A stretch of 64,000 nucleotides of DNA. It comes from Acidimicrobiia bacterium. Lineage in GTDB: Bacteria > Actinomycetota > Acidimicrobiia > Spongiisociales > ZC4RG35. Positions within the stretch are counted from its first letter, which is position 1. Every line of letters starts with the position of its first letter. The notes under the pieces are model-generated. The model was not told the origin of the DNA. It did no database searches and worked only from the letters and a program-made list of their open reading frames with translations. This document shows positions 1 through 64,000 of the stretch, piece after piece. The stretch spans positions 960,001 through 1,024,000 of the forward strand of contig OZ244034.1 of assembly GCA_965215185.1 (NCBI GenBank), in the 5' to 3' direction. A program made the position numbers and the translations under genes.

Positions 1-681
1 CAGTTGTTGCGACATTGGCCCGGCGGCGTTGACCACGGCTGGGGTGGAGATCCGCCCGCCCGACCTCAACATTGCGCTTGAGACGCCCCCTCCCACGATC
101 TTGATATCAACTACCTCATCAACGATTACCTCCGCTCCGTGGTTGCTGGCCATTTCCAGCATCCAGGCCCCGAGCTGCTGGGCGCTGAACCATCCGCCTC
201 GTCGGACGTACAGTCCACCGAGCGCTTCGCCGCTCAGATAGGGAAACCTGCCCAGGAGGGCTTCGGGATTCTGGTACACATCGAAGCCTGCCTTCTCTCT
301 TGGGGCGCCGGCGTGCCGGTTGATTCGAACTGGGCCTGCGCCAAACCCCGAACTTGCCTGTGCCCCCCTCACTAAAGACGTCAACTGCTCAGGGTCACCG
401 GTTACAAATAGGTATCCCCTCCGTGACATGTTGAAGAAGTCGTTCGATTGCTCCTTCATGACCTCCAGAATGTCAATGGAGCGGTTGGTCAAGTCAACCA
501 TCGGCTTGTTGGGGAAGAAATTGCGATAGCACTCTGATGATTTGTCAGACGTGAGCGAAAGCGGTGGACGGGGGTCAACGACGATCACCTTTTCCACTCG
601 CTGCCTCACTGCCAACTCAAAGCAAGTCGCGACACCCGCGATTCCGGCGCCAACCACGACCGCTCCTGCCTGCCGCGCCAT
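1..681 (-). CDS. FAD-dependent oxidoreductase (DAO/sarcosine oxidase beta-like), 3' end beyond window
   Basis: Manual translation (absent from ORF track): MARQAGAVVVGAGIAG (GxGxxG), ...TPAVVNAAGP; GGAG RBS upstream. Confidence 0.85.
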   Translation of the reverse strand, partial: MARQAGAVVVGAGIAGVATCFELAVRQRVEKVIVVDPRPPLSLTSDKSSECYRNFFPNKPMVDLTNRSIDILEVMKEQSNDFFNMSRRGYLFVTGDPEQLTSLVRGAQASSGFGAGPVRINRHAGAPREKAGFDVYQNPEALLGRFPYLSGEALGGLYVRRGGWFSAQQLGAWMLEMASNHGAEVIVDEVVDIKIVGGGVSSAMLRSGGRISTPAVVNAAGPMSQQL

Positions 682-1198
682 CTCAGTGCTCCAAGAAAGT
701 CTCGGTTACGGCTGTCTGCGAAACTGAGGAGAGTTTTACTGGTCGATCGATCATTGGTCGGAACATCTATCTTGCCTTCCGAGACTTACCCGCTTGAACG
801 ATAGTTGGCACCCTCCCCTGCAGGTGTCCGCAACTGCGGCCTTTGCCTGCACATCGGGTAGTCACTGTTGCCAGTCTTGGGGATGGGAAGGCCCGGGCGC
901 CTCCCCATCGGGTATCTGGGAGCTGGGCGGCACTTTATCCGCTGGCGAGATTTGTTTGACCGCAACCCGCCCGGTGAACAAGTCCGGCGGGGAGGGACAC
1001 AATAGTTTTCCAAATCCTCAGCATTGGCGTCCTTGGCGAGGCAGCCATTGTGTGGCTCTTGCTATCGCTGGAGTTGCCCTGCTTTTGTGGGGTATCACCT
1101 CAGACGTCCACTAAAACGGGACCAACGCATCGCGATCAATTGCAGCAGCGATAAAGATCCCAATAAAGTAGTTGAAAAGAGATAAGAGGAGCAAGATC

Positions 1199-2815
1199 AT
1201 GAGCAGAGTCAAACGACAAAGCCGAAGGTGGATGGTGCTGGTAGCGGTGCTTGCGCTGATGCTGGCCGCGTGTGGGGGCGATGACGCCACCCCGACCACC
1301 GCCGCCCCGGCTACAACCGCCGCGCCGGCCACCACTGAGGCGCCGGCCACCACCGCCGCCCCAACCACGACCGCTGCCGAGGAGGCGCCGGAACCGGCAG
1401 GTGCCGCAATTGTGATCGGGTTGGGTACCGAGCCCGCATCACTCGACCCTCAAGCCGTTGACCAGTTCGCCATGTTCACCATCAATGACAACGTTTTCGA
1501 CAAGCTGGTGACGCGTAATGCCGCCGGCGACTTGGTGCCTGGTGTGGCCACTGACCTCGGCACCCCTGTGGACGACACGACCTGGCAATACACCGTGCAA
1601 GAAGGCGTCAGCTTCCACAACGGCGAGCCTCTCAATGCCGACGCGGTTGTACACAGCATCCTTCGGATAATCGATCCGGACTATCCGACACCGCTCAAGG
1701 ACAACCTTGGTACGGTGGTGGGTGCGGAGAAGGTAGATGAGTACACGGTGAACATTCTCACCAGCGGCCCTGATCCGCTGATCCCGACCAGGCTGACCTT
1801 GCTGTACCTGGTTCCGCCGCAAGCGTCTCAACGCGCGGACTTTGGCGAGAATCCGGTGGGTTCAGGTCCGTACAGGTTCGTTTCCTGGGACCGCGGCATT
1901 GCCGTCGAATTGGATGCGAATCCCGACTACCGGGGTGGTGTTTCGTCCGTTACGAGTGCGCGGTACACCTTCATTGAGGAATACGGGACGCGTCTAGCCG
2001 GCCTCTTAAACGATGAGATCGATCTCATGGTCGACTTGCTTCCTGAAGACGCTGGCAGGGTGGATCAATCCTGGAGGACTCCCACCGGGCTAAAGCAGTT
2101 CATCGTGTCACTAAACGCCCGCGCCGGCAGTCCCGTCGAGGACGTGCGCGTCCGGCAGGCTCTCAACTATGCGGTGGACAAGGAGGCAATCGCCGAGGGG
2201 CTGTTCTCGGGGATCGCCGAAGTCCTGCAAGGTCAGATGCTGAATCCCAACTGGTTCGGATTCAATCCCGACCTCGATCCGTATCCCTACGACCCCGACC
2301 GCGCCCGTGCGTTGCTTGAGGAAGCCGGCGCCACAGGGCTGGAAATCCAACTCGTCTCCCTAGTGGGCAATTCGCTGCTCGACCGCGAGACCACGGAAGC
2401 GGTTGCCGCATTCTGGGCTGAGGTGGGTGTGAATGCCGAGATATTCATACCCGAGTTCTCGGAGTACATTGACCGACTCATCGATCGCGAGAATCGTCCC
2501 GACGCCATCTTCGTGCCGCATGACAATATCCTGTTCGACGGTGACCGGACTCTGTCCGCCTACTACCACTCTCAGGGTTGCTGCGGTTCCATGGACCCGT
2601 CAGAAGCTGATGATTGGATTGTCGGAGCAAGAACGGAAATCGACCAGGCCGAACGGCTGCAGCTGTACCAAGCCGTCGGTCAGGCGGGACACGACGGGGT
2701 ATGGTACGTCTGGCTCGTCAGCATTCCCAATGTCGTCGCCGGGACAGACCGGATCGAGTGGTCTGCCCGCGCTGACGGTTTGATCCATCTGGTTGACATA
2801 GGAGTGTCTTCGTAG
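1199..2815 (+). CDS. Dpp/Opp-family ABC substrate-binding lipoprotein
   Basis: Lipobox LAAC, TTAAPA linker, FHNGEPL and PVGSGPY motifs; start set after GAGGAG RBS. Confidence 0.92.
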   Translation: MSRVKRQSRRWMVLVAVLALMLAACGGDDATPTTAAPATTAAPATTEAPATTAAPTTTAAEEAPEPAGAAIVIGLGTEPASLDPQAVDQFAMFTINDNVFDKLVTRNAAGDLVPGVATDLGTPVDDTTWQYTVQEGVSFHNGEPLNADAVVHSILRIIDPDYPTPLKDNLGTVVGAEKVDEYTVNILTSGPDPLIPTRLTLLYLVPPQASQRADFGENPVGSGPYRFVSWDRGIAVELDANPDYRGGVSSVTSARYTFIEEYGTRLAGLLNDEIDLMVDLLPEDAGRVDQSWRTPTGLKQFIVSLNARAGSPVEDVRVRQALNYAVDKEAIAEGLFSGIAEVLQGQMLNPNWFGFNPDLDPYPYDPDRARALLEEAGATGLEIQLVSLVGNSLLDRETTEAVAAFWAEVGVNAEIFIPEFSEYIDRLIDRENRPDAIFVPHDNILFDGDRTLSAYYHSQGCCGSMDPSEADDWIVGARTEIDQAERLQLYQAVGQAGHDGVWYVWLVSIPNVVAGTDRIEWSARADGLIHLVDIGVSS

Positions 2816-2827
2816 GACCACGACCCA

Positions 2828-2875
2828 TTCAACACCGGGCGTACCATCGGATCGGGTGGCGCGCCCGGTGTTGAA
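2828..2875 (+). promoter_or_regulatory. Intercistronic stem-loop after SBP gene (mRNA stabiliser or partial terminator)
   Basis: Perfect 14-bp stem TTCAACACCGGGCG...CGCCCGGTGTTGAA, no U tail. Confidence 0.65.
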
Positions 2876-2896
2876 GCAAACTAGACGGGAGAAGCA

Positions 2897-3817
2897 ATGG
2901 GCCGGTACTTGCTAAAGCGCCTGTCCCAAGCGGTGCTCGTCGTGGTTTCGGTGATGGTGGTCGTGTTTGTGGTGACACGCCTCATCGGGGATCCGGTGGC
3001 GGTGATGCTGCCGCTGGAGGCCACGGAGGAGAATCGCTCAATTCTCGAAGCACAACTCGGTTTGGATAGACCGATCCTGGTTCAACTGGGCCATTACATG
3101 GTGGATGCCGTCCAGCTTGACCTCGGCGACTCCCTCTGGCAACGCCGCCCGGCGATCGACATCGTAATGGAACGGCTGCTCCCCACCATCGTTTTGGTTG
3201 CAGCCGGCTTTGGTCTGGGGGTTCTTTTTGGTGTTCTAATCGGAGTCGTGTCCGGGATGCGGCCCTGGGGATGGGTGGATCGAGCTGCCGTTACTCTCGG
3301 CTTGCTCGGAGTCTCGCTCCCACAGTTCTGGATCGGGTTGGTCTTTATCGTCTTCTTCAGTGTGGGGCTCGGTTGGTTCCCAACGTCCGGTTCGGGTGGA
3401 ATCGAGTACCTGGTGCTTCCGGCGGTCGTGCTCGCCTTACCGATCGTGGGACGCATCGCCTTGGTCACGAGATCTTCGATGATCGATGAATTGAACGCTC
3501 AGCACGTCAAGGACGCGGTTGCCCGAGGAGTATCTCGGGCCCGCATCGTGATGGCTCATGCTTTCAAGGGCGCCGGTATCGCCACCATCACCATCGCCGG
3601 CTGGGAGTTGATTGGCGCGCTGGCCGGGGGAGCGGTGGTGGTGGAGACGGTATACGCTTGGCCGGGGATCGGTTTTACCGCAATGCAGGCAATCGAGCGC
3701 CATGACATCATCCTCCTGCAAGCGGTGGTTTTCGTCATCGCGATCATGGTGGTCACGATCAACATCATCGTTGACGTCACCTATACGTTGCTCGATCCGC
3801 GAGTGAAGTTCGATTGA
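2897..3817 (+). CDS. ABC peptide permease (DppB-like)
   Basis: GDP N-terminus, TM helices, WPG and LDPR motifs. Confidence 0.92.
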   Translation: MGRYLLKRLSQAVLVVVSVMVVVFVVTRLIGDPVAVMLPLEATEENRSILEAQLGLDRPILVQLGHYMVDAVQLDLGDSLWQRRPAIDIVMERLLPTIVLVAAGFGLGVLFGVLIGVVSGMRPWGWVDRAAVTLGLLGVSLPQFWIGLVFIVFFSVGLGWFPTSGSGGIEYLVLPAVVLALPIVGRIALVTRSSMIDELNAQHVKDAVARGVSRARIVMAHAFKGAGIATITIAGWELIGALAGGAVVVETVYAWPGIGFTAMQAIERHDIILLQAVVFVIAIMVVTINIIVDVTYTLLDPRVKFD

Positions 3818-4761
3818 GCACCCTGAGTTCCGTCCCTCCCCCTGGTAGCGGTGCCGACCGCCCCCGATTGGCCGGTTGGCTCATAGGGATTCTCCGGGAT
3901 CCCACCGCCCTGTTCGGCATCCTCGTTCTGGCGCTGTTGGTCGCAGCCGCTCTCTTCGCTCCGATGATTGCCCCGTTGGACCCCAATAAACAGGATCTGG
4001 GCGCCCGGTTGCTTCCGCCCTTCTACGCGGAGGGCGGCTCTCTCGAACACGTCCTCGGCACGGATCAACTTGGCCGGGACGTGTTCTCCCGCCTCATCCA
4101 CGGCGCCAGGATATCCCTCACCATCCCCTTGGTAGCCGTGACCCTGGCGGGCGTCGTCGGGATTGCGGTCGGCCTGCTGGCCGGTTACCGGGGCGGACGG
4201 ACAGACTCGGTCATCATGCGCATTGTCGACACGCTGTTCTCTTTTCCCGGCCTCCTTTTGGCCCTGACCATTCTGGCGGTGGTGGGGCCAAGTTTCTGGA
4301 CTCTTGCCATCGTGCTGTCACTGCGGATCTGGATGGTATTCGCCCGAATGACCCGGGGACTCGTCCTGTCGGCGCGAGAGGCCGAATACGTGGAGGCGGC
4401 AGAGCTGATCGGCGCCTCACCGGTTCGCATAATGATCCGCCATATCGCTCCCAACCTCACGGCGCCGCTGCTGACCTTGGCAGTACTCGAGTCGGCCCAT
4501 GTGATTCTCTCCGAGGCCGCCCTCTCTTTCCTCGGGCTGGGAATCCAGCCACCACAGACTTCGTGGGGTCTGGAGGTGGCGATCGGTCGACAGTATGTCT
4601 TTTCCGCCCCCTGGTTGATAATCTTTCCCGGAGTCGCCATCGCGGTGGCGGTGTTGAGTATCAATCTTCTGGCCAGTTGGCTCAGGGTGGCGACCGATCC
4701 CACCGAAAGCGCCAAGCGGTTCGCAGCGGCGGCCGACGCCCCGGTTGGCTGGTCGGGATGA
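3814..4761 (+). CDS. ABC peptide permease (DppC-like)
   Basis: LGTDQLGRD, EYVEAA, LSFLGLG. Confidence 0.92.
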   Translation: MSTLSSVPPPGSGADRPRLAGWLIGILRDPTALFGILVLALLVAAALFAPMIAPLDPNKQDLGARLLPPFYAEGGSLEHVLGTDQLGRDVFSRLIHGARISLTIPLVAVTLAGVVGIAVGLLAGYRGGRTDSVIMRIVDTLFSFPGLLLALTILAVVGPSFWTLAIVLSLRIWMVFARMTRGLVLSAREAEYVEAAELIGASPVRIMIRHIAPNLTAPLLTLAVLESAHVILSEAALSFLGLGIQPPQTSWGLEVAIGRQYVFSAPWLIIFPGVAIAVAVLSINLLASWLRVATDPTESAKRFAAAADAPVGWSG

Positions 4762-5768
4762 GCCGCCACCATCTCCTTGAGATTCGCAATCTCGAGGTGG
4801 TGTTCCCGGCTCGGGGAGGAACGGTCCAGGCTGTCCGAGAGGTCTCCTTCGCGGTAGATGCCGGCGAATCGTTGGGGATCGTCGGCGAGTCGGGGTCCGG
4901 CAAGAGCACCATTGCTCGGGCGGCCCTCGGGCTGATTGAGTTGCCGGGCAGGATTGTCGGCGGCGAGGTACTGTGGAAGGGTCAATCACTGCGGGACAAG
5001 AGGATCGCTCGGCGGATTCGCGGCCGGGAGATCAGTATGGTGTCCCAAGATCCTATGGCGTCGATGAACCCGATCCTCACGATTGGTACGCAGATGGCCG
5101 AGGTCATGACGCGACATCTCCATCTCGGCAGGAGGGAAGCCCTAACGAGAGCAGGGGACTTGTTGGAGAAGGTTGGGATTCCTGACCCCGGGCGCCGCCT
5201 CGGTCAATATCCGTTCGAGTTATCCGGCGGCATGCAGCAGCGAGTGGTCATTGCCACAGCGCTGTCATGTGGTCCCCTGATGCTGGTCGCTGACGAGCCG
5301 ACCACGGCTCTCGATGTGACCACCCAGGCGGAGATCCTCGCACTGATCTCCTCTCTCCAGAGAGACCTGAACCTGGCGTTGCTGCTGATCACCCACGACC
5401 TGGGGGTAGTGGCCGGGGCTTGTGACTTTCTCAAAGTACTGTACGCCGGCAAGATCGTCGAGTCGGGGACGGCCGATGAGTTGTTTCATAGCCCCCATCA
5501 TCCGTACACCGCTGCTCTCCTGGGCGCAACCCCTCGCCTCGATGTCAAGGCCGAACGTCTCATGGTAATTGACGGCCAGCCTCCAGATCTTCGCCATGTC
5601 AGCGCCGGTTGCAGCTTCGCTCCTCGCTGTCCCCACTCAACGACCCATTGTGAGACCGTGCCTCCGGTTCTGGAGCCGTCTTCGGAGGGCCGGGGGTTCG
5701 CCTGCTGGCATCCTTTGAATTATCGAAGAGATCTGACACCCGACCGCAGGAAGATCGGGCATGGCTAG
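4758..5768 (+). CDS. ABC ATP-binding protein (DppD-like)
   Basis: [24 protein letters not shown], Cys-rich C-terminus; ATGA overlap with upstream gene. Confidence 0.92.
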   Translation: MSRHHLLEIRNLEVVFPARGGTVQAVREVSFAVDAGESLGIVGESGSGKSTIARAALGLIELPGRIVGGEVLWKGQSLRDKRIARRIRGREISMVSQDPMASMNPILTIGTQMAEVMTRHLHLGRREALTRAGDLLEKVGIPDPGRRLGQYPFELSGGMQQRVVIATALSCGPLMLVADEPTTALDVTTQAEILALISSLQRDLNLALLLITHDLGVVAGACDFLKVLYAGKIVESGTADELFHSPHHPYTAALLGATPRLDVKAERLMVIDGQPPDLRHVSAGCSFAPRCPHSTTHCETVPPVLEPSSEGRGFACWHPLNYRRDLTPDRRKIGHG

Positions 5769-6738
5769 CCCACTGCTCGAAGTTCATGGCCTCACGGTCA
5801 CATACGACGTCGGTCGCCAGGGATTCTGGGGTCAACGCCGCACACATCTCAAGGCAGTTGACGACATCAGTTTCTCCATCCAGCGCGGTGAGACCTTCGG
5901 GCTCGTGGGGGAGTCGGGTTCGGGCAAGACCACTACCGGGCGCGCCATTCTCGGGAAAGTGCCCGTTATTTCCGGCCGCATCAGCTTCGCTGGGCGCGAC
6001 ATTACAGGTTTGCAGGGGCGGGAACTGCGATCCATTCGCCAGAACATGCAACTGATCCCTCAGAACCCGTACGGCAGCCTGAATCCCCGCATGAAAGTCC
6101 GAGAACTCATCGCCGAACCGCTGGTGGTGCACCGCCGGGTCAAGAGTGCCAAGCGAGCCACCGAACGAGTGGTTGAACTGCTGGAGTTGACAGGGATGAA
6201 CCCAGACGACATGCACAAATACCCGCATGCGTTCAGTGGCGGACAACGTCAAAGAGTCGCCATCGCCCGGGCCCTGGCTCTCAATCCCGATCTGATAATC
6301 GCCGATGAGCCGGTGTCGGCGTTGGACGTATCTATTCAGGCTCAGGTCGTCAACTTGCTGCACGATCTTCAAAAGCGCCTGAATCTGACCTACATCTTGA
6401 TCTCGCACGACCTGGCCGTTGTCCGTCACATCTCCCACCGCATCGGAATAATGTACGCGGGCAAGCTTGTCGAAGTGGCGAACGGTGAGAGGATCTATCG
6501 GACCCCGATCCATCCCTATACCGAAGCTCTTCTTTCTTCTGTTCCCATCCCGGATCCGAGGATCGAGCGGGGTCGGGCGGTGACAGTGATCCCGGGAGAG
6601 CCACCGGACCCGATACACCCCCCCACAGGTTGCCGTTTCCACCCGCGATGTCCTCTGGCCGAGGCGCGCTGCCGTGATGCGGCGCCTCCCCTGGAAGTCA
6701 AGACCCTTGAACACGAGGCGGCGTGTTGGTTGCGATAG
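5761..6738 (+). CDS. ABC ATP-binding protein (DppF-like)
   Basis: [24 protein letters not shown]. Confidence 0.92.
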   Translation: MASPLLEVHGLTVTYDVGRQGFWGQRRTHLKAVDDISFSIQRGETFGLVGESGSGKTTTGRAILGKVPVISGRISFAGRDITGLQGRELRSIRQNMQLIPQNPYGSLNPRMKVRELIAEPLVVHRRVKSAKRATERVVELLELTGMNPDDMHKYPHAFSGGQRQRVAIARALALNPDLIIADEPVSALDVSIQAQVVNLLHDLQKRLNLTYILISHDLAVVRHISHRIGIMYAGKLVEVANGERIYRTPIHPYTEALLSSVPIPDPRIERGRAVTVIPGEPPDPIHPPTGCRFHPRCPLAEARCRDAAPPLEVKTLEHEAACWLR

Positions 6739-6805
6739 CCGCTGGGGTGCTTGGCGGCGGGCGTAGGGTCAATCGCAGTAGCGTTCAGCGCAACTCGGTT
6801 TTGCG

Positions 6806-8035
6806 ATGAGGCGGTTGGGCCCCTCCTACAACCGGCTCCTCTCCGCCTACACGATCTCCAATGTTGGCAACGGGGTTCTGATCGGGGCTCTCCCGTTGCT
6901 GGCGGCGAAAAGCACCCGGAACCCGCTGGCGATAAGTGGGCTCATGGTGGCCGCAGGGATTCCCTGGCTGCTGATCGGACCCCTCTCAGGAGCCATCGTG
7001 GATCGGTTTGAACGGCGGACAGTGATGGTTATGGCTGAAGCGGGCCGCGCGGCAGTCATGGGGGCCGCCACTGTATATGTGCTGATGGGCGGCAATTCGA
7101 TCGTCGCTTTCTATGCGCTGCTAGTTGTCATCGGGATAGGTGAGACCTTCTTCGATCCTGCCGGTCTTGCGTTGGTGCCTGGTCTGGTGGCGCCCGCCCA
7201 GCTGGACGCCGCCAACAGCCGGCTGTTTGGCGCCCAGACCTTGGCTCAACGGTTCGTTGGGCCGCCGCTCGCCGGGTGGCTCTTTGCTTTCACAGCTTGG
7301 GTGCCCCTTGGAATAGACGCAGTGAGCTTCTTGGTGACTGCACTGGTCATGCTGGGGCTTCCCAGAGGTTCGCCACCGACAGGGTGGGAACGTCCCTTCG
7401 CCGGGTTGCTGACTGAGACAGTCGAAGGTTTCCGGTGGGTGTGGCGGGATTCTGTGTTGCGCGCATTCGTCGTCGGTAGCGGGGCCCTTCACTTCGCAAC
7501 TGCGGCCGGCTTGTCGGTCTTCGTGTTGATTGCCCAGGACCGCTACAAACTGGCGGGTTTGGGCTTCGGGCTCATGCTTAGCGCGTATGCTCTCGGATAC
7601 TTCCTCGGATACCTCATCGCACCCTCTGTCGCCGCCAAGTATGCACGAGCGAGAATCTGCGTTGTTGCATTGCTTGGCGCAGCTATCGGATTGTCACTGG
7701 TGGCGCTGACGACACTTCCCCCGATCGGTGGGCTGGGATTGGCTCTGACCGGGTTTTCATCAGCTCAGGTGGATGTTGTGTCCATCTCCTATCGGCAGGC
7801 GGCGGTGCCTAACCGAATTCTTGGACGTGTGCTGGCGTGCTTTCTGTTCGTTGTCCATGGAGCGGTACCAGTCGGCGCCGTTGTGGGAGGATTGGTGGCT
7901 TCATGGGTCGGGATCAGATACACCTATCTGGCTTCCGCTCTCTCGGCGGCGGCCGTTGCTCCCGTCCTGTGGTTTGCCCTGAAAGGCGCGGAACTCGATC
8001 CTGGCAAAATCCGTCAGGAACCCCTGGACCCCTAG
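6806..8035 (+). CDS. MFS transporter (DHA3-like)
   Basis: About 12 hydrophobic segments, GAIVDRFERR motif A. Confidence 0.85.
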   Translation: MRRLGPSYNRLLSAYTISNVGNGVLIGALPLLAAKSTRNPLAISGLMVAAGIPWLLIGPLSGAIVDRFERRTVMVMAEAGRAAVMGAATVYVLMGGNSIVAFYALLVVIGIGETFFDPAGLALVPGLVAPAQLDAANSRLFGAQTLAQRFVGPPLAGWLFAFTAWVPLGIDAVSFLVTALVMLGLPRGSPPTGWERPFAGLLTETVEGFRWVWRDSVLRAFVVGSGALHFATAAGLSVFVLIAQDRYKLAGLGFGLMLSAYALGYFLGYLIAPSVAAKYARARICVVALLGAAIGLSLVALTTLPPIGGLGLALTGFSSAQVDVVSISYRQAAVPNRILGRVLACFLFVVHGAVPVGAVVGGLVASWVGIRYTYLASALSAAAVAPVLWFALKGAELDPGKIRQEPLDP

Positions 8036-8520
8036 CCTGGTCGATTCAGAGGCTAAAGAGGCGGGACCCCAGTTCCCGGCCCATGTCCATCCCTTTCATA
8101 TCTTGTATCTCCTCGTCTTTGTTTGGGATTGCCCAAGGTTGTAACCGAATGGGAACCTTTGGGCGGTGTAGCCGGCGCCCTTTTCCAGCCTTAAGGGGCG
8201 CTGTAGCGGCGGAGACCTTCGGAAAGGGACTCTGGGGTATCAACCGAGAACCACGAGCGGCCGTCACCTCCACCGGATTTGAGATGTTTCCCCAGGTCAG
8301 AGGCTTGGTGTCTTGGGGTTATCACTGTAGGTATTTTTTCTTGCTTGGTTGGTCTGGTTGTAGCGGATGGTTTGTTCTGCGCTCGCGGAGAACGGCCAGC
8401 GGGTTGGGTTTGTAAGAAATTGCTAGATGGATTCTACTTTAGGAGTCTGGACCGGGGTGGATTTGCACGTTGGAGGTGCTTCCGAACGGGCGGCGGATTG
8501 GTGTGGGGGTTGTACCGGTG

Positions 8521-9681
8521 TCAGATTGCTAAGTAGTCACCCCACTGTTGCATGACGGGAATCCTGTCATTGAATAGGCTGGTCCGGAGGTATGCGTCGT
8601 CTACTCCGTGAGCCAGGGCGTAATCTGCCACTGCGAATCTCACCTTGTGGTCGGCGGCCCAGTCCATGAAGGATGATCGCATCCCATGTACAGTGGCGTC
8701 TATTCCGTTGTCCCGGAGCAGTTTGAGGAGGCTGCCGGAGTGCATGACCTTTTCTCTGGGCGAGGGGAACACCAGTCCTGTGAGGTTTCCTGTGAGTTCT
8801 TTTGTGAGTTGGGCGGTTTCCTTGAGGACCTGCTTGGCTTGCTTGCTGAGCGGCACCAGATGCGATTGGTCACCCTTGGTGTTGTGGTCCGGTATGGTCC
8901 AAACAGCCTTTAGTAGGTCGATTTGGTCCCATGTGGCTTTTCGGACCTCGCCGCTGCGGGCTGCTGTCAGGGTGAGGAACTTCAGGGCGTTGACAGCTCT
9001 CGGGTAGGCCCCGGAGGCTTCAACGATTCTGATAGCGTCCCCGACCTGGCCGTGGGGAAGGGCTTTGTGGTGTTTCGTACTGTGTTTGATCTTTGGTAGG
9101 TAACTGACGGTTTTAGGGGTCGGGTCGGAATCGATGAAGCCGTTTCCTATCGCCCATTTCATGACGGCGCTGATCCGGTTCACTAGGTCTTGAGCTGTTG
9201 GATGTTTGGACACCCATATGCTGGCAAAGACTTCGAATAGGTCTTGGTGGGTGATATTGTCGATCGGCTTGTTCCCAATGTGGGGAAACACATGGTTTTC
9301 GAAGCTGTTTTCCCAGTCCTGGCGACTTCGGCTTCCCTCCCGCCAGAAGGGGGAGCGATACTCGATGTAGTCGGCGACTACTTTCCGAAAGATGGGCGGT
9401 CCCGCGGCTGCTGGGTCGCGGTCTTCTTGGACGGCCTGTTGGTAGGCGAGTGCCTTTCGGCGGGCTTCGGCCAGTGTGACTTTGGCGTAGCTGCCCAGCC
9501 CGCGGTTGGTGTATTTGCCGTTGATACGGAGGCGGACGCTCCACGTTTTTGATAGCAGGCCCGGGGTTTTGGTTTCTTTGACTAGGAGGCTCAAACCGTT
9601 ACCGCCCGGACCGTCTGAGTATCGGCCGGGTGGTAGGACGGTTCTTATGGACGTGTCAGCTATTCTTTTCGGTCTTGCCAT
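8521..9681 (-). CDS. Tyrosine integrase with N-terminal arm-binding domain (P4-like), apparently intact
   Basis: PGRYSDG..GLSL, GLGSY, TAARSGE, K, HGMR, LAH, AY catalytic residues; start at MARPK. Confidence 0.88.
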   Translation of the reverse strand: MARPKRIADTSIRTVLPPGRYSDGPGGNGLSLLVKETKTPGLLSKTWSVRLRINGKYTNRGLGSYAKVTLAEARRKALAYQQAVQEDRDPAAAGPPIFRKVVADYIEYRSPFWREGSRSRQDWENSFENHVFPHIGNKPIDNITHQDLFEVFASIWVSKHPTAQDLVNRISAVMKWAIGNGFIDSDPTPKTVSYLPKIKHSTKHHKALPHGQVGDAIRIVEASGAYPRAVNALKFLTLTAARSGEVRKATWDQIDLLKAVWTIPDHNTKGDQSHLVPLSKQAKQVLKETAQLTKELTGNLTGLVFPSPREKVMHSGSLLKLLRDNGIDATVHGMRSSFMDWAADHKVRFAVADYALAHGVDDAYLRTSLFNDRIPVMQQWGDYLAI

Positions 9682-10396
9682 GGTTCTTGGTGAGGTTGCG
9701 CTGATTTCTGGGAGTGGGGGTCGAGGTCCTTGGTTGAGGGTTGAGGATTGGCTGAGTGGAATGGGTGGGCTGTGTGCATCGCCTATCCGAGGATGCCTCA
9801 ATGAGTGCTGATGTTATGCGGGTTGCAGTTGCGGGGTGTTCGTGTGACCGGTATGGTGGTCGACACTTTCACGGGGTTGGTGGTGGGGTGGTGCTGTCAA
9901 GGAGCTGTCCAAGTGCCCGGGTTGTGGGTGTGGTGTTGGCGGGTTCATGCCCGGCGCCGGAGGGAGTTCCGCCACGTGGAGGTCGGCGGCCGTCTGACAG
10001 TGTTGTTGTACCCAGCGGCGGCTAGTGTGCAGACAACTGCGGGAAGCGACACTTGGAGACCCGTTTCCGGTTCGAGGGGAGTGTGACCCGTGGCTTGGCG
10101 CGCGGTCTGGTCAATGGTGCCCGGGGTGATGTCTATCCGGTGGTTTCCGCCTCAGGATTAGTTTGGCATGGGTTCTGGTTGACGACTGGTCCGGGGTGTC
10201 ACAGGGTGCGCACAGTAGTTGCCAATGGTTCCCGCCTATACCGTGCCGCTTTCCAGCTTTGCCCTTCCCGAGCGTGTATGTCCTTGACCGGTTACATGTC
10301 GCCAGCAGGTTTCGCCCACGGGCTCACCATGCGAATATGGTGTTCTTGCTTCTCTGGGCACGGTCCATGGATCGCTTTGTCTGGGTGTTTACATGG

Positions 10397-11185
10397 TTAG
10401 TTGGGTTTTGTGGTTCTGGTCAGGTACACAGCCCATGCTTCCATGACTAGACGTCTTGCTTCTAGCATGTGGAACCGGGCACGGGCGGCTCCGGCTCTTC
10501 TGGGGGTGTACGCCCATAAATGTGTGTCGGTTTGTTGTGCCCATGTCGGGACACTGATGGCATCGACACTTGTGGGGGTGTGTTCCAATACCAGGTCGGC
10601 GACGTGGGTGGGCACCCCGGTCTTGGCGCACCAGTCACGAAACGAGGATCGCATACCGTGAGGGGTGCAGCCCACATTGTTCTCTTTGCACAGTTTTGAG
10701 AGGGTGCCGTCGGAGAGGTGCCGTCCGCTGCGGGAGGGGAACACCGGTCCGTTACCGCCGGTTTGCTCTCGGGCTTGATCCAATATGGCGAGGGCTGCTT
10801 GGCTGAGCGGAACCTGGTGGGGTGTCCCGGACTTCATTCGATCGGCTGGGATGGTCCAGGTTGCGGTGGCGTAATCGATTTCTTCCCACCGAGCCCCCCG
10901 GGCCTCACCGGGTCTGGTGGCGGTCAGAGTCTGGAACTTGAAAAGGGCGATGGTCGCCCAATGAGCTTTTGTTGAAGCTATGACCCGGAGAACCTCGGGT
11001 ACCTGACTGTGGCCCACCGATGGGTAGTGCTTGACCTTGGCCGGTCCGAGGGCGACGGAGACCAGTGGGGTTGGGTCGCTGTCACGATAGTTCTTGGCGA
11101 CCGCCTGTCCGATGACTGCTCGGATGTAGTAGAACAGATGCCGGGCGGTTTCCGGTTTGGTGTGCCATATGGGCTCCAAACACGC
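10397..11185 (-). pseudogene. Tyrosine integrase, 5'-truncated, catalytic Tyr region altered
   Basis: TATRPGE, HGMR and LEH present; the AYAR motif reads ARAR after an insertion; N-terminus replaced by IS110 end footprints. Confidence 0.8.
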
Positions 11186-11233
11186 CTGTGAGTATGTAGG
11201 GGGTGCTCTCGATTTGACAACCATAGGAGCATC
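11186..11233 (+). mobile_element. Collapsed IS110 footprint (C-type left end joined to A-type right end)
   Basis: CTGTGAGTATGTAGGGGGTGC resembles the left end at 21097-21076; 11208-11233 is identical (26/26) to the reverse complement of 18480-18505. Confidence 0.75.
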
Positions 11234-11282
11234 GGTACGGTTCATAATTCTACCAACGTAATTACAACAGTGTCAACAGGCC

Positions 11283-12146
11283 CTAGCCGAGCTCGAACCA
11301 CGTCGGCTGGTGGTCCGATCCGGCCGCGTCATCGTCGATCCACGCCGACTTGACCAACGACGCCAGGCCAGGGGTCACGAATCCGTAGTCGAGCTTCAAG
11401 CCGACCTCGAACCCCTGGCTCTCGTCGTACCAGGTGATTCCCTCCTCGACAGGGTTGCCGGCCGCGGTCCACGTGTCCACCAGCCGGTCACCTGCGAGAG
11501 TACGGCCGTAGTAGTAGTCAGCCTCGCCGACGATGAGCGGGTACTCGGCCGACGTTGGAGTCAGGTTGAAGTCGCCCATCGCCACGAACTCAGCGGGCGC
11601 TGGGCTCTCGGCGATACCCAGCCATTCGATGCCGGTGACCGACACTCCGTCAAAGGGAACTCGAAACAGAAGCGGCAGCAGGTACTCGATCGCGGTTCGC
11701 CGTAGCCGGGGGTTGACCGCATCGAGATGGAGCGAGTAGCACCGAAGAGGCCCAGACGGGGCGTCGATGACTGCTTCAAGCGCGCCGAGTTGATATCCGT
11801 GGGCATTGATGACCCTGACTCTCGGCAACAGCAGATTCCGGCGCGACAGGATCGGCCAGCGGGAAAGGACCACGTTGCCGAACTGAAGTCGACGATGCTC
11901 GATTGGCCCACTGGCAGTTCTCGGGCTCGCGTCGAGATCGACGTTGGCTCCGTACACCCAGTGATGCTGAGTGAGCAACTCGCCCAGCTGGGCTGGTTGA
12001 TCTTTGTCAGGAACCGCGTCGACGTTGCGCACGACTTCCTGCAGTGCGATCACGTCGGCGCCACGGACCGCGTTGGCGATTCTCCCGAGGTCGAAGCGGC
12101 CGTCCTTTCCCTGTGAGTAGCGGATGTTGTATGACACGAACTTCAT
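11283..12146 (-). CDS. Endonuclease/exonuclease/phosphatase family protein
   Basis: SYNI, LQEV, GDFN, LDY, SDH motifs. Confidence 0.9.
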   Translation of the reverse strand: MKFVSYNIRYSQGKDGRFDLGRIANAVRGADVIALQEVVRNVDAVPDKDQPAQLGELLTQHHWVYGANVDLDASPRTASGPIEHRRLQFGNVVLSRWPILSRRNLLLPRVRVINAHGYQLGALEAVIDAPSGPLRCYSLHLDAVNPRLRRTAIEYLLPLLFRVPFDGVSVTGIEWLGIAESPAPAEFVAMGDFNLTPTSAEYPLIVGEADYYYGRTLAGDRLVDTWTAAGNPVEEGITWYDESQGFEVGLKLDYGFVTPGLASLVKSAWIDDDAAGSDHQPTWFELG

Positions 12147-12183
12147 CAGAGCGCCCTCGGAGGAGCCGGCAGGGCCGCGTCGG

Positions 12184-13317
12184 CTAGTTGATGGCCCATT
12201 GCTGGGGACGACGCGCTGAACTCACTGTCGCGCCCCCCTCCTCGCTGATCGGACGACGGGGCTTACCGACTATCGACGAGCCTTCCCGATCGGCTAGATG
12301 GCACGCAGCCCAATGGTTGGGGATGATCTCACGGAGCTCGGGCACCTCAGCACGGCAGCGGTCGACAACCAACGGGCAGCGCGTCGAGAACACGCACCCG
12401 GGCGGTGGCGCCGCGGGACTCGGAACCTCTCCGACGAGAGGGATGCGGGTCCGGCCGGACTCGATCATCGGATCTGGAACGGGAACCGCCGACAACAAGG
12501 CCTGCGTGTACGGGTGGAGCGTCGCCTCGAACAGAGACTCAGTCTCGGCGAGCTCGACGATGTGTCCGAGATACATCACCGCCACTCGGTCGGAGATGTG
12601 CTCCACCATCGAGAGGTCGTGGGCCACGAACAGGTAGGCGATTCCGAACTCGTCCTGAAGATCGGCCAGGAGGTTGATCGCCTGCGCTTGGATCGACACA
12701 TCGAGCGCAGAGATGGGCTCGTCGCAGACGATCAGGTCGGGGCTGAGGGCGAGCGCCCGGGCGATGTTGATGCGCTGGCGCTGACCCCCGGAGAACTCGT
12801 GGGGGTAGCGGGTGCGGTGAGCGGCCCGGAGGCCCACCAGGTCGAGAAGCTCGAGCACCCGGTCGAGGATCTGTTGCGGTGCCATCTCGGTGTGGACCCT
12901 CATCGGCTCGCCGATGATGCGGCCTACGGTGTGACGGGGATTCAGCGACGCGTACGAGTCTTGGAAGATCATCTGCATACGCGGTCGGAGCTTGCGCAGC
13001 TCCTTCTCGCCGAGGGTCGTGAGCTCGATGTCGCCCAGCCAGACCTGGCCGGAAGAAGGGCGATGGAGCTGCAGGACAGCCCGCCCGGTCGTGGACTTGC
13101 CGCACCCGCTCTCGCCGACCAGCCCGAGCGTCTCGCCCGCGAAGAGCTCGAAGCTCACACCATCGACCGCCTTGATCGGCATGTCGATCGACTTGCCCGG
13201 GAAGTACTTCGTCATGTTCACGACCCGGAGCACCGGCTCAGCAGGACTGCTGGCCGCGGCCACCGGCTCCGACCTGGCGACGGGCTCGACCGGCTCAGTG
13301 GAAGCGAGCTCAGTCAT
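12184..13317 (-). CDS. ABC ATP-binding protein (DppF-like)
   Basis: [24 protein letters not shown]. Confidence 0.92.
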   Translation of the reverse strand: MTELASTEPVEPVARSEPVAAASSPAEPVLRVVNMTKYFPGKSIDMPIKAVDGVSFELFAGETLGLVGESGCGKSTTGRAVLQLHRPSSGQVWLGDIELTTLGEKELRKLRPRMQMIFQDSYASLNPRHTVGRIIGEPMRVHTEMAPQQILDRVLELLDLVGLRAAHRTRYPHEFSGGQRQRINIARALALSPDLIVCDEPISALDVSIQAQAINLLADLQDEFGIAYLFVAHDLSMVEHISDRVAVMYLGHIVELAETESLFEATLHPYTQALLSAVPVPDPMIESGRTRIPLVGEVPSPAAPPPGCVFSTRCPLVVDRCRAEVPELREIIPNHWAACHLADREGSSIVGKPRRPISEEGGATVSSARRPQQWAIN

Positions 13318-14317
13318 GTCGGGGCGCTCCCGCCTCGACGTCGTAGAAACACGCGACGTGTCGGCCGCGGGTCGGCTCGAACAGCGGCGGCACCTCGCTT
13401 ATGCAGCGGTCGAACACATGGGGGCAGCGAGCCGCGAACGGGCAATGGGTTGGCTCGTCGATGAGATCGGGCGGCATACCGGGGATGCTGATCAACCGGT
13501 CGGCCCGGTTGGCCTTCTTGGGCAGAGCGTCTAGGAGCCCGATTGTGTACGGGTGCAGCGGCCGCTGGTATAGGCTGGCCACATCGGAGATCTCTACGAG
13601 CTGGCCGGCGTACATGACTGCTACTCGGTCGGCCAGACCAGCGACAACGCCGAGGTCGTGCGTGATCCAGATCAGGGCCAGCCCGAGCTCGTCGCGCAAG
13701 TCGTGCATAAGCTCCACGATTTGGGCCTGTATCGTCACGTCGAGCGCCGTCGTCGGCTCATCGGCAATCACCAGCTGGGGGTCGCAGGCCACTGCGACAG
13801 CGATCATGACGCGCTGTCGCATGCCTCCGGAGAACTCGTGAGGGTAGGCGTCGGCGCGTCCCACGGCGTCGGGTATCCCGACCCTCTCCAGCAGTTCGAT
13901 GGCGCGCTTGCGAGCCTGCCGCCTCGATAGACCGAGATGGGTGCGGATCACGTCGATGAGCTGGGTGGAGATTCGCACTGTTGGATTGAGGGAGCTCATG
14001 GGATCCTGGGAAACGAACCCGATCTCGGCCCCTCGAACCCGTCGCAGCCGGCGCTGGGACTCCTCAAGGAGGCTGATCGTTCCGTCCGCGGTTTCGAACG
14101 TCGCGGTGCCGTTGGATATCCGTGCCGGTGGCTCGGCGAGCAGCCGCAGCAGGGCGAGCATCGTGACAGACTTCCCGCTTCCGCTTTCGCCCACGATGGC
14201 CAGCGTCTCACCCTTGGCGACGGAGAGCGTCACTCCGTTGACCGCATGCACGGTTCCTTCCGGGATGTCGAACCGGACCTCAAGGTTCTTCACGTCGAGA
14301 AGTTTCGTTGTGTTCAC
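13310..14317 (-). CDS. ABC ATP-binding protein (DppD-like)
   Basis: [16 protein letters not shown]; GTG start overlapping the dppC-like stop. Confidence 0.9.
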   Translation of the reverse strand: MNTTKLLDVKNLEVRFDIPEGTVHAVNGVTLSVAKGETLAIVGESGSGKSVTMLALLRLLAEPPARISNGTATFETADGTISLLEESQRRLRRVRGAEIGFVSQDPMSSLNPTVRISTQLIDVIRTHLGLSRRQARKRAIELLERVGIPDAVGRADAYPHEFSGGMRQRVMIAVAVACDPQLVIADEPTTALDVTIQAQIVELMHDLRDELGLALIWITHDLGVVAGLADRVAVMYAGQLVEISDVASLYQRPLHPYTIGLLDALPKKANRADRLISIPGMPPDLIDEPTHCPFAARCPHVFDRCISEVPPLFEPTRGRHVACFYDVEAGAPRHD

Positions 14318-15273
14318 TGTTTCACTCGTCGAGATCGGGGGTCGAGCGCGTCGCGCAACCAATCGCCGAACATGTTGAGCCCGAGCCCGGCAAGCAGAAT
14401 GGCGAAGCCCGGTGCGAGCGATATCCACGGACGGATCGCGAGCACGCCTCGACCGGCGTTGATCATGTTGCCCCAGCTCGGCGTGCTGGGCGGTACGGAC
14501 AGACCGAGGAATCCGAGGCCGGCCTCATAGAGGATCATGGCCGACATCTCGAACGTGGCCAGCGTGGCCAGCGGGCCGACAAGGTTGGGCAGCAGGTGCA
14601 GCCACAGGATCTGGCCCTCCGGTACGCCGACGTTCCTCGCTGCCTCGATGAACATGCTCTCCCGGAGCTTCAAGACCTCACCCCGCGTCACTCGGGCGAA
14701 CACCGGAATCGAAGTGAAACCGAAGATGAGGATCACGTTGATCAGGCTTCGCCCGACGACGGCGGCGAAGAAAACCACGAACAACAGGTAGGGCAGCGAC
14801 AGGATCAGGTTGATGAAGCCGACGATGGCGGCGTCGATCTTGCCGCCTCGGTACCCGGCGATAAGACCGATCGCCATCCCCAGCGTGATGGCGATTCCAA
14901 CGCCACCGAGAGCCACACCAAGCGAGACGCGGGTTCCGAAGATGATGCGGCTGAGAATGTCACGTCCGAGTGTGTCCGTGCCGACCAGGTAGTCGGTGGA
15001 GCCATCATAGGTCCAGAACGGCGGGGTATTGGCGTCACTCAGAGTCTGTTGGAGAGGATCATGGGGGGCGATCCACGGAGCGAACACCGCAACGATGAGC
15101 AACATGATGAAGACGAAGGCCCCGAACGTGCCGCCCTTGGACTGGCGAAGCAGCCTCAGGGCATCACGAATCCGGGCCCGGATTCGCAGGTCCTTCTCAA
15201 TATCGACTTGATGGCCGGTTTCGATCTCGCCGGCAGCAGAATCAGCGCCTGCCCGAGCGCTGTGATCAGTCAT
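14314..15273 (-). CDS. ABC peptide permease (DppC-like)
   Basis: GTDTLGRD, FIEAA, LGFLGL. Confidence 0.92.
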   Translation of the reverse strand: MTDHSARAGADSAAGEIETGHQVDIEKDLRIRARIRDALRLLRQSKGGTFGAFVFIMLLIVAVFAPWIAPHDPLQQTLSDANTPPFWTYDGSTDYLVGTDTLGRDILSRIIFGTRVSLGVALGGVGIAITLGMAIGLIAGYRGGKIDAAIVGFINLILSLPYLLFVVFFAAVVGRSLINVILIFGFTSIPVFARVTRGEVLKLRESMFIEAARNVGVPEGQILWLHLLPNLVGPLATLATFEMSAMILYEAGLGFLGLSVPPSTPSWGNMINAGRGVLAIRPWISLAPGFAILLAGLGLNMFGDWLRDALDPRSRRVKQ

Positions 15274-16304
15274 GTGATCCCCTCTCCGTATGGCTTCGGC
15301 ATCGTCGCCGACGCATCGTCCGCAGTTCGTTTGCGCCGACGGTTCCCCGTCTGTCCCAGCTTGCCCACTCTGATTCGCGGGTCGGCGACTGTGTACAGCA
15401 CGTCAGCAAGAAGTGAGAAGAATATGACGAGGAGCGCGCCGAAGAAAGCTATTCCCTGCACAAGCTGGAAGTCGCGGTTGCTTACCGCCTCGGCCAACAA
15501 CCCTCCCGCTCCCGGCCAAGCAAAAACAGCTTCGATATACAGCGATCCACCCAGCAGCGCCCCGATCTGCAGGCTCATTACGCTGATGAGCGGGATGAGA
15601 GCGTTGCGCAGGATGTAGCGTCTGTAGATGACCAGCGCTCGGAGGCCTTTGCTGCGAGCGATGCGGACGTACTCCTCGTTGACGATCTCGAGCACTGACG
15701 ATCTCGTGAACCGCAGAAGCTGAGCCATCGGAAACAAGCCGAGCGCGACCGCCGGCAAGATGATCGACTTGTTAGGTATGGTGAAAAACCACATCGATAT
15801 CGTGCCGCGCCCGAACGACGGCAGCCACCTGAGCTGAACGGCGAACACCACGATGAAGACCAACGCCAGCCAGAAATTCGGAATCGTCTGGCCCAGCAGA
15901 CCGAGACCGCGCGCCGCACTATCCCAGCGGCCGCCCGCCTTGACACCCGCGAGGATGCCGAGCGGTACTCCGACCGCTACCGCTAAGGCCATCGCCGCGA
16001 GGCCGAGCTCGATCGTCGCCGGCATCCGGTCGAAGACCACTTCTCGTACCGGGACCTTGTAGCGAAGCGAACTACCGAAGTCGAGGCGGGCCGCGTCCGC
16101 CACGAAGTCGACAAACTGCTCAACAACGGTCTTGTCCAGGCCATACGCCTGCCGTGCCGCCTCTCTTTGCTCCTGGGTTGCCTCCCGGGGAACTAGCAGG
16201 TTGGTCGGGTCCCCTGACACTCGCAGCATCAAGAAGACGATCACCATCACGCCGAGCACCAGCAGCAGTGCCTGGCCTATGCGCCCGACTAGGTACCTCT
16301 TCAC
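15270..16304 (-). CDS. ABC peptide permease (DppB-like)
   Basis: GDP, ARSKG, WPG, DPR motifs. Confidence 0.92.
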   Translation of the reverse strand: MKRYLVGRIGQALLLVLGVMVIVFLMLRVSGDPTNLLVPREATQEQREAARQAYGLDKTVVEQFVDFVADAARLDFGSSLRYKVPVREVVFDRMPATIELGLAAMALAVAVGVPLGILAGVKAGGRWDSAARGLGLLGQTIPNFWLALVFIVVFAVQLRWLPSFGRGTISMWFFTIPNKSIILPAVALGLFPMAQLLRFTRSSVLEIVNEEYVRIARSKGLRALVIYRRYILRNALIPLISVMSLQIGALLGGSLYIEAVFAWPGAGGLLAEAVSNRDFQLVQGIAFFGALLVIFFSLLADVLYTVADPRIRVGKLGQTGNRRRKRTADDASATMPKPYGEGIT

Positions 16305-16332
16305 CGACTCTCTCCCTCTGCTCGGCCCTTTT

Positions 16333-16384
16333 CATCTTGATTGGTGGGACCGAGGCGCAACACCCCGGCCCCACCAATGGATGA
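16333..16384 (-). promoter_or_regulatory. Intercistronic stem-loop after SBP gene
   Basis: TTGGTGGG...CCCACCAA stem flanked by TCATC/GATGA. Confidence 0.5.
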
Positions 16385-16405
16385 CAGCTCAGTAACCTGC
16401 GTCGA

Positions 16406-17944
16406 TCAGCCGGCCACCTCCAAGTCCCAAAGCCAGTACTCCTCGGCCGAACGCGGCTTGTAGTTGGCGACCCGATCACTCGTTGCTTCGAACGAGAACG
16501 GCACGTAGAGATAGATGAACGGTGGGTCGTCGTACATCTGCTGCTGCAATTGCCGGTACAGATCCGCACGAGCGTTGTCGTCGGGGGTCGCGAGTATCTC
16601 AAGGAGGAGGCTGTCAACCACCGGGTCGGACCATGCTGAGTAGCTCGCAGCTTGGCCGCCCATGGCCCCTTGCAGGCGGTCCCAGCCCTCGGGATTGGCG
16701 TTCGACCAACTGTCACCGAACAACGGCGGCAACTGCTTGTCCGCCTCCAGATCCCAGTACGCCCCGGACTCCATGATATCGAGCGACACGTTCACTCCTA
16801 CCTCGCCGAGCTGGGCCGCGACGGATTCGCACACCTGCTCGAAGTTGGTGTAGGCAGCTGACGGGCAGGCGAATCCGATGTCGAACCCCTCGGGATACCC
16901 GGCTTCGGCCAACAACTCCCGCGCCCGATCAGGGTCGTAGGAGAAGGGCGCGAGCGCATCGTTGTAACCGAAGTCGGCGGCCGTCATCAGCCCGGTGGCT
17001 CGGACGCCGTTGCCGTTGAACAGAGCGCCGATGACGCCATCGACGTCGACCGCATGGTTGAGGGCTTGGCGCACTCTGGGATCTTCGGTTGGTTGACCCA
17101 CACCGGAGGTGAGGTTGTTGAACGCGATGTAGTAGACCCGGTTGGTCGGATACTCAATGACGTTGACTCCGTCTACGCCCTCCAGCGATGCGGCTTCGTC
17201 GGGGCTGAGGCGGCTCACGATGTCGACTTCGCCCGTCTGGATCGCTGCGGCCCTGGTGGAGGACTCGGTGATCGGCCGGAAGATGATCCGGTCGAGCTTG
17301 GGGTAGCCCTTGCGCCAGTAGTTCGGGTTCCGGTCCAACACGATGCGGTCGCCCCGGACCCACTCGGTCAGCATGAACGGACCGGTGCCGATCGGCTCTT
17401 GGCCGAAGCCCGTCAGCCCGACCTCGGAGTAGTACTTGGGAGGAACGAAGAACCATATGGCGCCGGTGAGGCCGAGGAACAGTGCGTTGGGTTCCTGTGC
17501 GACTAGCTCGACGGTGTATTCGTCGATCTTGTTCACCTCGGCCGCTCGTTCGTAGTAGTTGAAGTAAGCGTTCTCCGGCTGCTTTTGCACTTCCCACGAG
17601 AACACCACGGCGTCCGCGTTGAACGGCTCGCCGTTGTGGAACATCACGTCCTCGCGCAGCTTGAACGTGTACCTGAGACCATCGTCGGACACTGTCCACG
17701 ACTCGGCGAGGGCCGGCTCGAACTCCAGGTCGTCGTTGATCCACACCAGCGGGTCGAATATCTGGTTGGACACGTTGCCCGCGTTTCGCTCGGCTGCGTT
17801 CGCACCGTCGAGCGCGTTGGGCTGCGTCGTGAGCGCGATCATCAGCTCGCCGCCCGGGGCTGTGCCACAAGCCGCCGCCATCAGAGCGAAGACGCCCACA
17901 AGCAAACACAATTTCCTCATTCTGGATATACGGTTATATGTCAT
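16406..17944 (-). CDS. Dpp/Opp-family ABC substrate-binding lipoprotein
   Basis: MAAAC lipobox, FHNGEPF, PIGTGPF; AGGAGG RBS. Confidence 0.92.
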   Translation of the reverse strand: MTYNRISRMRKLCLLVGVFALMAAACGTAPGGELMIALTTQPNALDGANAAERNAGNVSNQIFDPLVWINDDLEFEPALAESWTVSDDGLRYTFKLREDVMFHNGEPFNADAVVFSWEVQKQPENAYFNYYERAAEVNKIDEYTVELVAQEPNALFLGLTGAIWFFVPPKYYSEVGLTGFGQEPIGTGPFMLTEWVRGDRIVLDRNPNYWRKGYPKLDRIIFRPITESSTRAAAIQTGEVDIVSRLSPDEAASLEGVDGVNVIEYPTNRVYYIAFNNLTSGVGQPTEDPRVRQALNHAVDVDGVIGALFNGNGVRATGLMTAADFGYNDALAPFSYDPDRARELLAEAGYPEGFDIGFACPSAAYTNFEQVCESVAAQLGEVGVNVSLDIMESGAYWDLEADKQLPPLFGDSWSNANPEGWDRLQGAMGGQAASYSAWSDPVVDSLLLEILATPDDNARADLYRQLQQQMYDDPPFIYLYVPFSFEATSDRVANYKPRSAEEYWLWDLEVAG

Positions 17945-18044
17945 GTTTTCGCCTCCTGGTTGTTGCTGAAACGCCCCGGGTATCCCGGAGTGTGTTTTAC
18001 TTGAGTCCAGCTCGCTGGACTCGCTTCTGTTAATCATGGTAGTT

Positions 18045-18175
18045 GGTCCGGAACTGGCTTCGAGGGTGCGGTGCCGTTGGCCATCGCGAACTTAGCTTTG
18101 GTGGTGTAACGGGTGGGGTCTCCCACTCCGGCAAGGATCTCGGCTGCGACCAGGGCACCGATGCCGTAAATGTGA
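18045..18175 (-). pseudogene. Internal fragment of a D-type IS110 recombinase
   Basis: Translates HIYGIGALVAAEILAGVGDPTRYTTKAKFAMANGTAP, similar to the 24066..25094 protein. Confidence 0.75.
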
Positions 18176-18478
18176 GCCTGTATACATGTCTGTGTGAGGT
18201 GGGTTCTCTGAATCGCACCGATGCTCCTATTTTTGTCAAATTGATGCTTCTATGATCTCCAAATCGGGTTCGGGGGGTGGGTGGGCGTTTCGGTGGAGGG
18301 GTGGTTTCGGGGGTTGGTTGGTGGGTTTTCGAGGAGTCGGTAGAGCTGTCGGGCGATGTACCGTTTGAGACAGCGGCGGGTTTCGCGGGTGGTTTTGCCT
18401 TGGCTGGTGCGTTTGCCGATGTAGGCCCGGGTTTTGGGACAGTATCGGGAGCGGCTGATGGCGATGGTGTGGATGGCT

Positions 18479-19955
18479 TGATGCTCCTATGGTTGTCAAA
18501 TCGAGTTTTGGTGGGGTGTGAGGGTGGTGAGCCATTGGTGGTATTGGGTGGCGAGTTGATGGTTGTGGTAGATGCCTCGCTCGAGTTGTGAGAGGCGTAC
18601 TGGGTAGGTTTGTAGGGCTGTGGCGGCGTGGGTGAGGGTTGTTAGCGCGTTTTTGCGTAGACAGCGAAGATGGGCGCCGTTGGGAGTTTCGGGTGGATTG
18701 GTGAGCAGGTGGTAGATCTGGCGGGCGATGTGGCGTTTCAGGCAGCGGATGATCTCCCGGCGGTTTTTGCCTTCTGTTTGTCTTTTTTGGGCGTAGGCGA
18801 TGGTGGTCTGGTCGTAGCGCATGCGGGTGATGGCGATCCGCCACAGGGCATTGTTGGCTTGGCGGTTGCCGCCCCGGTTGAGCCGGTGGCGTATGGTCCG
18901 TCCCGACGACGCCTGGACGGGACTGGCGCCGCACAATGCTGCGAAGGACGCTTCCGATTGCATGCGTTCGGGGTTGTCACCGGCGGTGACCAACAGGGCA
19001 GCGGCGGTGTCGGCGCCGACTCTGGAGGCGGCTAACAGCGCCGGGTTGACCTGGGCGCAGAGATGGTTGATGTCGGTGGTGAGTTCTTCGATCTCGGCGG
19101 TGAGCGCCTGATATCGGCGGGCCAGGGAACGCAGCGCCTTTTTGGCGTAGGTGACGGTGATGGTGGCTGTTCGGGAACGGAAACCGGCGCAGGCCTTGAC
19201 GCGGGCTTTGGCCGGCAGTCTCTCTAGCTGGTGTTTGACCTGGTCGGGGGCGGTTACCACCAAAGCGTGCAGCTGGTTTATGGCCTGGGTGCGGGCTTTG
19301 GTCGCCGAACGGCGGGCCACCGAAAGCATCCGTATTGCTTCCACTCGACCGTTGCCGCTTTTGGGCACTGCGGTGGCCTGTCCGTTGAGAACCGCCCGTG
19401 CCGCTCCTTGGGCGTCGGTGGCGTCGGTCTTGCCCAACCGGCGGCGCAACTGCCGGTTGGGACGGTTCACCTCTGTCACCTGACACCGGCCTCGGTTAGA
19501 TAACGGGCCAGACCGGCGCCGTAACTGCCGGTGCCCTCTATACCGACCCGGACCACTCGACCGTGTGACCCCAACCAGTCGCCCAGTTGCTGATAACCGG
19601 CCGTGTCGGCCACGAAGGGGGCTGTTCCCAGGACCCGACCGGTGCTGTCCACCACCGCCGCCATGTGAACATCCCGGTGGGTGTCCACCCCACCGCACAC
19701 ATCTACCTGCTGACCTACTGACATGAACAATCCTCCTTGGATAGAATTCTGGCTAATCACCCAGACCCGGTGGCGGGTGGACAGACCACTCAGAATGAGG
19801 GAGAAGCAAAGCTCCTATCAGGTCACATCCGCCCACGGGTCGGGTGAACATCCCCCAGCCGGAAAACAGGCCGACAGATCAAGCCAAAGGCACAACGGCC
19901 AGGTTGAGTTTGGGTCAGACCTGCCCCGGCCTAGGGGCCCTTACAAGTATGAGTG
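18479..19955 (-). mobile_element. IS110 element A (CA core at both ends), recombinase frameshifted
   Basis: CDS 19724-18496 with a frameshift near 19484; GVDTH, EGTG, KTDATDA, SSG motifs; C-terminal HTH-like tail. Confidence 0.9.
19760..19940 (-). ncRNA. Putative bridge RNA of IS110 element A (ends approximate)
   Basis: Segments 19910-19902 and 19885-19880 match the insertion target; 19818-19811 and 19792-19787 match the element ends. Confidence 0.8.
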
Positions 19956-20859
19956 GTTGAGTTGGCGGTCGCCGCGTCGGTTCAGTCGGTGACGGGTGTG
20001 TTGTCCCGATGAGGCTTCGAGTGGTGCTACGCCGACTAGACGAGCGAAGGCGGCTTCGTTGCGGCAGCGGCGAGGATGAGACCAGGCAATGAACACTTGG
20101 GCGGCTGTGATAGGGCCGATCCCGGGTTGTTGGAGTAGCTGGGGAGCTACGGTTTGGACCAGTTCGGTGATAGTTGTTTTGAGTTCGGTTGCTTCGGTGG
20201 TGAGTGCGTGGATTCTCCGGGCTGCAGAACGCATCGCCTGTTTGGTGGCGGTGTGTTCGTTGGCCGGTGCTGATCTGAGTCGGAACTTGTGGCATTTGGT
20301 GACCAGGGCAGCAGTGCTCAGGTCACGCAGTTGGTCTCTGAGGTCAATGGGCGCGGTCACTAGGAGGGCTTTCAGTTCGTTGATCGCCGATGTTCTAGCT
20401 GTTATGGCACCACGGCGGGTAGTTTCCAGTACTCGTAGGGCTTCTCGTTCTCCCCTGGCCCGCGGTGTGGGAGGCCGGGAGCGGCCCAGCGCCTGGCGGG
20501 CGGCCCGGCGAGCGTCCAGTGCGTCGGTTTTGGCGCCGTCTCCGGTTGTTGGGTTGGGGTTGTTGAATTCTGTTACCCATTCACCTCGAGCGGCGAGATG
20601 GCTGGTCAGGCCTGCTTCATAGCTACCGGACCCTTCAACAGACCACACGCGACTGGCGGTCTGGGTGTGCTGGTCTGCCCATTTCAACAACCGGTCGTAT
20701 CCCACCCTGGTGGTCTCGAACATTGCGGATGCTTGTTCTCCGGTGGTGGCAGTGTCAACTACTGACGCGGTGACCCGATCACGGTCAGGATCGATTCCGA
20801 TCACATGCTCTACCGTTGTGGCCAACATCAGGACATCTCCCTTCTTCTTTGCGAACTGG

Positions 20860-21075
20860 GTTGTGCCCCGGCTGAGGCGCGATCCGCGAACGGCAGGACT
20901 GTGATGAGTCACACCCCTTTGGGGTGGACAGGCTTCTGATTAGGCCAGCGCGGTACGCCAGGTCGGCGCTGGTGGTCAATGTCGGACAGATCATAGGAAA
21001 GACACCAATCCGGGTCAGTCAAATTTAGGGTCACGACATCACTACCAGCACCGAGCCTGAGAACCTCCAAGAAGG
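20860..21075 (-). ncRNA. Putative bridge RNA of IS110 element C (ends approximate)
   Basis: Shared scaffold TGACC..GTGTCTTT..ATCTGTC; guides AAATTTGAC, CCTATG, AGAAGC, TCACAG. Confidence 0.72.
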
Positions 21076-21097
21076 GCACCCCCCCATATTCTCACAG

Positions 21098-21178
21098 TCA
21101 AATTGATGCTTTTATGATTTGGAAATCGCTTTTCGGGGGTGGGGGTTATTTGAGCTTTTTGGTGGGGGGTTTTCTAGT
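21098..21178 (-). mobile_element. 3' tip and right end of a second C-type IS110, truncated by IS481
   Basis: LENPPPKSSNNPHPRKAISKS* followed by AAGCATC end. Confidence 0.7.
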
Positions 21179-22109
21179 TGTCCTTCCCATGGACGTGGTT
21201 GACAGAATGCTTGGATGAGTGAGGGCCTCCTGGTTTGATTCGTGGGATAAGCAACAGTCCTCGAATCAAAAGGAGGCCCTCGTGAGAACCAACTGTAGAA
21301 AGTTGACACCGTTCGGGCGTAGGTTGTTGGTGGATCGGATCCTCGAGTTGGGTTGGCCGGCGGCTCGGGCCGCTGAATCGGTGGGAGTGTCTCGGCAGAC
21401 TGCCTATCGGTGGATGAGACGCTGGCGGGAGGAAGGAGAGGCCGGACTGGAGGATCGCTCCAGCAGGCCTCACCACAGTCCCAATCGGGTCTCTTCTGAG
21501 ATGGAAAAGCGGATCGTTTCGGATCGGATCACAGAGAAGGAAGGCCCCCATCTGATGGCCGGACGGCTGGGTGTACCGCGGTCGACCATCTACGGGGTGC
21601 TCGCCCGCCGGGGACTGTCCCGCCTCTCCGACTTGGACCGGACCACCGGCACACCGATCCGCTATGTGCGAGACTGCCCAGGTGAACTGGTCCACGTGGA
21701 CATCAAGAAACTGGGCAAAATACCTGATGGAGGCGGGTGGCGGGTCCTGGGCCGGTCTCGGGCTAATCCCCGTCAAAAGGTCGGATATGAGTATGTGCAC
21801 TCCATGGTCGATGACCACACCCCAATGGCCTACTCAGAAGCCCTCGACTCCCAGGACGGCCCAACCTGCGCCGGGTTCATGCTCCGCGCCGCCCACTGGT
21901 TCGCCACCTACGGGTATCGCATAGACCGAGTAATGACCGACAACGCCATGGCCTACCGCCGAAGCCGACCCTTCGCCGATGCCCTCGCCCAGATCGGCGC
22001 CGCTCACAAACTGATCCGACCCTACCGACCCCAAACCAACGGGAAAGTGGAACGCTTCCACCAAACCCTCCTCGGAGGATGGGCCTACAAACAACCCTAT
22101 ACCACCAAC
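21179..22109 (+). mobile_element. IS481-family element, 3'-truncated (transposase from GTG 21282)
   Basis: TGT terminus, LTPFGR, HVDIKKLG, TDN, PQTNGKVERF; hairpin over the RBS; cut at YTTN by an IS110 left end. Confidence 0.88.
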
Positions 22110-22150
22110 CACTCATACTTGTAGGTGGAGTTCCCCCGTTATTAAGGACA
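22110..22150 (+). mobile_element. IS110 A-type left-end footprint followed by an IS3-like terminal repeat
   Basis: CACTCATACTTGTA identical to A and B left ends; TGGAGTTCCCCCG resembles the end at 45337. Confidence 0.65.
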
Positions 22151-22262
22151 TCTATTCTGTGATCGTGAGGGGTGGTGTTGGTCTCTCGGGAAGGAGGTTT
22201 GAATGCCTGCTCCCTGCCAAGCCCAGAGATTGAACAGATTCTTTCGTGACTCGGTTGGGATA

Positions 22263-22440
22263 TCATTTGCCTAAGTAGCGGCTCCATTGTTCCATTATTT
22301 CGCGGCGTCGTTCCAGGAGGTCGGTTCGGGCGTTGGCCTTTTCTACCGCTTTTAGGATTTCGTGACCGAGGGCCTGTTCCGCCACTTCGCGGCTGATCCC
22401 TGTTTCACGACACCAATCCCGAAACGAGCTTACGCATGTG
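22263..22440 (-). pseudogene. C-terminal fragment of a tyrosine integrase
   Basis: SSFRDWC..EQALGH..EKANARTDLLE (catalytic Tyr replaced by Asn). Confidence 0.8.
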
Positions 22441-24065
22441 GCGGGCACCTCGTGGACGGACGGTTGATGTCCGATCTCACCGGGGGGAAGGTAGCGAGAG
22501 CCTTTTCGCTGTCAAGCGTTCCCCGACAATCCAGTTGGGCAACCCCGGCTACTACCGGCAAGACGAGAAGTTGCTGGTTTGGGATTTGAAAGGAGTGTGC
22601 CCTGGCTGACGAACCGCGGGTCGAGGAACGGCGGAATGGCCCGGCGGATCTAGGGAGGCAAAGGGGAAACGACACCGGAGAAGCCCACACACATCCTCTG
22701 CGGGGGGATAGGCGAAGTTGCCTACACAGGCGTATTCGTCAGAGAGAAGGTCCAGATTTTCTACCTCTACGGAGACAACTGCCTGATCTTCTGCGCAGCG
22801 ATAGCGCCCCGCAACTAGCCGACAGCCAACAACACCTACTCCATGTACCCGCCTGAATCGCGCCGGGTTTCAGTTTGTCCCAATCGGTGCCATGGAAAGG
22901 GTTTGCCCCTTCAGATGTGTAGGTAGCGGTTCCAGTGTTCCATTAGTTGGCGGCGTTGTTCTAGCAGGTCGGTTCGGGCGTAGGCTTTTTCTACAGCGTT
23001 TCGGATTTCGTGTCCGAGGGCCCGTTCGGCGACTTCCCGGTTTACGCCTGTTTCTCCGCACCAGTCTCGAAACGAGCTTCTCATCCCGTGTGGCACACAA
23101 CCCACCTGGTTCTCCTTGCAAAGTTTGCTCATAGTGGCATTGCTCATTGTCCGTCCGGTGGGGGATGGGAAGATCAAACCAGTGCTGGTTGATGTTTGGC
23201 GTGCGGTGAAGAGAACCTTTAGTGCCCCGGTGCTGAGCGGAACCCGGTGTTTTGTCCGGTTTTGGTGTGTTCTGGGGGGATTGTCCAGGTTGCTGTGGCA
23301 AGGTTAATCTCGTCCCATGTGGCGTTTCTGACCTCCCCGCTACGGGTGGCGGTGAGGGTGAGGAATGTGAAAGCGGCGATGGTAGCCCAGTGAGCGTCGG
23401 TGGTTTCGACAGTCCGTATTGCCGTGGCGACTTGGCTGTGGTGGAGGGCTTTCATGTGTTGGGGTCGTTGGGTGTTGGAGCCCAGGGCGGCGGTGATACG
23501 GTCGTCGGCTGGGTTGTTCTCTCGGAACCCCTGGGCGATGCACCATTTCATGACCGCGGCGATCCGTTGTTTGACGCGGCGGGCCGTTTCGGGTGTTGTG
23601 TGCCATATGGGGGTGAGGCAGGCCATGACATTGGCTGTGGTGATTTGGTCCACCCGTTTTTTCCCAAGGTGAGGATAGGCGTAGGTGTGGAGGGTTGACC
23701 GCCAGTGTTCTTCGGACCTGCCGCCAGGTTTCCATTTGGCGGCGTGAAGCTGGATTACTTGTTCGGTGGCCTGGCGAAAGGTGGGTGCTTTGCGGGGGCG
23801 GGGGTTGCGGCCTTCTGCGATGGCTTGGCGGTTTCGGAGAGCCCGCCGGCGGGCTTCGGCGAGGGTGACTGCTGGGTAGCTACCCAGGCCCAGGTTGGTG
23901 TATCTGCCGTTGATCTGGTTTCGTTGTGCCCAGGTTTTGGAGAGTCGCCCCTGGATTTTGGTTGGTTTGACCAACAGAGAAAGTCCATGGCCGCCTCGGC
24001 CGTCGCCATAGCGTCCGGGTTGGGTCACTGTTCTAACGAAAGATGCTGTGAGTGTTGGTGAGCTC

Positions 24066-25094
24066 CTATGTCAAAATCGGGGTTGGTTTTGGTGGTTGGA
24101 GGTGGGTCCAGATGCGGTCTGAGATTCGGCGTTTGAGGACGCGTATGGCGTCTCTGTGGGTCTTTCCTCGGGTGATGAGTTTCTGGTAGTAGCGGCGGCC
24201 TTCGCTGTCTGCGCGGGCGATCTGGGTCAAAGCGGCGGTGTGGATGGCCCGGTTTAGTTGGCGGTTCCCACCCCGGTTGAGTCGATGGCGTACTACTCGT
24301 CCGCTGCTGGCTTCGATGGGTGCGGTGCCGTTGGCCATGGCGAACTTGTCTTTGGTCGCATAGCGGTGTGGGTTGCCCACCTCCGAAAGGATGGTGGCAG
24401 CGACCAGTACACCCACCCCGTGAATGTCTAGTAGACGGGTTTCGGATTGGTCGACCAGTGTTTTGATCTCGGCGGTGAGTTGTTTGATCTCGGTGTCCAG
24501 TTGTCGCAGTCTTCGGATGCGTTGTTTGGCTACCCGCCCGTGGGGGGTGGTGTCCCGCCAACACAGTTTCATGGCCTGGTCGAGGGCTTTTCGGGTGGTG
24601 AGCCGGGGAATGTTCTGGTGGTAGCCTGGTCGGAGTTTCCCCAGGTCGGCGTGGAGCCGGTTGGCCTGGGCGGTGCGGTCTTCTACCAGTTCACGGCGGT
24701 ATGAGACCAGCACACGGAGGTCTTCGGTGTCCTCCCAAAACGTCGGCGGGGCGAGCGTGTTGTCTCGGAGAGCGACCCTGGCGATCACCCAAGCGTCGAC
24801 CTGGTCGGTTTTGGTCTGGGTACGGCCCCGGCGCCGGACCTGGGCGGTCAGCTGCGGTGGAACCTCCCGGATGTCCAGACCAGCGGCCATAGCGGCGACC
24901 GCGGCTGGGCGGCCGAACGTGCCGGACCCCTCGACCGCTACCCTGGCGGCGTTGGTGGTGTGAGCCCAATCTATGAGTTGACGGTGACCAGTAGGGGTGT
25001 TAGCGATGGTCCGGTACTCCAGGGCGGTGCCCAGGTGGTCTACCAAACAGGCAGAAAGGGTATCCTTGTGCGAGTCGATCCCGATAACGAACAT
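24066..25094 (-). CDS. IS110 family recombinase, intact
   Basis: GIDSHK, VEG, KTDQVDA, ASSG, HRLNRGGNRQLN. Confidence 0.93.
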   Translation of the reverse strand: MFVIGIDSHKDTLSACLVDHLGTALEYRTIANTPTGHRQLIDWAHTTNAARVAVEGSGTFGRPAAVAAMAAGLDIREVPPQLTAQVRRRGRTQTKTDQVDAWVIARVALRDNTLAPPTFWEDTEDLRVLVSYRRELVEDRTAQANRLHADLGKLRPGYHQNIPRLTTRKALDQAMKLCWRDTTPHGRVAKQRIRRLRQLDTEIKQLTAEIKTLVDQSETRLLDIHGVGVLVAATILSEVGNPHRYATKDKFAMANGTAPIEASSGRVVRHRLNRGGNRQLNRAIHTAALTQIARADSEGRRYYQKLITRGKTHRDAIRVLKRRISDRIWTHLQPPKPTPILT

Positions 25095-25119
25095 GGTTCA
25101 ATCCTCCAATTTCGGGGGT

Positions 25120-25305
25120 TTGCGGGAGCGGCAGAAGGCTCGGCGAAGCGCATCCATGCGTCGAAACAACACCCCCACAGGGGGCAGATACAAGTCACGC
25201 TCCTATCAAGCGACAACACCGAGCGGGCAACCGGTGGGGAGACACTCACTAACTAAGCCACCACAATGGGGCAGGGTCGTTTGGAGTCATCCCCACCGGC
25301 ACTGC
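25120..25305 (-). ncRNA. Putative bridge RNA of IS110 element D (ends approximate)
   Basis: CCGGTGGGGA/TCCCCACCGG stem encloses guides AAACGACC and TTAGTG; donor guides ATAGGAGC and ACGCATG. Confidence 0.8.
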
Positions 25306-25511
25306 CACACCCCAACATATAACACGCATGGTCGTTTCACCCCTGCTTCTCCCTGTCCGCCAATCCAGAGAAGGTCCGGTACCGCCGACTATTTCTAGTG
25401 TGGGTTACTTCGATAGTTATCAACATTGCAATGCGATTAGGTGCAACCCCGTGAGACTGTCTGGAACTACCTAGGACACCAATACCCTGTTGACCTGGGC
25501 AAATATGAACC

Positions 25512-25544
25512 ATATGGGACACTATGCGCCTATATGGGACACTA
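25512..25544. repeat. Direct repeat ATATGGGACACTA x2, candidate integrase arm sites
   Basis: 13-bp repeat with 20-bp period upstream of the integrase. Confidence 0.55.
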
Positions 25545-25805
25545 AACCCGCGGACGTCACCTCCACTGCACCCTCACCCGCCTGGAAACACCGTAGAAAA
25601 GCAGTGACAGCCTTCCCCTGACAGGACGGTGACTGTTTGGCGGTCTGCGACGAATGTGCCAGGCGGAATGTCTGAGTGCGGTAGAATACGTAATGTGCAG
25701 ATCGGAGTCCGAATTGCCTGTTTGGAGCAGAACAACCATGAACACCGCGCTCGGGGGGATTGGACCCGGCGGTCTGCCGTACCGTTCATCCTATCCCGGG
25801 AGAAG

Positions 25806-25826
25806 TGTGGGACGGATTGTGGGACG
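25806..25826. repeat. Direct repeat TGTGGGACG x2, candidate integrase arm sites
   Basis: Adjacent to the tRNA fragment; the motif recurs at 28792. Confidence 0.55.
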
Positions 25827-25866
25827 AATGGGCGAATTTGGCCATCTACCTGGTTAAAGACGGGGT

Positions 25867-25908
25867 CTCATAGTCCGTTGGTTGCAGGTTCGAGTCCTGC
25901 CGGGCCCA
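25867..25908 (+). other. 3' half of tRNA-Ile2/Met (CAT), att-site remnant
   Basis: CTCATA anticodon loop, GCAGG-TTCGAGT-CCTGC T arm, CGGGCCC-A acceptor strand; no matching 5' half. Confidence 0.8.
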
Positions 25909-26084
25909 CACCGTTCCACCTCGTTCCGTGGGGTTTCACGCATTGCTAAACGCCCAGGTCAGAGGCCCCATTTGCATTCACAGTGGCACTGACATCCCCC
26001 GCATATGGCGTTGCTGAATTCCCAAGTTGTTTCTGGTAGTTTCATCTCATTGTGGGGCAGCATGGAACAGAATAGGGGGCAGAA

Positions 26085-26238
26085 ATGCCGAAAATGACAG
26101 CAGTGGGTGTCCGCTCAGCCAAACCAGGTTCACATAGTGACGGCAACGGACTCATTCTGAGAGTCTCGCCTACCGGAGCAAAACGATGGATGTGGAGAGG
26201 GACAATCCAAGGAAAACGACGAGACTTGGGCCTCGGGT
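26085..26238 (+). pseudogene. N-terminal arm-domain fragment of a P4-like integrase
   Basis: MPKMTAVGVRSAKPGSHSDGNGLILRV..GKRRDLGLG, then truncated. Confidence 0.8.
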
Positions 26239-26370
26239 TGTCAGCCCGTTGGCGACATTGGATGGGATGGCCGGGCGCGGAGTGGGGGTGGGTGGCTGTT
26301 CGCTGTCTAGTTAGTTTTCGTCGTTGTTGAAGTTGTTGGGTTGACGTAGGTTGTGCGCGATTAGCAGAGC
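26239..26370 (-). mobile_element. Possible 3' remnant of an IS1182/IS5-like element
   Basis: LLIAHNLR motif followed by a GCCAACGGGCTGACA terminus. Confidence 0.4.
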
Positions 26371-26374
26371 GAGC

Positions 26375-26935
26375 AGTCTTGCCCCCTATCCCGGTGGCGT
26401 GAAACACAAGCACTTCGTAACCGCCGCTTTCCACCACTCCGCGGGTCCTTTTCGATGCACTCCGTCGTGTTGCCGAACATGGACGCGGTAACCAGGGGAC
26501 GCTCCTCGCCTGCCGGCGGCTGGTCCAGCTTGATCATGCCGGCGATTGCCCCGCCGCGTTGGAGAATATGGCGCGACTGATGGTGTTGATCCCGCCGACG
26601 TCGACGATGGACGGGACGAACACGATGTCCCTGGTGCCCGCGTAGGTGCTGACATCGCCGCCCGCCACCGTGGAAACCACCACCTTGGGCGCATCAACGG
26701 GCAGAACGCGCATTCCCGTCGTGGCAATGGAGGTACCGCCGGTGCCGCCCATCCCGATGATTCCGCCGAGCTTTCCCTCGTCGTGCAGCCGACGGACCGT
26801 TAGGCCATTTGCCATGGTCTGCATGGCCTCCTCTTTGTGGTCGCCAGAAGCGAAGTAGGAGATGTCGCCCCCTGCCGCCGCTGCGACCTCCTCTCTGGTG
26901 ACATCGGGCTCGAAATCGGGCGCGCCCATCGTCCT
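26375..26935 (-). pseudogene. UPF0261/Tm-1-like ATP-binding protein fragment
   Basis: GGTGGT, PKVVVST, DVGGIN, SMFGNTT, VFHATG motifs across frameshifts. Confidence 0.82.
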
Positions 26936-27169
26936 GAAGTATGCGGGTCAACTGCATATCATCTCCAGCCAGCCCGAGAGCAGCGTCCCCGCCAGTCAGG
27001 GATGAGACATACGCGTCCAGAATGCGAGACTGGGCTGGGTCACGCCGCCGTCCCACCCTCGTAAACTGATTAGTGTTCATTCCGTCGGTGGCCCTTTGGA
27101 CGCCTTTTCTCGAACATCGTTGACGGCAAGTCAAATATTCGAATACGCACACGAACTGAGAAAGTCGAC

Positions 27170-28021
27170 ATGCAACACAAACCGCTAAACGGAAAAGTCG
27201 CAATCGTTACCGGCGCCGGCAGCCCCATCGGCATGGGCCGCGCCATGACGTTTGCCCTGGTGCAGGCCGGGGCACGCGTCGCGATGCTGGACATCAACGA
27301 AGAGTGGCTGGAGCAGTCCGCAGGCGAGGTCCGAGCGGCCGGTGGGGACGAATGTGTCCTGGACTTGGTCTGCGATATCTCAGACCCCGAAAGCGTGGAG
27401 GACGCTGTCCGCAAGACGATAGCCGGGCTCGGTGGGCTCCACGTGCTGATCAACAACGCTGGAACGACCAACCTTGCGGACCTCGCCGGCGGCAATCTTC
27501 CCAAGTTCTGGGACATCGCTCCCGAGACATGGAGCAGGATCATCGCTGTCAATTCCAGCGGATCGTTCTTCATGGCCCGGGCGGCAGTGGGCCACATGCT
27601 CGACCAGGGATGGGGTCGGATAATAGGCGTCACGACCAGCGTCGACAGCATGTACCGGCCGGGCCTGTGCCCCTACGGTCCATCCAAGGCAAGCCACGAG
27701 GCGCTCGTCGCTCTCATGTCCCGTGAATTGGAGGGGACCGGAGTAACCGGCAACGTACTCGTCCCCGGCGGCCAGACCGACACCCACATCATTCCCGATG
27801 ACATCGCGGTGGGGCGGGCGATCCTCATGCGGCCGGAAGTGATGAACGGGCCCGCGGTGTGGCTCGCGTCCGAGGAGTCGGACGGGACCAACGGCATGCG
27901 CCTGATTGCCCACTACTGGGACGACAGCTTGCCCATAGAACAGCGGCTCGAAAAGGCCGCCGCGCCTGCCGCCTGGCCGCAACTTGGCAAGCAGGCTATA
28001 TTCGGGGGAGACGACTTGTGA
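27170..28021 (+). CDS. SDR family oxidoreductase
   Basis: TGAGSPIGMG, NNAG, YGPSK. Confidence 0.9.
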   Translation: MQHKPLNGKVAIVTGAGSPIGMGRAMTFALVQAGARVAMLDINEEWLEQSAGEVRAAGGDECVLDLVCDISDPESVEDAVRKTIAGLGGLHVLINNAGTTNLADLAGGNLPKFWDIAPETWSRIIAVNSSGSFFMARAAVGHMLDQGWGRIIGVTTSVDSMYRPGLCPYGPSKASHEALVALMSRELEGTGVTGNVLVPGGQTDTHIIPDDIAVGRAILMRPEVMNGPAVWLASEESDGTNGMRLIAHYWDDSLPIEQRLEKAAAPAAWPQLGKQAIFGGDDL

Positions 28022-28198
28022 ATCGGTCGATCGCGAATACCGACGAAGCATTTTGACCCGCCCCCTTGTCGCCCCCATCCGCATATTCACGGCGCATTCT
28101 CACAACCTGCGCGGCGAGTGCCTGTAAGCTAACCATTGAAGCGAACATACGGTAACCCCGCGTTGGCCGCGGCACATAGGCGTACGAGGAGGCCAAAC

Positions 28199-28594
28199 TT
28201 GGCAACGAAGACTGATCTCAAGGTCCCGAAGGTGGTCCGCGGCACCCGGCCGCCAAGCGACACGGCACAGACTCCCGGCCTGGTCCGCCGTCCCGCAATC
28301 GACGGGTCATCGGTAGGCGCCAGCAAGATCTGGTTCGGCACCGTCACCTCAGAGCCCAATCACAAGGGTCCGCCCCACATGCACGGTGAGGCCGAGACCG
28401 CCGCGTACGTCATTTCCGGCCACGTCCGCGTCCACTATGGCGAGGACTTCAAGGAATGGGTAGAGGCCGGACCAGGCGACTATCTATTCGTGCCTGCCCA
28501 CATGTGGCACATCGAGGAAAATCCCTACGACGTACCGTCGGAACAGTTCCTGGCCCGCGGACCGGACAACATAGTTATAAACATGGAAGAGTAG
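28199..28594 (+). CDS. Cupin domain protein
   Basis: HMHGEAE and GDYLFVPAHMWHIE; TTG start after GGAGG. Confidence 0.88.
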   Translation: MATKTDLKVPKVVRGTRPPSDTAQTPGLVRRPAIDGSSVGASKIWFGTVTSEPNHKGPPHMHGEAETAAYVISGHVRVHYGEDFKEWVEAGPGDYLFVPAHMWHIEENPYDVPSEQFLARGPDNIVINMEE

Positions 28595-28817
28595 GGCCTC
28601 CGTCCTGCCGCGGTCCCATCTCTTTCGGGAGCCCCGGCACCACTCTCTCCTGTTTCCCACCGTTTCCTGATGTTTCAGGAAGTACCAAAAGTGCAGGTAG
28701 ATCACCGTTTTGCTCGGTCGTGTGAGCAGTAGGGGGCCAGCCCTGCTCCCGTTTCTCGACGTTTCAAGCTGTTCCTAGTCATCTCGTTTTCTGTGGGACG
28801 GAATTGGAGGGTGAGGG

Positions 28818-29010
28818 ATGCCGAAACTGACTGCTGCGGGTGTGCGCTCCGCCAATCCAGGATCACACCGCGACGGAAACGGACCTCATTCTGAGGGCCT
28901 TTCCCACGGGAGCAAACGGTGGGCATGGAGAGGAACCGTACGAGGAAGACGACGGGATTTTGGCCTTTGCTCTTATCCGACGGTTTCGCTCAATGGGGCC
29001 AGAACGAAGG
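28818..29010 (+). pseudogene. N-terminal arm-domain fragment of a P4-like integrase
   Basis: MPKLTAAGVRSANPGSHRDGNG..GRRRDFGL.SYPTVSL..AR. Confidence 0.8.
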
Positions 29011-29175
29011 CGTCGCCCCCCTGCTGCTCGGCGTCGATGCGGGAGAACTTCCGAAACAGGTGGGCAGTCTCTCCGTTGGGATGCCTCCGCCGTCGTCGGA
29101 GACGAAGACCGCCATGTGCAACTCCTGCCGTATGGCGTTCACCCGGATGGTGGACGACTCAGGCGAGTGCCTGGT
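29011..29175 (-). pseudogene. HATPase_c (sensor kinase) fragment
   Basis: VFVSDDGGGIP..(frameshift)HLFRKFSRID. Confidence 0.6.
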
Positions 29176-29405
29176 CGTAGTCGCGACCGAGTTTGAGGGT
29201 CGGTCAGACCAAGGTCCTCAGAGCAATGGGTGCTACTATACGGTACCTATCCCATAAGGGTCTTTGCGAAAGAAGCCTTGATCCTCGGGAACTCTGGATA
29301 CCGTATCGACGGGTTCTGATGGCTCTCGGGTCTAGGACCAACTCGCCCGGCGAAGACGGCGACCGTTCACGAGAGTCCTGCGCTCTGCATTGAGGAGAGA
29401 CACCG

Positions 29406-30236
29406 GTGCCATACAGTTTTGAACCAGGCCAGATGTACAGGATGCCGACCCACTTCGGCCCGAGCTTAGGTCCCCGGCAGGGGGTAGATGGAAACCGGTA
29501 CACGAACACAAGCAGTCCCAACAAGACGATGTATTCGGTCAGATTTCGTACTGCGGCTGAAGCGTTGAACAAGTTACTTCCGCCCAGATTTGAACTCGAT
29601 GGTGAGCCGGTCGTCACCGTAACGGCGAGCTACATCACTAGCATTGAGTGGCTGGCGGGGCGCGGATACAACACGCTTGGGGTCACTTGTCCAGTTGTTT
29701 TTCGTGGTGAACGGACTAATACCTCGGGTTCTTTCCTCATGGTATTGTGGGAGAACTTAACCGACCCGATTATCACCGGCCGCGAGGAACTGGGATACCC
29801 GAAGATCTACGGGGAACTTCCTGAGCCGCGTCATTTGAACGGTACGATACTTTGTAGCGCGGGTTGGCTCGGACACCAGTTCATGTCGATGACGGTTCGT
29901 GAGCAAACCAAGTTGGGCAACGACGAGATGGCCGACTTAGCCATGGACCAACAGGGTACTCTTCTCTACAAGTACATGCCTCGGACCCACGACTGGGGGG
30001 AACATGATGTCGAGTACGTCACGTTTACGCCTCCTCCCGACCTGAGTCCCTATCTCAAAGAAGCCTGGACCGGGGAAGGGTCTGTGTCTTTTAATAAGTC
30101 GACGTGGGAGGACCTCCCGACGTTGTTCAACATTGTCAACGCGCTGGCGTCCTTGCCGATTCTTGAGACGCGATCCTCAAGAACTCTGATAACGGTTGGA
30201 GGCGCCGATTACAGTTCTCAACAGATCTTGGAATAG
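29406..30236 (+). CDS. Acetoacetate decarboxylase family protein
   Basis: GREELGYPK Schiff-base Lys motif. Confidence 0.85.
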   Translation: MPYSFEPGQMYRMPTHFGPSLGPRQGVDGNRYTNTSSPNKTMYSVRFRTAAEALNKLLPPRFELDGEPVVTVTASYITSIEWLAGRGYNTLGVTCPVVFRGERTNTSGSFLMVLWENLTDPIITGREELGYPKIYGELPEPRHLNGTILCSAGWLGHQFMSMTVREQTKLGNDEMADLAMDQQGTLLYKYMPRTHDWGEHDVEYVTFTPPPDLSPYLKEAWTGEGSVSFNKSTWEDLPTLFNIVNALASLPILETRSSRTLITVGGADYSSQQILE

Positions 30237-30302
30237 CCGCTACCAGTTGCGGAACTGACACACCTTCAAACCCCGAGGCTCTCAGGGCTTGCTCGGCGCT
30301 TG

Positions 30303-30410
30303 TCTCAAAACGGTACTTCGCTCGACAACTCTGCCGACCCCTCGAAAACCCACCACCAACCACCCCAGAATCCGATTTGCAAGACATAGAAGCACAACCA
30401 TAGGAGCATC
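30303..30410 (+). mobile_element. C-type IS110 3' remnant whose right end sits inside an A-type right end
   Basis: KRYFARQLCRPLENPP; ATAGAAGCAC|AACCATAGGAGCATC. Confidence 0.72.
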
Positions 30411-30419
30411 GATGAGCCA

Positions 30420-31289
30420 CTAAAGCGCTCTGAGTTTAGGATCCAGAAGGTCTCGAATGCGGTCACCGATCAGGTTAAAGGAAAGTACCACCAGGCCTAT
30501 CGCAGCTCCAGGGAATACGGAAATCCACCAGGCCGACCGGATCAGGTCACGCCCCTCGGCGACCATGCCACCCCACGTTGGCGTCGGTGGAGGAACACCG
30601 GCACCAAGAAAACTCAAGGTGCCTTCGACCGTGATAGCCCAACCGATCTGCAGGGTGGAAAGGACGATCACGCTGTTGAGCACGTTTGGCAGCAGGTGTG
30701 AAGCCATTATCCGCAGGGGTGATCCTCCCGCGACTCGCGCGAGCGCAATGAAGTCGCGCTCCTTCAAGCTAAGAACTTCCCCTCGTACCAGACGGGCATA
30801 GCGTGCCCATAGGATAAGCGCCATTACTGACACGACAACCGTAACACTTGGGCCGACAGTGACAGCAAAAACGAGGGCGATCAAGATTGCGGGAAAGGCA
30901 AGCCAACCATCGACCAGTCGCATGATCACCGTATCAACCCAACCTCCGAAGTAGCCGGCGATAGAACCGAGGGCCGTCCCGATAGACCCCGCGAGTAGGA
31001 CAGTGCCAGCGGCCACGGACATAGACACCTGAGCGCCCTTAATAATCCGACTTAGGATATCGCGGCCTAGGATATCAGTCCCCAGAGGAAACTCCCAGCT
31101 ACCTTCTTCTGAAAAGACCCATCCCTGACGGGCGTGCGCCAAGTTCAATTCGTCCGGTCCGTGGGGAGCGATGAAGTCCGCCAATAAGGCGGCCGCTACG
31201 GCCAACAAGACAACCAGAAGAGGAAACATGGGAAAGCTACGCCAGACTGTGCCCAATCCGATCCGTACCTTGCCAAAGAACTCAGACAC
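30420..31289 (-). CDS. ABC peptide permease (DppC-like)
   Basis: LGTDILGRD, LSFLG. Confidence 0.9.
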   Translation of the reverse strand: MSEFFGKVRIGLGTVWRSFPMFPLLVVLLAVAAALLADFIAPHGPDELNLAHARQGWVFSEEGSWEFPLGTDILGRDILSRIIKGAQVSMSVAAGTVLLAGSIGTALGSIAGYFGGWVDTVIMRLVDGWLAFPAILIALVFAVTVGPSVTVVVSVMALILWARYARLVRGEVLSLKERDFIALARVAGGSPLRIMASHLLPNVLNSVIVLSTLQIGWAITVEGTLSFLGAGVPPPTPTWGGMVAEGRDLIRSAWWISVFPGAAIGLVVLSFNLIGDRIRDLLDPKLRAL

Positions 31290-32202
31290 TAAGACGAATC
31301 CGCGGATCGATGACTGCATATGACAGGTCTACGAGAAGATTAGCAAAGACAATAAGCGCCGCCCACAAAATGACTACAGCCTGCAGCACGGGGAAGTCCC
31401 TCCATACAACTGCCTCAAAGGCAAGCCGACCCAAACCCGGCCACGCAAAGACGACTTCTGTCGTGACCGCAGCAGCTACGAGAACACCGTACATAAGTAC
31501 CACAAACGTTACGACCGGAATCAAGGCATTTCGGAAGGCGTGCCTCCACACAACCCTCATCTCGCTCGCACCCTTGATACGAGCAAGCTTGACGTACTCG
31601 CTGTCAAGCACTTCAAGCATGGCCGAGCGCATCAGTCGCGTGATCCCGGCTCCGGTAAATAGGCCCATCGTTGCTGCGGGAAGCAACAGATGCTGCCAGG
31701 TACCCGAACCCTGCGCTGGAAACACCTGCCATCTGACTGAGAACAGAATGATCGCTAGGATACCAGTGAAAAAGGGCGGAAGTGATTGACCCAGAACGGC
31801 TAGGCCCATTGCGGTACGATCTATGATCGTACCGCGCTTCACTGCCGCAAGGACACCGAGAGGAAGGCTGAATACGACCATGAAGAGGAGTGAAGCGCTG
31901 ACCAGCATGACCGAGTTCCCAAGGCGGTCCACAACGAGTTCAAGAACAGGTTGCTTGGTCCGTATCGATCTGCCAAAATCGCCCTGGATCACATTGCCTA
32001 AGAAGGCGAGATACTGAGCGACGAGTGGCTCATCCAACCCCAACTCATCGATCAATTGCATCCGCTGTTCGGGCGTGGCTTCTACTGGTAGCAGGACATC
32101 CACCGGATTACCGGTCGATTGGCTCAACGCGAATACAACCACGCTGACACCCAGGAGGGTAACCAACGCTTGTAGTGCACGACTTGCTATAACTCTTGTC
32201 AT
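31282..32202 (-). CDS. ABC peptide permease (DppB-like)
   Basis: ARIKG, WPGLG, DPR. Confidence 0.92.
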   Translation of the reverse strand: MTRVIASRALQALVTLLGVSVVVFALSQSTGNPVDVLLPVEATPEQRMQLIDELGLDEPLVAQYLAFLGNVIQGDFGRSIRTKQPVLELVVDRLGNSVMLVSASLLFMVVFSLPLGVLAAVKRGTIIDRTAMGLAVLGQSLPPFFTGILAIILFSVRWQVFPAQGSGTWQHLLLPAATMGLFTGAGITRLMRSAMLEVLDSEYVKLARIKGASEMRVVWRHAFRNALIPVVTFVVLMYGVLVAAAVTTEVVFAWPGLGRLAFEAVVWRDFPVLQAVVILWAALIVFANLLVDLSYAVIDPRIRLSV

Positions 32203-32239
32203 TATCGGAGTCTGTCAGTACTCGACGCGGGAGCTAGAA

Positions 32240-33631
32240 TCACGACTTCATACCTCGAGCCAGATATCTGCCGCTCGGGTTGTCTAACACCTCACCTTCC
32301 GATACTGCCAAGTACCCACGCCTCACCACGTACTTTGGGAACCCTCTAGATGTGAGGCCTGTGTAAATCGAGTAGTCCGAGCGACCGTGCAGAGTGTGTG
32401 GCCCTATCTCACGGGGTTCCCCCTCAATCGGGACGATCGCAAAATCGGCGTCGGCTCCAACTCGTATGGCACCTTTTCGAGGGAAGAGACCATATGCCTT
32501 TGCGGCGTTCGTTGCTGTCAGCTCCGCCAACCTACATATGTCGAACCGACCCGTCTCAATGCCGAGTGCGTACGCTAGCGGAAGTAGGGCCTCCGACGAC
32601 GTGATGCCACCGTAGGAGGCGTCGAATATGGCCGGTGTAGCTTGCTTCATAGCCTTCGTGCGAGGTGAGTGATCGCTTGAGAGCAAGTCAACGTGCCCCG
32701 CGTCGACGGCGTCCCAGACTGCAGCCACATCCTCACTTCTGCGAAGCGGGGGGCCTATCTTCGCGAGGGAACCGTGCTTGAGAAGGGCGTCCTCCGTCAA
32801 TATGAGGTAGTGCGGCTGCGTCTCGCTCCATACCCGTACTGAAGCCGCACCATCCTTGAGCCAAGAGAGCACGCGAACAGTCTCGGCTGCGGACAGGTGA
32901 ACAAACAGCAGATCGCAGCCAGTGAGTTCGGCCAGCGCGGCTGCACGGAACATGCCTTCGGCTTCGAGTATTCCCGGCGAGCATCGCAGAAAGCCCTCAG
33001 GGTCAGTCGGGTCGCGTGCGTATTCGATATCGTGGTAGTACTTGGTTGCTCTCCCGTTCTCCGGGTGTATTAGGAGCAGACCATTGTGGGAGGCTACTGC
33101 CACCATCAACTCGACCAGTTCGTCATCTTCCAACATGGCGCCACGCACGTAGTACCCGAGAAAGGCCTTGTATGTGGTTACACCCAACCCGACGCCTGCA
33201 TCAACCACCTCGGTCAGCGGGTCTCCCGGAAGACACAGAGCGTTGATAGCGAAGTCGACCGCAGAATGCTCGGTCCCGAACTGGATTTGATATTTGACGG
33301 TGTCGATCAATCCCATCTCGGGTCCACGACTGACATAGGCTCCGACCGTCGTAACACCGCCCATGAGAGCCGCAGCGGTCGCCTGCTTCAGATCCTCGGC
33401 GAGAGGATCAATCGTGTGGAAACCACCCACCGATGTGTGAACATGCGGATCAACGACGCCGGGTAACACCCATGCTCCGCGAGCATCCACGACCGGACCC
33501 CCGGAAAAGTCAGATCCGATCGACTCGATGGACCCATCGACGACGAGGATGTCTGCGTCGACAACGCCAACTTCTGTCACAACACGGCCACCCTTGATGA
33601 TCACGGTGGCGTCATCCGAATCCCTGGACAC
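32240..33631 (-). CDS. Cyclic amidohydrolase (dihydropyrimidinase/allantoinase-like)
   Basis: DPHVH, YKAF (carboxylated Lys), HPEN, VHLS, SDHSP. Confidence 0.85.
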   Translation of the reverse strand: MSRDSDDATVIIKGGRVVTEVGVVDADILVVDGSIESIGSDFSGGPVVDARGAWVLPGVVDPHVHTSVGGFHTIDPLAEDLKQATAAALMGGVTTVGAYVSRGPEMGLIDTVKYQIQFGTEHSAVDFAINALCLPGDPLTEVVDAGVGLGVTTYKAFLGYYVRGAMLEDDELVELMVAVASHNGLLLIHPENGRATKYYHDIEYARDPTDPEGFLRCSPGILEAEGMFRAAALAELTGCDLLFVHLSAAETVRVLSWLKDGAASVRVWSETQPHYLILTEDALLKHGSLAKIGPPLRRSEDVAAVWDAVDAGHVDLLSSDHSPRTKAMKQATPAIFDASYGGITSSEALLPLAYALGIETGRFDICRLAELTATNAAKAYGLFPRKGAIRVGADADFAIVPIEGEPREIGPHTLHGRSDYSIYTGLTSRGFPKYVVRRGYLAVSEGEVLDNPSGRYLARGMKS

Positions 33632-33649
33632 ATCGAGCGTTGGGCTTGG

Positions 33650-35227
33650 TCATCCGTTCCGCAAGACTCGGCCCGGGAGAGCGCCGGTGTGCTCCCCATC
33701 GTCTATCACGAGGACACCATTGACCATGACGTGCGAAATCCCTAGAGGGAACTGGCGCGGACTCTCCAGGGTTGCCGGCGAGTGAATCTCGAGCGGATCG
33801 AATACGACCAGATCGGCTGCGAAGCCATTGCGCAGAATCCCTCGATCTTGGAGCCCAAGTCGCTGCGCCGGCAGGGAAGTAATTTTGCGAATCGCATCCG
33901 CCATCGACAAAAGCCCTTCGTCACGCACGAGATCACCGAGCACCTTCGGAAACGTGCCATAGGAACGCGGGCTGGGGTAGTCGCCCAAGAGAAGGGCATC
34001 GCTTCCGACCATGCATCTGGGGTGGGCCAGGATTTTCCTGTTGTTCGTGGCGTTGTTGGCGTACAGACCTACCTCTGAGATGCCAAGATTCTCGTCGAGT
34101 AAGAGATCGCATAGGGCATCAAGCGGATCTTTTGCCAGCTCGTCCGCAATCTGGCCGATGGTCATCCCTTCAAGCTTCTTGTTCTGAGGCTTACGAAACC
34201 CGCCCAGGGTGATTCCGTCGCCCGCTCGCCAGCGAGCTGCCCGCGGATCAGTTTCCTGACGCATGCGACTGCGAACCTTCGGATCGCGGAGCCTCGCGAG
34301 AAGGGCTTGCGGCCCACCCTCATGCGTCCATTCGGGGATCATCACCAGAGCACGGCTGCCAGTGTGTACGTACGGGTAGGCATCGAATGTCACATCAACG
34401 CCGTCGGCAGTTGCCTCCTCCACCAGCCTGAGCAAGGGACGGAACTGGCCGTTGCGCTTCCAAGTGCTGGCGAAGTGCGAGACATGGACCGGCACTCCCG
34501 TTCTTCTCCCGACGTCGAGTGCCTCAAGGTTGGGATCGATGAAGCCATCGCCAGATCCGTAACGAATGTGAGTGACGTACACACCTCCCATGTCGCGGAC
34601 AACCTCGCAGAGCGCTGCTATCTCATCCGACGTCGCATAGCTGCCTGGTGGGTAGGTGAGCCCGGTGGACATGCCAAATGCGCCGTCACGCATCCCAGAA
34701 CGCAGCAATTCCAGCATCTTCTTTGCCTCGGAGTCCGAGGGAGGACGGTTATTCCAGCCAACGGACGAGATTCGAAGAGGAGCATTCCCTATGACATACG
34801 CAATGTTGACGGCAACTCGTCGATCGTATTGAGAAAGGTACTCGTCGACGGTGAGCCATTGCGGGTTCTCGGGCAAGTGACCATCTAGGCCCCCGTTGAG
34901 CATCCCCCAGTGACGAAGGTCCTCCGCAGAAAGGAAGGGGGCGTAGGAATTGCCATCAACACCAATCAACTCGGTGGTGACACCCTGGCGCACCTTTGGC
35001 TCGTGCTCCGGATGCTTGAGGATGACCATCGTTGAGTGGGCGTGCATATCGACGAAACCCGGGCACACTATCTTGCCTGTAGCATCGATCACGCGCTTTG
35101 CCTTCAGACTTGAGGTGTCACCCGAGATAAGTTGCACCTTGGCCTTCTCAATGGCAACGGAGGCGCCGAACCAATCTGAACCTGTACCGTCGTAGACTCT
35201 ACCGTTCTTGATGAGAGTTTCGACCAT
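33650..35227 (-). CDS. N-acyl-D-amino-acid deacylase family protein
   Basis: PGFVDMHAH, QGVTTE, STGLTYPPG, GSD, PRSYGTFP. Confidence 0.88.
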   Translation of the reverse strand: MVETLIKNGRVYDGTGSDWFGASVAIEKAKVQLISGDTSSLKAKRVIDATGKIVCPGFVDMHAHSTMVILKHPEHEPKVRQGVTTELIGVDGNSYAPFLSAEDLRHWGMLNGGLDGHLPENPQWLTVDEYLSQYDRRVAVNIAYVIGNAPLRISSVGWNNRPPSDSEAKKMLELLRSGMRDGAFGMSTGLTYPPGSYATSDEIAALCEVVRDMGGVYVTHIRYGSGDGFIDPNLEALDVGRRTGVPVHVSHFASTWKRNGQFRPLLRLVEEATADGVDVTFDAYPYVHTGSRALVMIPEWTHEGGPQALLARLRDPKVRSRMRQETDPRAARWRAGDGITLGGFRKPQNKKLEGMTIGQIADELAKDPLDALCDLLLDENLGISEVGLYANNATNNRKILAHPRCMVGSDALLLGDYPSPRSYGTFPKVLGDLVRDEGLLSMADAIRKITSLPAQRLGLQDRGILRNGFAADLVVFDPLEIHSPATLESPRQFPLGISHVMVNGVLVIDDGEHTGALPGRVLRNG

Positions 35228-35457
35228 CAGGTCCCGACCCTCGACAGTGCTGATCCGAGGTGATTCACTACGCGTCCCAGGCTCTCGGCATACGTGGCGA
35301 TATCGCCAGAGTCCATGGGGTAGATTGGATAAGGTCGCCAATAGATGCTAGATCGAGTGTCCCCGCCCGGCAGGACACGTGCGGCTCGCTCCCAGAGCGC
35401 TCGAGACCCGGGGGTGATTTGGCGGTAACGTTCCATCTCTGGAATAGCTGGGCTCAT
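35227..35457 (-). pseudogene. Class III aminotransferase (GSA-like) with large in-frame internal deletion
   Basis: TPGSRALWERAARVLPGGDTRS..PYPIY fused to a C-terminal-like PMDSGDI helix; AGGAGG RBS. Confidence 0.7.
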
Positions 35458-35560
35458 CCGACCAGACCTCCTATTCAGGATGGAAAACCTACCTCAATGT
35501 GAGTTGAGGATAGTGGTTCCATGAACTCTTATGTCGACTTTGAGGTAGTCGTTGTGTAGG

Positions 35561-35610
35561 TGAGCCGCCCAGGTTCATCGGAGAGTGTTTGTTCGGGTCC
35601 AGCCGGGTTC
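35561..35610 (-). mobile_element. Isolated IS3-like terminal repeat
   Basis: TGAGCCGCCCAGGTTCATCGGAG resembles TGAACCGCCCCGGGTTTACCGAAG at 41440. Confidence 0.5.
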
Positions 35611-35660
35611 ACGTCTCGATCTTCTCTGATACTCCGCAGGGCGGATGCGGCCTAGCTGGG

Positions 35661-36803
35661 TCAGGTCTGCTTGGCGCGACTACTCAACTCCACTGCAAGC
35701 GCGAGACCGGCTGCGACAAGCACAAAGCCTGCGGCTGTCACCCACGCGAAACGATATGAGAATTGATCGATCAGAAAACCGAAGAGTGGCGGCCCGATAC
35801 CGCCGCCGACATAGAACCCGACCTGGGTCACCCCTGTGGCACGAGCGGGAGCTTTCAGATTCCTGTCAACTACCGCGTGAGCTAGAAGCCCGGACCAACC
35901 CAAAACCCCCCCGAACGAGATCATGGCCCCGACGAGGACAAGCGTTGGTTGCTCCGTGCTAAGCAGCAAATATCCTACGCTACCAACAGTCAGAAGCCAC
36001 ACTATGCCAATGTAACCTTGGGTTGACCGGCGATCGGCTAACCATCCCCACATGACTCGCATGGCAATAGCTGAAGCACCGCCTGCGGCGAGTAAGAATC
36101 CGGCAGAAGCCGCACCGATGCCCGTTGCGACAGCGAAAGAGACCAGGAAGGCGCTAAGGGCAGACCCGCTGGCCATCGCCAGAATGGTTGCCAATACCAG
36201 CACGATAAGTTCCTTCGGGGGACTGCCTCCGCCATCTTTTGCAGGAGGGTTGCTGAACCCCGTGAATGATTTCGGCAGCCGTGCCCATAGGAGAGTCGCA
36301 CCGCCTGCTGCGATGGCGAAGGCCCAGCGCCAGCCGATGGTCACGGCAACCGTCGGCACCGCTAATCCCGCCAACAAGGCGGCGAGCGGAATGGCAGCGT
36401 GCTTGATGCCTAGTACCGTGGCCCGGTTGCCTGCAGGCACAGTTCGCGTGATGAAGAGATTCGTAGAAGTCTGCGCTAGTGCGAACCCCAGCCCGGTTCC
36501 GATTAGGAAGCCTGCGTACAGGACGGGACTTCTCCCGCCCAGCGCGACACCGACAAGGGATACAAGAGTGAGAATCACAGCCCATCGCATTGACATCGCT
36601 GGGCGTCTTTCGGCAGCTCGGCCCAGTGCTGGCGATGCCAAAGCAGCGCTGACATGGAACGCGCTCAACATTATACCGAATCCAGCAGGACCGAGCCCGA
36701 ATTCGGCGCGTATCTGAACGCCCATGGCACCGGTTAGGTATACCGGTACAGCAGCGAGCGCGACCACGCTTGAGGCGACTGTCGTAACCCGAGCCCGCCT
36801 CAT
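35661..36803 (-). CDS. MFS transporter
   Basis: Hydrophobic multi-TM protein, WGWLADRR motif. Confidence 0.85.
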   Translation of the reverse strand: MRRARVTTVASSVVALAAVPVYLTGAMGVQIRAEFGLGPAGFGIMLSAFHVSAALASPALGRAAERRPAMSMRWAVILTLVSLVGVALGGRSPVLYAGFLIGTGLGFALAQTSTNLFITRTVPAGNRATVLGIKHAAIPLAALLAGLAVPTVAVTIGWRWAFAIAAGGATLLWARLPKSFTGFSNPPAKDGGGSPPKELIVLVLATILAMASGSALSAFLVSFAVATGIGAASAGFLLAAGGASAIAMRVMWGWLADRRSTQGYIGIVWLLTVGSVGYLLLSTEQPTLVLVGAMISFGGVLGWSGLLAHAVVDRNLKAPARATGVTQVGFYVGGGIGPPLFGFLIDQFSYRFAWVTAAGFVLVAAGLALAVELSSRAKQT

Positions 36804-36924
36804 TTAGGCACGGCAGAGGGTACTGTTCGCGGACCCTTCGGGTCTAGTCACGCCGTAGCCGCGACGCCGATTCACGACCGTACACCCTCTTCGTGTGAAG
36901 GTGTCATACCACGCGCCAACGATT

Positions 36925-37740
36925 TCACTCCATGTGGTTGGCGAAATAGATCCGCTCGGCGGTAGCCCCCAAGACCGCGGCCATCTCATCAGCGTTCAGC
37001 AAGCGCCCAAGGTACTCCCGCAGGTACCCGAAGACGTTCGAATATCCTTCCCAATCCGAGCAGCGAGGATGGTCAGAGCCGACCATTACCCGATCCGGCC
37101 CGAAAGCATCGAGGGCCATGTCGATGAAGGGTGGGATAGCGTCAAAGTCATATGGTGGACTGCGGTGAGGGACCGGTCTGGGAACGAACTCGCCGATCCC
37201 AGGCAATTTCAAAAAGACATTGGCGTATCGATTCAGCGCCAGGATCCGCTTGAAGTCAGCATAAGGAGGATCCGGGTCATTGGCGATAAACCCGAGGTGT
37301 TCGATGATGAATGGCATCTGCGGAAAGCGTTCTACCAATCCGGTGTATTCGTCGGACACGAATCCCTTCATGGCATCAGGGCCATGCAAAGCCCACAGGT
37401 CCACCAACATGCCCAACGTGTTCGCCTTCTTCCAAACAGCGAGCGGATCTTTGCCTGCTGACTTCTGCATCGGCGTGAGCCGGACCCCTATCACACCAAG
37501 GCCGGCCCAGTATTCGAGCTTCTCCAGGCAGTCTGGTGCAGAAGTGTCGACAGCGCCCACGATGGCAAACCGCCCCGGGAATCGGTCGGAACACTCGACA
37601 AGATAGCTGTTGTCATAGTTGGTGGATAGCTGAACCAATACAGCTTTGTCGACATCGGCTCGCGCCATCTGGAACAGGAGTACCTCAACCGGTTCAAACC
37701 ATGTATCGAGGACATGGCAGTGGGTATCTATAGTGAGCAT
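36925..37740 (-). CDS. Amidohydrolase_2 family (lactonase-like)
   Basis: IDTHCH, IEHLG, FGPDRVMVGSDHP. Confidence 0.87.
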   Translation of the reverse strand: MLTIDTHCHVLDTWFEPVEVLLFQMARADVDKAVLVQLSTNYDNSYLVECSDRFPGRFAIVGAVDTSAPDCLEKLEYWAGLGVIGVRLTPMQKSAGKDPLAVWKKANTLGMLVDLWALHGPDAMKGFVSDEYTGLVERFPQMPFIIEHLGFIANDPDPPYADFKRILALNRYANVFLKLPGIGEFVPRPVPHRSPPYDFDAIPPFIDMALDAFGPDRVMVGSDHPRCSDWEGYSNVFGYLREYLGRLLNADEMAAVLGATAERIYFANHME

Positions 37741-37757
37741 CGGAGTGACTGTTTAGG

Positions 37758-38756
37758 TCACCAGCCCTGCGCGAGGAAGTCAATCAGTGCCTTGTCGGCT
37801 GCGGTATAGAGGCAATCTACCCCTGCATCTTCGTATGCGCGCAGCCGCTCTCTCACGTCATCATCGTCCCCGTAACAACCGATATTCTCTATGATCTCGT
37901 CGGGAACGAGCTTGGACGCCTCCACAATGGCGCTTCGGCTCGCCGGCCAACCGCCCACTACGTCTCGGATTCGATCAGCCAACTCCGGTTCGATTCCGGT
38001 AGGTCCCGCAACGTGTGGTTGCTGCGCGATGAACTGTGTGACGACGACCTTGTCCTGAGCGATGGCGGTCGGCTTGTCGTTTGTAAGGCGAATGGTGCAT
38101 GGCTGCACGATATCTATGTCGTCGAGGCTGCGGCCTGCTGCCTCGGCCCCCACCAGTACCTGTTGAACCTCGTTCCGCGTGGCTTCAACAGTGTGACTGC
38201 TGTTCAGGACCACACCGTCGGCAAGGCGACCGGCCAGTCTGAGCATCTGCGGTCCGACGGCGGCCAAGTAGATCGGAACATGGTGTGGACCAGTTGAACT
38301 GTGGTCGAGGAACACATCATCGAACCGTACATATTCGCCCTCATACGTGACCGGTTCCCTGCGTTCAAGCAGAAGTCGAATCGCTTCGACGTATTCACGG
38401 GCCGCTCGGATAAGTTTGGTCCCGCGGTCAATGCCAACCTTCGTGGCGATCGGATCCCACCATACACCTAGACCGAGAATTATCCTCCCCGGCGCTAGGA
38501 AGTCCAAGGTAGCAAAGGTCTGTGCGATTAGGGCTGGATTGCGAGTCCAGATGGGGAGCACACCACATCCGACCCTGACATTCTCCGTGTTCGCCGCATA
38601 TACGGCCATCGGAGTTATCGCATCACTGGTGAGACGCCCTTCAGCCATCCAAACTGAATCCACACCAACGTCATCAGCGTATTGAGCCAGATCAATATTG
38701 TTGCGAATTCCGGCACCCGGTAGCTTGATTCCGAATCTCTTGGGTAGGTCGTTCAT
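37758..38756 (-). CDS. LLM-class flavin/F420-dependent oxidoreductase
   Basis: WMAE, RNPALIAQTFATLD, PIYLAAVGPQML. Confidence 0.9.
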   Translation of the reverse strand: MNDLPKRFGIKLPGAGIRNNIDLAQYADDVGVDSVWMAEGRLTSDAITPMAVYAANTENVRVGCGVLPIWTRNPALIAQTFATLDFLAPGRIILGLGVWWDPIATKVGIDRGTKLIRAAREYVEAIRLLLERREPVTYEGEYVRFDDVFLDHSSTGPHHVPIYLAAVGPQMLRLAGRLADGVVLNSSHTVEATRNEVQQVLVGAEAAGRSLDDIDIVQPCTIRLTNDKPTAIAQDKVVVTQFIAQQPHVAGPTGIEPELADRIRDVVGGWPASRSAIVEASKLVPDEIIENIGCYGDDDDVRERLRAYEDAGVDCLYTAADKALIDFLAQGW

Positions 38757-38793
38757 CAGGCTACGCCTTCTCCGGCTTAGCAGTGACTGGTCG

Positions 38794-40548
38794 TCACGGC
38801 CGGAGGGTCTCGAAGTTCACGGCCGCTATAGATCCGTTGGTTGGTGACCAACTGGCTATCCGAGGACCCTTACCCCAAATCATGTCTGTAGTGGCGATAG
38901 GAAGCACAGCGAAGGTGTCGTAGATCAGATGGACGGCGCTGCCGGCGAGATCGGCTCTCTTCCCAGGGTCAACTTCAGATCGGTATTGACCGTAGATATC
39001 GTCGAGTACAGGATCGCCGAGAGCCGAGTAGAAGCCACCGATATCCTTGCTGATGACCCCGATCCTTAGGGCGTTCTCTGTGGTTGTGCCAGCTGTAACG
39101 AACCAAAGGTGCGTGAAGGGCTCGGTGAAGTACGGAGCCTCGAGGAAATTCGGACGGATAGTGGCGAAGTCTGTGGGCCTCAACTGAGGGCTAAGCCCGG
39201 CTATGCTCCAAAAGGCTGCAACAGCTTCTTGTATCTGCGGGAACTCCGGTGTTGCGCCGAACGCGTATTGGTACATCGTGATCTCTTGGCCGACTAGCCC
39301 CAGATCTTGAATTGCTTGCGCGGCAGCAGCGGGATCGTACACGTATGGCGTCAGGCTAGGGTCGTGCCCTTCCTGGCTCGGAACCGCTGCGAAGCTGGCG
39401 GCTGGTGTCGCTGTCCCCTCAGGGTAAATGGCGGATACGATCGCTGCGACATCAACCGCTTTGATCAGAGCTTCGCGGGCAGCTTGGTTGTTGTAAAAGA
39501 ACTCGGTCTTCCAGGGCATACCAAACGCGAGACTCAATGTCTGGACGCGTTTCGGTCCGGCAATTTCCAGGCCGGCCGCCAACACGTCGGGGGCCGTAAA
39601 CGGGTGCATCAACGCAAGATCGGCGTCTCCGCGCTCGAGCAGAGCCAATCGGCTGGTCGCTTCAGGAGCGAGGATTATGCGAAGAGTCTCGAATCCGGGT
39701 ACCCGGTCAGGGTTCCAATATTCGGTGTTCGCCTTGAACTCGACGAACTCTCCAATGGCGCGATCGCTGAAGACATAGGGTCCGCTTCCGAGAGGATTCG
39801 CGTTGAACCCGTCGGCACCCCCCATTGCTTCCCAATGGTGCTTCGGGATGATGGCAAGAGTGTCATTCACTCTGGTCAGGTCGCGAAGGAACAGGGCGTT
39901 TGGCTCCTTGAAGGTCACTTCGAGGCTGTATTTGCCCGTGACAACGGCAGAATCGAAGTTCTTCTGCATCTTTCCACAGGAGGTGCAGGCAGAGTCCTCA
40001 CCCGCGTACAAGTCGAAACTGAATGCGACGTCCTCAGCGGTAACCTCCACACCGTCGTGGAATGTCATGCCCTCGCGGAGTGTGATCGTCCAAACCTTGG
40101 CGTCCGGGGAGGATTCGACAGCCGTGGCTGCACCGGTTTCGGTCGTCGGGTTTCCGTTCGCATCCATACCCATGAGGAAATCAAAGGAGTTGCCCCAGTA
40201 CAACATGTCGGGGTTTCCGGACCGGGTCGGATCAAGGAGTTCATTGCCGAAGGTTGGAATCGCGACGGTCACGGTCCCTGTGGGCCCAGCTTCCGCTGGG
40301 CCAAGGGTGGTAGACGTTGTTGAAGTCGGCGGCGCGGTCGTTGTTGAAGTCGGCGGCGCGGTCGTCGCAGCCGACTCTGCGGTTGTGGCCTCCGGCGCAG
40401 TGGACGCGGTGGTAGGTGCAGCGGTAGTCGGTGCTTGGGTTTGGGCGGTTGCAGTGGTGGCGGAGGTTGAGGGTGTGTCCGTATCACCGCCTCCACAAGC
40501 AGCGACCATAACCAGGAGTGAGGACAAGAGAGCCAGGTACCGTCGCAT
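38794..40548 (-). CDS. Dpp/Opp-family ABC substrate-binding lipoprotein
   Basis: VAAC lipobox, Thr/Pro linker, FHDG, PLGSGPY. Confidence 0.9.
   Translation of the reverse strand: MRRYLALLSSLLVMVAACGGGDTDTPSTSATTATAQTQAPTTAAPTTASTAPEATTAESAATTAPPTSTTTAPPTSTTSTTLGPAEAGPTGTVTVAIPTFGNELLDPTRSGNPDMLYWGNSFDFLMGMDANGNPTTETGAATAVESSPDAKVWTITLREGMTFHDGVEVTAEDVAFSFDLYAGEDSACTSCGKMQKNFDSAVVTGKYSLEVTFKEPNALFLRDLTRVNDTLAIIPKHHWEAMGGADGFNANPLGSGPYVFSDRAIGEFVEFKANTEYWNPDRVPGFETLRIILAPEATSRLALLERGDADLALMHPFTAPDVLAAGLEIAGPKRVQTLSLAFGMPWKTEFFYNNQAAREALIKAVDVAAIVSAIYPEGTATPAASFAAVPSQEGHDPSLTPYVYDPAAAAQAIQDLGLVGQEITMYQYAFGATPEFPQIQEAVAAFWSIAGLSPQLRPTDFATIRPNFLEAPYFTEPFTHLWFVTAGTTTENALRIGVISKDIGGFYSALGDPVLDDIYGQYRSEVDPGKRADLAGSAVHLIYDTFAVLPIATTDMIWGKGPRIASWSPTNGSIAAVNFETLRP
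40316..40363. repeat. 24-bp tandem repeat in SBP linker (TTAPPTST x2)
   Basis: GTTGTTGAAGTCGGCGGCGCGGTC x2. Confidence 0.8.
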
Positions 40549-40618
40549 GATTCAGTTCTCCATTTCGGGATCGCGTCAACCGAACCCTAGCAGCAGCAAT
40601 CGGATCCTGGCTTAACCA

Positions 40619-40845
40619 GATGCTTCTATATTTTACAAATCGATGCTTGATGGCTCTTCGATGCTCCTATGTTTTACAAATCGGGGGTGAGCCAGTGTTG
40701 GTATAGGGTGGCGAGGTGATGCTTCTTTTATTCAAAATCGTGTTTTTCGGGGTGGTGGGTGTTTCGGTGTTGAGGTTCCCCCGTTTTGGCTGGTTTTTTG
40801 GTAGGTTTTGGTTGGTTGTGGGGTTGGCGGGTTTCGAGGAGTCGG
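40619..40845 (-). mobile_element. Stack of IS110 right-end footprints and 3' remnants
   Basis: GATGCT at 40619, 40642, 40660 and 40718; peptides RLLETRQP.. and HLATLYQHWLTPDL*. Confidence 0.78.
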
Positions 40846-41440
40846 CGTGGACCCGCCGCGCTCCGTAGGTGCCGCGTGATTGTTGGTGTATCTGAGAGAT
40901 GAGGTCGGTAAGCCACGCATGCCGTATGGCACGGGCCGACGGTGGACGGGACCGCCAGTCGTAGAACGCGGACTCTGACACTCCCAGCACCCGGCAAGCC
41001 ACCTGTGTGGACAATCCTTCGGTTCTCATGGTGCGGATCGCCTCGTACCGTCTTTTGGGGACACCACCTTGGCTTTCAACAGCTCAATAGCTCGTTTAGT
41101 CACAGCCAACTCTGTCACCCGACTCGGCGATCCGGTGGCGAGCGGCCTGCAGTTCGGCCTTCTCCACCGAAGTCGGACCCGGCTCCAGACCGCGGTCAAT
41201 CCTGTCTTGACGTCGCCAGTTGCAGATCGTCTGTATCGGACACTCCAAGATCCTCTGACAACGACGCTACGGACCTGCCCGCTGCAAGCAGGTCCAGCAC
41301 CCTCCGACGGAACCGGGCGGACATTTCGATAAGGCATGAAGACCCTCCTCTCTGGGTCCAGTCATACCACCAATTCCAAATATCCCGACTCCGCAAAAGT
41401 GGGGGCACACCTCGCTCTTCGGTAAACCCGGGGCGGTTCA
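40846..41440 (-). mobile_element. IS3-family remnant (frameshifted orfA from 41337, 5' part of orfB)
   Basis: FRRRVLDLL; ACRVLGVS..FYDW..RGTYGARRV; IR-like ends near 41410 and 41440. Confidence 0.82.
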
Positions 41441-41454
41441 GAGCATCAAAGAGC

Positions 41455-41650
41455 CGGTAAAGGGGCGGTATCGGATCATGGTCCTGGTGCGAGGCCAGTC
41501 GGAGTTGGTGGCGGAGTATCGCCGGGCCCGGCCGTGTCGTGTGCTGTTGGTGGACGAGACCTCGATCCGCCGCCGGCATCGGTATGTGACCGTGGTTGCG
41601 TGCGGTGGCAGCGGCAAGGTGTTGGCGAAGATCCCAGGCCGAACGAAGCG
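41455..41650 (+). pseudogene. ISL3-family transposase fragment
   Basis: LVDETSIRRRHRYVTVV motif. Confidence 0.7.
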
Positions 41651-41696
41651 GTCCGATTGGGTCGCGCCTGATGGCTACGCTGAGTACCATCGGGGT

Positions 41697-42698
41697 ATGT
41701 CCGAGTGCAGGTTCGCGGTGGCTCTGCCGAGCAATCACATTAGGGAAGCCATTCCATTGGCCAAGTTGGCGGACGCCGAGTCTGTCGACTCGCTCTGGAC
41801 CATCGAAACGCGGCTGACAGGAGATGCGATCACCCCACTTTCGGTGTACGCAGCCAATACAGCCCGGATCCGCGTAGGTACGGCCGGGCTCCCCATTTGG
41901 ACGCGGCATCCCGCGCTGATTGCTCAGACGTTCGCGACACTTCATGCGCTGGCGCCCGGGCGAGTAGTACTCGGTCTGAGCGCTTGGTGGAACCCGTTAG
42001 CGACTCGCGTAGGTCTCAGCCTAAAGAAGCCTGTTACGGCCATGCGCGAGGTTGTCGAATCGATCCGGCTCCTTCTTACTGCAGAGGGTCCTGTAAGTTA
42101 CGCCGGCGAATTCGTTCGGCTACGGGAAGTTCGGCTGGAGAACCGGGTTGATGATACGCACAAGATCCGTATCTACATAGGTGCAGTGGGCCCTGAGCTT
42201 CTGCGTTTGGCTACCCGCGTGGCGGATGGCATCGTGTTGAACGGCGGTCACACTGTGGCGGCAACGCGCCGCGAGGTTGAGGTCATCCGCGAGGAAGCGA
42301 AGAAGGTAGGCCGCCCCTATGACGAGATTGACATTCTTAAGATGCTGCGGATCCGTGTCGATAACAACAAGGAGAGGGCGATTGCAGGACACAAACCGGA
42401 AGTTGCGCGGTACATTGCCGAACAAGCTCACATCGCCCGGTCCTCTGAAGCTGATCCTCGGCTTGTAACCCGTCTAAGATCGATGATGTCCTGGCCTTCA
42501 TCCGAGAGGGAGGCCATCAGGGCGGCTGGCTTGATCCCCGATAGTCTCGTCGAAAGCCTCGGGTGTTACGGTGACCACCAAGAAGTGTGCGCAAGGATCC
42601 GTGAGTACATGGCGGCTGGAATCACGATGCCTCTGCTCGTACCCGATAACATCACGTATATGCGCCGAGCAGTAGACCTGATGTTGGAAGGCTGGTGA
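41697..42698 (+). CDS. LLM-class flavin/F420-dependent oxidoreductase (paralog of 37758..38756)
   Basis: RHPALIAQTFATL, IYIGAVGP; start MSECRF aligns with the paralog N-terminus. Confidence 0.88.
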   Translation: MSECRFAVALPSNHIREAIPLAKLADAESVDSLWTIETRLTGDAITPLSVYAANTARIRVGTAGLPIWTRHPALIAQTFATLHALAPGRVVLGLSAWWNPLATRVGLSLKKPVTAMREVVESIRLLLTAEGPVSYAGEFVRLREVRLENRVDDTHKIRIYIGAVGPELLRLATRVADGIVLNGGHTVAATRREVEVIREEAKKVGRPYDEIDILKMLRIRVDNNKERAIAGHKPEVARYIAEQAHIARSSEADPRLVTRLRSMMSWPSSEREAIRAAGLIPDSLVESLGCYGDHQEVCARIREYMAAGITMPLLVPDNITYMRRAVDLMLEGW

Positions 42699-42780
42699 GA
42701 TGATGTATTCACGCTGCGCACCGCGCCGGAATAGTACGGTCGACTAGCCATCCACGGACGCCGTACCGAAGAGCACTGCT

Positions 42781-43737
42781 GTGCTTGAAGTCACCAACCT
42801 TCAGGTCCATTTCACAACGAGGCAGGGAACCGGGCGAGCTGTCGACGGTGTTTCCTTTAACTTGGAGCGAGGCGAGACGTTGGGGTTGGTCGGCGAGTCG
42901 GGATGCGGTAAGAGCATCACCGCCCTCTCGATCATCGGGCTACATCCGAGGCCTGCCTCAAGGGTTGTTTACGGTGAGATAGAACTGGATGGGGAGTCCA
43001 TTCTCGCGCTTTCGAAGCGGGAGATGCGTAAGGTTCGAGGAGAACGAATTTCGATGATTCTCCAGGATCCCTTGACGTCGCTGAATCCCGTTCTCACGAT
43101 TGGCAAGCAGGTGGGCGAGCCGCTGCGGCTCCATCGCAACATGGACAGGTCGGCGTCGCGCAATCGGGTGATCGAGTTGCTCCGTCAGTTACACATCCCC
43201 GGACCCGAGTCGAAGCTCGATGATCACCCCCACCAGTTCAGCGGTGGAATGCGTCAGAGAGTGGTGGGTGCGATCGCGTTGGCCGCAGACCCTGATCTGC
43301 TCATTGCGGACGAACCAACCACCGCGCTGGATGTTACGCTCCAGGCTGCCTTTCTCGCTCACCTAAAAGCAATACAGAGAGCGCGAGGTCTTGCGATTCT
43401 GTTCATCACTCATGACTTCAGCATCATCGCCAAGATGTGTGATAGGGTGGCTGTCATGTACGCAGGAAAGATCGTTGAGACTGGACCCACGGCTGAGCTG
43501 CTCTCCTCTCCAGAACACCCTTACACGCAAGCGCTCCTTGAATCCGTTCCGTCTGTCGACCGGGGCAGAAAGCGGCTCAACTCCATCGGGGGGAGTCCAC
43601 CGTCTATCTATGATCTGCCGAAGGGATGCACGTTTGAACCGCGATGCTCCTACGCCATGGACCGCTGCCGAGAGTCCTATCCTCTTCAATTCGACATCGC
43701 CGACGATCACTCAGTGAGTTGTTGGCTGCTGGAATGA
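42781..43737 (+). CDS. ABC ATP-binding protein (DppD-like)
   Basis: [24 protein letters not shown]. Confidence 0.92.
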
Positions 43738-44753
43738 ACCCCCCCGACCCCATCATCGGCGTTAGAGAACTCAAAAAACACTTTCCAATTGGTAGTGGAA
43801 CTCTGTCGCCGCGGAAGGAGAGGAAGTTTGTGCGTGCTGTAGATGGTGTGACGTTCAACCTCTATGCACAAGAAACCTTGAGCCTGGTTGGCGAATCCGG
43901 ATCAGGAAAGACGACCACTGCTCGCATGATCCTCCGACTCATCGCCCCTACGTCCGGCCGTGTCGTCTTCGAGGGGGAAGACGTGGCGAAGTTACGGGGC
44001 ACCAAGCTAAGACACTATCGAGCATCGGTTCAGGCGGTGTTCCAGGACCCCTGGAGTTCTCTCAATCCCCGCAAGCGAGCTGAATCGATCATCGCTGAAC
44101 CGATAGTCATCAACCAACCGTTGCCAAAGGCGGAGCTTCAGGTTCGTGTTGAGGAGCTTCTTGCGGCCGTAGGGCTCGGTCCCACTGTCATGAGGCATTA
44201 CCCGCATGAGTTCAGTGGTGGAATGCGTCAGCGCATTGCGGTTGCCCGTGCACTCGCGCTCAATCCATCCGTTATCATCCTCGACGAGCCCGTCTCAGCA
44301 CTCGATGTCTCGATCCGGGCGCAGATCATGAACCTCCTCCGTGATCTCCAAGAGAGCTTCCATATATCGTATCTACTCATCGCTCACGACCTCGCGACCG
44401 TCCGCTATCTGAGCGACAGAGTGGCTGTGATGTATCTCGGACGACTTGTAGAGGTGGCTCCTTCAGAAGAGCTATTCGAGAACCCGCTGCATCCTTATAC
44501 CCAGGCGCTAATTGCTAGCTCACGATCGACGACAATGGTAGATGAAGAAGCAGCACGTCTTCTGGCTTCCGACATCCCGTCGCCTGTTAAGCCCCCTTCC
44601 GGCTGTGCCTTCTATGCCCGCTGTCCGGTCTCGGTAGCAGCAAGAAGCGACGACCCAATCTTCTACAAAAGAACCGTAACCGAGAGACCAGAGCTCATCG
44701 AAGTCCGGCCTGGTCACCTGGTAGCCTGTCATCAATTCGATCCCAAGGATTGA
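43734..44753 (+). CDS. ABC ATP-binding protein (DppF-like)
   Basis: [16 protein letters not shown]; ATGA overlap with upstream gene. Confidence 0.92.
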   Translation: MNPPDPIIGVRELKKHFPIGSGTLSPRKERKFVRAVDGVTFNLYAQETLSLVGESGSGKTTTARMILRLIAPTSGRVVFEGEDVAKLRGTKLRHYRASVQAVFQDPWSSLNPRKRAESIIAEPIVINQPLPKAELQVRVEELLAAVGLGPTVMRHYPHEFSGGMRQRIAVARALALNPSVIILDEPVSALDVSIRAQIMNLLRDLQESFHISYLLIAHDLATVRYLSDRVAVMYLGRLVEVAPSEELFENPLHPYTQALIASSRSTTMVDEEAARLLASDIPSPVKPPSGCAFYARCPVSVAARSDDPIFYKRTVTERPELIEVRPGHLVACHQFDPKD

Positions 44754-45336
44754 GAGGATGTCGGTGGAAGAGGTTCTTTTTGACTTGTGTACTCACTGTT
44801 CAGCAGTCGGTATCCTCAGAAGTTCTGGCCGCTACGTTGAGTGACGATCGTAGGCCCGTTAGGAATAGACGACCGACAACGACTACTACCAGATGCGGAG
44901 TCTACGTTCAGGGGTCACGACACTCATGTCTGTGGAGCCAAGTCCGCCAGGGGAGCGAGGGCATCAATATCAGGCACTACGTCGACTATTACGGGTCCGG
45001 TTCAACTCAAACGCTCTTTCCAATGCTGGGCCGATTGTACCGGGCTACTCGACACGAATACCTACGGCGCCTATATCACCCGCGAGGCGAGCGAAATCGA
45101 CGTCTGAGGATACTCAGAGCTCCTTCGCTTGCTCCGTCTGTGTGCCATAGTATGCGCGGTCGAAACCACGCTTTGATTGATTACCAGAGCGATTAGTGTT
45201 GACCACCGTTACTGTGTCAATACCCGATCCGACAGCGCTCCTCGAACGAAACTCGCTGTGCCATAATAAAACCCACCTCCACCGTGTGGTCGCTTGTACT
45301 TCACGACCAATAATGGCCGATCACGAACGACCACCG

Positions 45337-45644
45337 GTGGAGCTACCCGGGTTTGGTGGTACCCCACTTTGGTGGAGTCGGGTTATTTGAATTGGTGGTG
45401 TGACTGACCCGAAAGGAGTCTTCATGCCTTATCGATATCCACCCGAGTTCCGTCGCAGGGTGCTCGACCTGTTGGCAGTTGGTAGGTCGGTAGCGTCGTT
45501 GTCAGCGGATCTGGGGGTGTCTGATCAGACGATCTACAACTGGCGGCGCCAAGACCGAATCGACCGCGGTCTACAACCCGGTGCCACTTCGGAGGAACAG
45601 GCCGAACTGTGGGCCGCTCGCCGTCGGATCGTCGAGCTGGAAAC
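45337..45644 (+). mobile_element. IS3-family left end and orfA (from 45424), cut by IS110 B
   Basis: MPYRYPPEFRRRVLDLL..QTIYNWRRQ..RIVELET|. Confidence 0.85.
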
Positions 45645-46866
45645 CACTCATACTTGTAAAGGCCTCTAGGCCGGGGCGGGTCTGACCCTTACGAAACCTG
45701 GCCTTGTGTCTTTAGTTCGATCTGTCGGCCTGCTTTCCGGCCTGGAGGCGCAGCATTCCTGACTGGGACGGGATGTGACCTGATAGGAGCCTTGCTTCTC
45801 CACCACCGTGAGTGGCCTGCCCACCCGCCCCGGGTCAGGGAATACCAGGCGATTCTATCCCCAAAAGGAGAAAAGGGATCATGTCAGAAGATCGTAAGGT
45901 TGACATTTGTGGTGGGGTTGATACCCATCGTGATGTTCATGTGGCTGTGGTTGGTTGACACCGCCGGGCGGGTCTTGGGCTCGGCGCCGTTCACAGCCGA
46001 CTATGAGAAACTGGGCGACTGGTTACAGTCCCACGGCAGCGTGGTCCGAGTTGGGGTGGAGGGCACCGGTAGCTACGGCGCTGGCCTGGCCCGCCACCTA
46101 ACCAGAGCCTGTGTCAAGGTGGTGGAGGTGAACCGTCCCAACCGGCAGCTGCGCCGCTTCAGGGGCAAAACCGACATCGTGGACGCTGAGAACGCCGCCC
46201 GGGCTGCTCTCAGTGGGCAGGCCACCGCCCAACCCAAAAGCGGTGACAGACCAGTCGAGGCGATCAGAATGCTGGGGGTGGTCCGTCGTTCGGCGATCAA
46301 AGCCCGCACCCAGACCATCAACCAACTACACGCCCTGGTAGTGACCGCTCCCGAGCAGGTCAAACACCAACTCGGGGAGCTAACCCCCAAAGACCGCGTC
46401 AAAGTCTGTGCCGCTTTTCGTCCCCGCCCAGATGACACCACCATCGCCTATGCCAAACAAGCGCTACGCATCCTGGCCCGCCGATATCAGACGCTCACCA
46501 CCGAAATCACAGAACTCGACACCCACATCAACCGTCTCTGCGTCCGAGCCAACCCGGCACTGTTAGCCACCCCAGGGATCGGCGCGGACACTGCCGCCAC
46601 CCTACTGATCGCAGCCGGTGACAACCCCCACCGCCTGCACTCAGAAGCGTCCTTCGCCGCCCTGTGCGGCGCCAGTCCCGTCCAGGCGTCCTCGGACAAA
46701 CCATACGGCACCGGCTCAACCGCGGCGGGAACCGCCAAGCCAACAACGCTTTGTGGCGCATCGCCATCACCCGCATGAGCTACGACCAGACCACCATCGC
46801 CTACGTCCAAAAACGCCAAACGGAAGGCAAAACCCGCCGGGAGATCATCCGCTGCCTGAAACGCAC
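45645..46866 (+). mobile_element. IS110 element B (A-type), recombinase from 45881 frameshifted, right end lost
   Basis: GGVDTHRD, EGTG, KTDIVDA, ASSG; left end homologous to element A. Confidence 0.87.
45660..45840 (+). ncRNA. Putative bridge RNA of IS110 element B (ends approximate)
   Basis: Scaffold and donor guides shared with A; target guides TACGAAACC and AGTTCG differ. Confidence 0.78.
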
Positions 46867-46945
46867 TCAACCGTTGCTGTACTGCCCCGACCAGCCCGTC
46901 AGCCGAGCGCAAATGGCCTCGTTCATAATCAGATCCCTTCCCTAA
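46867..46945 (+). pseudogene. C-terminal SLH-domain fragment
   Basis: YCPDQPVSRAQMASFIIR*. Confidence 0.6.
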
Positions 46946-47438
46946 ACATCAAAATGCCCCCTACCCGAGTAAGGGCATTCGCACACGGAAACCGATGCCC
47001 TAACCGATCTCGCCTTTCGAGTATGGACAAAACTGGCACCCGATACACATCACCAGCACCGGCAGAGCACCATTCTCTATGGGTTCTACGCGGGCGAAAA
47101 CAGCCTGCCCTCCTGTCCCTTCTGCGAAAACACCTGCCAAATACAACCCGGGAATGCTGGCAGGGACTAGCCAAACACCGGGTCAGAAGCCACCTAGTGA
47201 TAGGCCTGACCAAACACGGCGTCGGCATTAGACGAAAAGTCCTGATCGTCCTAATGGGATGAAGTCTCTGAGCTGGGGTTTCGCTGCTTTGCTATCTGCT
47301 GTGGGCAGAAAGCTCGCCTTTGGACATATCTCTTCTAGATACGACACAACGCGGGTACCTCGGGCTACTCTGGGGGCCCCTTGGTGGCGGAAGCGTGGCG
47401 GCGGGACAATGTTCACCCTCGCAAGGAAACTGATAAGT

Positions 47439-47705
47439 ATGAACACTGAAAACACGATCGACACAATCGCTGTGGGGGAATGTCTCCGTGTTGATTGTCC
47501 TCAATGCGCGGCGTTGGACGCGCTTCAAGAAGCGTATGTAGAACTGGCAAAGGTGGGCACCCTCGAGGAAGTTGCCGACTGGGCCTGGCAGAAGACCGAA
47601 ACCTTTGAAATTGTCGCGTTGGCAGCAACAGCCCAGAGTGTCAAAGAACCTGGCAGCCGGTGTGCCGCAGGTCTCCAGGAGGACACATCAAGAATCCATC
47701 CCTAA
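47439..47705 (+). CDS. Hypothetical protein with CxxC
   Basis: Short ORF with AAGGA upstream and plausible composition; no recognisable family. Confidence 0.35.
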   Translation: MNTENTIDTIAVGECLRVDCPQCAALDALQEAYVELAKVGTLEEVADWAWQKTETFEIVALAATAQSVKEPGSRCAAGLQEDTSRIHP

Positions 47706-47785
47706 ACAGAACCAAGCCACCCCTTCACTGTTACCCGATCCCCCGTCATGGTCGTAGGGGCTTCTCTTGAAATGAAACGCCCGCA

Positions 47786-47955
47786 GTGTTAGACCACAGT
47801 GTGTTGCCCTCCTATCAGGGTGACAACCTGGTAAATCTGGTGGCTGAGTTGGAGATTCCTCTCACTGGGCAATCTGCCACCACAGGGCGCAGTTCGGAGT
47901 TGGCTGGTCTGATACCGGACAAACGCAACTATGTAATGGTCGTTTTCGATGGCCT
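47786..47955 (+). pseudogene. Alkaline phosphatase/phosphodiesterase family N-terminal fragment
   Basis: VLPSYQGDNLVNL..YVMVVFDGL, then homology appears to stop. Confidence 0.55.
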
Positions 47956-48166
47956 GTCAACTGTCTGGCCATCTGTCAATCTGAGGATTCGATGTCCCGA
48001 AACAGGGATATCGTCTGTTTTAATACCGGAAAGGTGGTCTACGACTGCGAACTCTTCCTTTGTTGGTTAGACCGACGTTGACTGGTCTTCTATTACGTGA
48101 ATATGACGCTACCCTATTCTTTGGTATGCCTTGGAGTCCGAGTTCTGCCAGTGTGGGGGATCCCGG

Positions 48167-48769
48167 GTGAAACCTCGCCAACCCGCGTTGCCCGGTGCTT
48201 TCAAAGGCATATGGGCGATAGTTGCCGGTCCCTCTCGGGTTGCGGCGCTGTGTCTGGCTGGAGCGTTGGTCGTGTTTTTGGGTTTCCCAGCTTATGCCCA
48301 GAGCGGCGTAGAGACGTTGGCTCCTTCTAACCTCAACGCGGCGATAGTGGATGGTGGGGTCGTTTTGAGTTGGTCGTCTCCGGTCCAGGACGCCGCTTCC
48401 GTGACGGGCTATGAGATTCTGCGGCGGCGTCCAAGGGAGGGGGAGGGCACCATGCTGGTTCTGGTGGCGGACACCGGTTCCACCACTACCACCTATTTGG
48501 ATGCCACGGCGAACCAGCCGGGGGTCCGGTACAAGTACCGGGTCAGGGCGCTTCGTGGCAGCGTGAAAAGTGCGAGGTCCAACTACGCCCGCGTTGACCT
48601 GCCCGAGGATGATGATAGGTCTATCAGATCTGACGGCAGGGCGGTTGACGGGTTGGGCGAGGTTACGGCCGCGGGGAACGGGACTTGTCCGGGAGGGGGG
48701 TTTGACCCGGTGGCGACTGCGGTGACGATCGACAGCGTTCCGGTGGTGGTGCGGTCCAACTCGCGTTGA
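48167..48769 (+). CDS. Signal peptide plus fibronectin type III domain; probable 5' part of the downstream gene
   Basis: Hydrophobic leader ending AYA-Q; APSNL..LSW..GYEI..Y.YRVRA. Confidence 0.75.
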   Translation: MKPRQPALPGAFKGIWAIVAGPSRVAALCLAGALVVFLGFPAYAQSGVETLAPSNLNAAIVDGGVVLSWSSPVQDAASVTGYEILRRRPREGEGTMLVLVADTGSTTTTYLDATANQPGVRYKYRVRALRGSVKSARSNYARVDLPEDDDRSIRSDGRAVDGLGEVTAAGNGTCPGGGFDPVATAVTIDSVPVVVRSNSR

Positions 48770-48893
48770 CCTGCCCGAGGATGATGAGGTCTATCAGATC
48801 TCGTTGACGGGTTGGGCGAGGTTACGGCCGCGGGGAACGGGACGCTGACCCGGTGGCGACTGCGGTGACGATCGACAGCGTTCCGGTGGTGGT
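48590..48893. repeat. Imperfect tandem duplication (about 170-bp period) breaking the frame
   Basis: CGCGTTGACCTGCCCGAGGATGATGA at 48590 and 48762; second copy has deletions. Confidence 0.85.
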
Positions 48894-48943
48894 CGGGTCC
48901 GGTTGGAGTATTTCGTGTTGTATGCGCCTCGGATGCTGATGCG

Positions 48944-51820
48944 GTGTCCTGGGAGATCCCGGTGGCGGTGGTGCGGGGCGAGGCCGGCACGACCACTTTG
49001 GTCGAGAACGTGGAGGCGCTGCCGGTGGAGCGCTACCGGGTGGAGAAGTATCTGGTCTCTGACCCCGCCGACGTCGACGGCGACTGCGTCGACGACATAA
49101 CTGAGTTGGGTGATCCTGTGGGTATGAGCCCGGTGCATTCCGCCCCCTCGATCAGCTTCAGCGACGGCGTGGCGTCGATACCGGACCTGGAGACGTTCCT
49201 GCAAACGGCACCATTCCGTGACTCGGTGAATACTTCGCTGACCCACGCGGTCGCGGATTCCAAGTTCATACTGCTTGACCGCAGCAGCGAACGCCCGGGC
49301 CTTGTTTTCATCAACACCCACACTCACAAGACCCATGCGGAGTTCTATTACGCGACGGGTCTCGGGCGATCGGAGGACTTCCATGGGAATCTCCACTACG
49401 ACGCACGACTGGTGGCGCCCGACGGCAGCCTCGGGGCGTGGTACCTGTGGATCAAGAGCCGCCTCACCTTCACCGAGATGGACCGCATCTATGCGTTGGT
49501 GGCTGCGAGCACGCAGGCGCTCGACAACAACGTGTACGTCTTCATTCCCGCCTACAAGCTGGACTGGTTCGAAACTCAGCGACAGCAATATGAAGCGTCG
49601 CGGATAGATGTCGTGTTCCACGACGACCTCTCGCCCGATGCTCGCATCGATTTCTTGAACCCAGGCGTGGGGTACGGGCGGCTGCGGGTCATGGATCCCG
49701 ATGGTCGACCCCACCCTCGCGAGGTTGTGATCTATGAGGCTGTGCCAAACGAGCTGCCCCGCGTCGCAGGGATCATCACGACCGTGCGACAGGCGCCGCT
49801 GTCGCATGTGAACCTGCGCGCCGTCCAGGACGGCCTTCCTAACGCTTATGTCCGCGACGTGCTCGACGATCCCGACGTTGCGGCCCTCGTGGGCGGGTTC
49901 GTGCGCTATGAGGTGACCGAGTCCGGATGGTCGCTGCGCGCCGCCACACCAGATGAAGTCGACGAGCATTACGAGTCGGCGAGGCCGTCGCAGGCGCAGA
50001 CACCGCAGCGGGATCTGTCGGTCACGTCCGTCACACCGTTGAGCGATGTGCACTTCGAGGATTGGACCGCGTTCGGGGTCAAGGCCGCCAATGTGGCGGA
50101 GTTGGGCCGGCTCGGGTTCACGGCGGGGACGGTGCCCGAGGGGTTCGCGATCCCATTCTACTTCTATGACGAGTTCATGAGGGCCAACGGGTTCCACGCG
50201 CGTGTCGACGAGATGCTGGCCGATCCCGACTTCCAGGCGGACTTCGACGTCCAGGACGACATGCTCGACGACCTGCGCGAGGACATCGAGGACGCGGACT
50301 CGCCCCAGTGGATCATCGACGCGCTCACCGAGATGCACGCGACGTTCCCTGCCGGGACATCGCTGCGGTACCGGTCGAGCACCAACAACGAGGACCTGCC
50401 GGGATTCAACGGCGCAGGACTGTATGACTCCAAGACCCAGGATCCCGACGAGACCGCAGACGACGGCATCGACAAATCCCTCAAAGGCGTGTTCGCCAGT
50501 CTCTGGAACTTCCGGGCCTTCACCGAACGCGACTTCCATCGCATCGACCACCCGTCGGCTGCGATGGGCGTGCTGGTGCATCCCAACTACTCAGACGAGC
50601 TGGCCAACGGCGTCGCCGTGAGCTTCGACCCGTTCTACGACCTCGGCGGACTCAGCCGGTACTACGTCAACACACAAGTCGGCGAAGATCTGGTCACCAA
50701 TCCCGAGGCGCGCTCGGTGCCCGAGGAACTCCTGCTGATTCCCGACGGCGGCTACGTCGTGCTGTCCACCTCCAATCAGGTAGTCCCCAATGAACTGCTC
50801 ATGAGCGACTCGCAGATCACGCAGCTCACGCAGCATCTCACCACCATCCACGACCACTTCGAGGCGCTGTACCGTCCGGCGGCCGGCGAGCCGTTCGCCA
50901 TCGAGATCGAGTTCAAGATCACCGCCGAGGACATCCTCGCCATCAAGCAAGCCCGCCCCTGGGTATTCAGCGACGCCACCGAAACCACCACGACGACCAC
51001 CACCACCACTACAACTACAACTACAACGACAACTACAACTACAACAACCACCACCGGCGGAGGAGGGGGCGGAGGTGGAGGATCGGGAGGGGGAGGCGGC
51101 AGCAGCGGAGGGGGTGGGGGCTTTGACGGAGGGGGTGGTGGAGAGGAGCCTCTCAGGGCATCGGAACTCTTCCAAGATATAGACACTCTTCCCCCGGGAG
51201 TGTGGTACGAATCGGCGGTCACGTGGATGATCCTTCACAAAGTCACCTCCGGATGTTCCACCACTATGTTCTGTCCCGACGCCAACCTCACCCGCCAACA
51301 ATTCGTCACGTTCCTCTGGAGAGCAGCCGGCCGACCCACCCCCACCTACCAAGGATCAGAAGCCTTCACCGACGTAGCAGAAGGGATCTACTCGGACCAG
51401 GCCATCGGCTGGGCGGTCTCCAACGAAATCACCGTGGGATGCACCCCAGGCACCTTTAGTGATCCCGACTGGAAGTTTTGCCCAACGGATCACGTCACCA
51501 GGGGACAAATGGCCACCCTCCTCTACCGGCACGTAGAAGCCGACTATGTTGGCACAACCCTCCCATACACCGATGTGCAACCAGACCGATACTACGCGGA
51601 AAGCATCACCTGGCTCACCGACTTCCAAATAGTCCCCGGATGCGGACCAAACCTGTTCTGCCCCAACCGAGACAAATAGTCCCCGGATGCGGACCAAACC
51701 TGTTCTGCCCCAACCGATGACGCCACCCGCGCCGAAGCAGCACTCTTCATCAACGGAATAGCCATCCGACCCCACACCTGGGGACCAGGAAACACCAGCT
51801 TCATACCCCAACCAAACTAA
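48944..51820 (+). CDS. PEP/pyruvate-binding (dikinase-like) domain protein with Thr/Gly linker and three SLH domains; last SLH frameshifted
   Basis: PLSHVNLRA, FGVKAAN, RSSTNNEDLPGFNGAGLYDS, IEFK..IKQARP, FCP..TR SLH motifs. Confidence 0.8.
50977..51141 (+). repeat. Poly-Thr (ACN)n and poly-Gly low-complexity linker
   Basis: Direct reading of the sequence. Confidence 0.9.
51626..51717. repeat. Tandem duplication with 47-bp period
   Basis: CAAATAGTCCCCGGATGCGGACCAAACCTGTTCTGCCCCAACCGA x2. Confidence 0.9.
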
Positions 51821-52671
51821 ACCAACCAAAACGACACCCCAAGCACCAACCACCAGGAGAGAAGTTCGGGTTCTCCGTGTGTATCGCCATGCCACACGGG
51901 TCCGACGGTGGGGTGAACGATCTGCCCGGGACATATAGGGCTGGGGGGTTCTTGGACTGTCCGGTCTAGGTTCCTCCTTATCTAGGGATCAAAGATGACC
52001 CTCTCCTTGATGGACGGCTCTCCAGTGTGCCGGGGCCCCGCCATCTCTCATCAGAAACATAGTTCTTCGTTGTCAGTTTCCAATGTGGGCGCATCAACAG
52101 CATTGGCACGACAAGCCGAGGGCATGGTGGGGAGTATTGGGTGTGGAGTTGATGGCATGAGGATGGCGAGAGGTCACAGAGGAAGCGGTAAGCGCTGATC
52201 GTGTGGAGGAAAAAGCCGAAACTTCGGCTCCCAGTTTGGCGTTTCCGCAGGGTTCCAAATGTGGAGCATCTTGCTTTCAAATATGGAGCCCCCTCGAAAA
52301 CCCCTATTAAGCCGCAGATCAGGGGTGGTCGCTCATACCCCACATTGTTTCATCCTGTTTCATGATGTGTCATACCGCACTAAAAGCCCAGGACAAAGAC
52401 CAACCTTTTAGAGTCAGAGGCCTTGAAGTATGGCCCCTTTGACTTCCTTGACTTTCCTGAATGCTTCTGTTGGCACACCAGCCGGTTCTGCGGCGGGTTA
52501 GACCTTGTCCCGGTCGAGGACGCCATGAGTTTGAGGGTTTCCTGAGAGACTCTATGGGATCTGGTTCCTTATGGGGTTAGGCGGTTTGGCTTGGTGCAAT
52601 GAGTGGAAGTGCCCAGGACAGCAATCGGGGAATGGAGACCGGGACCTGTTGCGACGGTAATGTGCTGATGC

Positions 52672-53172
52672 ATGAGTGAGACCTTCGAACGTGTCCTCGG
52701 TCTGCGGGCCATCCGTCATTTCCAGGACCGTCCGGTCGAGCGGGAAGACCTCGAGCGGGTGTTAGAGGCAGGCAGGTGGACGGGCAGCTCGAAGAACCGC
52801 CAGAACTGGTCGGTGGTGGTCATCCGCGATCGGGAGCAGATTGAGCGGCTGGCCGGGTGCGGGGACTTTACCAAGCCTGTGCGGGTGGCGCCGGTGGCGC
52901 TTGCCCTCGTCCAGGAGCCGGAGACCTACGAATTCGACACAGGACGCTTGGCGCAGAACATCATGTTGGCGGCCGACGCTCTGGGCATGGCCACCTGCCC
53001 CATCACCCTTCACCGGGACCAGGACGCGGCTCGGGTCCTCGGGTTGCCGCCGGGGTGGCGGTGCCGCTACGCCATCGCGCTCGGATACCCCGCCCCCAAC
53101 GCCCGCCCGGCCCGGTTCGGGGGTCGCAAACCCATCGACGAAATCCTTCATCGGGACTCGTTCGGCCAATGA
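52672..53172 (+). CDS. Nitroreductase family protein
   Basis: RAIRHF, SSKNRQNW, QNIMLAA, LGYP. Confidence 0.88.
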   Translation: MSETFERVLGLRAIRHFQDRPVEREDLERVLEAGRWTGSSKNRQNWSVVVIRDREQIERLAGCGDFTKPVRVAPVALALVQEPETYEFDTGRLAQNIMLAADALGMATCPITLHRDQDAARVLGLPPGWRCRYAIALGYPAPNARPARFGGRKPIDEILHRDSFGQ

Positions 53173-54827
53173 CCGCAACCGCTGTCCCGCTGGCCGACGA
53201 GTACTGGGAGTTCCGGCTCGAACACTGCCAGTTCGCCAATCTCGCCCTCGGCGAGTTGAGCCGCCTGGAGCAGTGGGACGATCTCTCGGCGGAGGGAATT
53301 GCGGCCTCCAGGGAGGCTTTCCTCCGGTTCGCCCGCAGTGCGGCCCACGTGGCCGTGGGGGAGGCGTCCGACCGGATACTCGCAGAGACGGTCGCCGCGG
53401 CCGCCTTCATGGATGCGACCGTGACGGTGTGGTGGCCACAACTGCAGGCAGCCAACTCGCAGACCGGGCTGCTGAGCCTGCTGCTTCCGGCGCTCCACCT
53501 CCAGCCGCTGGTCACCGCCGACCACGGCCGCCGGTATCTGGACAAGCTGGGTCGGTTCCCGGGGATGATCGACCAGTTGGTCGACAGGCTGGTGGAAGGC
53601 GCCGCCACCGGAGTTGTCCCCCTCGCCCGCCATGTGCGACAGACCATCGGGCAGCTTGACCTGGTTCTCGCCCGGCCACCGGGCGACGACCCGATCGCCA
53701 CCCAGCCCGCTCCCACCGAACTCGGCCCGGTGGAGGCCTCCCGATGGCGGGCCGCGCTGGTGGAAGGGATCGAGACCGGTGTGCGTCCCGGCCTGGCCAG
53801 CTTCCAGGAGGCATTGCGCGAGGTGACCCTCCCCGCTGGACGCCTCGATAACCAGGCCGGGCTCTGCCATCTCCCCGGCGGTGACGCGGTGTACGGTGAC
53901 ATGGTCAGGGGCCACACGACCCTGGACCTGGAACCAGAGGCGATACACGAGCTAGGCCTGGAGAGAATCGCGTTACTGGAGGACGAGTACCGGCGTATCG
54001 CCGGACCGCTGCTCGGCACCGACGAGGTCACCGACATATACGGCCGCCTGCGCGACGATCCGCAGCTGCGATACACTCGCTCCGAGGATCTGGTGGCGGA
54101 CGCGCTCCGATACCTTGACAAGGCCGCCGCGGCGATGGGCGAATGGTTCGACCCCACCCCCCGGGCGCCCTGCCTGGCCAGCCCCATCGACTTGGGGGCC
54201 ATGGCCTACTACTACCCGCCCACTGCCGACGGTGTGCGACCGGGCCACTTCTTTTTCAACGTCTCCGATCCGACTGCCTGGACCACGTTCCAGGTTCCCG
54301 AGGTGGCCTATCACGAGGGCATCCCGGGTCACCACCTCCAGATGGCCCTGGCCATCGAGAACACCGATATCCACGACATCCACCGCAACTGTTACCTGCC
54401 GGCCTTCGGCGAAGGATGGGGTCTGTACAGTGAGCGGCTCTCCGACGAGATGGGCCTGTACGCGGACGACTGGGAGCGGGTCGGGATGCTCAGCGCCGAC
54501 TCACTGCGGGCTGGGCGGCTGGTCGTGGACACCGGCATCCACGCCCTGGGCTGGTCGCGCAGCAAGGCCGTCGGGTTCCTGGCCGACCACTCGCCCATGT
54601 CGCTTCACGGAATCACCGAGGAGATCGACCGGTACATCGCCTGCCCCGGCCAAGCCCTCTCCTACATGCTCGGCCGCCTCGAAATTGAGGCCCTGCGGGC
54701 CGAGGCCGAAGCCCGACTAGGCGCGGCCTTTGACATCAGGAGCTTCCACAGAACCGTCCTCGGCAACGGCTCGGTCTCACTGAGCAGCCTCCGTTCGATG
54801 GTCGGGGAGTGGTTGGACTCCAGCTGA
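53169..54827 (+). CDS. DUF885 family protein (putative metallopeptidase)
   Basis: HEGIPGHHLQ, EGWGLYSE, DTGIH, PGQALSY; ATGA overlap. Confidence 0.9.
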   Translation: MTATAVPLADEYWEFRLEHCQFANLALGELSRLEQWDDLSAEGIAASREAFLRFARSAAHVAVGEASDRILAETVAAAAFMDATVTVWWPQLQAANSQTGLLSLLLPALHLQPLVTADHGRRYLDKLGRFPGMIDQLVDRLVEGAATGVVPLARHVRQTIGQLDLVLARPPGDDPIATQPAPTELGPVEASRWRAALVEGIETGVRPGLASFQEALREVTLPAGRLDNQAGLCHLPGGDAVYGDMVRGHTTLDLEPEAIHELGLERIALLEDEYRRIAGPLLGTDEVTDIYGRLRDDPQLRYTRSEDLVADALRYLDKAAAAMGEWFDPTPRAPCLASPIDLGAMAYYYPPTADGVRPGHFFFNVSDPTAWTTFQVPEVAYHEGIPGHHLQMALAIENTDIHDIHRNCYLPAFGEGWGLYSERLSDEMGLYADDWERVGMLSADSLRAGRLVVDTGIHALGWSRSKAVGFLADHSPMSLHGITEEIDRYIACPGQALSYMLGRLEIEALRAEAEARLGAAFDIRSFHRTVLGNGSVSLSSLRSMVGEWLDSS

Positions 54828-55013
54828 CACCACTGCCTGTGTGGTTTGATCCGGTTTAGGTAATCGTCATCAATGAGGAGTTACTGGAACCTGACAACCA
54901 TCATCACTTCCCACCAGTTTTCCGGGGAGCGTATTTGACCCTGTCGTTCGCCTTCGTGGTACCGGGGAACTGACTGGCAGCAAAAGCAGATCGCCAGAGG
55001 TTTGGAGACCGGG

Positions 55014-56000
55014 TTAGGTTCGGCTTAGCGCCTCCGGGTTGACGACGTTTTGGGGGCGTCCCTGCAAGAAAGCGATCACGTTGTCGACGGCACCCTCATT
55101 CAGCAGATCGATTCCCTCCGGTGTCTGGTCGGCTAGGTGTGGGGTCAGCACCACCTGCTCGCACCCCAGTATGGGGTCGTCCGCGGGCAGGGGCTCGACG
55201 TCGTAGACGTCCAGGGCCGCTCCCGCGAGATGGCCGGAATGCAAGGCCCGCACGAGTGCGTTCTTCTCGACAAGCGCCCCCCGTCCTCCGTTCACCAGAA
55301 GCGCCCCGGGCTTCATGAGCCAGATCTCGCGCTCGCCTATCATCCCGCGAGTCTCGTCGGTCAGCGCAACATGGAGGCTCACCACGTCCGCGGTGGTCAG
55401 AAGCTCATCGAGTGCGACGTAGCGGACTCCCAGCCGCCGTGCCCGTTCGTCCGACGGGTGGAACGTCCATGCCACCACGTCCATCCCAAGCGCGTTGGCC
55501 AGTCTCGCCATCTCAGAACCTATATTCCCGGTGCCGACGACGCCGAGGGTCTTGCCCTGCAGATAGACGTTCTCCCTGCGAGTCCAACGGCCGGACTTCA
55601 GCTCAATCGTCTGGAATGCAGCCCTCTTCGCGGCCGCGAACATGAGGCCGAAGATGTGTTCAGCGACCACCCCGGCAGTCCGTCCGGGCAGGTTGCTCAC
55701 GACCACTCCCATCTCTGACGCCGCCGCCAGATCGATGCTATCGGTTCCGATGGCGCACACCGATATGAGACGCAGCTTCGGCAGCGAGCCCAACATCTCC
55801 GCTCGCCACGTAACCGCCCCGCGCGTGTTGATAATCACCACCGCGTCCCTGGCCCGCTCTACCTTCTGTGCATCGGTGGGGCGGTCTGCGTACACGATCA
55901 CCTCTCCGAACGGCGCCAGACGATCGAGGTGGGGAGAGCCCTGGATCTGTACCGGCTCGTCGCCGGGGACGACAATGGTGAAACGTCCTTCGAAGCTCAT
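55014..56000 (-). CDS. D-2-hydroxyacid dehydrogenase
   Basis: GTGNIG, NGGRG, DVYDVEP, TPH. Confidence 0.9.
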   Translation of the reverse strand: MSFEGRFTIVVPGDEPVQIQGSPHLDRLAPFGEVIVYADRPTDAQKVERARDAVVIINTRGAVTWRAEMLGSLPKLRLISVCAIGTDSIDLAAASEMGVVVSNLPGRTAGVVAEHIFGLMFAAAKRAAFQTIELKSGRWTRRENVYLQGKTLGVVGTGNIGSEMARLANALGMDVVAWTFHPSDERARRLGVRYVALDELLTTADVVSLHVALTDETRGMIGEREIWLMKPGALLVNGGRGALVEKNALVRALHSGHLAGAALDVYDVEPLPADDPILGCEQVVLTPHLADQTPEGIDLLNEGAVDNVIAFLQGRPQNVVNPEALSRT

Positions 56001-56490
56001 TCCAATTCTCCGTTTTTGCTCCACTTCACTTGGGAGCCTCCGGTCGGCAGACTATCGTCACGTCCGCCGAAAAGTCAAGGCGGCACATCGCGGCAAGATC
56101 CGGCCCGGGGTATTATCCGGGCCGCCAATCCGTATCGGAAGGAGATCACACTTTGGAACTGGACCTTCGGACCTCAACTATCCTGTGGTCATTGCAGCCG
56201 TCGTCAACATGTTCGAGAGTGGTGCGAGGAGCAAGCCGAGCAACGCCGCTCTCAAGCCAAAAACTGCGCTAGTTCTTGAGATCTCAATCTCCTCCTAGAA
56301 CGCGCTCCACGGTTCGGGTTCGGCACTTCCTTCGCCCCAGCGTAAGAGATCGATTAGGTGCTGTGAGTGCCCACGGACCCATCCCTTTGGCTAAACGCCC
56401 GCAATCGACATTTTAAAAGCCGCCCCTCCCCAGGTAACCGCACAAGTGAGGGTTACGATAGTTTCTGTCAACCAAATGGAAGGGGCGACA

Positions 56491-58200
56491 ATGAACCTGC
56501 TCAAAAACAGAGTAACCCTTGGCATCGTATTGCTTTTAACTCTGTCGCTGATTGCGGCGGCGTGCGGAGGCGATGATGAGGACACTGCCACCACTGTGGC
56601 GGCTCAGGTAACTCCCACCACTGCCGCTGCCACTACGACAACGGCGGCGCCAGCCGAAGAGGCGCCAGCGCCGGACGACGACATGGCCGACGACGACATG
56701 GCCGACGAGGATATGGCCGACGACGACATGATGGAAGAGGATGCGGATGGTCCCAAGTACGGAGGCGACCTGGTCTTCGCCCGTAACAGGGACAACACCA
56801 CCCTCGATCCCGGAGCCGCGGTTGAGACCGACACCATCTATGTCCTAGACCACATTTTCGAGACGCTGTTTGCCACCAGCGACGATGGCGCCAGCGTGGA
56901 GCCTTGGCTAGCCAGTGGCTCCGAAATCTCCGACGACGGCAAGACCTGGACCGTTACCTTGCGGCAAGGGGTCCTGTTCTCCAACGGCCAGCCGATGACG
57001 TCGACCGATGTGCAGTTCTCTATACAGCGCGCTATTGACGAGGCGGCGTTCGGCTTCCTGCTCTCTGCCATAGAGTCGATCGAGACTCCCGACGACAGTA
57101 CGGTCATCTTCACCACGAGTTTCCCATGGGCGCCGTTCCTCGCCGATCTTTCGGTGTGGGCGGCCGGGATCATGCCCGCCGACTTCGGAGGCATGAGCGC
57201 CGAAGAGTTCTTCGAGAACCCGATCGGCACCGGTCCCTTCATCTTCGACGAATGGGCCCCTGGCGAGTACATCCGGTTGGTAAAGAACCCGAACTACTGG
57301 CAGGAAGGAAAGCCCTACGTGGATAGCGTCACCTGGACCCAGGTTCCGGACGAGAACACCCGCATTCTCCAGTTAGAGGGTGGCCAGGCGCACATAGCCC
57401 AAGGGGTGCCGCTCAACCTGTTGGACTCACTGAACGAGCGGGACAATATAACGGCGGCCACCTTCCCGGCGACCACCGTTTACTGGGTCAGCTTCAACAC
57501 GACCATCGCACCGTTCGATGACGTGCATGTCAGGCGGGCAATCGCCCACGCCATCGATCAGGACGCCATAGCCAACGCTGCGCTGTACGGTCACGGCGGC
57601 CCGGCATGCTCTGTCATCTCCCCGGCTGTGCCCTATCACGATCCCAACACTCCCTGCCTGGAGAGCGACATGGATGCGGCCAGGGCCGAACTGGCGCAGT
57701 CGAGCGTGCCGGATGGCTTCACCGCCGAATACCTGGTTGGAGATCAATCGCCGAACCTGCCCATAGTGGAGATCATCCAGGGGCAACTGGCGCCGCTAGG
57801 TATCGACATAGTCATTCGGTCCATCGATCCGGGCCAGTTGTACTCCACCGTGTCTTCCTTCGACTACGACATAGCGTTCACCGGTTGGACGATGGACATT
57901 CCCGATCCAGACCAGAAGATCTCCTTCATGTTCGATCCGGAACTGGGTGGAGGCGACTCCTACAGCACCGGCTACAACAACCCGGAGATGATCGAACTGG
58001 TGAGAGCCGGCCAGCAAACGTTTGATTCCGACGCTCGAGCCCAGGTCTACGCAGACATTCAGGCGCTCAACGCCCAAGAGGTGCCGTTCATCCCCTTGGT
58101 GGTGCTGGATGCGCCCTTCGCCTGGCGTGACGAGGTCAGGGGCCTGTTGGTGAACCCGGTAGGAAAGAGGCACTTGGAGAACGTCTGGCTCGATCAGTAA
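56491..58200 (+). CDS. Dpp/Opp-family ABC substrate-binding lipoprotein
   Basis: IAAAC lipobox, PKYGG, FSNG, PIGTGPF. Confidence 0.92.
   Translation: MNLLKNRVTLGIVLLLTLSLIAAACGGDDEDTATTVAAQVTPTTAAATTTTAAPAEEAPAPDDDMADDDMADEDMADDDMMEEDADGPKYGGDLVFARNRDNTTLDPGAAVETDTIYVLDHIFETLFATSDDGASVEPWLASGSEISDDGKTWTVTLRQGVLFSNGQPMTSTDVQFSIQRAIDEAAFGFLLSAIESIETPDDSTVIFTTSFPWAPFLADLSVWAAGIMPADFGGMSAEEFFENPIGTGPFIFDEWAPGEYIRLVKNPNYWQEGKPYVDSVTWTQVPDENTRILQLEGGQAHIAQGVPLNLLDSLNERDNITAATFPATTVYWVSFNTTIAPFDDVHVRRAIAHAIDQDAIANAALYGHGGPACSVISPAVPYHDPNTPCLESDMDAARAELAQSSVPDGFTAEYLVGDQSPNLPIVEIIQGQLAPLGIDIVIRSIDPGQLYSTVSSFDYDIAFTGWTMDIPDPDQKISFMFDPELGGGDSYSTGYNNPEMIELVRAGQQTFDSDARAQVYADIQALNAQEVPFIPLVVLDAPFAWRDEVRGLLVNPVGKRHLENVWLDQ
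56674..56733 (+). repeat. 15-bp repeat x4 encoding DDDMA-type units
   Basis: GACGACGACATGGCC units. Confidence 0.85.
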
Positions 58201-58229
58201 CGCCAGTGGTGTAGCAGGCGGCGTGGAAG

Positions 58230-59168
58230 ATGGCCCTCCGGTACTTCCTCCGCCGCCTGCTCAGAATGATCCCGGTGATCGTGGGGATGACGATCATCGT
58301 CTTTTTCATGATCCACCTGGTGCCCGGGGATCCGGCCCGAACCCTGCTCGGACCCCGGGCGCCGGCCGAGGTGATCGAAGCGTTCAACCAGCGGTGGGGC
58401 TTCCACCGTCCCTTGCACGAACAGTTCCTTTCGTTCCTGGGGGGCCTTCTGCAGGGAGATCTGGGCACCTCTCTCAGCTACAACGTCCCGACCACCGAAC
58501 TGGTGTCGGGCCGCTTTACCCCCACCCTGTTGCTCTTGGTCGTCGGTGGGCTGTTCGCCATGGTGATCTCCCTCCCGCTGGCCGTCGCCGCGGCTCTCAG
58601 GGAGGAACGAACGCCGGATCACGTCGTGCGGGTCATCCCGATGGTGGGTCTTGGGCTGCCGGCCTTCTGGGTGGGCATCATCCTTCTGGCGTTTGTCGCT
58701 CTGCGGATCGACTGGCTTCCGGTCGGCGGGTACGGCACGACCTGGCCGGACCGCCTCATCGCCATGATCCTGCCCGGGTTGACCGTGGCGATCGGCATCG
58801 CGCCGTTCACCATCCGAAGCCTCCGTTCGTCCCTGATCGAGGTGATGGAGGCCGACTACATAGCAACGGCGCGCGCCAAGGGTCTGGGCGGCGGTCGGGT
58901 CCTTTGGGCACACGGGCTGCGCAACGCCGTGATTCCCACCGTCACCGTGCTGGCCGTCAACCTCGGCTGGCTGGTGGGCAACACCCTGATCGTGGAAAAG
59001 GTGTTCGCCATTCCCGGCCTGGGCGCCTTGATGATCGACGCCGTCCTGGAACGTGACTTTGCGGTTGTCCAGGGGCTGGCGCTCATATTCGGGCTGTTGG
59101 TGGTGCTGGTGAACCTGCTGGCCGATATGGTGCGGGCGGCGCTCGACCCCAGGGTCCAGCTGTCATGA
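58230..59168 (+). CDS. ABC peptide permease (DppB-like)
   Basis: PGDPA, TARAKG, IPGLG, DPR. Confidence 0.92.
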   Translation: MALRYFLRRLLRMIPVIVGMTIIVFFMIHLVPGDPARTLLGPRAPAEVIEAFNQRWGFHRPLHEQFLSFLGGLLQGDLGTSLSYNVPTTELVSGRFTPTLLLLVVGGLFAMVISLPLAVAAALREERTPDHVVRVIPMVGLGLPAFWVGIILLAFVALRIDWLPVGGYGTTWPDRLIAMILPGLTVAIGIAPFTIRSLRSSLIEVMEADYIATARAKGLGGGRVLWAHGLRNAVIPTVTVLAVNLGWLVGNTLIVEKVFAIPGLGALMIDAVLERDFAVVQGLALIFGLLVVLVNLLADMVRAALDPRVQLS

Positions 59169-60010
59169 CCGCCCCTTCCCGGTCCAAGTCTCCCAAATTC
59201 GCCATCCGGGGGAGGCGTTCCCGTTCTCTCATCATCGGGTCGAGCCTTCTGAGCGTGATGGTGGCCGCCGCCGTACTGGCGCCCTGGCTGACCCCCTACG
59301 ATCCCATCGCCCTGGATCTGAACTCAACCCTTCAGCCTTCTTCGCTCGACCATCTGCTGGGCACCGATCACCTGGGCCGGGATGTGTGGACACGCCTTTT
59401 GTATGCGGCGCGAATCGACCTTCTGATCGGTGTCGGAGCGGTGATAACCCCGTTCGTGACAGGGACGCTCCTCGGAGCATTGGCCGGCTACTACGGCGGA
59501 AAGGTCGACCTGGTGGTCTCCGCCGCCACCGACATGCTGATGGCCTTCCCCTATTACGTGCTGATCATCGCCCTGGTGTTCTCTCTCGGACCCGGCATCC
59601 CGTCCATCTTCATCGCCATGGCGGTAGTGGCGTGGGTGTCTTATGCCCGGATCGTACGAGGGGAGGTGCTTATCGCCCGCGGCCAAGAATACGTCCTGGC
59701 CGCCAAGACCCTTGGATATAGAGATCTGCGCATCATCATCCGCCATATCCTCCCCAATGTGATCACCCAGCCGGTGACCTATGCCATGTCGGATATCGTG
59801 GTGATCATCGTGGGTGTCGTCACCCTCAGTTACCTGGGCCTCGGCGTTCCCCCGCCCACCGCCGACTGGGGATCGATGATCGCCTCGGGACAAGTGTTTT
59901 TAACCACCCATTGGCAGCTGTCGACCATTCCGGGTTTGGCGGTGGTAATCGTCGGATTGGCCTTTTCGCTAATCGGTGACGGGCTGACTCATAGGCTGCG
60001 TCCCGAGTGA
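59165..60010 (+). CDS. ABC peptide permease (DppC-like)
   Basis: LGTDHLGRD, EYVLAA, LSYLGLG. Confidence 0.92.
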   Translation: MTAPSRSKSPKFAIRGRRSRSLIIGSSLLSVMVAAAVLAPWLTPYDPIALDLNSTLQPSSLDHLLGTDHLGRDVWTRLLYAARIDLLIGVGAVITPFVTGTLLGALAGYYGGKVDLVVSAATDMLMAFPYYVLIIALVFSLGPGIPSIFIAMAVVAWVSYARIVRGEVLIARGQEYVLAAKTLGYRDLRIIIRHILPNVITQPVTYAMSDIVVIIVGVVTLSYLGLGVPPPTADWGSMIASGQVFLTTHWQLSTIPGLAVVIVGLAFSLIGDGLTHRLRPE

Positions 60011-61002
60011 GCGACACTGTTCTCGACGTACGGGATCTACAGGTGAGACTCTCGTCGCCGCGCGGCGTGGTGCACGCCGTCCGAGGTGTGTCATTTGGCG
60101 TCGAAGCCGGACACACCCACGGCATCGTTGGTGAATCGGGCAGCGGAAAAACGACTCTGCTGCGCGCGATATTGGGGCTGTTGCCCAGCAATGCCGTGCC
60201 CAGCGGCGCCATCACTGTCTCCGGCCACCGCATCCCATTGGTTGGTGGCCGCACCAAGGCGGTCGACGGGGTCAGCATCGTATTCCAAGAGCCGATGACG
60301 GCGCTCAACCCGGTGGTCAGGGTGGGTTTGCAAATCGCCGAAGCTCCCCGTTTCAAGCTGGGCCTGGGACGCAAAGGCGCCCGGGAACGGGCCCTGGAAC
60401 TCATGCGCCAGGTTGGGATCCCCGATCCTGCTCGCCGGTTCGACGCCTATCCCCACGAACTGTCAGGGGGGTTGCGCCAGCGGGTACTGATCGCTATTGC
60501 GCTTTCGGCAAAGCCCAAGATCATTCTTTGCGATGAGCCCACCACCGCGCTGGATGTGACCGTCCAGGATCAGATTCTGAAGCTCTTTCGCCGAATCTCC
60601 GAAGGGACGGGGGTGGCGATTGTCTATGTAACGCACGACCTGGCGGTAGTGGCCCAGACCTGTCGAACGGTCTCGGTGATGTATGGCGGGCAATTCCTTG
60701 AGTCCGGAACCATCGATCAGGTATTCGGACACCCGCGTCATCCATACACCCTTGGTCTGCTCGGCGCGGTTCCCGATGTCAGCCGTGGCCGGACTCCACT
60801 CGTCGCCATACCTGGATCACCGCCCGATCTGGTAAGCCCCGGTGAAGGTTGTCCATTCCGACCGCGCTGCTCGTATGCCCAAGCGGAGTGCGCCGACGGG
60901 CTGTTTCCTCTGAAACGCCTGCACCGCAATCAGTCGACTGCCTGTATACGTCATGATGCGCTGTCTATTCATGCGCCTGTCCCGGAATCGGAAGCATCGT
61001 GA
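60007..61002 (+). CDS. ABC ATP-binding protein (DppD-like)
   Basis: [24 protein letters not shown]. Confidence 0.92.
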
Positions 61003-62033
61003 CCGTCCAGCCGATACTCCAAGCGCGTGGCTTGGCCAAGATGTTTTATTCAAGACGCTCTCTGGGGAATGTCATTTTCCGCAGACCGGTGGAGAAGTTG
61101 AGGGCCTTGGAAGGTGTGAGTTTCCAAGTCGCCTCAGGGGAGAGCCTGGGTATCGTTGGTGAATCGGGATGTGGCAAATCCACGCTGGCCCGTTGCCTGG
61201 TTGGACTGTATGAACCGACGTCCGGACAGACGATCTACCAAGGGCGAACGCTTGAGGCGAAACGGTCCCTGTCTGACCGCCGGAAGATTCAGATCGTATT
61301 CCAGGATCCCTACTCCTCGCTCAACGCCCGGATGACAGTTGGACAAGCCCTCCGCGAGGTGCTCCGAGTGCACGGGGTTGTCCCGAAGGATCAGGTGGCC
61401 ACCCGGGCGGTGGAGTTGCTGGATTTGGTGGGTCTGGATTCGGATATCGCCAATGTTTACCCCCGCCAACTGTCGGGAGGTCAACGACAACGAGTGAGCA
61501 TCGCCCGCGCCCTGGCACTGGAGCCCGAGGTGCTGATTGCGGACGAGCCGGTATCGGCGTTGGACGTGTCAATCCAAGCCACCGTCCTCAACCTTTTGGC
61601 GTCGCTTCGAGAGCGCCTTGGCTTGACGCTGATCCTCATCGCCCATGACCTGAGTGTGGTGAGGTATCTATGTGACCGGGTGGCTGTCATCTACATGGGC
61701 CGGATTGTGGAGATTGCGCCCACCGAGGACCTTTTTGAAAACCCACGACATCCCTATACGCAGGCGCTGTTGGCAGCCGCGCCCAGCTTGGAGAGAAGAA
61801 CCCAAGACGATGCCCGGGCAATCGGTGGTGATCCTCCCAGTCCTTTTGACCTGCCGGAAGGGTGCCGGTTTCACCCCCGGTGTCCCCACGCCACCGATCA
61901 CTGCGCCACGGTCCATCCACCACTCGAGAAAGGACCGTTTGGCTCACTTCATCTGGCCGCCTGTCATTACGCATGGCAGGCGCCGGCGACTCACCACACC
62001 CCTTTGTCTCGAAGAGAGGAGAACATTCGATGA
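60999..62033 (+). CDS. ABC ATP-binding protein (DppF-like)
   Basis: [24 protein letters not shown]. Confidence 0.92.
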   Translation: MTVQPILQARGLAKMFYSRRSLGNVIFRRPVEKLRALEGVSFQVASGESLGIVGESGCGKSTLARCLVGLYEPTSGQTIYQGRTLEAKRSLSDRRKIQIVFQDPYSSLNARMTVGQALREVLRVHGVVPKDQVATRAVELLDLVGLDSDIANVYPRQLSGGQRQRVSIARALALEPEVLIADEPVSALDVSIQATVLNLLASLRERLGLTLILIAHDLSVVRYLCDRVAVIYMGRIVEIAPTEDLFENPRHPYTQALLAAAPSLERRTQDDARAIGGDPPSPFDLPEGCRFHPRCPHATDHCATVHPPLEKGPFGSLHLAACHYAWQAPATHHTPLSRREENIR

Positions 62034-63226
62034 GCGAAACGTTATTGCGAGGAAGGCAGGTGCTCACCGGAGGGGACGAACCGCCCATTCCCAACGGCGG
62101 CATTCGAGTCCGCGGATCGAAGATTGTGGCTGTCGGGCCGGCGGATGACATCCGGGACCCCGAAGACGAGGTATTCGATTTCGGTGAGGCAACTCTTCTC
62201 CCGGGGCTCATCGATTGCCATGAGCACCTTTCCGGGCACGATCGTTACGCGATCGGCGATCCGAGTGTGGTGGAGCCGGCCATGATGTACGCCCTGGTTG
62301 GCGCCTACCACGCCAGACGGCTTGTAAAGATCGGGGTCACCACCGCCCGGATCCCCGGAGCTCCGGGCCACATCGATTTGATGATCCGCCGCGGCATTCA
62401 AGAGGGTTACCTTCTCGGCCCGAAGATGGTATGTGCGGGGGAGCTCGTTGTCATGACCGGCGGACATGGCTCCATGTGGGGAGCGGAGGTGGACGGTCCA
62501 TGGGAAGCCCGGAAAGCCGCCCGGGCCCAGCTCAAGGCTGGAGCTGATTTCGTGAAGATTGTCGCCTCGGGCGGAGTAGGGATCACCCGGGTCGGGGAAC
62601 GTCCCTCGCAGCCGGAGTTGTCGGTGGTGGAGATGGCCGCAGCCGCGGACGCAGTGCATTCCGCCGACCGCCGGATCACCGCTCACGCCGACGGCGTTCC
62701 CGGAATCTCCAACGCCTTGGAGGCCGGAGTGGATTGCATCGAGCACGGCATCTACCTCAATGCGGATCACGCCAAGTTCATGGCGGACAACGGCGTTGCC
62801 CTGGTGCCCACCCTCTCCACCATGCAGGGCATCTATCACCATGGCCTGGAGTACGGGATGCCCGAGATCTGGATCCCCATTGCAGAAGCGATCCTTGAAC
62901 CTCACCTTGAATCTTTCCGGCACGCCCTCGATGCCGGGGTTCACTTCGCCACCGGCACCGATGGATTCGGCGACATCGTTGACGAAATGATTCTGTTTAC
63001 CACCTTCGGGCTAAGCAACTATCGAGCCCTTCAGTCGGCCACCCGTGATGCCGCCTTGGTCATCTCGCCACATCCGGACTTCGGGGTTCTTGAAGCAGGC
63101 ATGGCCGCGGACGTCATCGCCGTGGATGGTGATCCGATGGATGATCTGGAGGCTCTGCGGTCGGTCCGGTTTGTAATGATCGACGGAGAGGTGTTGCTCT
63201 CCGAGGGTTCAGTAAGAGAGGATTGA
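62030..63226 (+). CDS. Metal-dependent amidohydrolase (Xaa-Pro dipeptidase-like)
   Basis: PGLIDCHEH, TGGHG, VKI, AHA, IEHG, GTD. Confidence 0.88.
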   Translation: MSETLLRGRQVLTGGDEPPIPNGGIRVRGSKIVAVGPADDIRDPEDEVFDFGEATLLPGLIDCHEHLSGHDRYAIGDPSVVEPAMMYALVGAYHARRLVKIGVTTARIPGAPGHIDLMIRRGIQEGYLLGPKMVCAGELVVMTGGHGSMWGAEVDGPWEARKAARAQLKAGADFVKIVASGGVGITRVGERPSQPELSVVEMAAAADAVHSADRRITAHADGVPGISNALEAGVDCIEHGIYLNADHAKFMADNGVALVPTLSTMQGIYHHGLEYGMPEIWIPIAEAILEPHLESFRHALDAGVHFATGTDGFGDIVDEMILFTTFGLSNYRALQSATRDAALVISPHPDFGVLEAGMAADVIAVDGDPMDDLEALRSVRFVMIDGEVLLSEGSVRED

Positions 63227-63229
63227 ACA

Positions 63230-64000
63230 ATGGATGTTGGGTTTCCCGAGCTGTTTCGGGCCGCCATGGAATCGGTGCGGCGTTGTCAGGTTCGAGCGGA
63301 TGAGCGGGTAGTCGTCTACACCGATTCCGAAAAGAATCCGGCTGTGGTGGAGGCATGGTATACGGCCGCCTTGGCCACCGGCGCTGACGTGACCTTGATC
63401 CGGGCCACCGCCCGTTTTCCAGAGACCAATCCACCCGATGTTGCGCTCGATGCCATGAGATCGGCCGATATCGTGTTCGATCTGGCCTCCAACACGTGGC
63501 TTTATGCCCCTGGCCTGCCCCCCATCCTGGAGGCAGGCGCCCGGATCTTGCAAGTCCTGGTACCCGAGCGTTCTATCATCGACCGGCCTCCCACCGACGA
63601 CATCCTGTGGAGGGCCGACATCTCAGAACAGCTGACTGCCGGCGGGCAGGAGATTCACATCACCAGTTCCCTGGGGACCGATCTGCGGGGGAGACGGGGT
63701 GACCGACAATGGCATGCCCAGCGGGGCTACGTGTGGGAGTCAGGCCAGTGGGACAGCTACGGGGTATGCATGATCAACTGCGCCCCCGTCGAGGAGACCG
63801 TAGAAGGAGTGGTCTACTTTAATGGCCCGATGATCCTCTTTCCTCAATACTGTTACACGACCAAAACCCCGATCCGTATCGAGGTGGAAGCGGGACGGAT
63901 CGCCCACATTGACACCGACCATGACGAGGCGCAGGTTTTTGATCGCTGGATCCGTCAATTCGACGATCCCAACCTGTATCTGGTAGCCCATCTCGGCTTT
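63230..64000 (+). CDS. M29 aminopeptidase / NicX-like protein, 3' end beyond window
   Basis: Manual translation: MDVGFPELF..VVVYTD..GTDL..GQWD..P.EETVEG..AHLGF. Confidence 0.7.
   Translation, partial: MDVGFPELFRAAMESVRRCQVRADERVVVYTDSEKNPAVVEAWYTAALATGADVTLIRATARFPETNPPDVALDAMRSADIVFDLASNTWLYAPGLPPILEAGARILQVLVPERSIIDRPPTDDILWRADISEQLTAGGQEIHITSSLGTDLRGRRGDRQWHAQRGYVWESGQWDSYGVCMINCAPVEETVEGVVYFNGPMILFPQYCYTTKTPIRIEVEAGRIAHIDTDHDEAQVFDRWIRQFDDPNLYLVAHLGF

What the first reader, a model, noticed from the sequence alone, without database searches (positions are those of the whole stretch)
18220..21118. Reciprocal IS110-on-IS110 parasitism: A targets C's recombinase gene, C targets the -35 box of other IS110 right ends
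Seen: A sits precisely in the conserved RQLN|QA codons of C, and removing it restores a 367-aa ORF. C's target guides AAATTTGAC and CCTATG predict TTTGAC-ATAGG, which is the right end of D (TTTTGACATAGGAG, about 24063-24077) and close to A-type ends. C's left flank is AATTTGAC. At 30395 a C-type end is followed by the rest of an A-type end (AACCATAGGAGCATC). Inference: the subfamilies are programmed against each other, one disabling the recombinase and the other splitting the circle promoter/donor site. This would be an RNA-guided conflict or safe-harbour strategy that I do not recognise as described. Caveat: C's actual right flank (AATTTG) does not match Y.
Basis: partly seen in the sequence, partly recalled or inferred. 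Interest (0 to 1): 0.82.

Follow-up and report, generated by a model that had tools for sequence, protein, structure and literature searches.

The report
Guide-RNA insertion sequences nested in each other
This is a pile of decayed IS110-type jumping genes whose own guide RNAs are written to land inside other jumping genes, which shows that RNA-guided transposons can specialise on one another.

Summary
All elements lie on the minus strand.

- **A in C:** element A (1475 bp, 18480-19954) splits the recombinase gene of element C at the RQLN|QA codons. Taking A out restores a 367-aa ORF.
- **Family:** A, C and D carry both IS110 recombinase domains. Each has a 5' structured RNA with a hypervariable target loop.
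- **Guides track flanks:** left match 6.57 of 9 against 3.47 when shuffled, across 54 junctions.
- **A's target:** its guides spell AACTCAAC-C-AAGCCA. The only two perfect left half-sites in the genome are both occupied by A, in C-type genes only 78% identical. A third case lies in another genome.
- **C's target:** its guides spell AATTTGAC|ATAGGA, the -35/donor part of D-type right ends. Relatives sit exactly there, one with both flanks perfect.
- **Unexplained:** C's own right flank does not fit its guide, and a 13-bp repeat flanks it.
- **Scale:** 10 of 20 left-end junctions lie in IS110 DNA, which is 0.88% of the genome. Four more lie in other IS families.

Whether this is conflict or safe harbour is untested. 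I rate it a new variant of known IS110 targeting.

The parts
21105..21175 (-). C0: 3' remnant and right end (...ATCATAAAAGCATC) of another C-type element. It is cut off upstream by an IS481-family element.
   Evidence: Homologous to the 3' end of the C-type copy at genome 2,341,2xx. IS481 domains are found at 21219-22121. The upstream limit is approximate.
21097..21104 (-). AATTTGAC: left target half for C (core C at 21097). It is the first copy of the 8-bp repeat, or 13 bp when the preceding GCATC is counted.
   Evidence: Matches C's left guide 8 of 9. The same 13 nt, GCATCAATTTGAC, recur at 18247-18235.
20829..21096 (-). C left end (268 nt non-coding) encoding the bridge RNA. The left target guide TAAATTTGAC is at 21027-21018 and the right target guide TCCTAT(GA) at 20998-20991.
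   Evidence: Homology among 8 C-type copies starts at CTGTGAG. The consensus fold places both variable stretches in one internal loop. Coordinates are read.
19955..20828 (-). C recombinase gene, 5' part (291 codons, ending ...GDRQLN, plus one base).
   Evidence: DEDD_Tnp_IS110 (E 5.9e-15). Transposase_20 (E 1e-15) is cut at profile position 65 of 87.
18480..19954 (-). A: an IS110-family element of 1475 bp inserted in C. Left guide AAACTCAACC at 19911-19902. Right guide TGGCTT(GA) at 19886-19879. Donor guides GATAGGAGC at 19819-19811 and TGAGTG at 19792-19787. ATG at 19723. Private 1-nt deletion near 19481. Stop at 18496-18498. Right end GATTTGACAACCATAGGAGCATC at 18502-18480.
   Evidence: The frameshift is absent from 4 of 4 other A-type copies aligned.
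18250..18479 (-). C recombinase gene, 3' part (QAIHTIAIS...IWRS, then stop).
   Evidence: Reads on in frame once A is removed.
18243..18265 (-). C right end, GATTTGGAGATCATAGAAGCATC.
   Evidence: The same motif ends 11 C-type copies in the genome. None of the 11 carries TTTGAC.
18220..18242 (-). Tail of an A-related ('F-type') right end, AATTTGACAAAAATAGGAGCATC. It begins with the second copy of AATTTGAC.
   Evidence: The same right end occurs whole at genome 1,095,994, 1,612,692 and 1,621,891. The flank that follows, GGTGCGATTCAG, resembles flanks of other right ends.
18034..18180 (-). Fragment of a D-like IS110 recombinase gene (IYGIGALVAAEILAGVGDP...NGTAP).
   Evidence: Transposase_20, E 2.1e-5.
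24058..25330 (-). D: an intact IS110-family element (342-aa ORF). Its right end GATTTTGACATAGGAGCT (24078-24061) is the cognate target of C's guides and is unoccupied.
   Evidence: Three identical copies in the genome. Both Pfam domains present. 1 mismatch to the predicted 14-mer. The outer limits are approximate.
30300..30410 (+). C-type 3' remnant ending ...CATAGAAGCAC, then the A-type right-end tail AACCATAGGAGCATC, then GATGAGCC.
   Evidence: GATGAGCC is the right flank of A-type copies that sit at the end of an ISL3-family gene.

Best explanation
The interval is a layered nest of IS110-family insertion sequences. These use a DEDD recombinase plus a bridge RNA encoded in the left end.

How each element finds its site. 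The RNA has an internal loop with a left and a right target guide. The left guide copies about 9 nt of the DNA left of the insertion point. The right guide is complementary to about 6-8 nt on the right. A second loop matches the element's own ends.

A. Its loop is written for AACTCAAC-C-AAGCCA. In this genome that sequence exists only in one sub-lineage of C-type recombinase genes. A inserted there without any duplication, cutting the Transposase_20 domain and removing the last 76 residues.

C. Its loop is written for AATTTGA-C-ATAGGA. This is the stretch of a D-type right end that carries the -35 hexamer TTGACA and the left donor site. In the window C landed at a site that fits only the left guide: AATTTGAC in the right end of an A-related element, just behind an older C-type remnant.

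Why these targets (inferred). I think guides aimed at other insertion sequences persist because such DNA is dispensable, multi-copy and travels with the elements. That makes it a safe harbour with many landing pads. Knocking out the host element is then a side effect, not the purpose.

Shown: the anatomy, the guide-flank correspondence and the repeated independent hits. Inferred: the RNA itself, its activity and the selective reason.
For: - Family: C, A and D all carry DEDD_Tnp_IS110 plus Transposase_20.
- A is scarless: removing it restores a 367-aa ORF.
- RNA structure: in 14 A-type and 14 C-type left ends a conserved stem encloses two hypervariable stretches around a small hairpin. There are 44 predicted pairs in each set, with two-sided compensatory changes at 5 and 4 pairs.
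- Donor guides: A's GATAGGAGC matches its right end CATAGGAGC. TGAGTG pairs with the left-end start CACTCA in 12 of 14 sequences.
- Guides track flanks: left match 6.57 of 9 against 3.47 shuffled (maximum 4.37 in 2000 shuffles; n=54). Right match 3.81 against 1.82 (maximum 2.47; n=32).
- A: 9 of 9 left and 6 of 6 right. No intact 15-mer with 1 mismatch or fewer remains in the genome. The only 2 perfect left half-sites both carry A.
- Independent events: the second host gene is about 78% identical to C while the A copies are 99-100% identical. A third A sits in a C-type gene at R(K)LN| in G009.
- C: 4 genome hits to its 14-mer at 1 mismatch or fewer, namely 3 D right ends and 1 end-like site.
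- C's relatives: they sit at TTTGAC| of D-type ends in G001, G004 and G011, and the G011 copy has 9 of 9 and 6 of 6. Two C-type ends in this genome are followed by the D tail ATAGGAGCTCAC.
- Genome scale: 10 of 20 left-end junctions lie in IS110 DNA. Four more lie in other IS: IS256, an IS3 orfA, and ISL3 twice. 14 of 27 right-end junctions abut IS110 DNA. IS110-like DNA is 0.88% of the genome.
- In relatives, other elements of these types sit in or at the ends of IS256, ISL3 and IS21 istB genes.
Against: - C's own right flank (AATTTGAC...) does not match its right guide. GCATCAATTTGAC stands on both sides of C, and no single conservative recombination explains that.
- One of the four copies carrying A's left guide (G011) sits at the end of an ISL3 gene, where its guides do not fit (3 of 9 left, 2 of 6 right). 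It belongs to A's lineage along its whole length. So location is not always set by the present guide.
- A's 15-nt target is not unusually conserved among C-type elements: rank 739 of 1366 windows. 'Aims at the most conserved codons' therefore holds for the protein motif only.
- Every copy in the interval is decayed. A has a frameshift and C is split. No run showed a convincing empty site or a circle junction.
- Some flanks were classed by eye only (PD40-like, helicase-like, end-like motifs).
- Genomes of one genus are kin, so counts across them are not independent.
- Persistence bias applies: insertions into dispensable DNA survive longer, which inflates the nested share without any preference.
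Confidence: 0.8

Rival explanations
1. Antagonism. Lineages gain by disabling rival insertion sequences. On this view guides are selected to hit functional parts of rivals: recombinase codons, the -35 of the circle promoter, and the donor loop of the bridge RNA gene.
For: - Hits fall on functional parts. RQLN|QA and RQAN|NA lie inside Transposase_20. HRLN| lies in a D-type gene in G007. KR|YIAR is hit as well.
- TTGAC|A splits the -35 hexamer.
- C-type copies lie antisense exactly at the right donor guide of A-type left ends in G000 (twice) and G003.
- Both directions occur between the A and C types.
- C-type right ends lack TTTGAC in 0 of 11 cases, against 12 of 16 for A-type ends. That would spare C-type elements from their own guides.
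Against: - Other recurrent sites leave the host element whole. Insertion just upstream of GATTTGAC, between the stop codon and the right end, keeps the promoter and the donor site.
- Insertion at TTGAC| keeps the host's left donor site at the far end, so the pair could still move together.
- Targets also include non-IS genes.
- No fitness or activity data exist.
- The missing TTTGAC in C-type ends is shared by C-type branches that do not aim at TTGAC, so common descent can explain it.
Confidence: 0.2
2. Donor half-match growth of IS110 loci. New copies enter occupied loci because the donor loop recognises the similar ends of resident copies, as proposed for 'expanded IS110 loci'. The target loop would not be written for them.
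For: - Two bioRxiv preprints bear on this. For 10.64898/2026.08.14.744561 I read the abstract and section 8. For 10.64898/2026.08.31.748434 I read the abstract and section 8. They report recurrent insertion into occupied IS110 loci, tandem modules and one-sided matches.
- C's right junction GCATC|AATTTGAC is the same as that of the older C-type remnant upstream. That is what a left-donor-only event would give.
- The G011 copy with unfitting guides could be a replacement through shared ends.
Against: - The junctions studied here are not at donor boundaries. A lies in codons that resemble neither end of C.
- End-directed insertions fall 15-23 nt inside the host right end.
- In each case the left target guide spells the flank.
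- A donor-only event at the remnant's junction would not leave AATTTGAC in front of C's left end.
Confidence: 0.1
3. No targeting of IS as such. The nest is an old graveyard in which chance insertions and homologous recombination between copies piled up.
For: - The region is decayed and rearranged. At 371-375 kb the right end of an A copy abuts a different gene from the one its left end interrupts.
- There are truncated ends and scars at window 11233 and 40619-40660.
- An IS481 element cuts a remnant.
Against: - The same codon is hit three times in diverged hosts.
- Guide-flank matches lie beyond all 2000 shuffles.
- 10 of 20 junctions fall in 0.88% of the genome.
- The same junction types recur in 6 of 17 genomes of the genus.
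Confidence: 0.03

Closest known systems
IS621 and other IS110-group elements with bridge RNAs (Durrant et al. 2024, PMC11208160; passages read through 'find')
   Same: A DEDD recombinase plus Transposase_20 domain. A long non-coding left end. An RNA with a target loop and a donor loop. Scarless, sequence-specific insertion. A promoter rebuilt across the right end-left end junction. For A I read TTGACA-17-CATACT by eye.
   Different: That paper says such elements often target repetitive elements of the host genome. Here the guides are written for other insertion sequences, including their own family. The shared core seems to be a single C or xC rather than CT. Rfam 15 found no family at E of 1 or below.
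IS1383 into the inverted repeats of IS1384 (Muller et al. [quoted passage not shown] I saw only the titles, in the reference list of PMC11208160.
   Same: An IS110/IS1111-family element whose specific target is the end of another mobile element.
   Different: Those targets belong to unrelated families and are terminal repeats. Here the targets include the family's own right end (-35 and donor site), recombinase codons and the bridge RNA gene. Hits go both ways between subfamilies, and the guide-flank match can be read directly.
Expanded IS110 loci and half-match recombination (bioRxiv 10.64898/2026.08.14.744561 and 10.64898/2026.08.31.748434; abstracts and section 8 of each read)
   Same: Repeated insertion into occupied IS110 loci. 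Tandem or partial modules. One-sided guide matches. C's left-only match, and two G012 copies with TTGAC| on the left and an unfitting right flank, fit that behaviour.
   Different: Those papers tie internal boundaries to the host element's donor ends. A 'find' for 'nested', 'TBL' and 'target-binding' in the first preprint gave 0 occurrences. Here the target loop itself spells the other element's sequence.

Membership tests
IS110 family, IS110 group (bridge-RNA insertion sequences) | Recombinase with an N-terminal DEDD (RuvC-like) domain and a C-terminal Transposase_20 domain | tested here: met
   C 5' part: PF01548 at 5.9e-15 and PF02371 at 1e-15 (cut at profile position 65 of 87). A: PF02371 at 8.8e-17 and PF01548 at 1e-9. 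D: 6.2e-31 and 1.8e-20.
IS110 family, IS110 group (bridge-RNA insertion sequences) | Long non-coding left end upstream of the gene and a short right end | tested here: met
   A has 231 nt and C has 268 nt before the ATG. Right ends run about 20-25 nt past the stop region.
IS110 family, IS110 group (bridge-RNA insertion sequences) | Insertion without target duplication, leaving only a short shared core | tested here: inconclusive
   Met for A: removal restores the ORF exactly, with one shared C. Not met for C in the window, which is flanked by an 8-bp (13-bp) direct repeat. Terminal inverted repeats were not tested.
IS110 family, IS110 group (bridge-RNA insertion sequences) | Left-end RNA with a target loop whose two guides covary with the flanks | tested here: met
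   Consensus folds of 14 plus 14 left ends. Shuffle test on 54 left and 32 right junctions.
IS110 family, IS110 group (bridge-RNA insertion sequences) | Donor loop matching the element's own right and left ends | tested here: met
   A: GATAGGAGC against the right end CATAGGAGC, and TGAGTG against CACTCA in 12 of 14. C: AGAAGC and CTGTGA against its ends, read by eye.
IS110 family, IS110 group (bridge-RNA insertion sequences) | Circle formation, junction promoter and RNA-guided recombination activity | not testable with these tools
   The promoter was read by eye only. Contigs of 4 runs gave no usable circle junction.
IS1111 group (seekRNA downstream of the gene, subterminal inverted repeats) | Guide RNA region 3' of the recombinase gene | tested here: not met
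   The guide-bearing loops lie 5' of the gene in A, C and D. Subterminal repeats were not searched for.
Expanded IS110 loci by donor half-match | Internal insertion boundaries match the left or right donor end of the host element | tested here: not met
   The A-in-C boundaries (AACTCAAC / AAGCCA) resemble neither of C's ends. C's right junction alone equals that of the neighbouring remnant, which is inconclusive for that one junction.
IS110-family elements that target ends of other mobile elements (IS1383, IS4321/IS5075 type) | Insertion at a fixed position in the end of another transposable element, recurring in independent copies | tested here: met
   C-type elements sit at TTTGAC| of D-type ends in G001, G004 and G011 and in two remnants in G000. 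Two sampled C-type copies, one each in G012 and G008, lie 56 and 41 nt past an IS256-family ORF. G012 has 10 and G008 4 matches to C's left end, and several share that flank.

The most novel reading that the evidence does not exclude
Natural bridge RNAs form a targeting network among transposons. IS110 lineages in this Acidimicrobiia genus keep re-writing their target loops, partly by swapping whole left ends. The loops aim at functional sequences of rival insertion sequences: IS110 recombinase codons, the circle-promoter -35, the donor loop of the rival's bridge RNA gene, and the genes or ends of IS256, ISL3, IS21 and IS3. Their own ends are kept free of the targeted motif. This would be RNA-guided hyperparasitism or warfare between transposons, and it could also lower the host's load of active IS.
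Probability: 0.2. Interest if true: 0.85.

Novelty: new variant of a known kind. Interest (0 to 1): 0.62.

Why it matters
Bridge RNAs are studied mainly as programmable editors, and little is known about what their natural programmes aim at. In this genus a large share of guides aim at other transposons. Targets include the same recombinase motif in both directions and the rival's own bridge RNA gene.

This offers several things:
- A natural set of matched guide-target pairs.
- Left-only matches.
- An element sitting where its guide does not fit.
- Near-identical bodies carrying different left ends.

It makes testable how target specificity evolves, and whether transposon-on-transposon insertion is shelter, hitch-hiking or conflict. 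It also warns annotators that IS110 genes in such genomes are often split by other IS110 copies.

Tried and rejected
1. Is C a chimera of two copies, which would explain the wrong right flank? C's 3' 237 nt are 91% identical to another copy whose 5' part is only 78% identical. The same excess holds for all C-type relatives: 3' at 86-92% against 78-85% for the 5' ORF. So this is no evidence either way.

2. I could not derive the 13-bp repeat around C from any single event. I considered insertion guided by both target halves or by the left half alone, a donor-only event at the remnant's junction, tandem duplication (the remnant is only about 80% like C's end), and gene conversion. It remains unexplained.

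3. 'A aims at the most conserved nucleotides' is rejected. Its target window ranks 739 of 1366.

4. Rfam gave no match at E of 1 or below over 17500-26000.

5. Reads. Contigs of 4 runs (X8, X1, X2, X6) were laid at 90% likeness.
- Several short contigs join C across A's place, but with sides of 20-35 nt and extra letters. These are most likely other, unbroken C-type copies.
- One X1 contig skips exactly 1475 nt (side 22 nt). That is too short to count as an empty site.
- All 4 runs have contigs carrying the base that A lacks near 19481. This fits either a private deletion or an assembly error.

6. Junction patterns in 150 other genomes of the order gave 0 matches. That sample held no other genome of the genus, so it says only that the junctions were not found outside the genus in those searched. 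The third genus pattern was mis-written, with one letter too many, and is not used.

7. Literature. Searches found no paper describing IS110 target loops written for other IS110 elements or for transposase codons. Supplements are closed, so lists of natural targets in the supplements of PMC11208160 and PMC11187229 may contain such cases.

Full report
**What is there**

The window is part of a single-contig genome of 3.12 Mb with 60.7% G+C. Public record titles name the relatives of its IS110 elements as Acidimicrobiia MAGs.

Read on the minus strand from 21175 down to 18034, the interval holds these parts in order:
- The last 70 nt or so of a C-type element (C0), ending ...ATCATAAAAGCATC at 21105.
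- AATTTGAC (21104-21097).
- Element C, from TGTGAG at 21096 to ...ATAGAAGCATC at 18243.
- AATTTGAC again, followed by AAAAATAGGAGCATC (18242-18220). Together these are the tail of the right end of an A-related element.
- A fragment of a D-like recombinase gene.

C itself is split by element A (19954-18480).

A, C and D each carry the two IS110 recombinase domains. In C the Transposase_20 match stops at profile position 65 of 87, exactly where A begins. An IS481-family element at 21219-22121 cuts off C0.

**The observation**

- Removing A, with one shared C kept, restores a 367-aa ORF reading ...GDRQLNQAIHTIAIS....
- C's left boundary comes from an alignment of 8 C-type copies whose likeness begins at CTGTGAG.
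- C's right boundary comes from the motif GATTTG......ATAGAAGCATC, which ends 11 C-type copies.

**Are these guides?**

In both types the left end contains a fixed frame: TGACCC-(10 nt)-TG[AG]CC ... CTT-(6 nt)-GAT.TGTC (17 hits in the genome).

Consensus folding of 14 A-type and 14 C-type left ends puts the two variable stretches on either side of a 3-bp hairpin, inside a long conserved stem. There are 44 pairs in each set, with two-sided compensatory changes at 5 and 4 pairs. That is the layout of a bridge RNA target loop.

- The first stretch repeats the DNA left of the element. This can be seen copy by copy.
- The second stretch is the reverse complement of the DNA on the right.
- Over 54 distinct left junctions (16 in this genome and 38 in relatives, one of them mis-parsed) the left match is 6.57 of 9, against 3.47 for shuffled pairings (maximum 4.37 in 2000).
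- Over 32 right junctions the match is 3.81, against 1.82 (maximum 2.47). My register is off by one base in some A-type rows, which lowers the observed figure.
- A second loop carries GATAGGAGC (A's right end is CATAGGAGC) and TGAGTG, which pairs with the left-end start CACTCA in 12 of 14 sequences.
- The two exceptions are copies in which a C-type element sits antisense at exactly that point.

**A into C**

- A's guides give AACTCAAC-C-AAGCCA, with a 9 of 9 and 6 of 6 match to C.
- No intact site with 1 mismatch or fewer is left in the genome. The two perfect left half-sites are both followed by A's left end.
- The second site is at genome 374,09x. The host gene there is about 78% identical to C, while the A copies are 99-100% identical. 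These were therefore separate insertions.
- In G009 a further A-type left end with the same guide start follows ...RHRLNRRGDRKLN| of a C-type gene.
- In G007 one A-type copy lies at HRLN| of a D-type gene with a fitting guide. Another lies at CLK|R of an A-type gene.
- A in the window has a private 1-nt deletion, absent from 4 of 4 other copies aligned.

**C into right ends**

- C's guides give AATTTGA-C-ATAGGA. The genome has 4 hits at 1 mismatch or fewer: the three identical D copies and one end-like site.
- Close relatives of C's left end (87-94% identical) carry TCAATTTGAC / TCCTAT.
- They lie behind ...CAATTTGAC of D-like genes in G004 and G011, and behind GATTTTGAC of a D gene in G001.
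- The G011 copy has ATAGGAGCTCA on its right, so both halves are perfect.
- In this genome two C-type right ends are followed by ATAGGAGCTCAC with different DNA beyond.
- Junctions of the form right end plus right-end tail occur in 6 of 17 genomes of the genus.
- Other branches of the same clade keep the left word ..ATTTGAC but have other right guides. Two sampled copies, one each in G012 and G008, lie 56 and 41 nt past an IS256-family ORF. G012 has 10 and G008 4 matches to C's left end, and several of these share that flank.

**The reverse direction and the wider pattern**

C-type elements are found at several kinds of site in A-type elements:
- In A-type genes at RQAN|NA, four bases from the homologous point of A's own target. 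Examples: the copy at 372 kb, which sits inside the second A; the remnant at 1613 kb; and locus L114 from another lineage, with guide GCAACAACGT.
- Antisense at the right donor guide of A-type left ends, twice in G000 and in G003. One G016 copy lies antisense in the 5' part of an A-type left end.
- Just upstream of GATTTGAC in A-type right ends.

A-related 'F-type' copies sit at TTGACAAAC| of other right ends and at KR|YIAR.

Counts for this genome:
- Of 20 left junctions, 10 lie in IS110 DNA and 4 in other IS. The latter are IS256 antisense, an IS3 orfA at window 45648, and the end of an ISL3 gene twice. One lies beside an integrase gene and 5 lie elsewhere.
- 14 of 27 right junctions abut IS110 DNA.
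- IS110-like DNA is 0.88% of the genome.

In relatives, 6 of 36 parsed left flanks have an IS110 gene directly beside them. Others lie in ISL3, IS21 istB and IS256 genes or ends.

**What does not fit**

- C's right flank is AATTTGACAAAAATAGG..., not ATAGGA, and GCATCAATTTGAC stands on both sides of C. A left-only match is plausible. Two G012 copies also have ...GATTTGAC| on the left and an unfitting right flank, and half-site recombination has been reported in vitro. The repeat itself remains unexplained.
- The G011 element with A's guide sits at the ISL3 site that belongs to another A-type branch. It is of A's lineage throughout.
- The copy at 2,398,00x is 96-100% identical to A over most of its body, but its left end is only 54-81% identical and carries other guides. 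So left ends, and with them targets, are exchanged between elements.
- A's 15-nt target is only averagely conserved among C-type elements.

**Meaning**

The insertions are guide-directed. That part I hold at about 0.8.

Why guides aim at other IS is open.
- I favour a safe harbour with many landing pads. Several recurrent sites leave the host element intact, and targets span five IS families.
- Antagonism remains possible. It is the more novel reading, because many hits disable a recombinase, a promoter or a guide loop.
- Growth by donor half-matches cannot explain junctions that the target loop spells out.

**Comparison with what is known**

- Known: bridge-RNA-directed insertion by IS110 elements. 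Known from titles only: IS110-family members that target ends of other mobile elements. Known from preprints: repeated insertion into occupied IS110 loci.
- Not found in my searches: target loops written for the family's own recombinase codons, right-end promoter and bridge RNA gene; hits in both directions between subfamilies; and transposase genes of other families as targets.

Noticed in passing
window 18235-18247 and 21097-21109: The 13-nt word GCATCAATTTGAC stands on both sides of C. It consists of the end of a C-type right end plus AATTTGAC. No single conservative recombination gives this arrangement.
   Followed up: partly
genome 2,396,495-2,398,004 (L030) compared with window 18480-19954: This copy is 96-100% identical to A over most of its body, but its first 300 nt are only 54-81% identical and carry different guides. 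It lies in a gene that I judged by eye to be PD40-repeat-like. It looks like a swap of the whole guide-bearing left end.
   Followed up: partly
L003/L062 (G011): An element of A's lineage with A's left guide lies 4 nt past the stop codon of an ISL3-family gene. Its guides do not fit there. That site is the regular target of another A-type branch.
   Followed up: partly
window 24058-25330 and genome 1,647 kb and 2,652 kb: There are three identical, intact D-type copies. Their right ends are unoccupied targets for C's guide, while every C-type copy examined in this genome looks broken.
   Followed up: partly
window 11209-11233 (+): The first 25 nt of a C-type left end (CTGTGAGTATGTAGGGGGTGCTCTC) are fused directly to GATTTGACAACCATAGGAGCATC. 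This looks like a scar of an element once inserted just upstream of an A-type right end. A similar join is at genome 1,095,994.
   Followed up: no
window 40619-40690 (-): Two right-end motifs lie 18 nt apart: ...GATTTGTAAAACATAGGAGCATC, then GAAGAGCCATCAAGCATC, then GATTTGTAAAATATAGAAGCATC. The arrangement is unexplained.
   Followed up: no
window 45391-46915 (+): An A-type copy interrupts an IS3-family orfA (HTH_Tnp_1) at ...IVELET|. Its left guide fits 6 of 9.
   Followed up: partly
window 21180-22300 (+): An IS481-family element (LZ_Tnp_IS481 and rve domains) truncates the C-type remnant upstream of C.
   Followed up: partly
genome-wide right flanks (window 18219, window 11234, genome 1,283,656 and 1,095,972; L147, L148): Several A-type right ends are followed by GGTGCGGTTCA-like words in otherwise unlike DNA. 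This is a recurrent right target half whose nature I did not resolve.
   Followed up: no
C-type elements, last 240 nt (window 18243-18479): The stretch from the RQLN codons to the right end is 86-92% identical among C-type copies, while the rest of their ORFs is 78-85% identical. No reason was established.
   Followed up: partly
L143 (G008): An A-type left end follows ...AALNLRRLIN| with a fitting guide (TTCATCAACC). By eye this resembles the C-terminal motif of an IS5/IS4-type transposase. It was not tested.
   Followed up: no

Follow-up and report, generated by a model that had tools for sequence, protein, structure and literature searches.

Bridge RNAs of the IS110 group are best introduced through IS621 of E. 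coli (Durrant et al. 2024, PMC11208160; Hiraizumi et al. 2024, PMC11208158; PDB 8wt6). In the portions of these two papers used here, the first loop of the IS621 RNA reads the target and the second reads the donor, 8-9 nt of the bottom strand being paired by the 5' side and 4-7 nt of the top strand by the 3' side. The same portions describe handshake guides and a circle junction that creates a promoter, and solved structures show the bridge RNA bound by the recombinase (PMC11208158). ISCro4/IS622 (10.1101/2025.05.14.653916; PDB 9t56) belongs to the same family; the part of that report considered here gives a dinucleotide core and handshake rules under which positions 6-7 are unmatched before exchange. 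For ISEc21/seekRNA (Siddiquee et al. 2024, PMC11187229), the sections consulted state that both circle formation and targeting require the upstream non-coding region and that there is no target duplication. The IS1111 group has the same recombinase family and is also RNA guided; as outlined in PMC11208160, its elements carry subterminal inverted repeats and have a long right end, in which the guide RNA is located.

The window analysed here, that is, the whole stretch of 64,000 nt from an Acidimicrobiia bacterium, contains four elements, A, B, C and D (Table 1). With a probability of about 0.9, we read them as IS110-group insertion sequences in which a left end of ~230 nt, upstream of a DEDD/Tnp recombinase gene, encodes a predicted bridge RNA. 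Judged by its sequence, the predicted RNA is of a known kind, the IS110-group bridge RNA, represented by new members in a little-studied bacterial group. A sequence-only reading of the window had placed four left ends sharing a scaffold, with D as a diverged version, and a script confirmed its coordinates to the base: counted at the shared C, they lie at 19955 (A, -), 21097 (C, -), 45645 (B, +) and 25330 (D, -). The scaffold common to A, B and C is TGACC-[11 nt]-TG(G/A)CC...GTG(C/T)CTTT-[6 nt]-ATCTGTC; D has the same layout but different stems. The four elements carry four different guide pairs, consistent with the proposal in that reading of four differently programmed bridge RNAs, which had overlooked a fifth A-type left end preserved as a short stub.

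The identity of the elements is clear, the family being placed by Pfam and phmmer matches to IS621 and ISCro4. PF01548 and PF02371 are both found in D, in the 5' part of C and in the intact A-type copy E7. Recombinase alignments retain the GxD, E-TG-Y, KTDxxDA and SG motifs, which we take to contain the catalytic residues. In phmmer searches, the IS621 transposase 8wt6 was matched at E = 1.7e-14 and 9e-20, and the D recombinase matched ISCro4 9t56 at E = 3.2e-17; the Acidimicrobiia and IS621 recombinases are distant, with only the two domains aligning. The distance from the left end to the ATG is 231-239 nt in six complete A-type copies, and the stop codon lies at most 15 nt from the right end in A and within the right end in D. 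All three empty sites recovered equal left flank plus right flank with one C counted once, leaving no multi-base target duplication, and no inverted terminal repeat was seen on reading the ends by eye. Thus, the elements have the features of the IS110 group: DEDD (RuvC-like) and Tnp domains, a long non-coding left end with a short right end, and site-specific insertion. In the IS1111 group, as described in the part of PMC11208160 cited above, the long end is the right one, whereas here the long non-coding end is the left. ISEc21 resembles the Acidimicrobiia elements in lacking a target duplication and differs in host phylum and scaffold, a comparison based on its published description rather than on sequence. 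The relatives are Acidimicrobiia, which agrees with the actinobacterial lineage that had been suggested from the sequence. The set contributes a GC-rich actinobacterial clade; dozens of its guides are naturally reprogrammed, and it includes the compact intact D (1,270 bp, 342 aa).

Table 1. Features of the IS110-group elements in the window (positions are those of the whole stretch)
Feature	Position	Strand	Remarks
Element A (IS110 group, A/B type)	18481..19955	-	inserted in recombinase gene of element C
X, left target guide of A	19902..19912	-	11-nt loop segment CAAACTCAACC
Y, right target guide of A	19880..19886	-	TGGCTTG; GGCTTG at 19885-19880
Left donor guide of A	19811..19818	-	ATAGGAGC, equal to right end ATAGGAGC-AT-C
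Right donor guide of A and handshake	19785..19792	-	TGAGTG at 19792-19787, then GT at 19786-19785
-10 box of A, left end	19946..19951	-	CATACT; script check
-35 box of A, right end	18494..18499	-	TTGACA; script check
Recombinase gene of A	18496..19725	-	broken by frameshift near 19487
Predicted bridge RNA of A	19760..19940	-	from consensus folds and pair counts; putative start just downstream of -10 box
Element B (A/B type)	45645..46870 (end approximate)	+	left end at 45645
Guides of B	X 45688-45698; Y 45714-45719; 45783-45790; 45809-45814	+	X CTTACGAAACC; ATAGGAGC at 45783-45790; TGAGTG at 45809-45814
Element C (C type), split by A	18243..21097	-	shared C at 21097; left end TGTGAG...
Target guides of C	X 21028-21018; Y 20997-20992	-	X CTAAATTTGAC; Y CCTATG
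Donor guides of C	left 20938-20932; right 20904-20899	-	left CAGAAGC; right TCACAG
Right end of C	18254-18244	-	...CATAGAAGCAT
Element D	24060..25330	-	shared C at 25330 and 24060; 1,270 bp
Recombinase of D	24066-25094	-	intact, 342 aa
Target guides of D	X 25284-25275; Y 25253-25247	-	X CCAAACGACC; Y GTTAGTG
Donor guides of D	left 25206-25199; right 25161-25155	-	left ATAGGAGC; right ACGCATG
-35 box of D	24074-24069	-	TTGACA
Fifth A-type left-end stub	22109..22123	+	~18 nt; terminates IS481-family transposase reading frame

The reading frame of element C resumes on either side of A, and elsewhere in the genome a 78%-identical paralogue carries a second copy of A at the same codon. The shared C of A stands at 19955 and again at 18480; the left end begins ACTCAT... 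from 19954, and the right end terminates ...ATAGGAGCAT at 18481, GGAGCAT being its last bases (18487-18481, -). Its predicted bridge RNA is laid out as a 5' hairpin, a target-binding loop, a middle hairpin and a donor-binding loop. The last 9 nt of the X segment equal the left flank plus the shared C, AACTCAACC at 19910-19902 (-) matching ...AACTCAAC-C at 9/9, and the reverse complement of Y equals the right flank CAAGCC(A) at 6/6, or 7/7 with one extra base. The left donor guide repeats A's right end, ending two bases short of the shared C, and the right donor guide, TGAGTG, is the complement of C-ACTCA at the left end. Both the target matches and this second pair had been noticed in the sequence-only reading, and both were reproduced by script. 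The bases after Y, AT (19879-19878), are complementary to the AT before the shared C at A's right end and are invariant within the family, and the GT after the right donor guide (19786-19785) is complementary to the AC preceding the shared C in the target. The empty site had been given as AACTCAAC-CA-AGCC. The flanks do match X and Y, but the site is a reconstruction; sharing is demonstrated for the single C alone, by the three empty sites of other family members. At A's insertion place, paralogues of C that lack the interruption have CAACT(C/A)AAC-CG-(C/A/G)GCC, and the base after C in A's original target may have been G rather than A.

In the mechanism that we propose, the 5' side of the first loop (X) carries the sense of the target's left half and would pair with the bottom strand, and the 3' side is complementary to the target's right half. 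The second loop corresponds in the same manner to the element's own joined ends, the right one through ATAGGAGC and the left one through TGAGTG, and the two bases after each right guide would pair with the partner DNA once the strands were exchanged (the handshake). Transcription would proceed from a promoter present only when right and left ends are joined in the excised circle, and the bridge RNA so made would, by analogy with IS621, bind the recombinase and direct strand exchange. Most of this plan is shared with IS621 as presented in the papers above: a homologous recombinase, an RNA encoded in the long left end upstream of the gene, the order 5' hairpin, target loop and donor loop, two-base handshake guides after the right guides, and a promoter at the right-left junction. 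Unlike IS621 in those descriptions, the Acidimicrobiia elements have an extra hairpin between the loops, use X in two registers and leave one or two bases before the C unmatched by the left donor guide. The differences from ISCro4/IS622, at the same depth of description, are as for IS621.

The guides were compared with insertion flanks in a sample comprising the window's genome (12 copies) and 80 related Acidimicrobiia loci. The scaffold pattern was matched by 46 of these 80, the other 34 being left out of the analysis; together with the 12 copies from the window's genome, 60 scaffold matches were obtained, namely 55 elements with a recognised left boundary and five without. X was scored in the better of two registers, in cognate and control pairs equally. 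Across 31 site/guide classes, it matched the left flank at 7/9 or better in 27, at 8/9 or better in 19 and at 9/9 in eight, with a mean of 7.55/9 against 3.71 (sd 1.29) in 832 non-cognate pairs. For Y and the right flank, 22 classes (41 elements with a right end) gave a perfect match in 10 and at least 4/5 in 15, the mean being 4.0/5 versus 1.40 in non-cognate pairs. The donor-loop handshake behaved in the same way in 29 classes, target position 7 being paired in 27 and position 6 in 20. For X, for Y and for the handshake alike, none of 20,000 shuffles reached the observed value; site classes are related by descent, so that these shuffle counts are not true probabilities. The target-loop handshake, assessed by reading, pairs AT with donor AT in the A type and AG with donor CT in D. 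Two loci fit poorly, L014 and L063, with flanks at 3/9 for X and 2/5 or 1/5 for Y. Thus, in other copies too, X and Y vary in step with the sequences flanking the insertion, and the matches exceed chance, since throughout the family both segments change as the flanks do.

Could the left end be a mere structured 5' leader that controls recombinase expression, its flank matches arising from similar repeated sites and shared descent? Many copies do lie in the same repeated targets, with 13 elements in one site class, the classes are not independent, and the single-sequence fold of A is unremarkable. Yet different guides accompany different flanks over 31 classes while non-cognate pairs stay at the low mean given above, both sides of the site are tracked, on opposite strands, together with the handshake pair, and the same pattern recurs in three scaffold types (A/B, C and D). 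We therefore regard a leader without guide function as extremely improbable. The bridge-RNA reading is also supported at the donor side: ATAGGAGC occurs in the donor loop of 50 of 54 elements in which this loop was located, the right end terminates ATAGGAGCAT in 39 of 40 elements with a right end found, and the left end begins ACTCAT in 54 of 55. Since donor guides hardly vary within a type, their support comes from identity and from between-type differences rather than from within-type covariation; D and C have their own matching pairs of donor guides and ends. A bridge-RNA code can be recovered from raw sequence, and the diverged copies of one genome suffice to prove it by natural covariation.

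The consensus fold leaves X and Y unpaired on opposite sides of an internal loop bounded by a 13-pair outer stem and a 3-pair hairpin, which fits the earlier suggestion that these segments lie in loops. Over 29 sequences, 97% of cells in the outer stem are paired and four pairs are doubly changed; the 14-pair stem closing the donor loop has 85% of cells paired and nine doubly changed pairs. Overall, 89.5% of cells are paired, as against 41-54% when the sequences are slid, and 17 of 38 pairs are changed on both sides. RNAalifold recovered the target loop on eight and on 29 sequences. It did not recover the donor-loop stem unaided on the 29; this stem comes from the fold of eight sequences, and its pairs were counted afterwards. 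In the 29-sequence run, the right donor guide was instead paired to bases 1-6 of the left end. This pairing is the guide-donor complementarity itself and was set aside because these bases would be absent from an RNA starting after the -10 box. Folded alone, A shows no clear excess of stability (z = -1.93; seven of 200 shuffles fold as well), and its minimum-energy fold pairs part of X with the Y side; single-sequence folding is uninformative for A. A search of the whole window with Rfam at gathering thresholds gave no match, to which we attach little weight.

Joining the right and left ends of A creates TTGACA-17 nt-CATACT, as had been deduced from the sequence. In silico, the 17-nt spacing holds in 38 of 38 family members with both ends found, the -35 box being TTGACA (29), TTGCAA (7) or TTGTAA (2) and the -10 box CATACT, CATAAT, CATAGT or CATGAT. 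RNA ends and circle junctions were sought in 24 public runs, which consist of assembled contigs that can show neither of these, nor the strand, and in which uncovered parts prove nothing. In two RNA libraries from one study, the sole contig on D spans 25082-25265, the left-end non-coding region, although DNA contamination of these libraries is possible; the DNA runs cover the whole of D. This is a weak hint that the left end of D is expressed. No back-joint is among the joints listed; the sole one listed, in a single contig of low depth, jumps from 24344 to 24641 and has no relation to the element ends.

Sequence covariation cannot separate RNA from DNA, the contig on D is no more than a weak hint of a transcript, and the internal segments might act as DNA, the left end pairing with the target (e.g. 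as a single strand in transposition) or providing att-like homology, with no transcript. This is very improbable on several counts. The stems framing the guides are rich in G-U pairs: at four positions of the outer stem, for instance, 17-25 of the 29 sequences have one. Such pairs are weak in DNA and would turn into C-A mismatches on the opposite strand, so that their abundance makes the fold specific to the sense strand. The promoter is placed to transcribe exactly the left-end region in all 38 elements, and the recombinases are homologous to that of IS621, whose RNA is seen in structures. Furthermore, in contrast to an att core, the guides are set 45-170 nt into the element, and opposite strands are read by them. 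An RNA read from the left end thus remains our preferred interpretation of the guides.

A real departure from the described systems is at the crossover. In IS621, as set out in the papers above, a CT dinucleotide is common to donor and target and covered by all four guides, whereas in this clade donor and target share a single C (3/3 empty sites recovered) and no dinucleotide is covered by the four guides together. The base after the shared C is A in the donor and G, A, C or T in 11, 6, 4 and 1 of 22 target classes. At the left junction this base is always A (55/55), and at the right junction it follows the target guide (21/24). A two-base core, consisting of the C with either the next or the previous base, was rejected, as in neither case do donor and target agree. 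That the left donor guide stops 1-2 nt short of the core had been remarked on from the sequence and holds more widely: it matches the base two positions before the shared C in none of 50 A-type elements, and in D it ends one base short. X pairs in two registers one base apart; a rule for the choice was sought in the second base of the right guide and in the end of the flank, and none held.

From these data we tentatively put forward, as a possible though doubtful reading, that the clade recombines at a one-base crossover, the single C. The base after it would be programmed separately in the target and donor guides, the left junction always keeping the donor's base and the right junction the target's, and the left target guide would work in either of two registers. 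In the same tentative reading, many guides target sequences conserved in other IS110 elements (in right ends the -35 region, in left ends the donor-guide region, and conserved recombinase codons), so that the elements nest in one another and not in host genes. If true, a one-base crossover implies a cleavage geometry or single-strand transfer route unlike that at the two-base CT core of IS621. The literature consulted names only dinucleotide cores, which is no proof that a one-base core is unpublished. CazIS110-1 (10.1101/2025.10.25.684509) and half-match recombination by IS621 (10.64898/2026.08.31.748434) may explain the deterministic junctions (single-strand, top-strand insertion) and the one-guide sites (C, C2, L014, L063). 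The clade offers a natural experiment on the core, with targets of all four bases after the crossover C in use and a donor that keeps A; a free post-C base, if confirmed, would relax the matching-core rule that limits the site choice of IS621-type tools. Nesting in each other's conserved parts bears on how elements persist without harm to the host. As an observation in its own right, many copies are found nested inside other IS110 elements.

The remaining elements in the window differ in how well their guides still fit. In B, X matches the left flank at only 6/9 and the right end is lost. In the C type, X matches the left flank at 7/9 or better in six of six copies with three different guides, and Y fits the right flank at one of five variable positions in C and at two of five in C2. 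An extension of the right end of C to ...CAATTTGA was considered and rejected: its ...GATTTGGAGATCATAGAAGCAT lines up with the right end of the A type, and C2 and C3 have this end too. CAATTTGAC is repeated on both sides of C, which the proposed model does not explain. In D, X fits at 8/9, Y at 6/7 in D1 and D2 and at 7/7 in the third copy, and the donor guides at 8/8 and 7/7.

The recombinase genes of A, B and C are broken, that of B by several frame breaks and the loss of its 3' end, and that of D alone is intact within the window; the sequence-only reading had likewise called the D recombinase intact. D exists in three identical copies in the genome, of which D1 and D2 have both flanks in common. 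These facts would suit a view of the four window copies as fossils that record past insertions, with no RNA made or used today and with D multiplied by duplication of its surroundings rather than by transposition. [quoted passage not shown] Such a view bears on present activity only and not on the identity of the sequences. Read as bridge-RNA elements, D alone in the window looks able to move on its own, and A, B and C look like relics whose guides still record their landing sites. An empty paralogous site for D, which likewise speaks against the fossil view, is found at genome position 896986.

The IS110-family elements of the window lie at 18.0-25.4 kb and again at 45.6 kb, in a genome of 3.12 Mb with 60.7% G+C, and among the best 80 of 352 related stretches the nearest relatives of these insertion sequences are found in Acidimicrobiia metagenome-assembled genomes. 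Their left ends fall into three scaffold types (A/B, C and D). The genome carries 12 A/B-type left ends (75-86% identity) at different places, six C-type left ends and three identical copies of D. Based on the IS621-like layout of the left ends, the handshake pairing, the junction promoter and the similarity of the recombinases to those of IS621 and ISCro4, we consider it about 90% probable that A, B, C and D encode four differently programmed bridge RNAs. The sequence-only reading had proposed this, and guide-flank covariation, loop structure, handshake and recombinases all support it. The kind is already known, since bridge RNAs are predicted in most catalogued IS110 elements according to the available text of PMC11208160; the window elements are new members.

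IS110-group elements of the window, guides and junction boxes of element A, and empty targets elsewhere in the genome
Feature	Position	Strand	Remarks
Element A	19955 to 18481	-	nested in the recombinase gene of element C
Element C	21097 to 18243	-	reading frame resumes on either side of A
Element B	45645	+	diverged relative of A; several frame breaks, 3' end lost
Element D	25330 to 24060	-	intact 342-aa gene, PF01548 + PF02371
Fifth A-type left-end stub	22109-22123	+	15-base search; CCACTCATACTTGTA, then about 3 further matching bases
A, left target guide X	19910-19902	-	AACTCAACC
A, right target guide Y	19885-19880	-	GGCTTG
A, left donor guide	19818-19811	-	ATAGGAGC
A, right donor guide	19792-19787	-	TGAGTG
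A, -10 box	19951-19946	-	CATACT
A, -35 box	18499-18494	-	TTGACA
Empty E11/E12- and E7/E5-type targets	2,519,241 and 2,507,888; 1,545,652, 911,690 and 1,110,180 (genome)		

On rechecking, every coordinate and match reported earlier for the window proved exact. The left flank of A finishes ...AACTCAAC-C and the right flank starts C-AAGCCA; thus X matches 9/9. For the reverse complement of Y the score is 6/6, rising to 7/7 when it is extended by a base. Only the reconstructed empty site is soft, at the base following C. C paralogues lacking an insertion at this place read CAACT(C/A)AAC-CG-(C/A/G)GCC, with CG in an Arg codon, suggesting that the target base following C may have been G, which could still pair with the guide U.

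To follow the guides across the family, one genome per species was searched with three intact A-type proteins, and the best 80 of 352 related stretches were taken. Of these 80 loci, 46 fitted the scaffold pattern, the other 34 being left out; adding the copies from the window's own genome brought the hits to 60, and in 55 of these the left boundary could be recognised. Each class below comprises copies that agree in both guide and flank. In this set, X agrees with the left flank at no fewer than seven of nine positions in 27 of 31 classes (mean 7.55 versus 3.71, sd 1.29, in 832 non-cognate pairs; the better of two registers was scored for cognate and control pairs alike), and the five variable positions of Y agree with the right flank at four or more in 15 of 22 classes, perfectly in 10 (mean 4.0 versus 1.40). 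Each observed mean was attained in 0/20,000 shuffles, a count that is not a probability because the classes are related by descent. Thus, X and Y covary with the insertion flanks in other copies. All six C-type copies, with three different guides, score at least 7/9 for X, and the three that have a right end score 4/5, 2/5 and 1/5 for Y, the window's C being the lowest. For D, X matches 8/9, Y 6/7 in the window copy (D1) and in D2 and 7/7 in D3, and the donor guides 8/8 and 7/7. Poor X fits are B (6/9) and two clear misses among the related loci, L014 and L063 (3/9 each). L014 has almost the guides of A, yet is located in a ACTGAAATC-CG-ATGAGCC site, perhaps following recombination between two elements.

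In IS621, as far as the available text of PMC11208160 describes it, the bridge RNA recognises the target through its first loop and the donor through its second; within each loop, 8-9 nt of the 5' side pair with the bottom strand and 4-7 nt of the 3' side with the top strand, and the circle junction creates a promoter. The left ends of the window elements have this layout (PMC11208160, PMC11208158). The predicted promoter recurs with 17-nt spacing in 38/38 elements (own genome and best 80 of 352), and the recombinases match IS621 (8wt6) and ISCro4 (9t56) in the PDB. The family also shares the two-base handshake guides, which in IS621 adjoin the right guides and, once the strands have been exchanged, pair with the partner DNA (PMC11208158). 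The two bases 3' of TGAGTG pair with target position 7 in 27/29 classes and with position 6 in 20/29 (own genome and best 80 of 352), which was attained in 0/20,000 shuffles. Directly 3' of Y, the A type has AT, opposite donor ...AT-C, and D has AG, opposite donor ...CT-C.

In the RNAalifold folds of 8 and of 29 left ends, X and Y lie across from each other in a single internal loop, which is closed by a long outer stem and by a hairpin of three pairs. When the fixed structure was counted on the 29 sequences, 89.5% of cells were paired, versus 41-54% with the partners slid, and 17 of 38 pairs had changes on both sides. Pairing reaches 97% in the target-loop stem and 85% in the donor-loop stem, with nine doubly changed pairs in the latter; the donor stem was not recovered unaided in the 29-sequence RNAalifold fold. 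The many G-U pairs assign the fold to the sense transcript. Folded alone, A is weak (z = -1.93), with X paired to the Y side. Transcription and activity of the left-end RNAs are inferred by analogy with IS621. The only expression clue, a hint, comes from two metatranscriptome libraries of one study, where the sole contig on D spans only 25082-25265, the left-end leader, with three differences; DNA runs cover D along its full length. In one of the two metatranscriptome runs, the D-leader contig continues into a differently programmed target loop.

The crossover departs from that of IS621. Whereas donor and target of IS621 share a CT pair, a single C is shared here: all three empty sites equal left flank plus right flank with one C counted once. 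Among elements of the own genome and the best 80 of 352, the base preceding the left end is C in 55/55, and the left end begins ACTCAT in 54/55. At the right junction, the base following C is G in 11 classes, A in 6, C in 4 and T in 1 (22 classes, same set), and in 21 of the 24 distinct pairs it is the base that the right target guide specifies. Given the constant left end and a right-junction base set by the target guide, the junctions are deterministic, which would not be expected of a staggered two-base exchange between unlike cores. Cleavage directly after C would fit, as would single-strand transfer of the kind proposed, in the available preprint text, for CazIS110-1 (10.1101/2025.10.25.684509). 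Unlike in IS621, X is found paired in either of two registers that differ by one base, each in about half of the classes; a rule for this choice was sought among the classes and none was found. Also in contrast to IS621, the match of the left donor guide ends before C is reached, with two intervening bases unmatched in the A type and one in D, in agreement with the earlier observation that it stops 1-2 nt short of the core. ATAGGAGC is present in 50 of the 54 elements with a located donor loop (own genome and best 80 of 352), and the base after it matches donor A, two bases before the shared C, in 0/50. This variant geometry is worth a bench test. In one contig, two copies share guide and site but differ immediately before the shared C, with T in L077 and A in L078; the guide has A there and the donor T, so that the T would be expected if the donor strand sometimes supplied this base.

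Many of the guides are directed against other IS110 elements. A and a second copy occupy the same conserved codons in two C-type recombinase genes, and L089 also lies within conserved recombinase codons. The A/B-type copies E2, E6 and E8, together with C and C6, lie within the GATTTGACAAA (-35) portion of right ends. C2 interrupts the left end of the A-type element E9 at its right-donor-guide region, the two elements having opposite orientations (genome 2,343,753-2,345,313; L004). The guides of C2-C5 read AG[A/G]CCACTC plus CACGGC or CAAGTC, and look programmed for the conserved donor-guide part of A/B-type bridge RNA genes. The sites of C and C2, which fit just one guide, are reminiscent of the half-match insertions of IS621 described in the available text of 10.64898/2026.08.31.748434. 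A triple nest of A-type elements occupies genome 1,095,700-1,099,100 (L003). The intact E6 (408 aa) interrupts the right end of E7 within its -35 part; E7, likewise intact (404 aa), in turn interrupts the left end of the oppositely oriented E5, where the left donor guide of E5 starts.

The surroundings of C are a pile of nested IS110 insertions. C is bordered on both sides by CAATTTGAC (18222-18243 and 21098-21170, -). On the upstream side, another C-type copy has left a right-end remnant (...CATAAAAGCAT); on the downstream side, the right-end remnant is that of a further element (...AAAAATAGGAGCAT) and is followed by CGGTGCGATTCA, a flank that several other right ends of the genome also have. 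The stub of the fifth A-type element, the remainder of which is missing, terminates an IS481-family transposase frame (21219-22124; LZ_Tnp_IS481 + rve). D1 precedes a tyrosine-integrase gene (23219-24028, -) with Arm-DNA-bind_3, Phage_int_M and partial Phage_integrase domains by about 30 bases, and D2, elsewhere in the genome, shares these flanks. Near 25,860-25,920 there is a stretch similar to the 3' end of a tRNA, but Rfam gave no tRNA. Two types of empty target are themselves short repeated sequences, namely, cactccccACTGAAATC-CG-ATGAGCC (E11/E12 type) and CTATGAAAC-CCGGCACGGTTCA (E7/E5 type). The former adjoins 11 elements among the best 80 of 352 stretches (L031-L041, L080, L092), 10 in one Spongiisociaceae genome and one in a Spongiisociaceae genome of another species.
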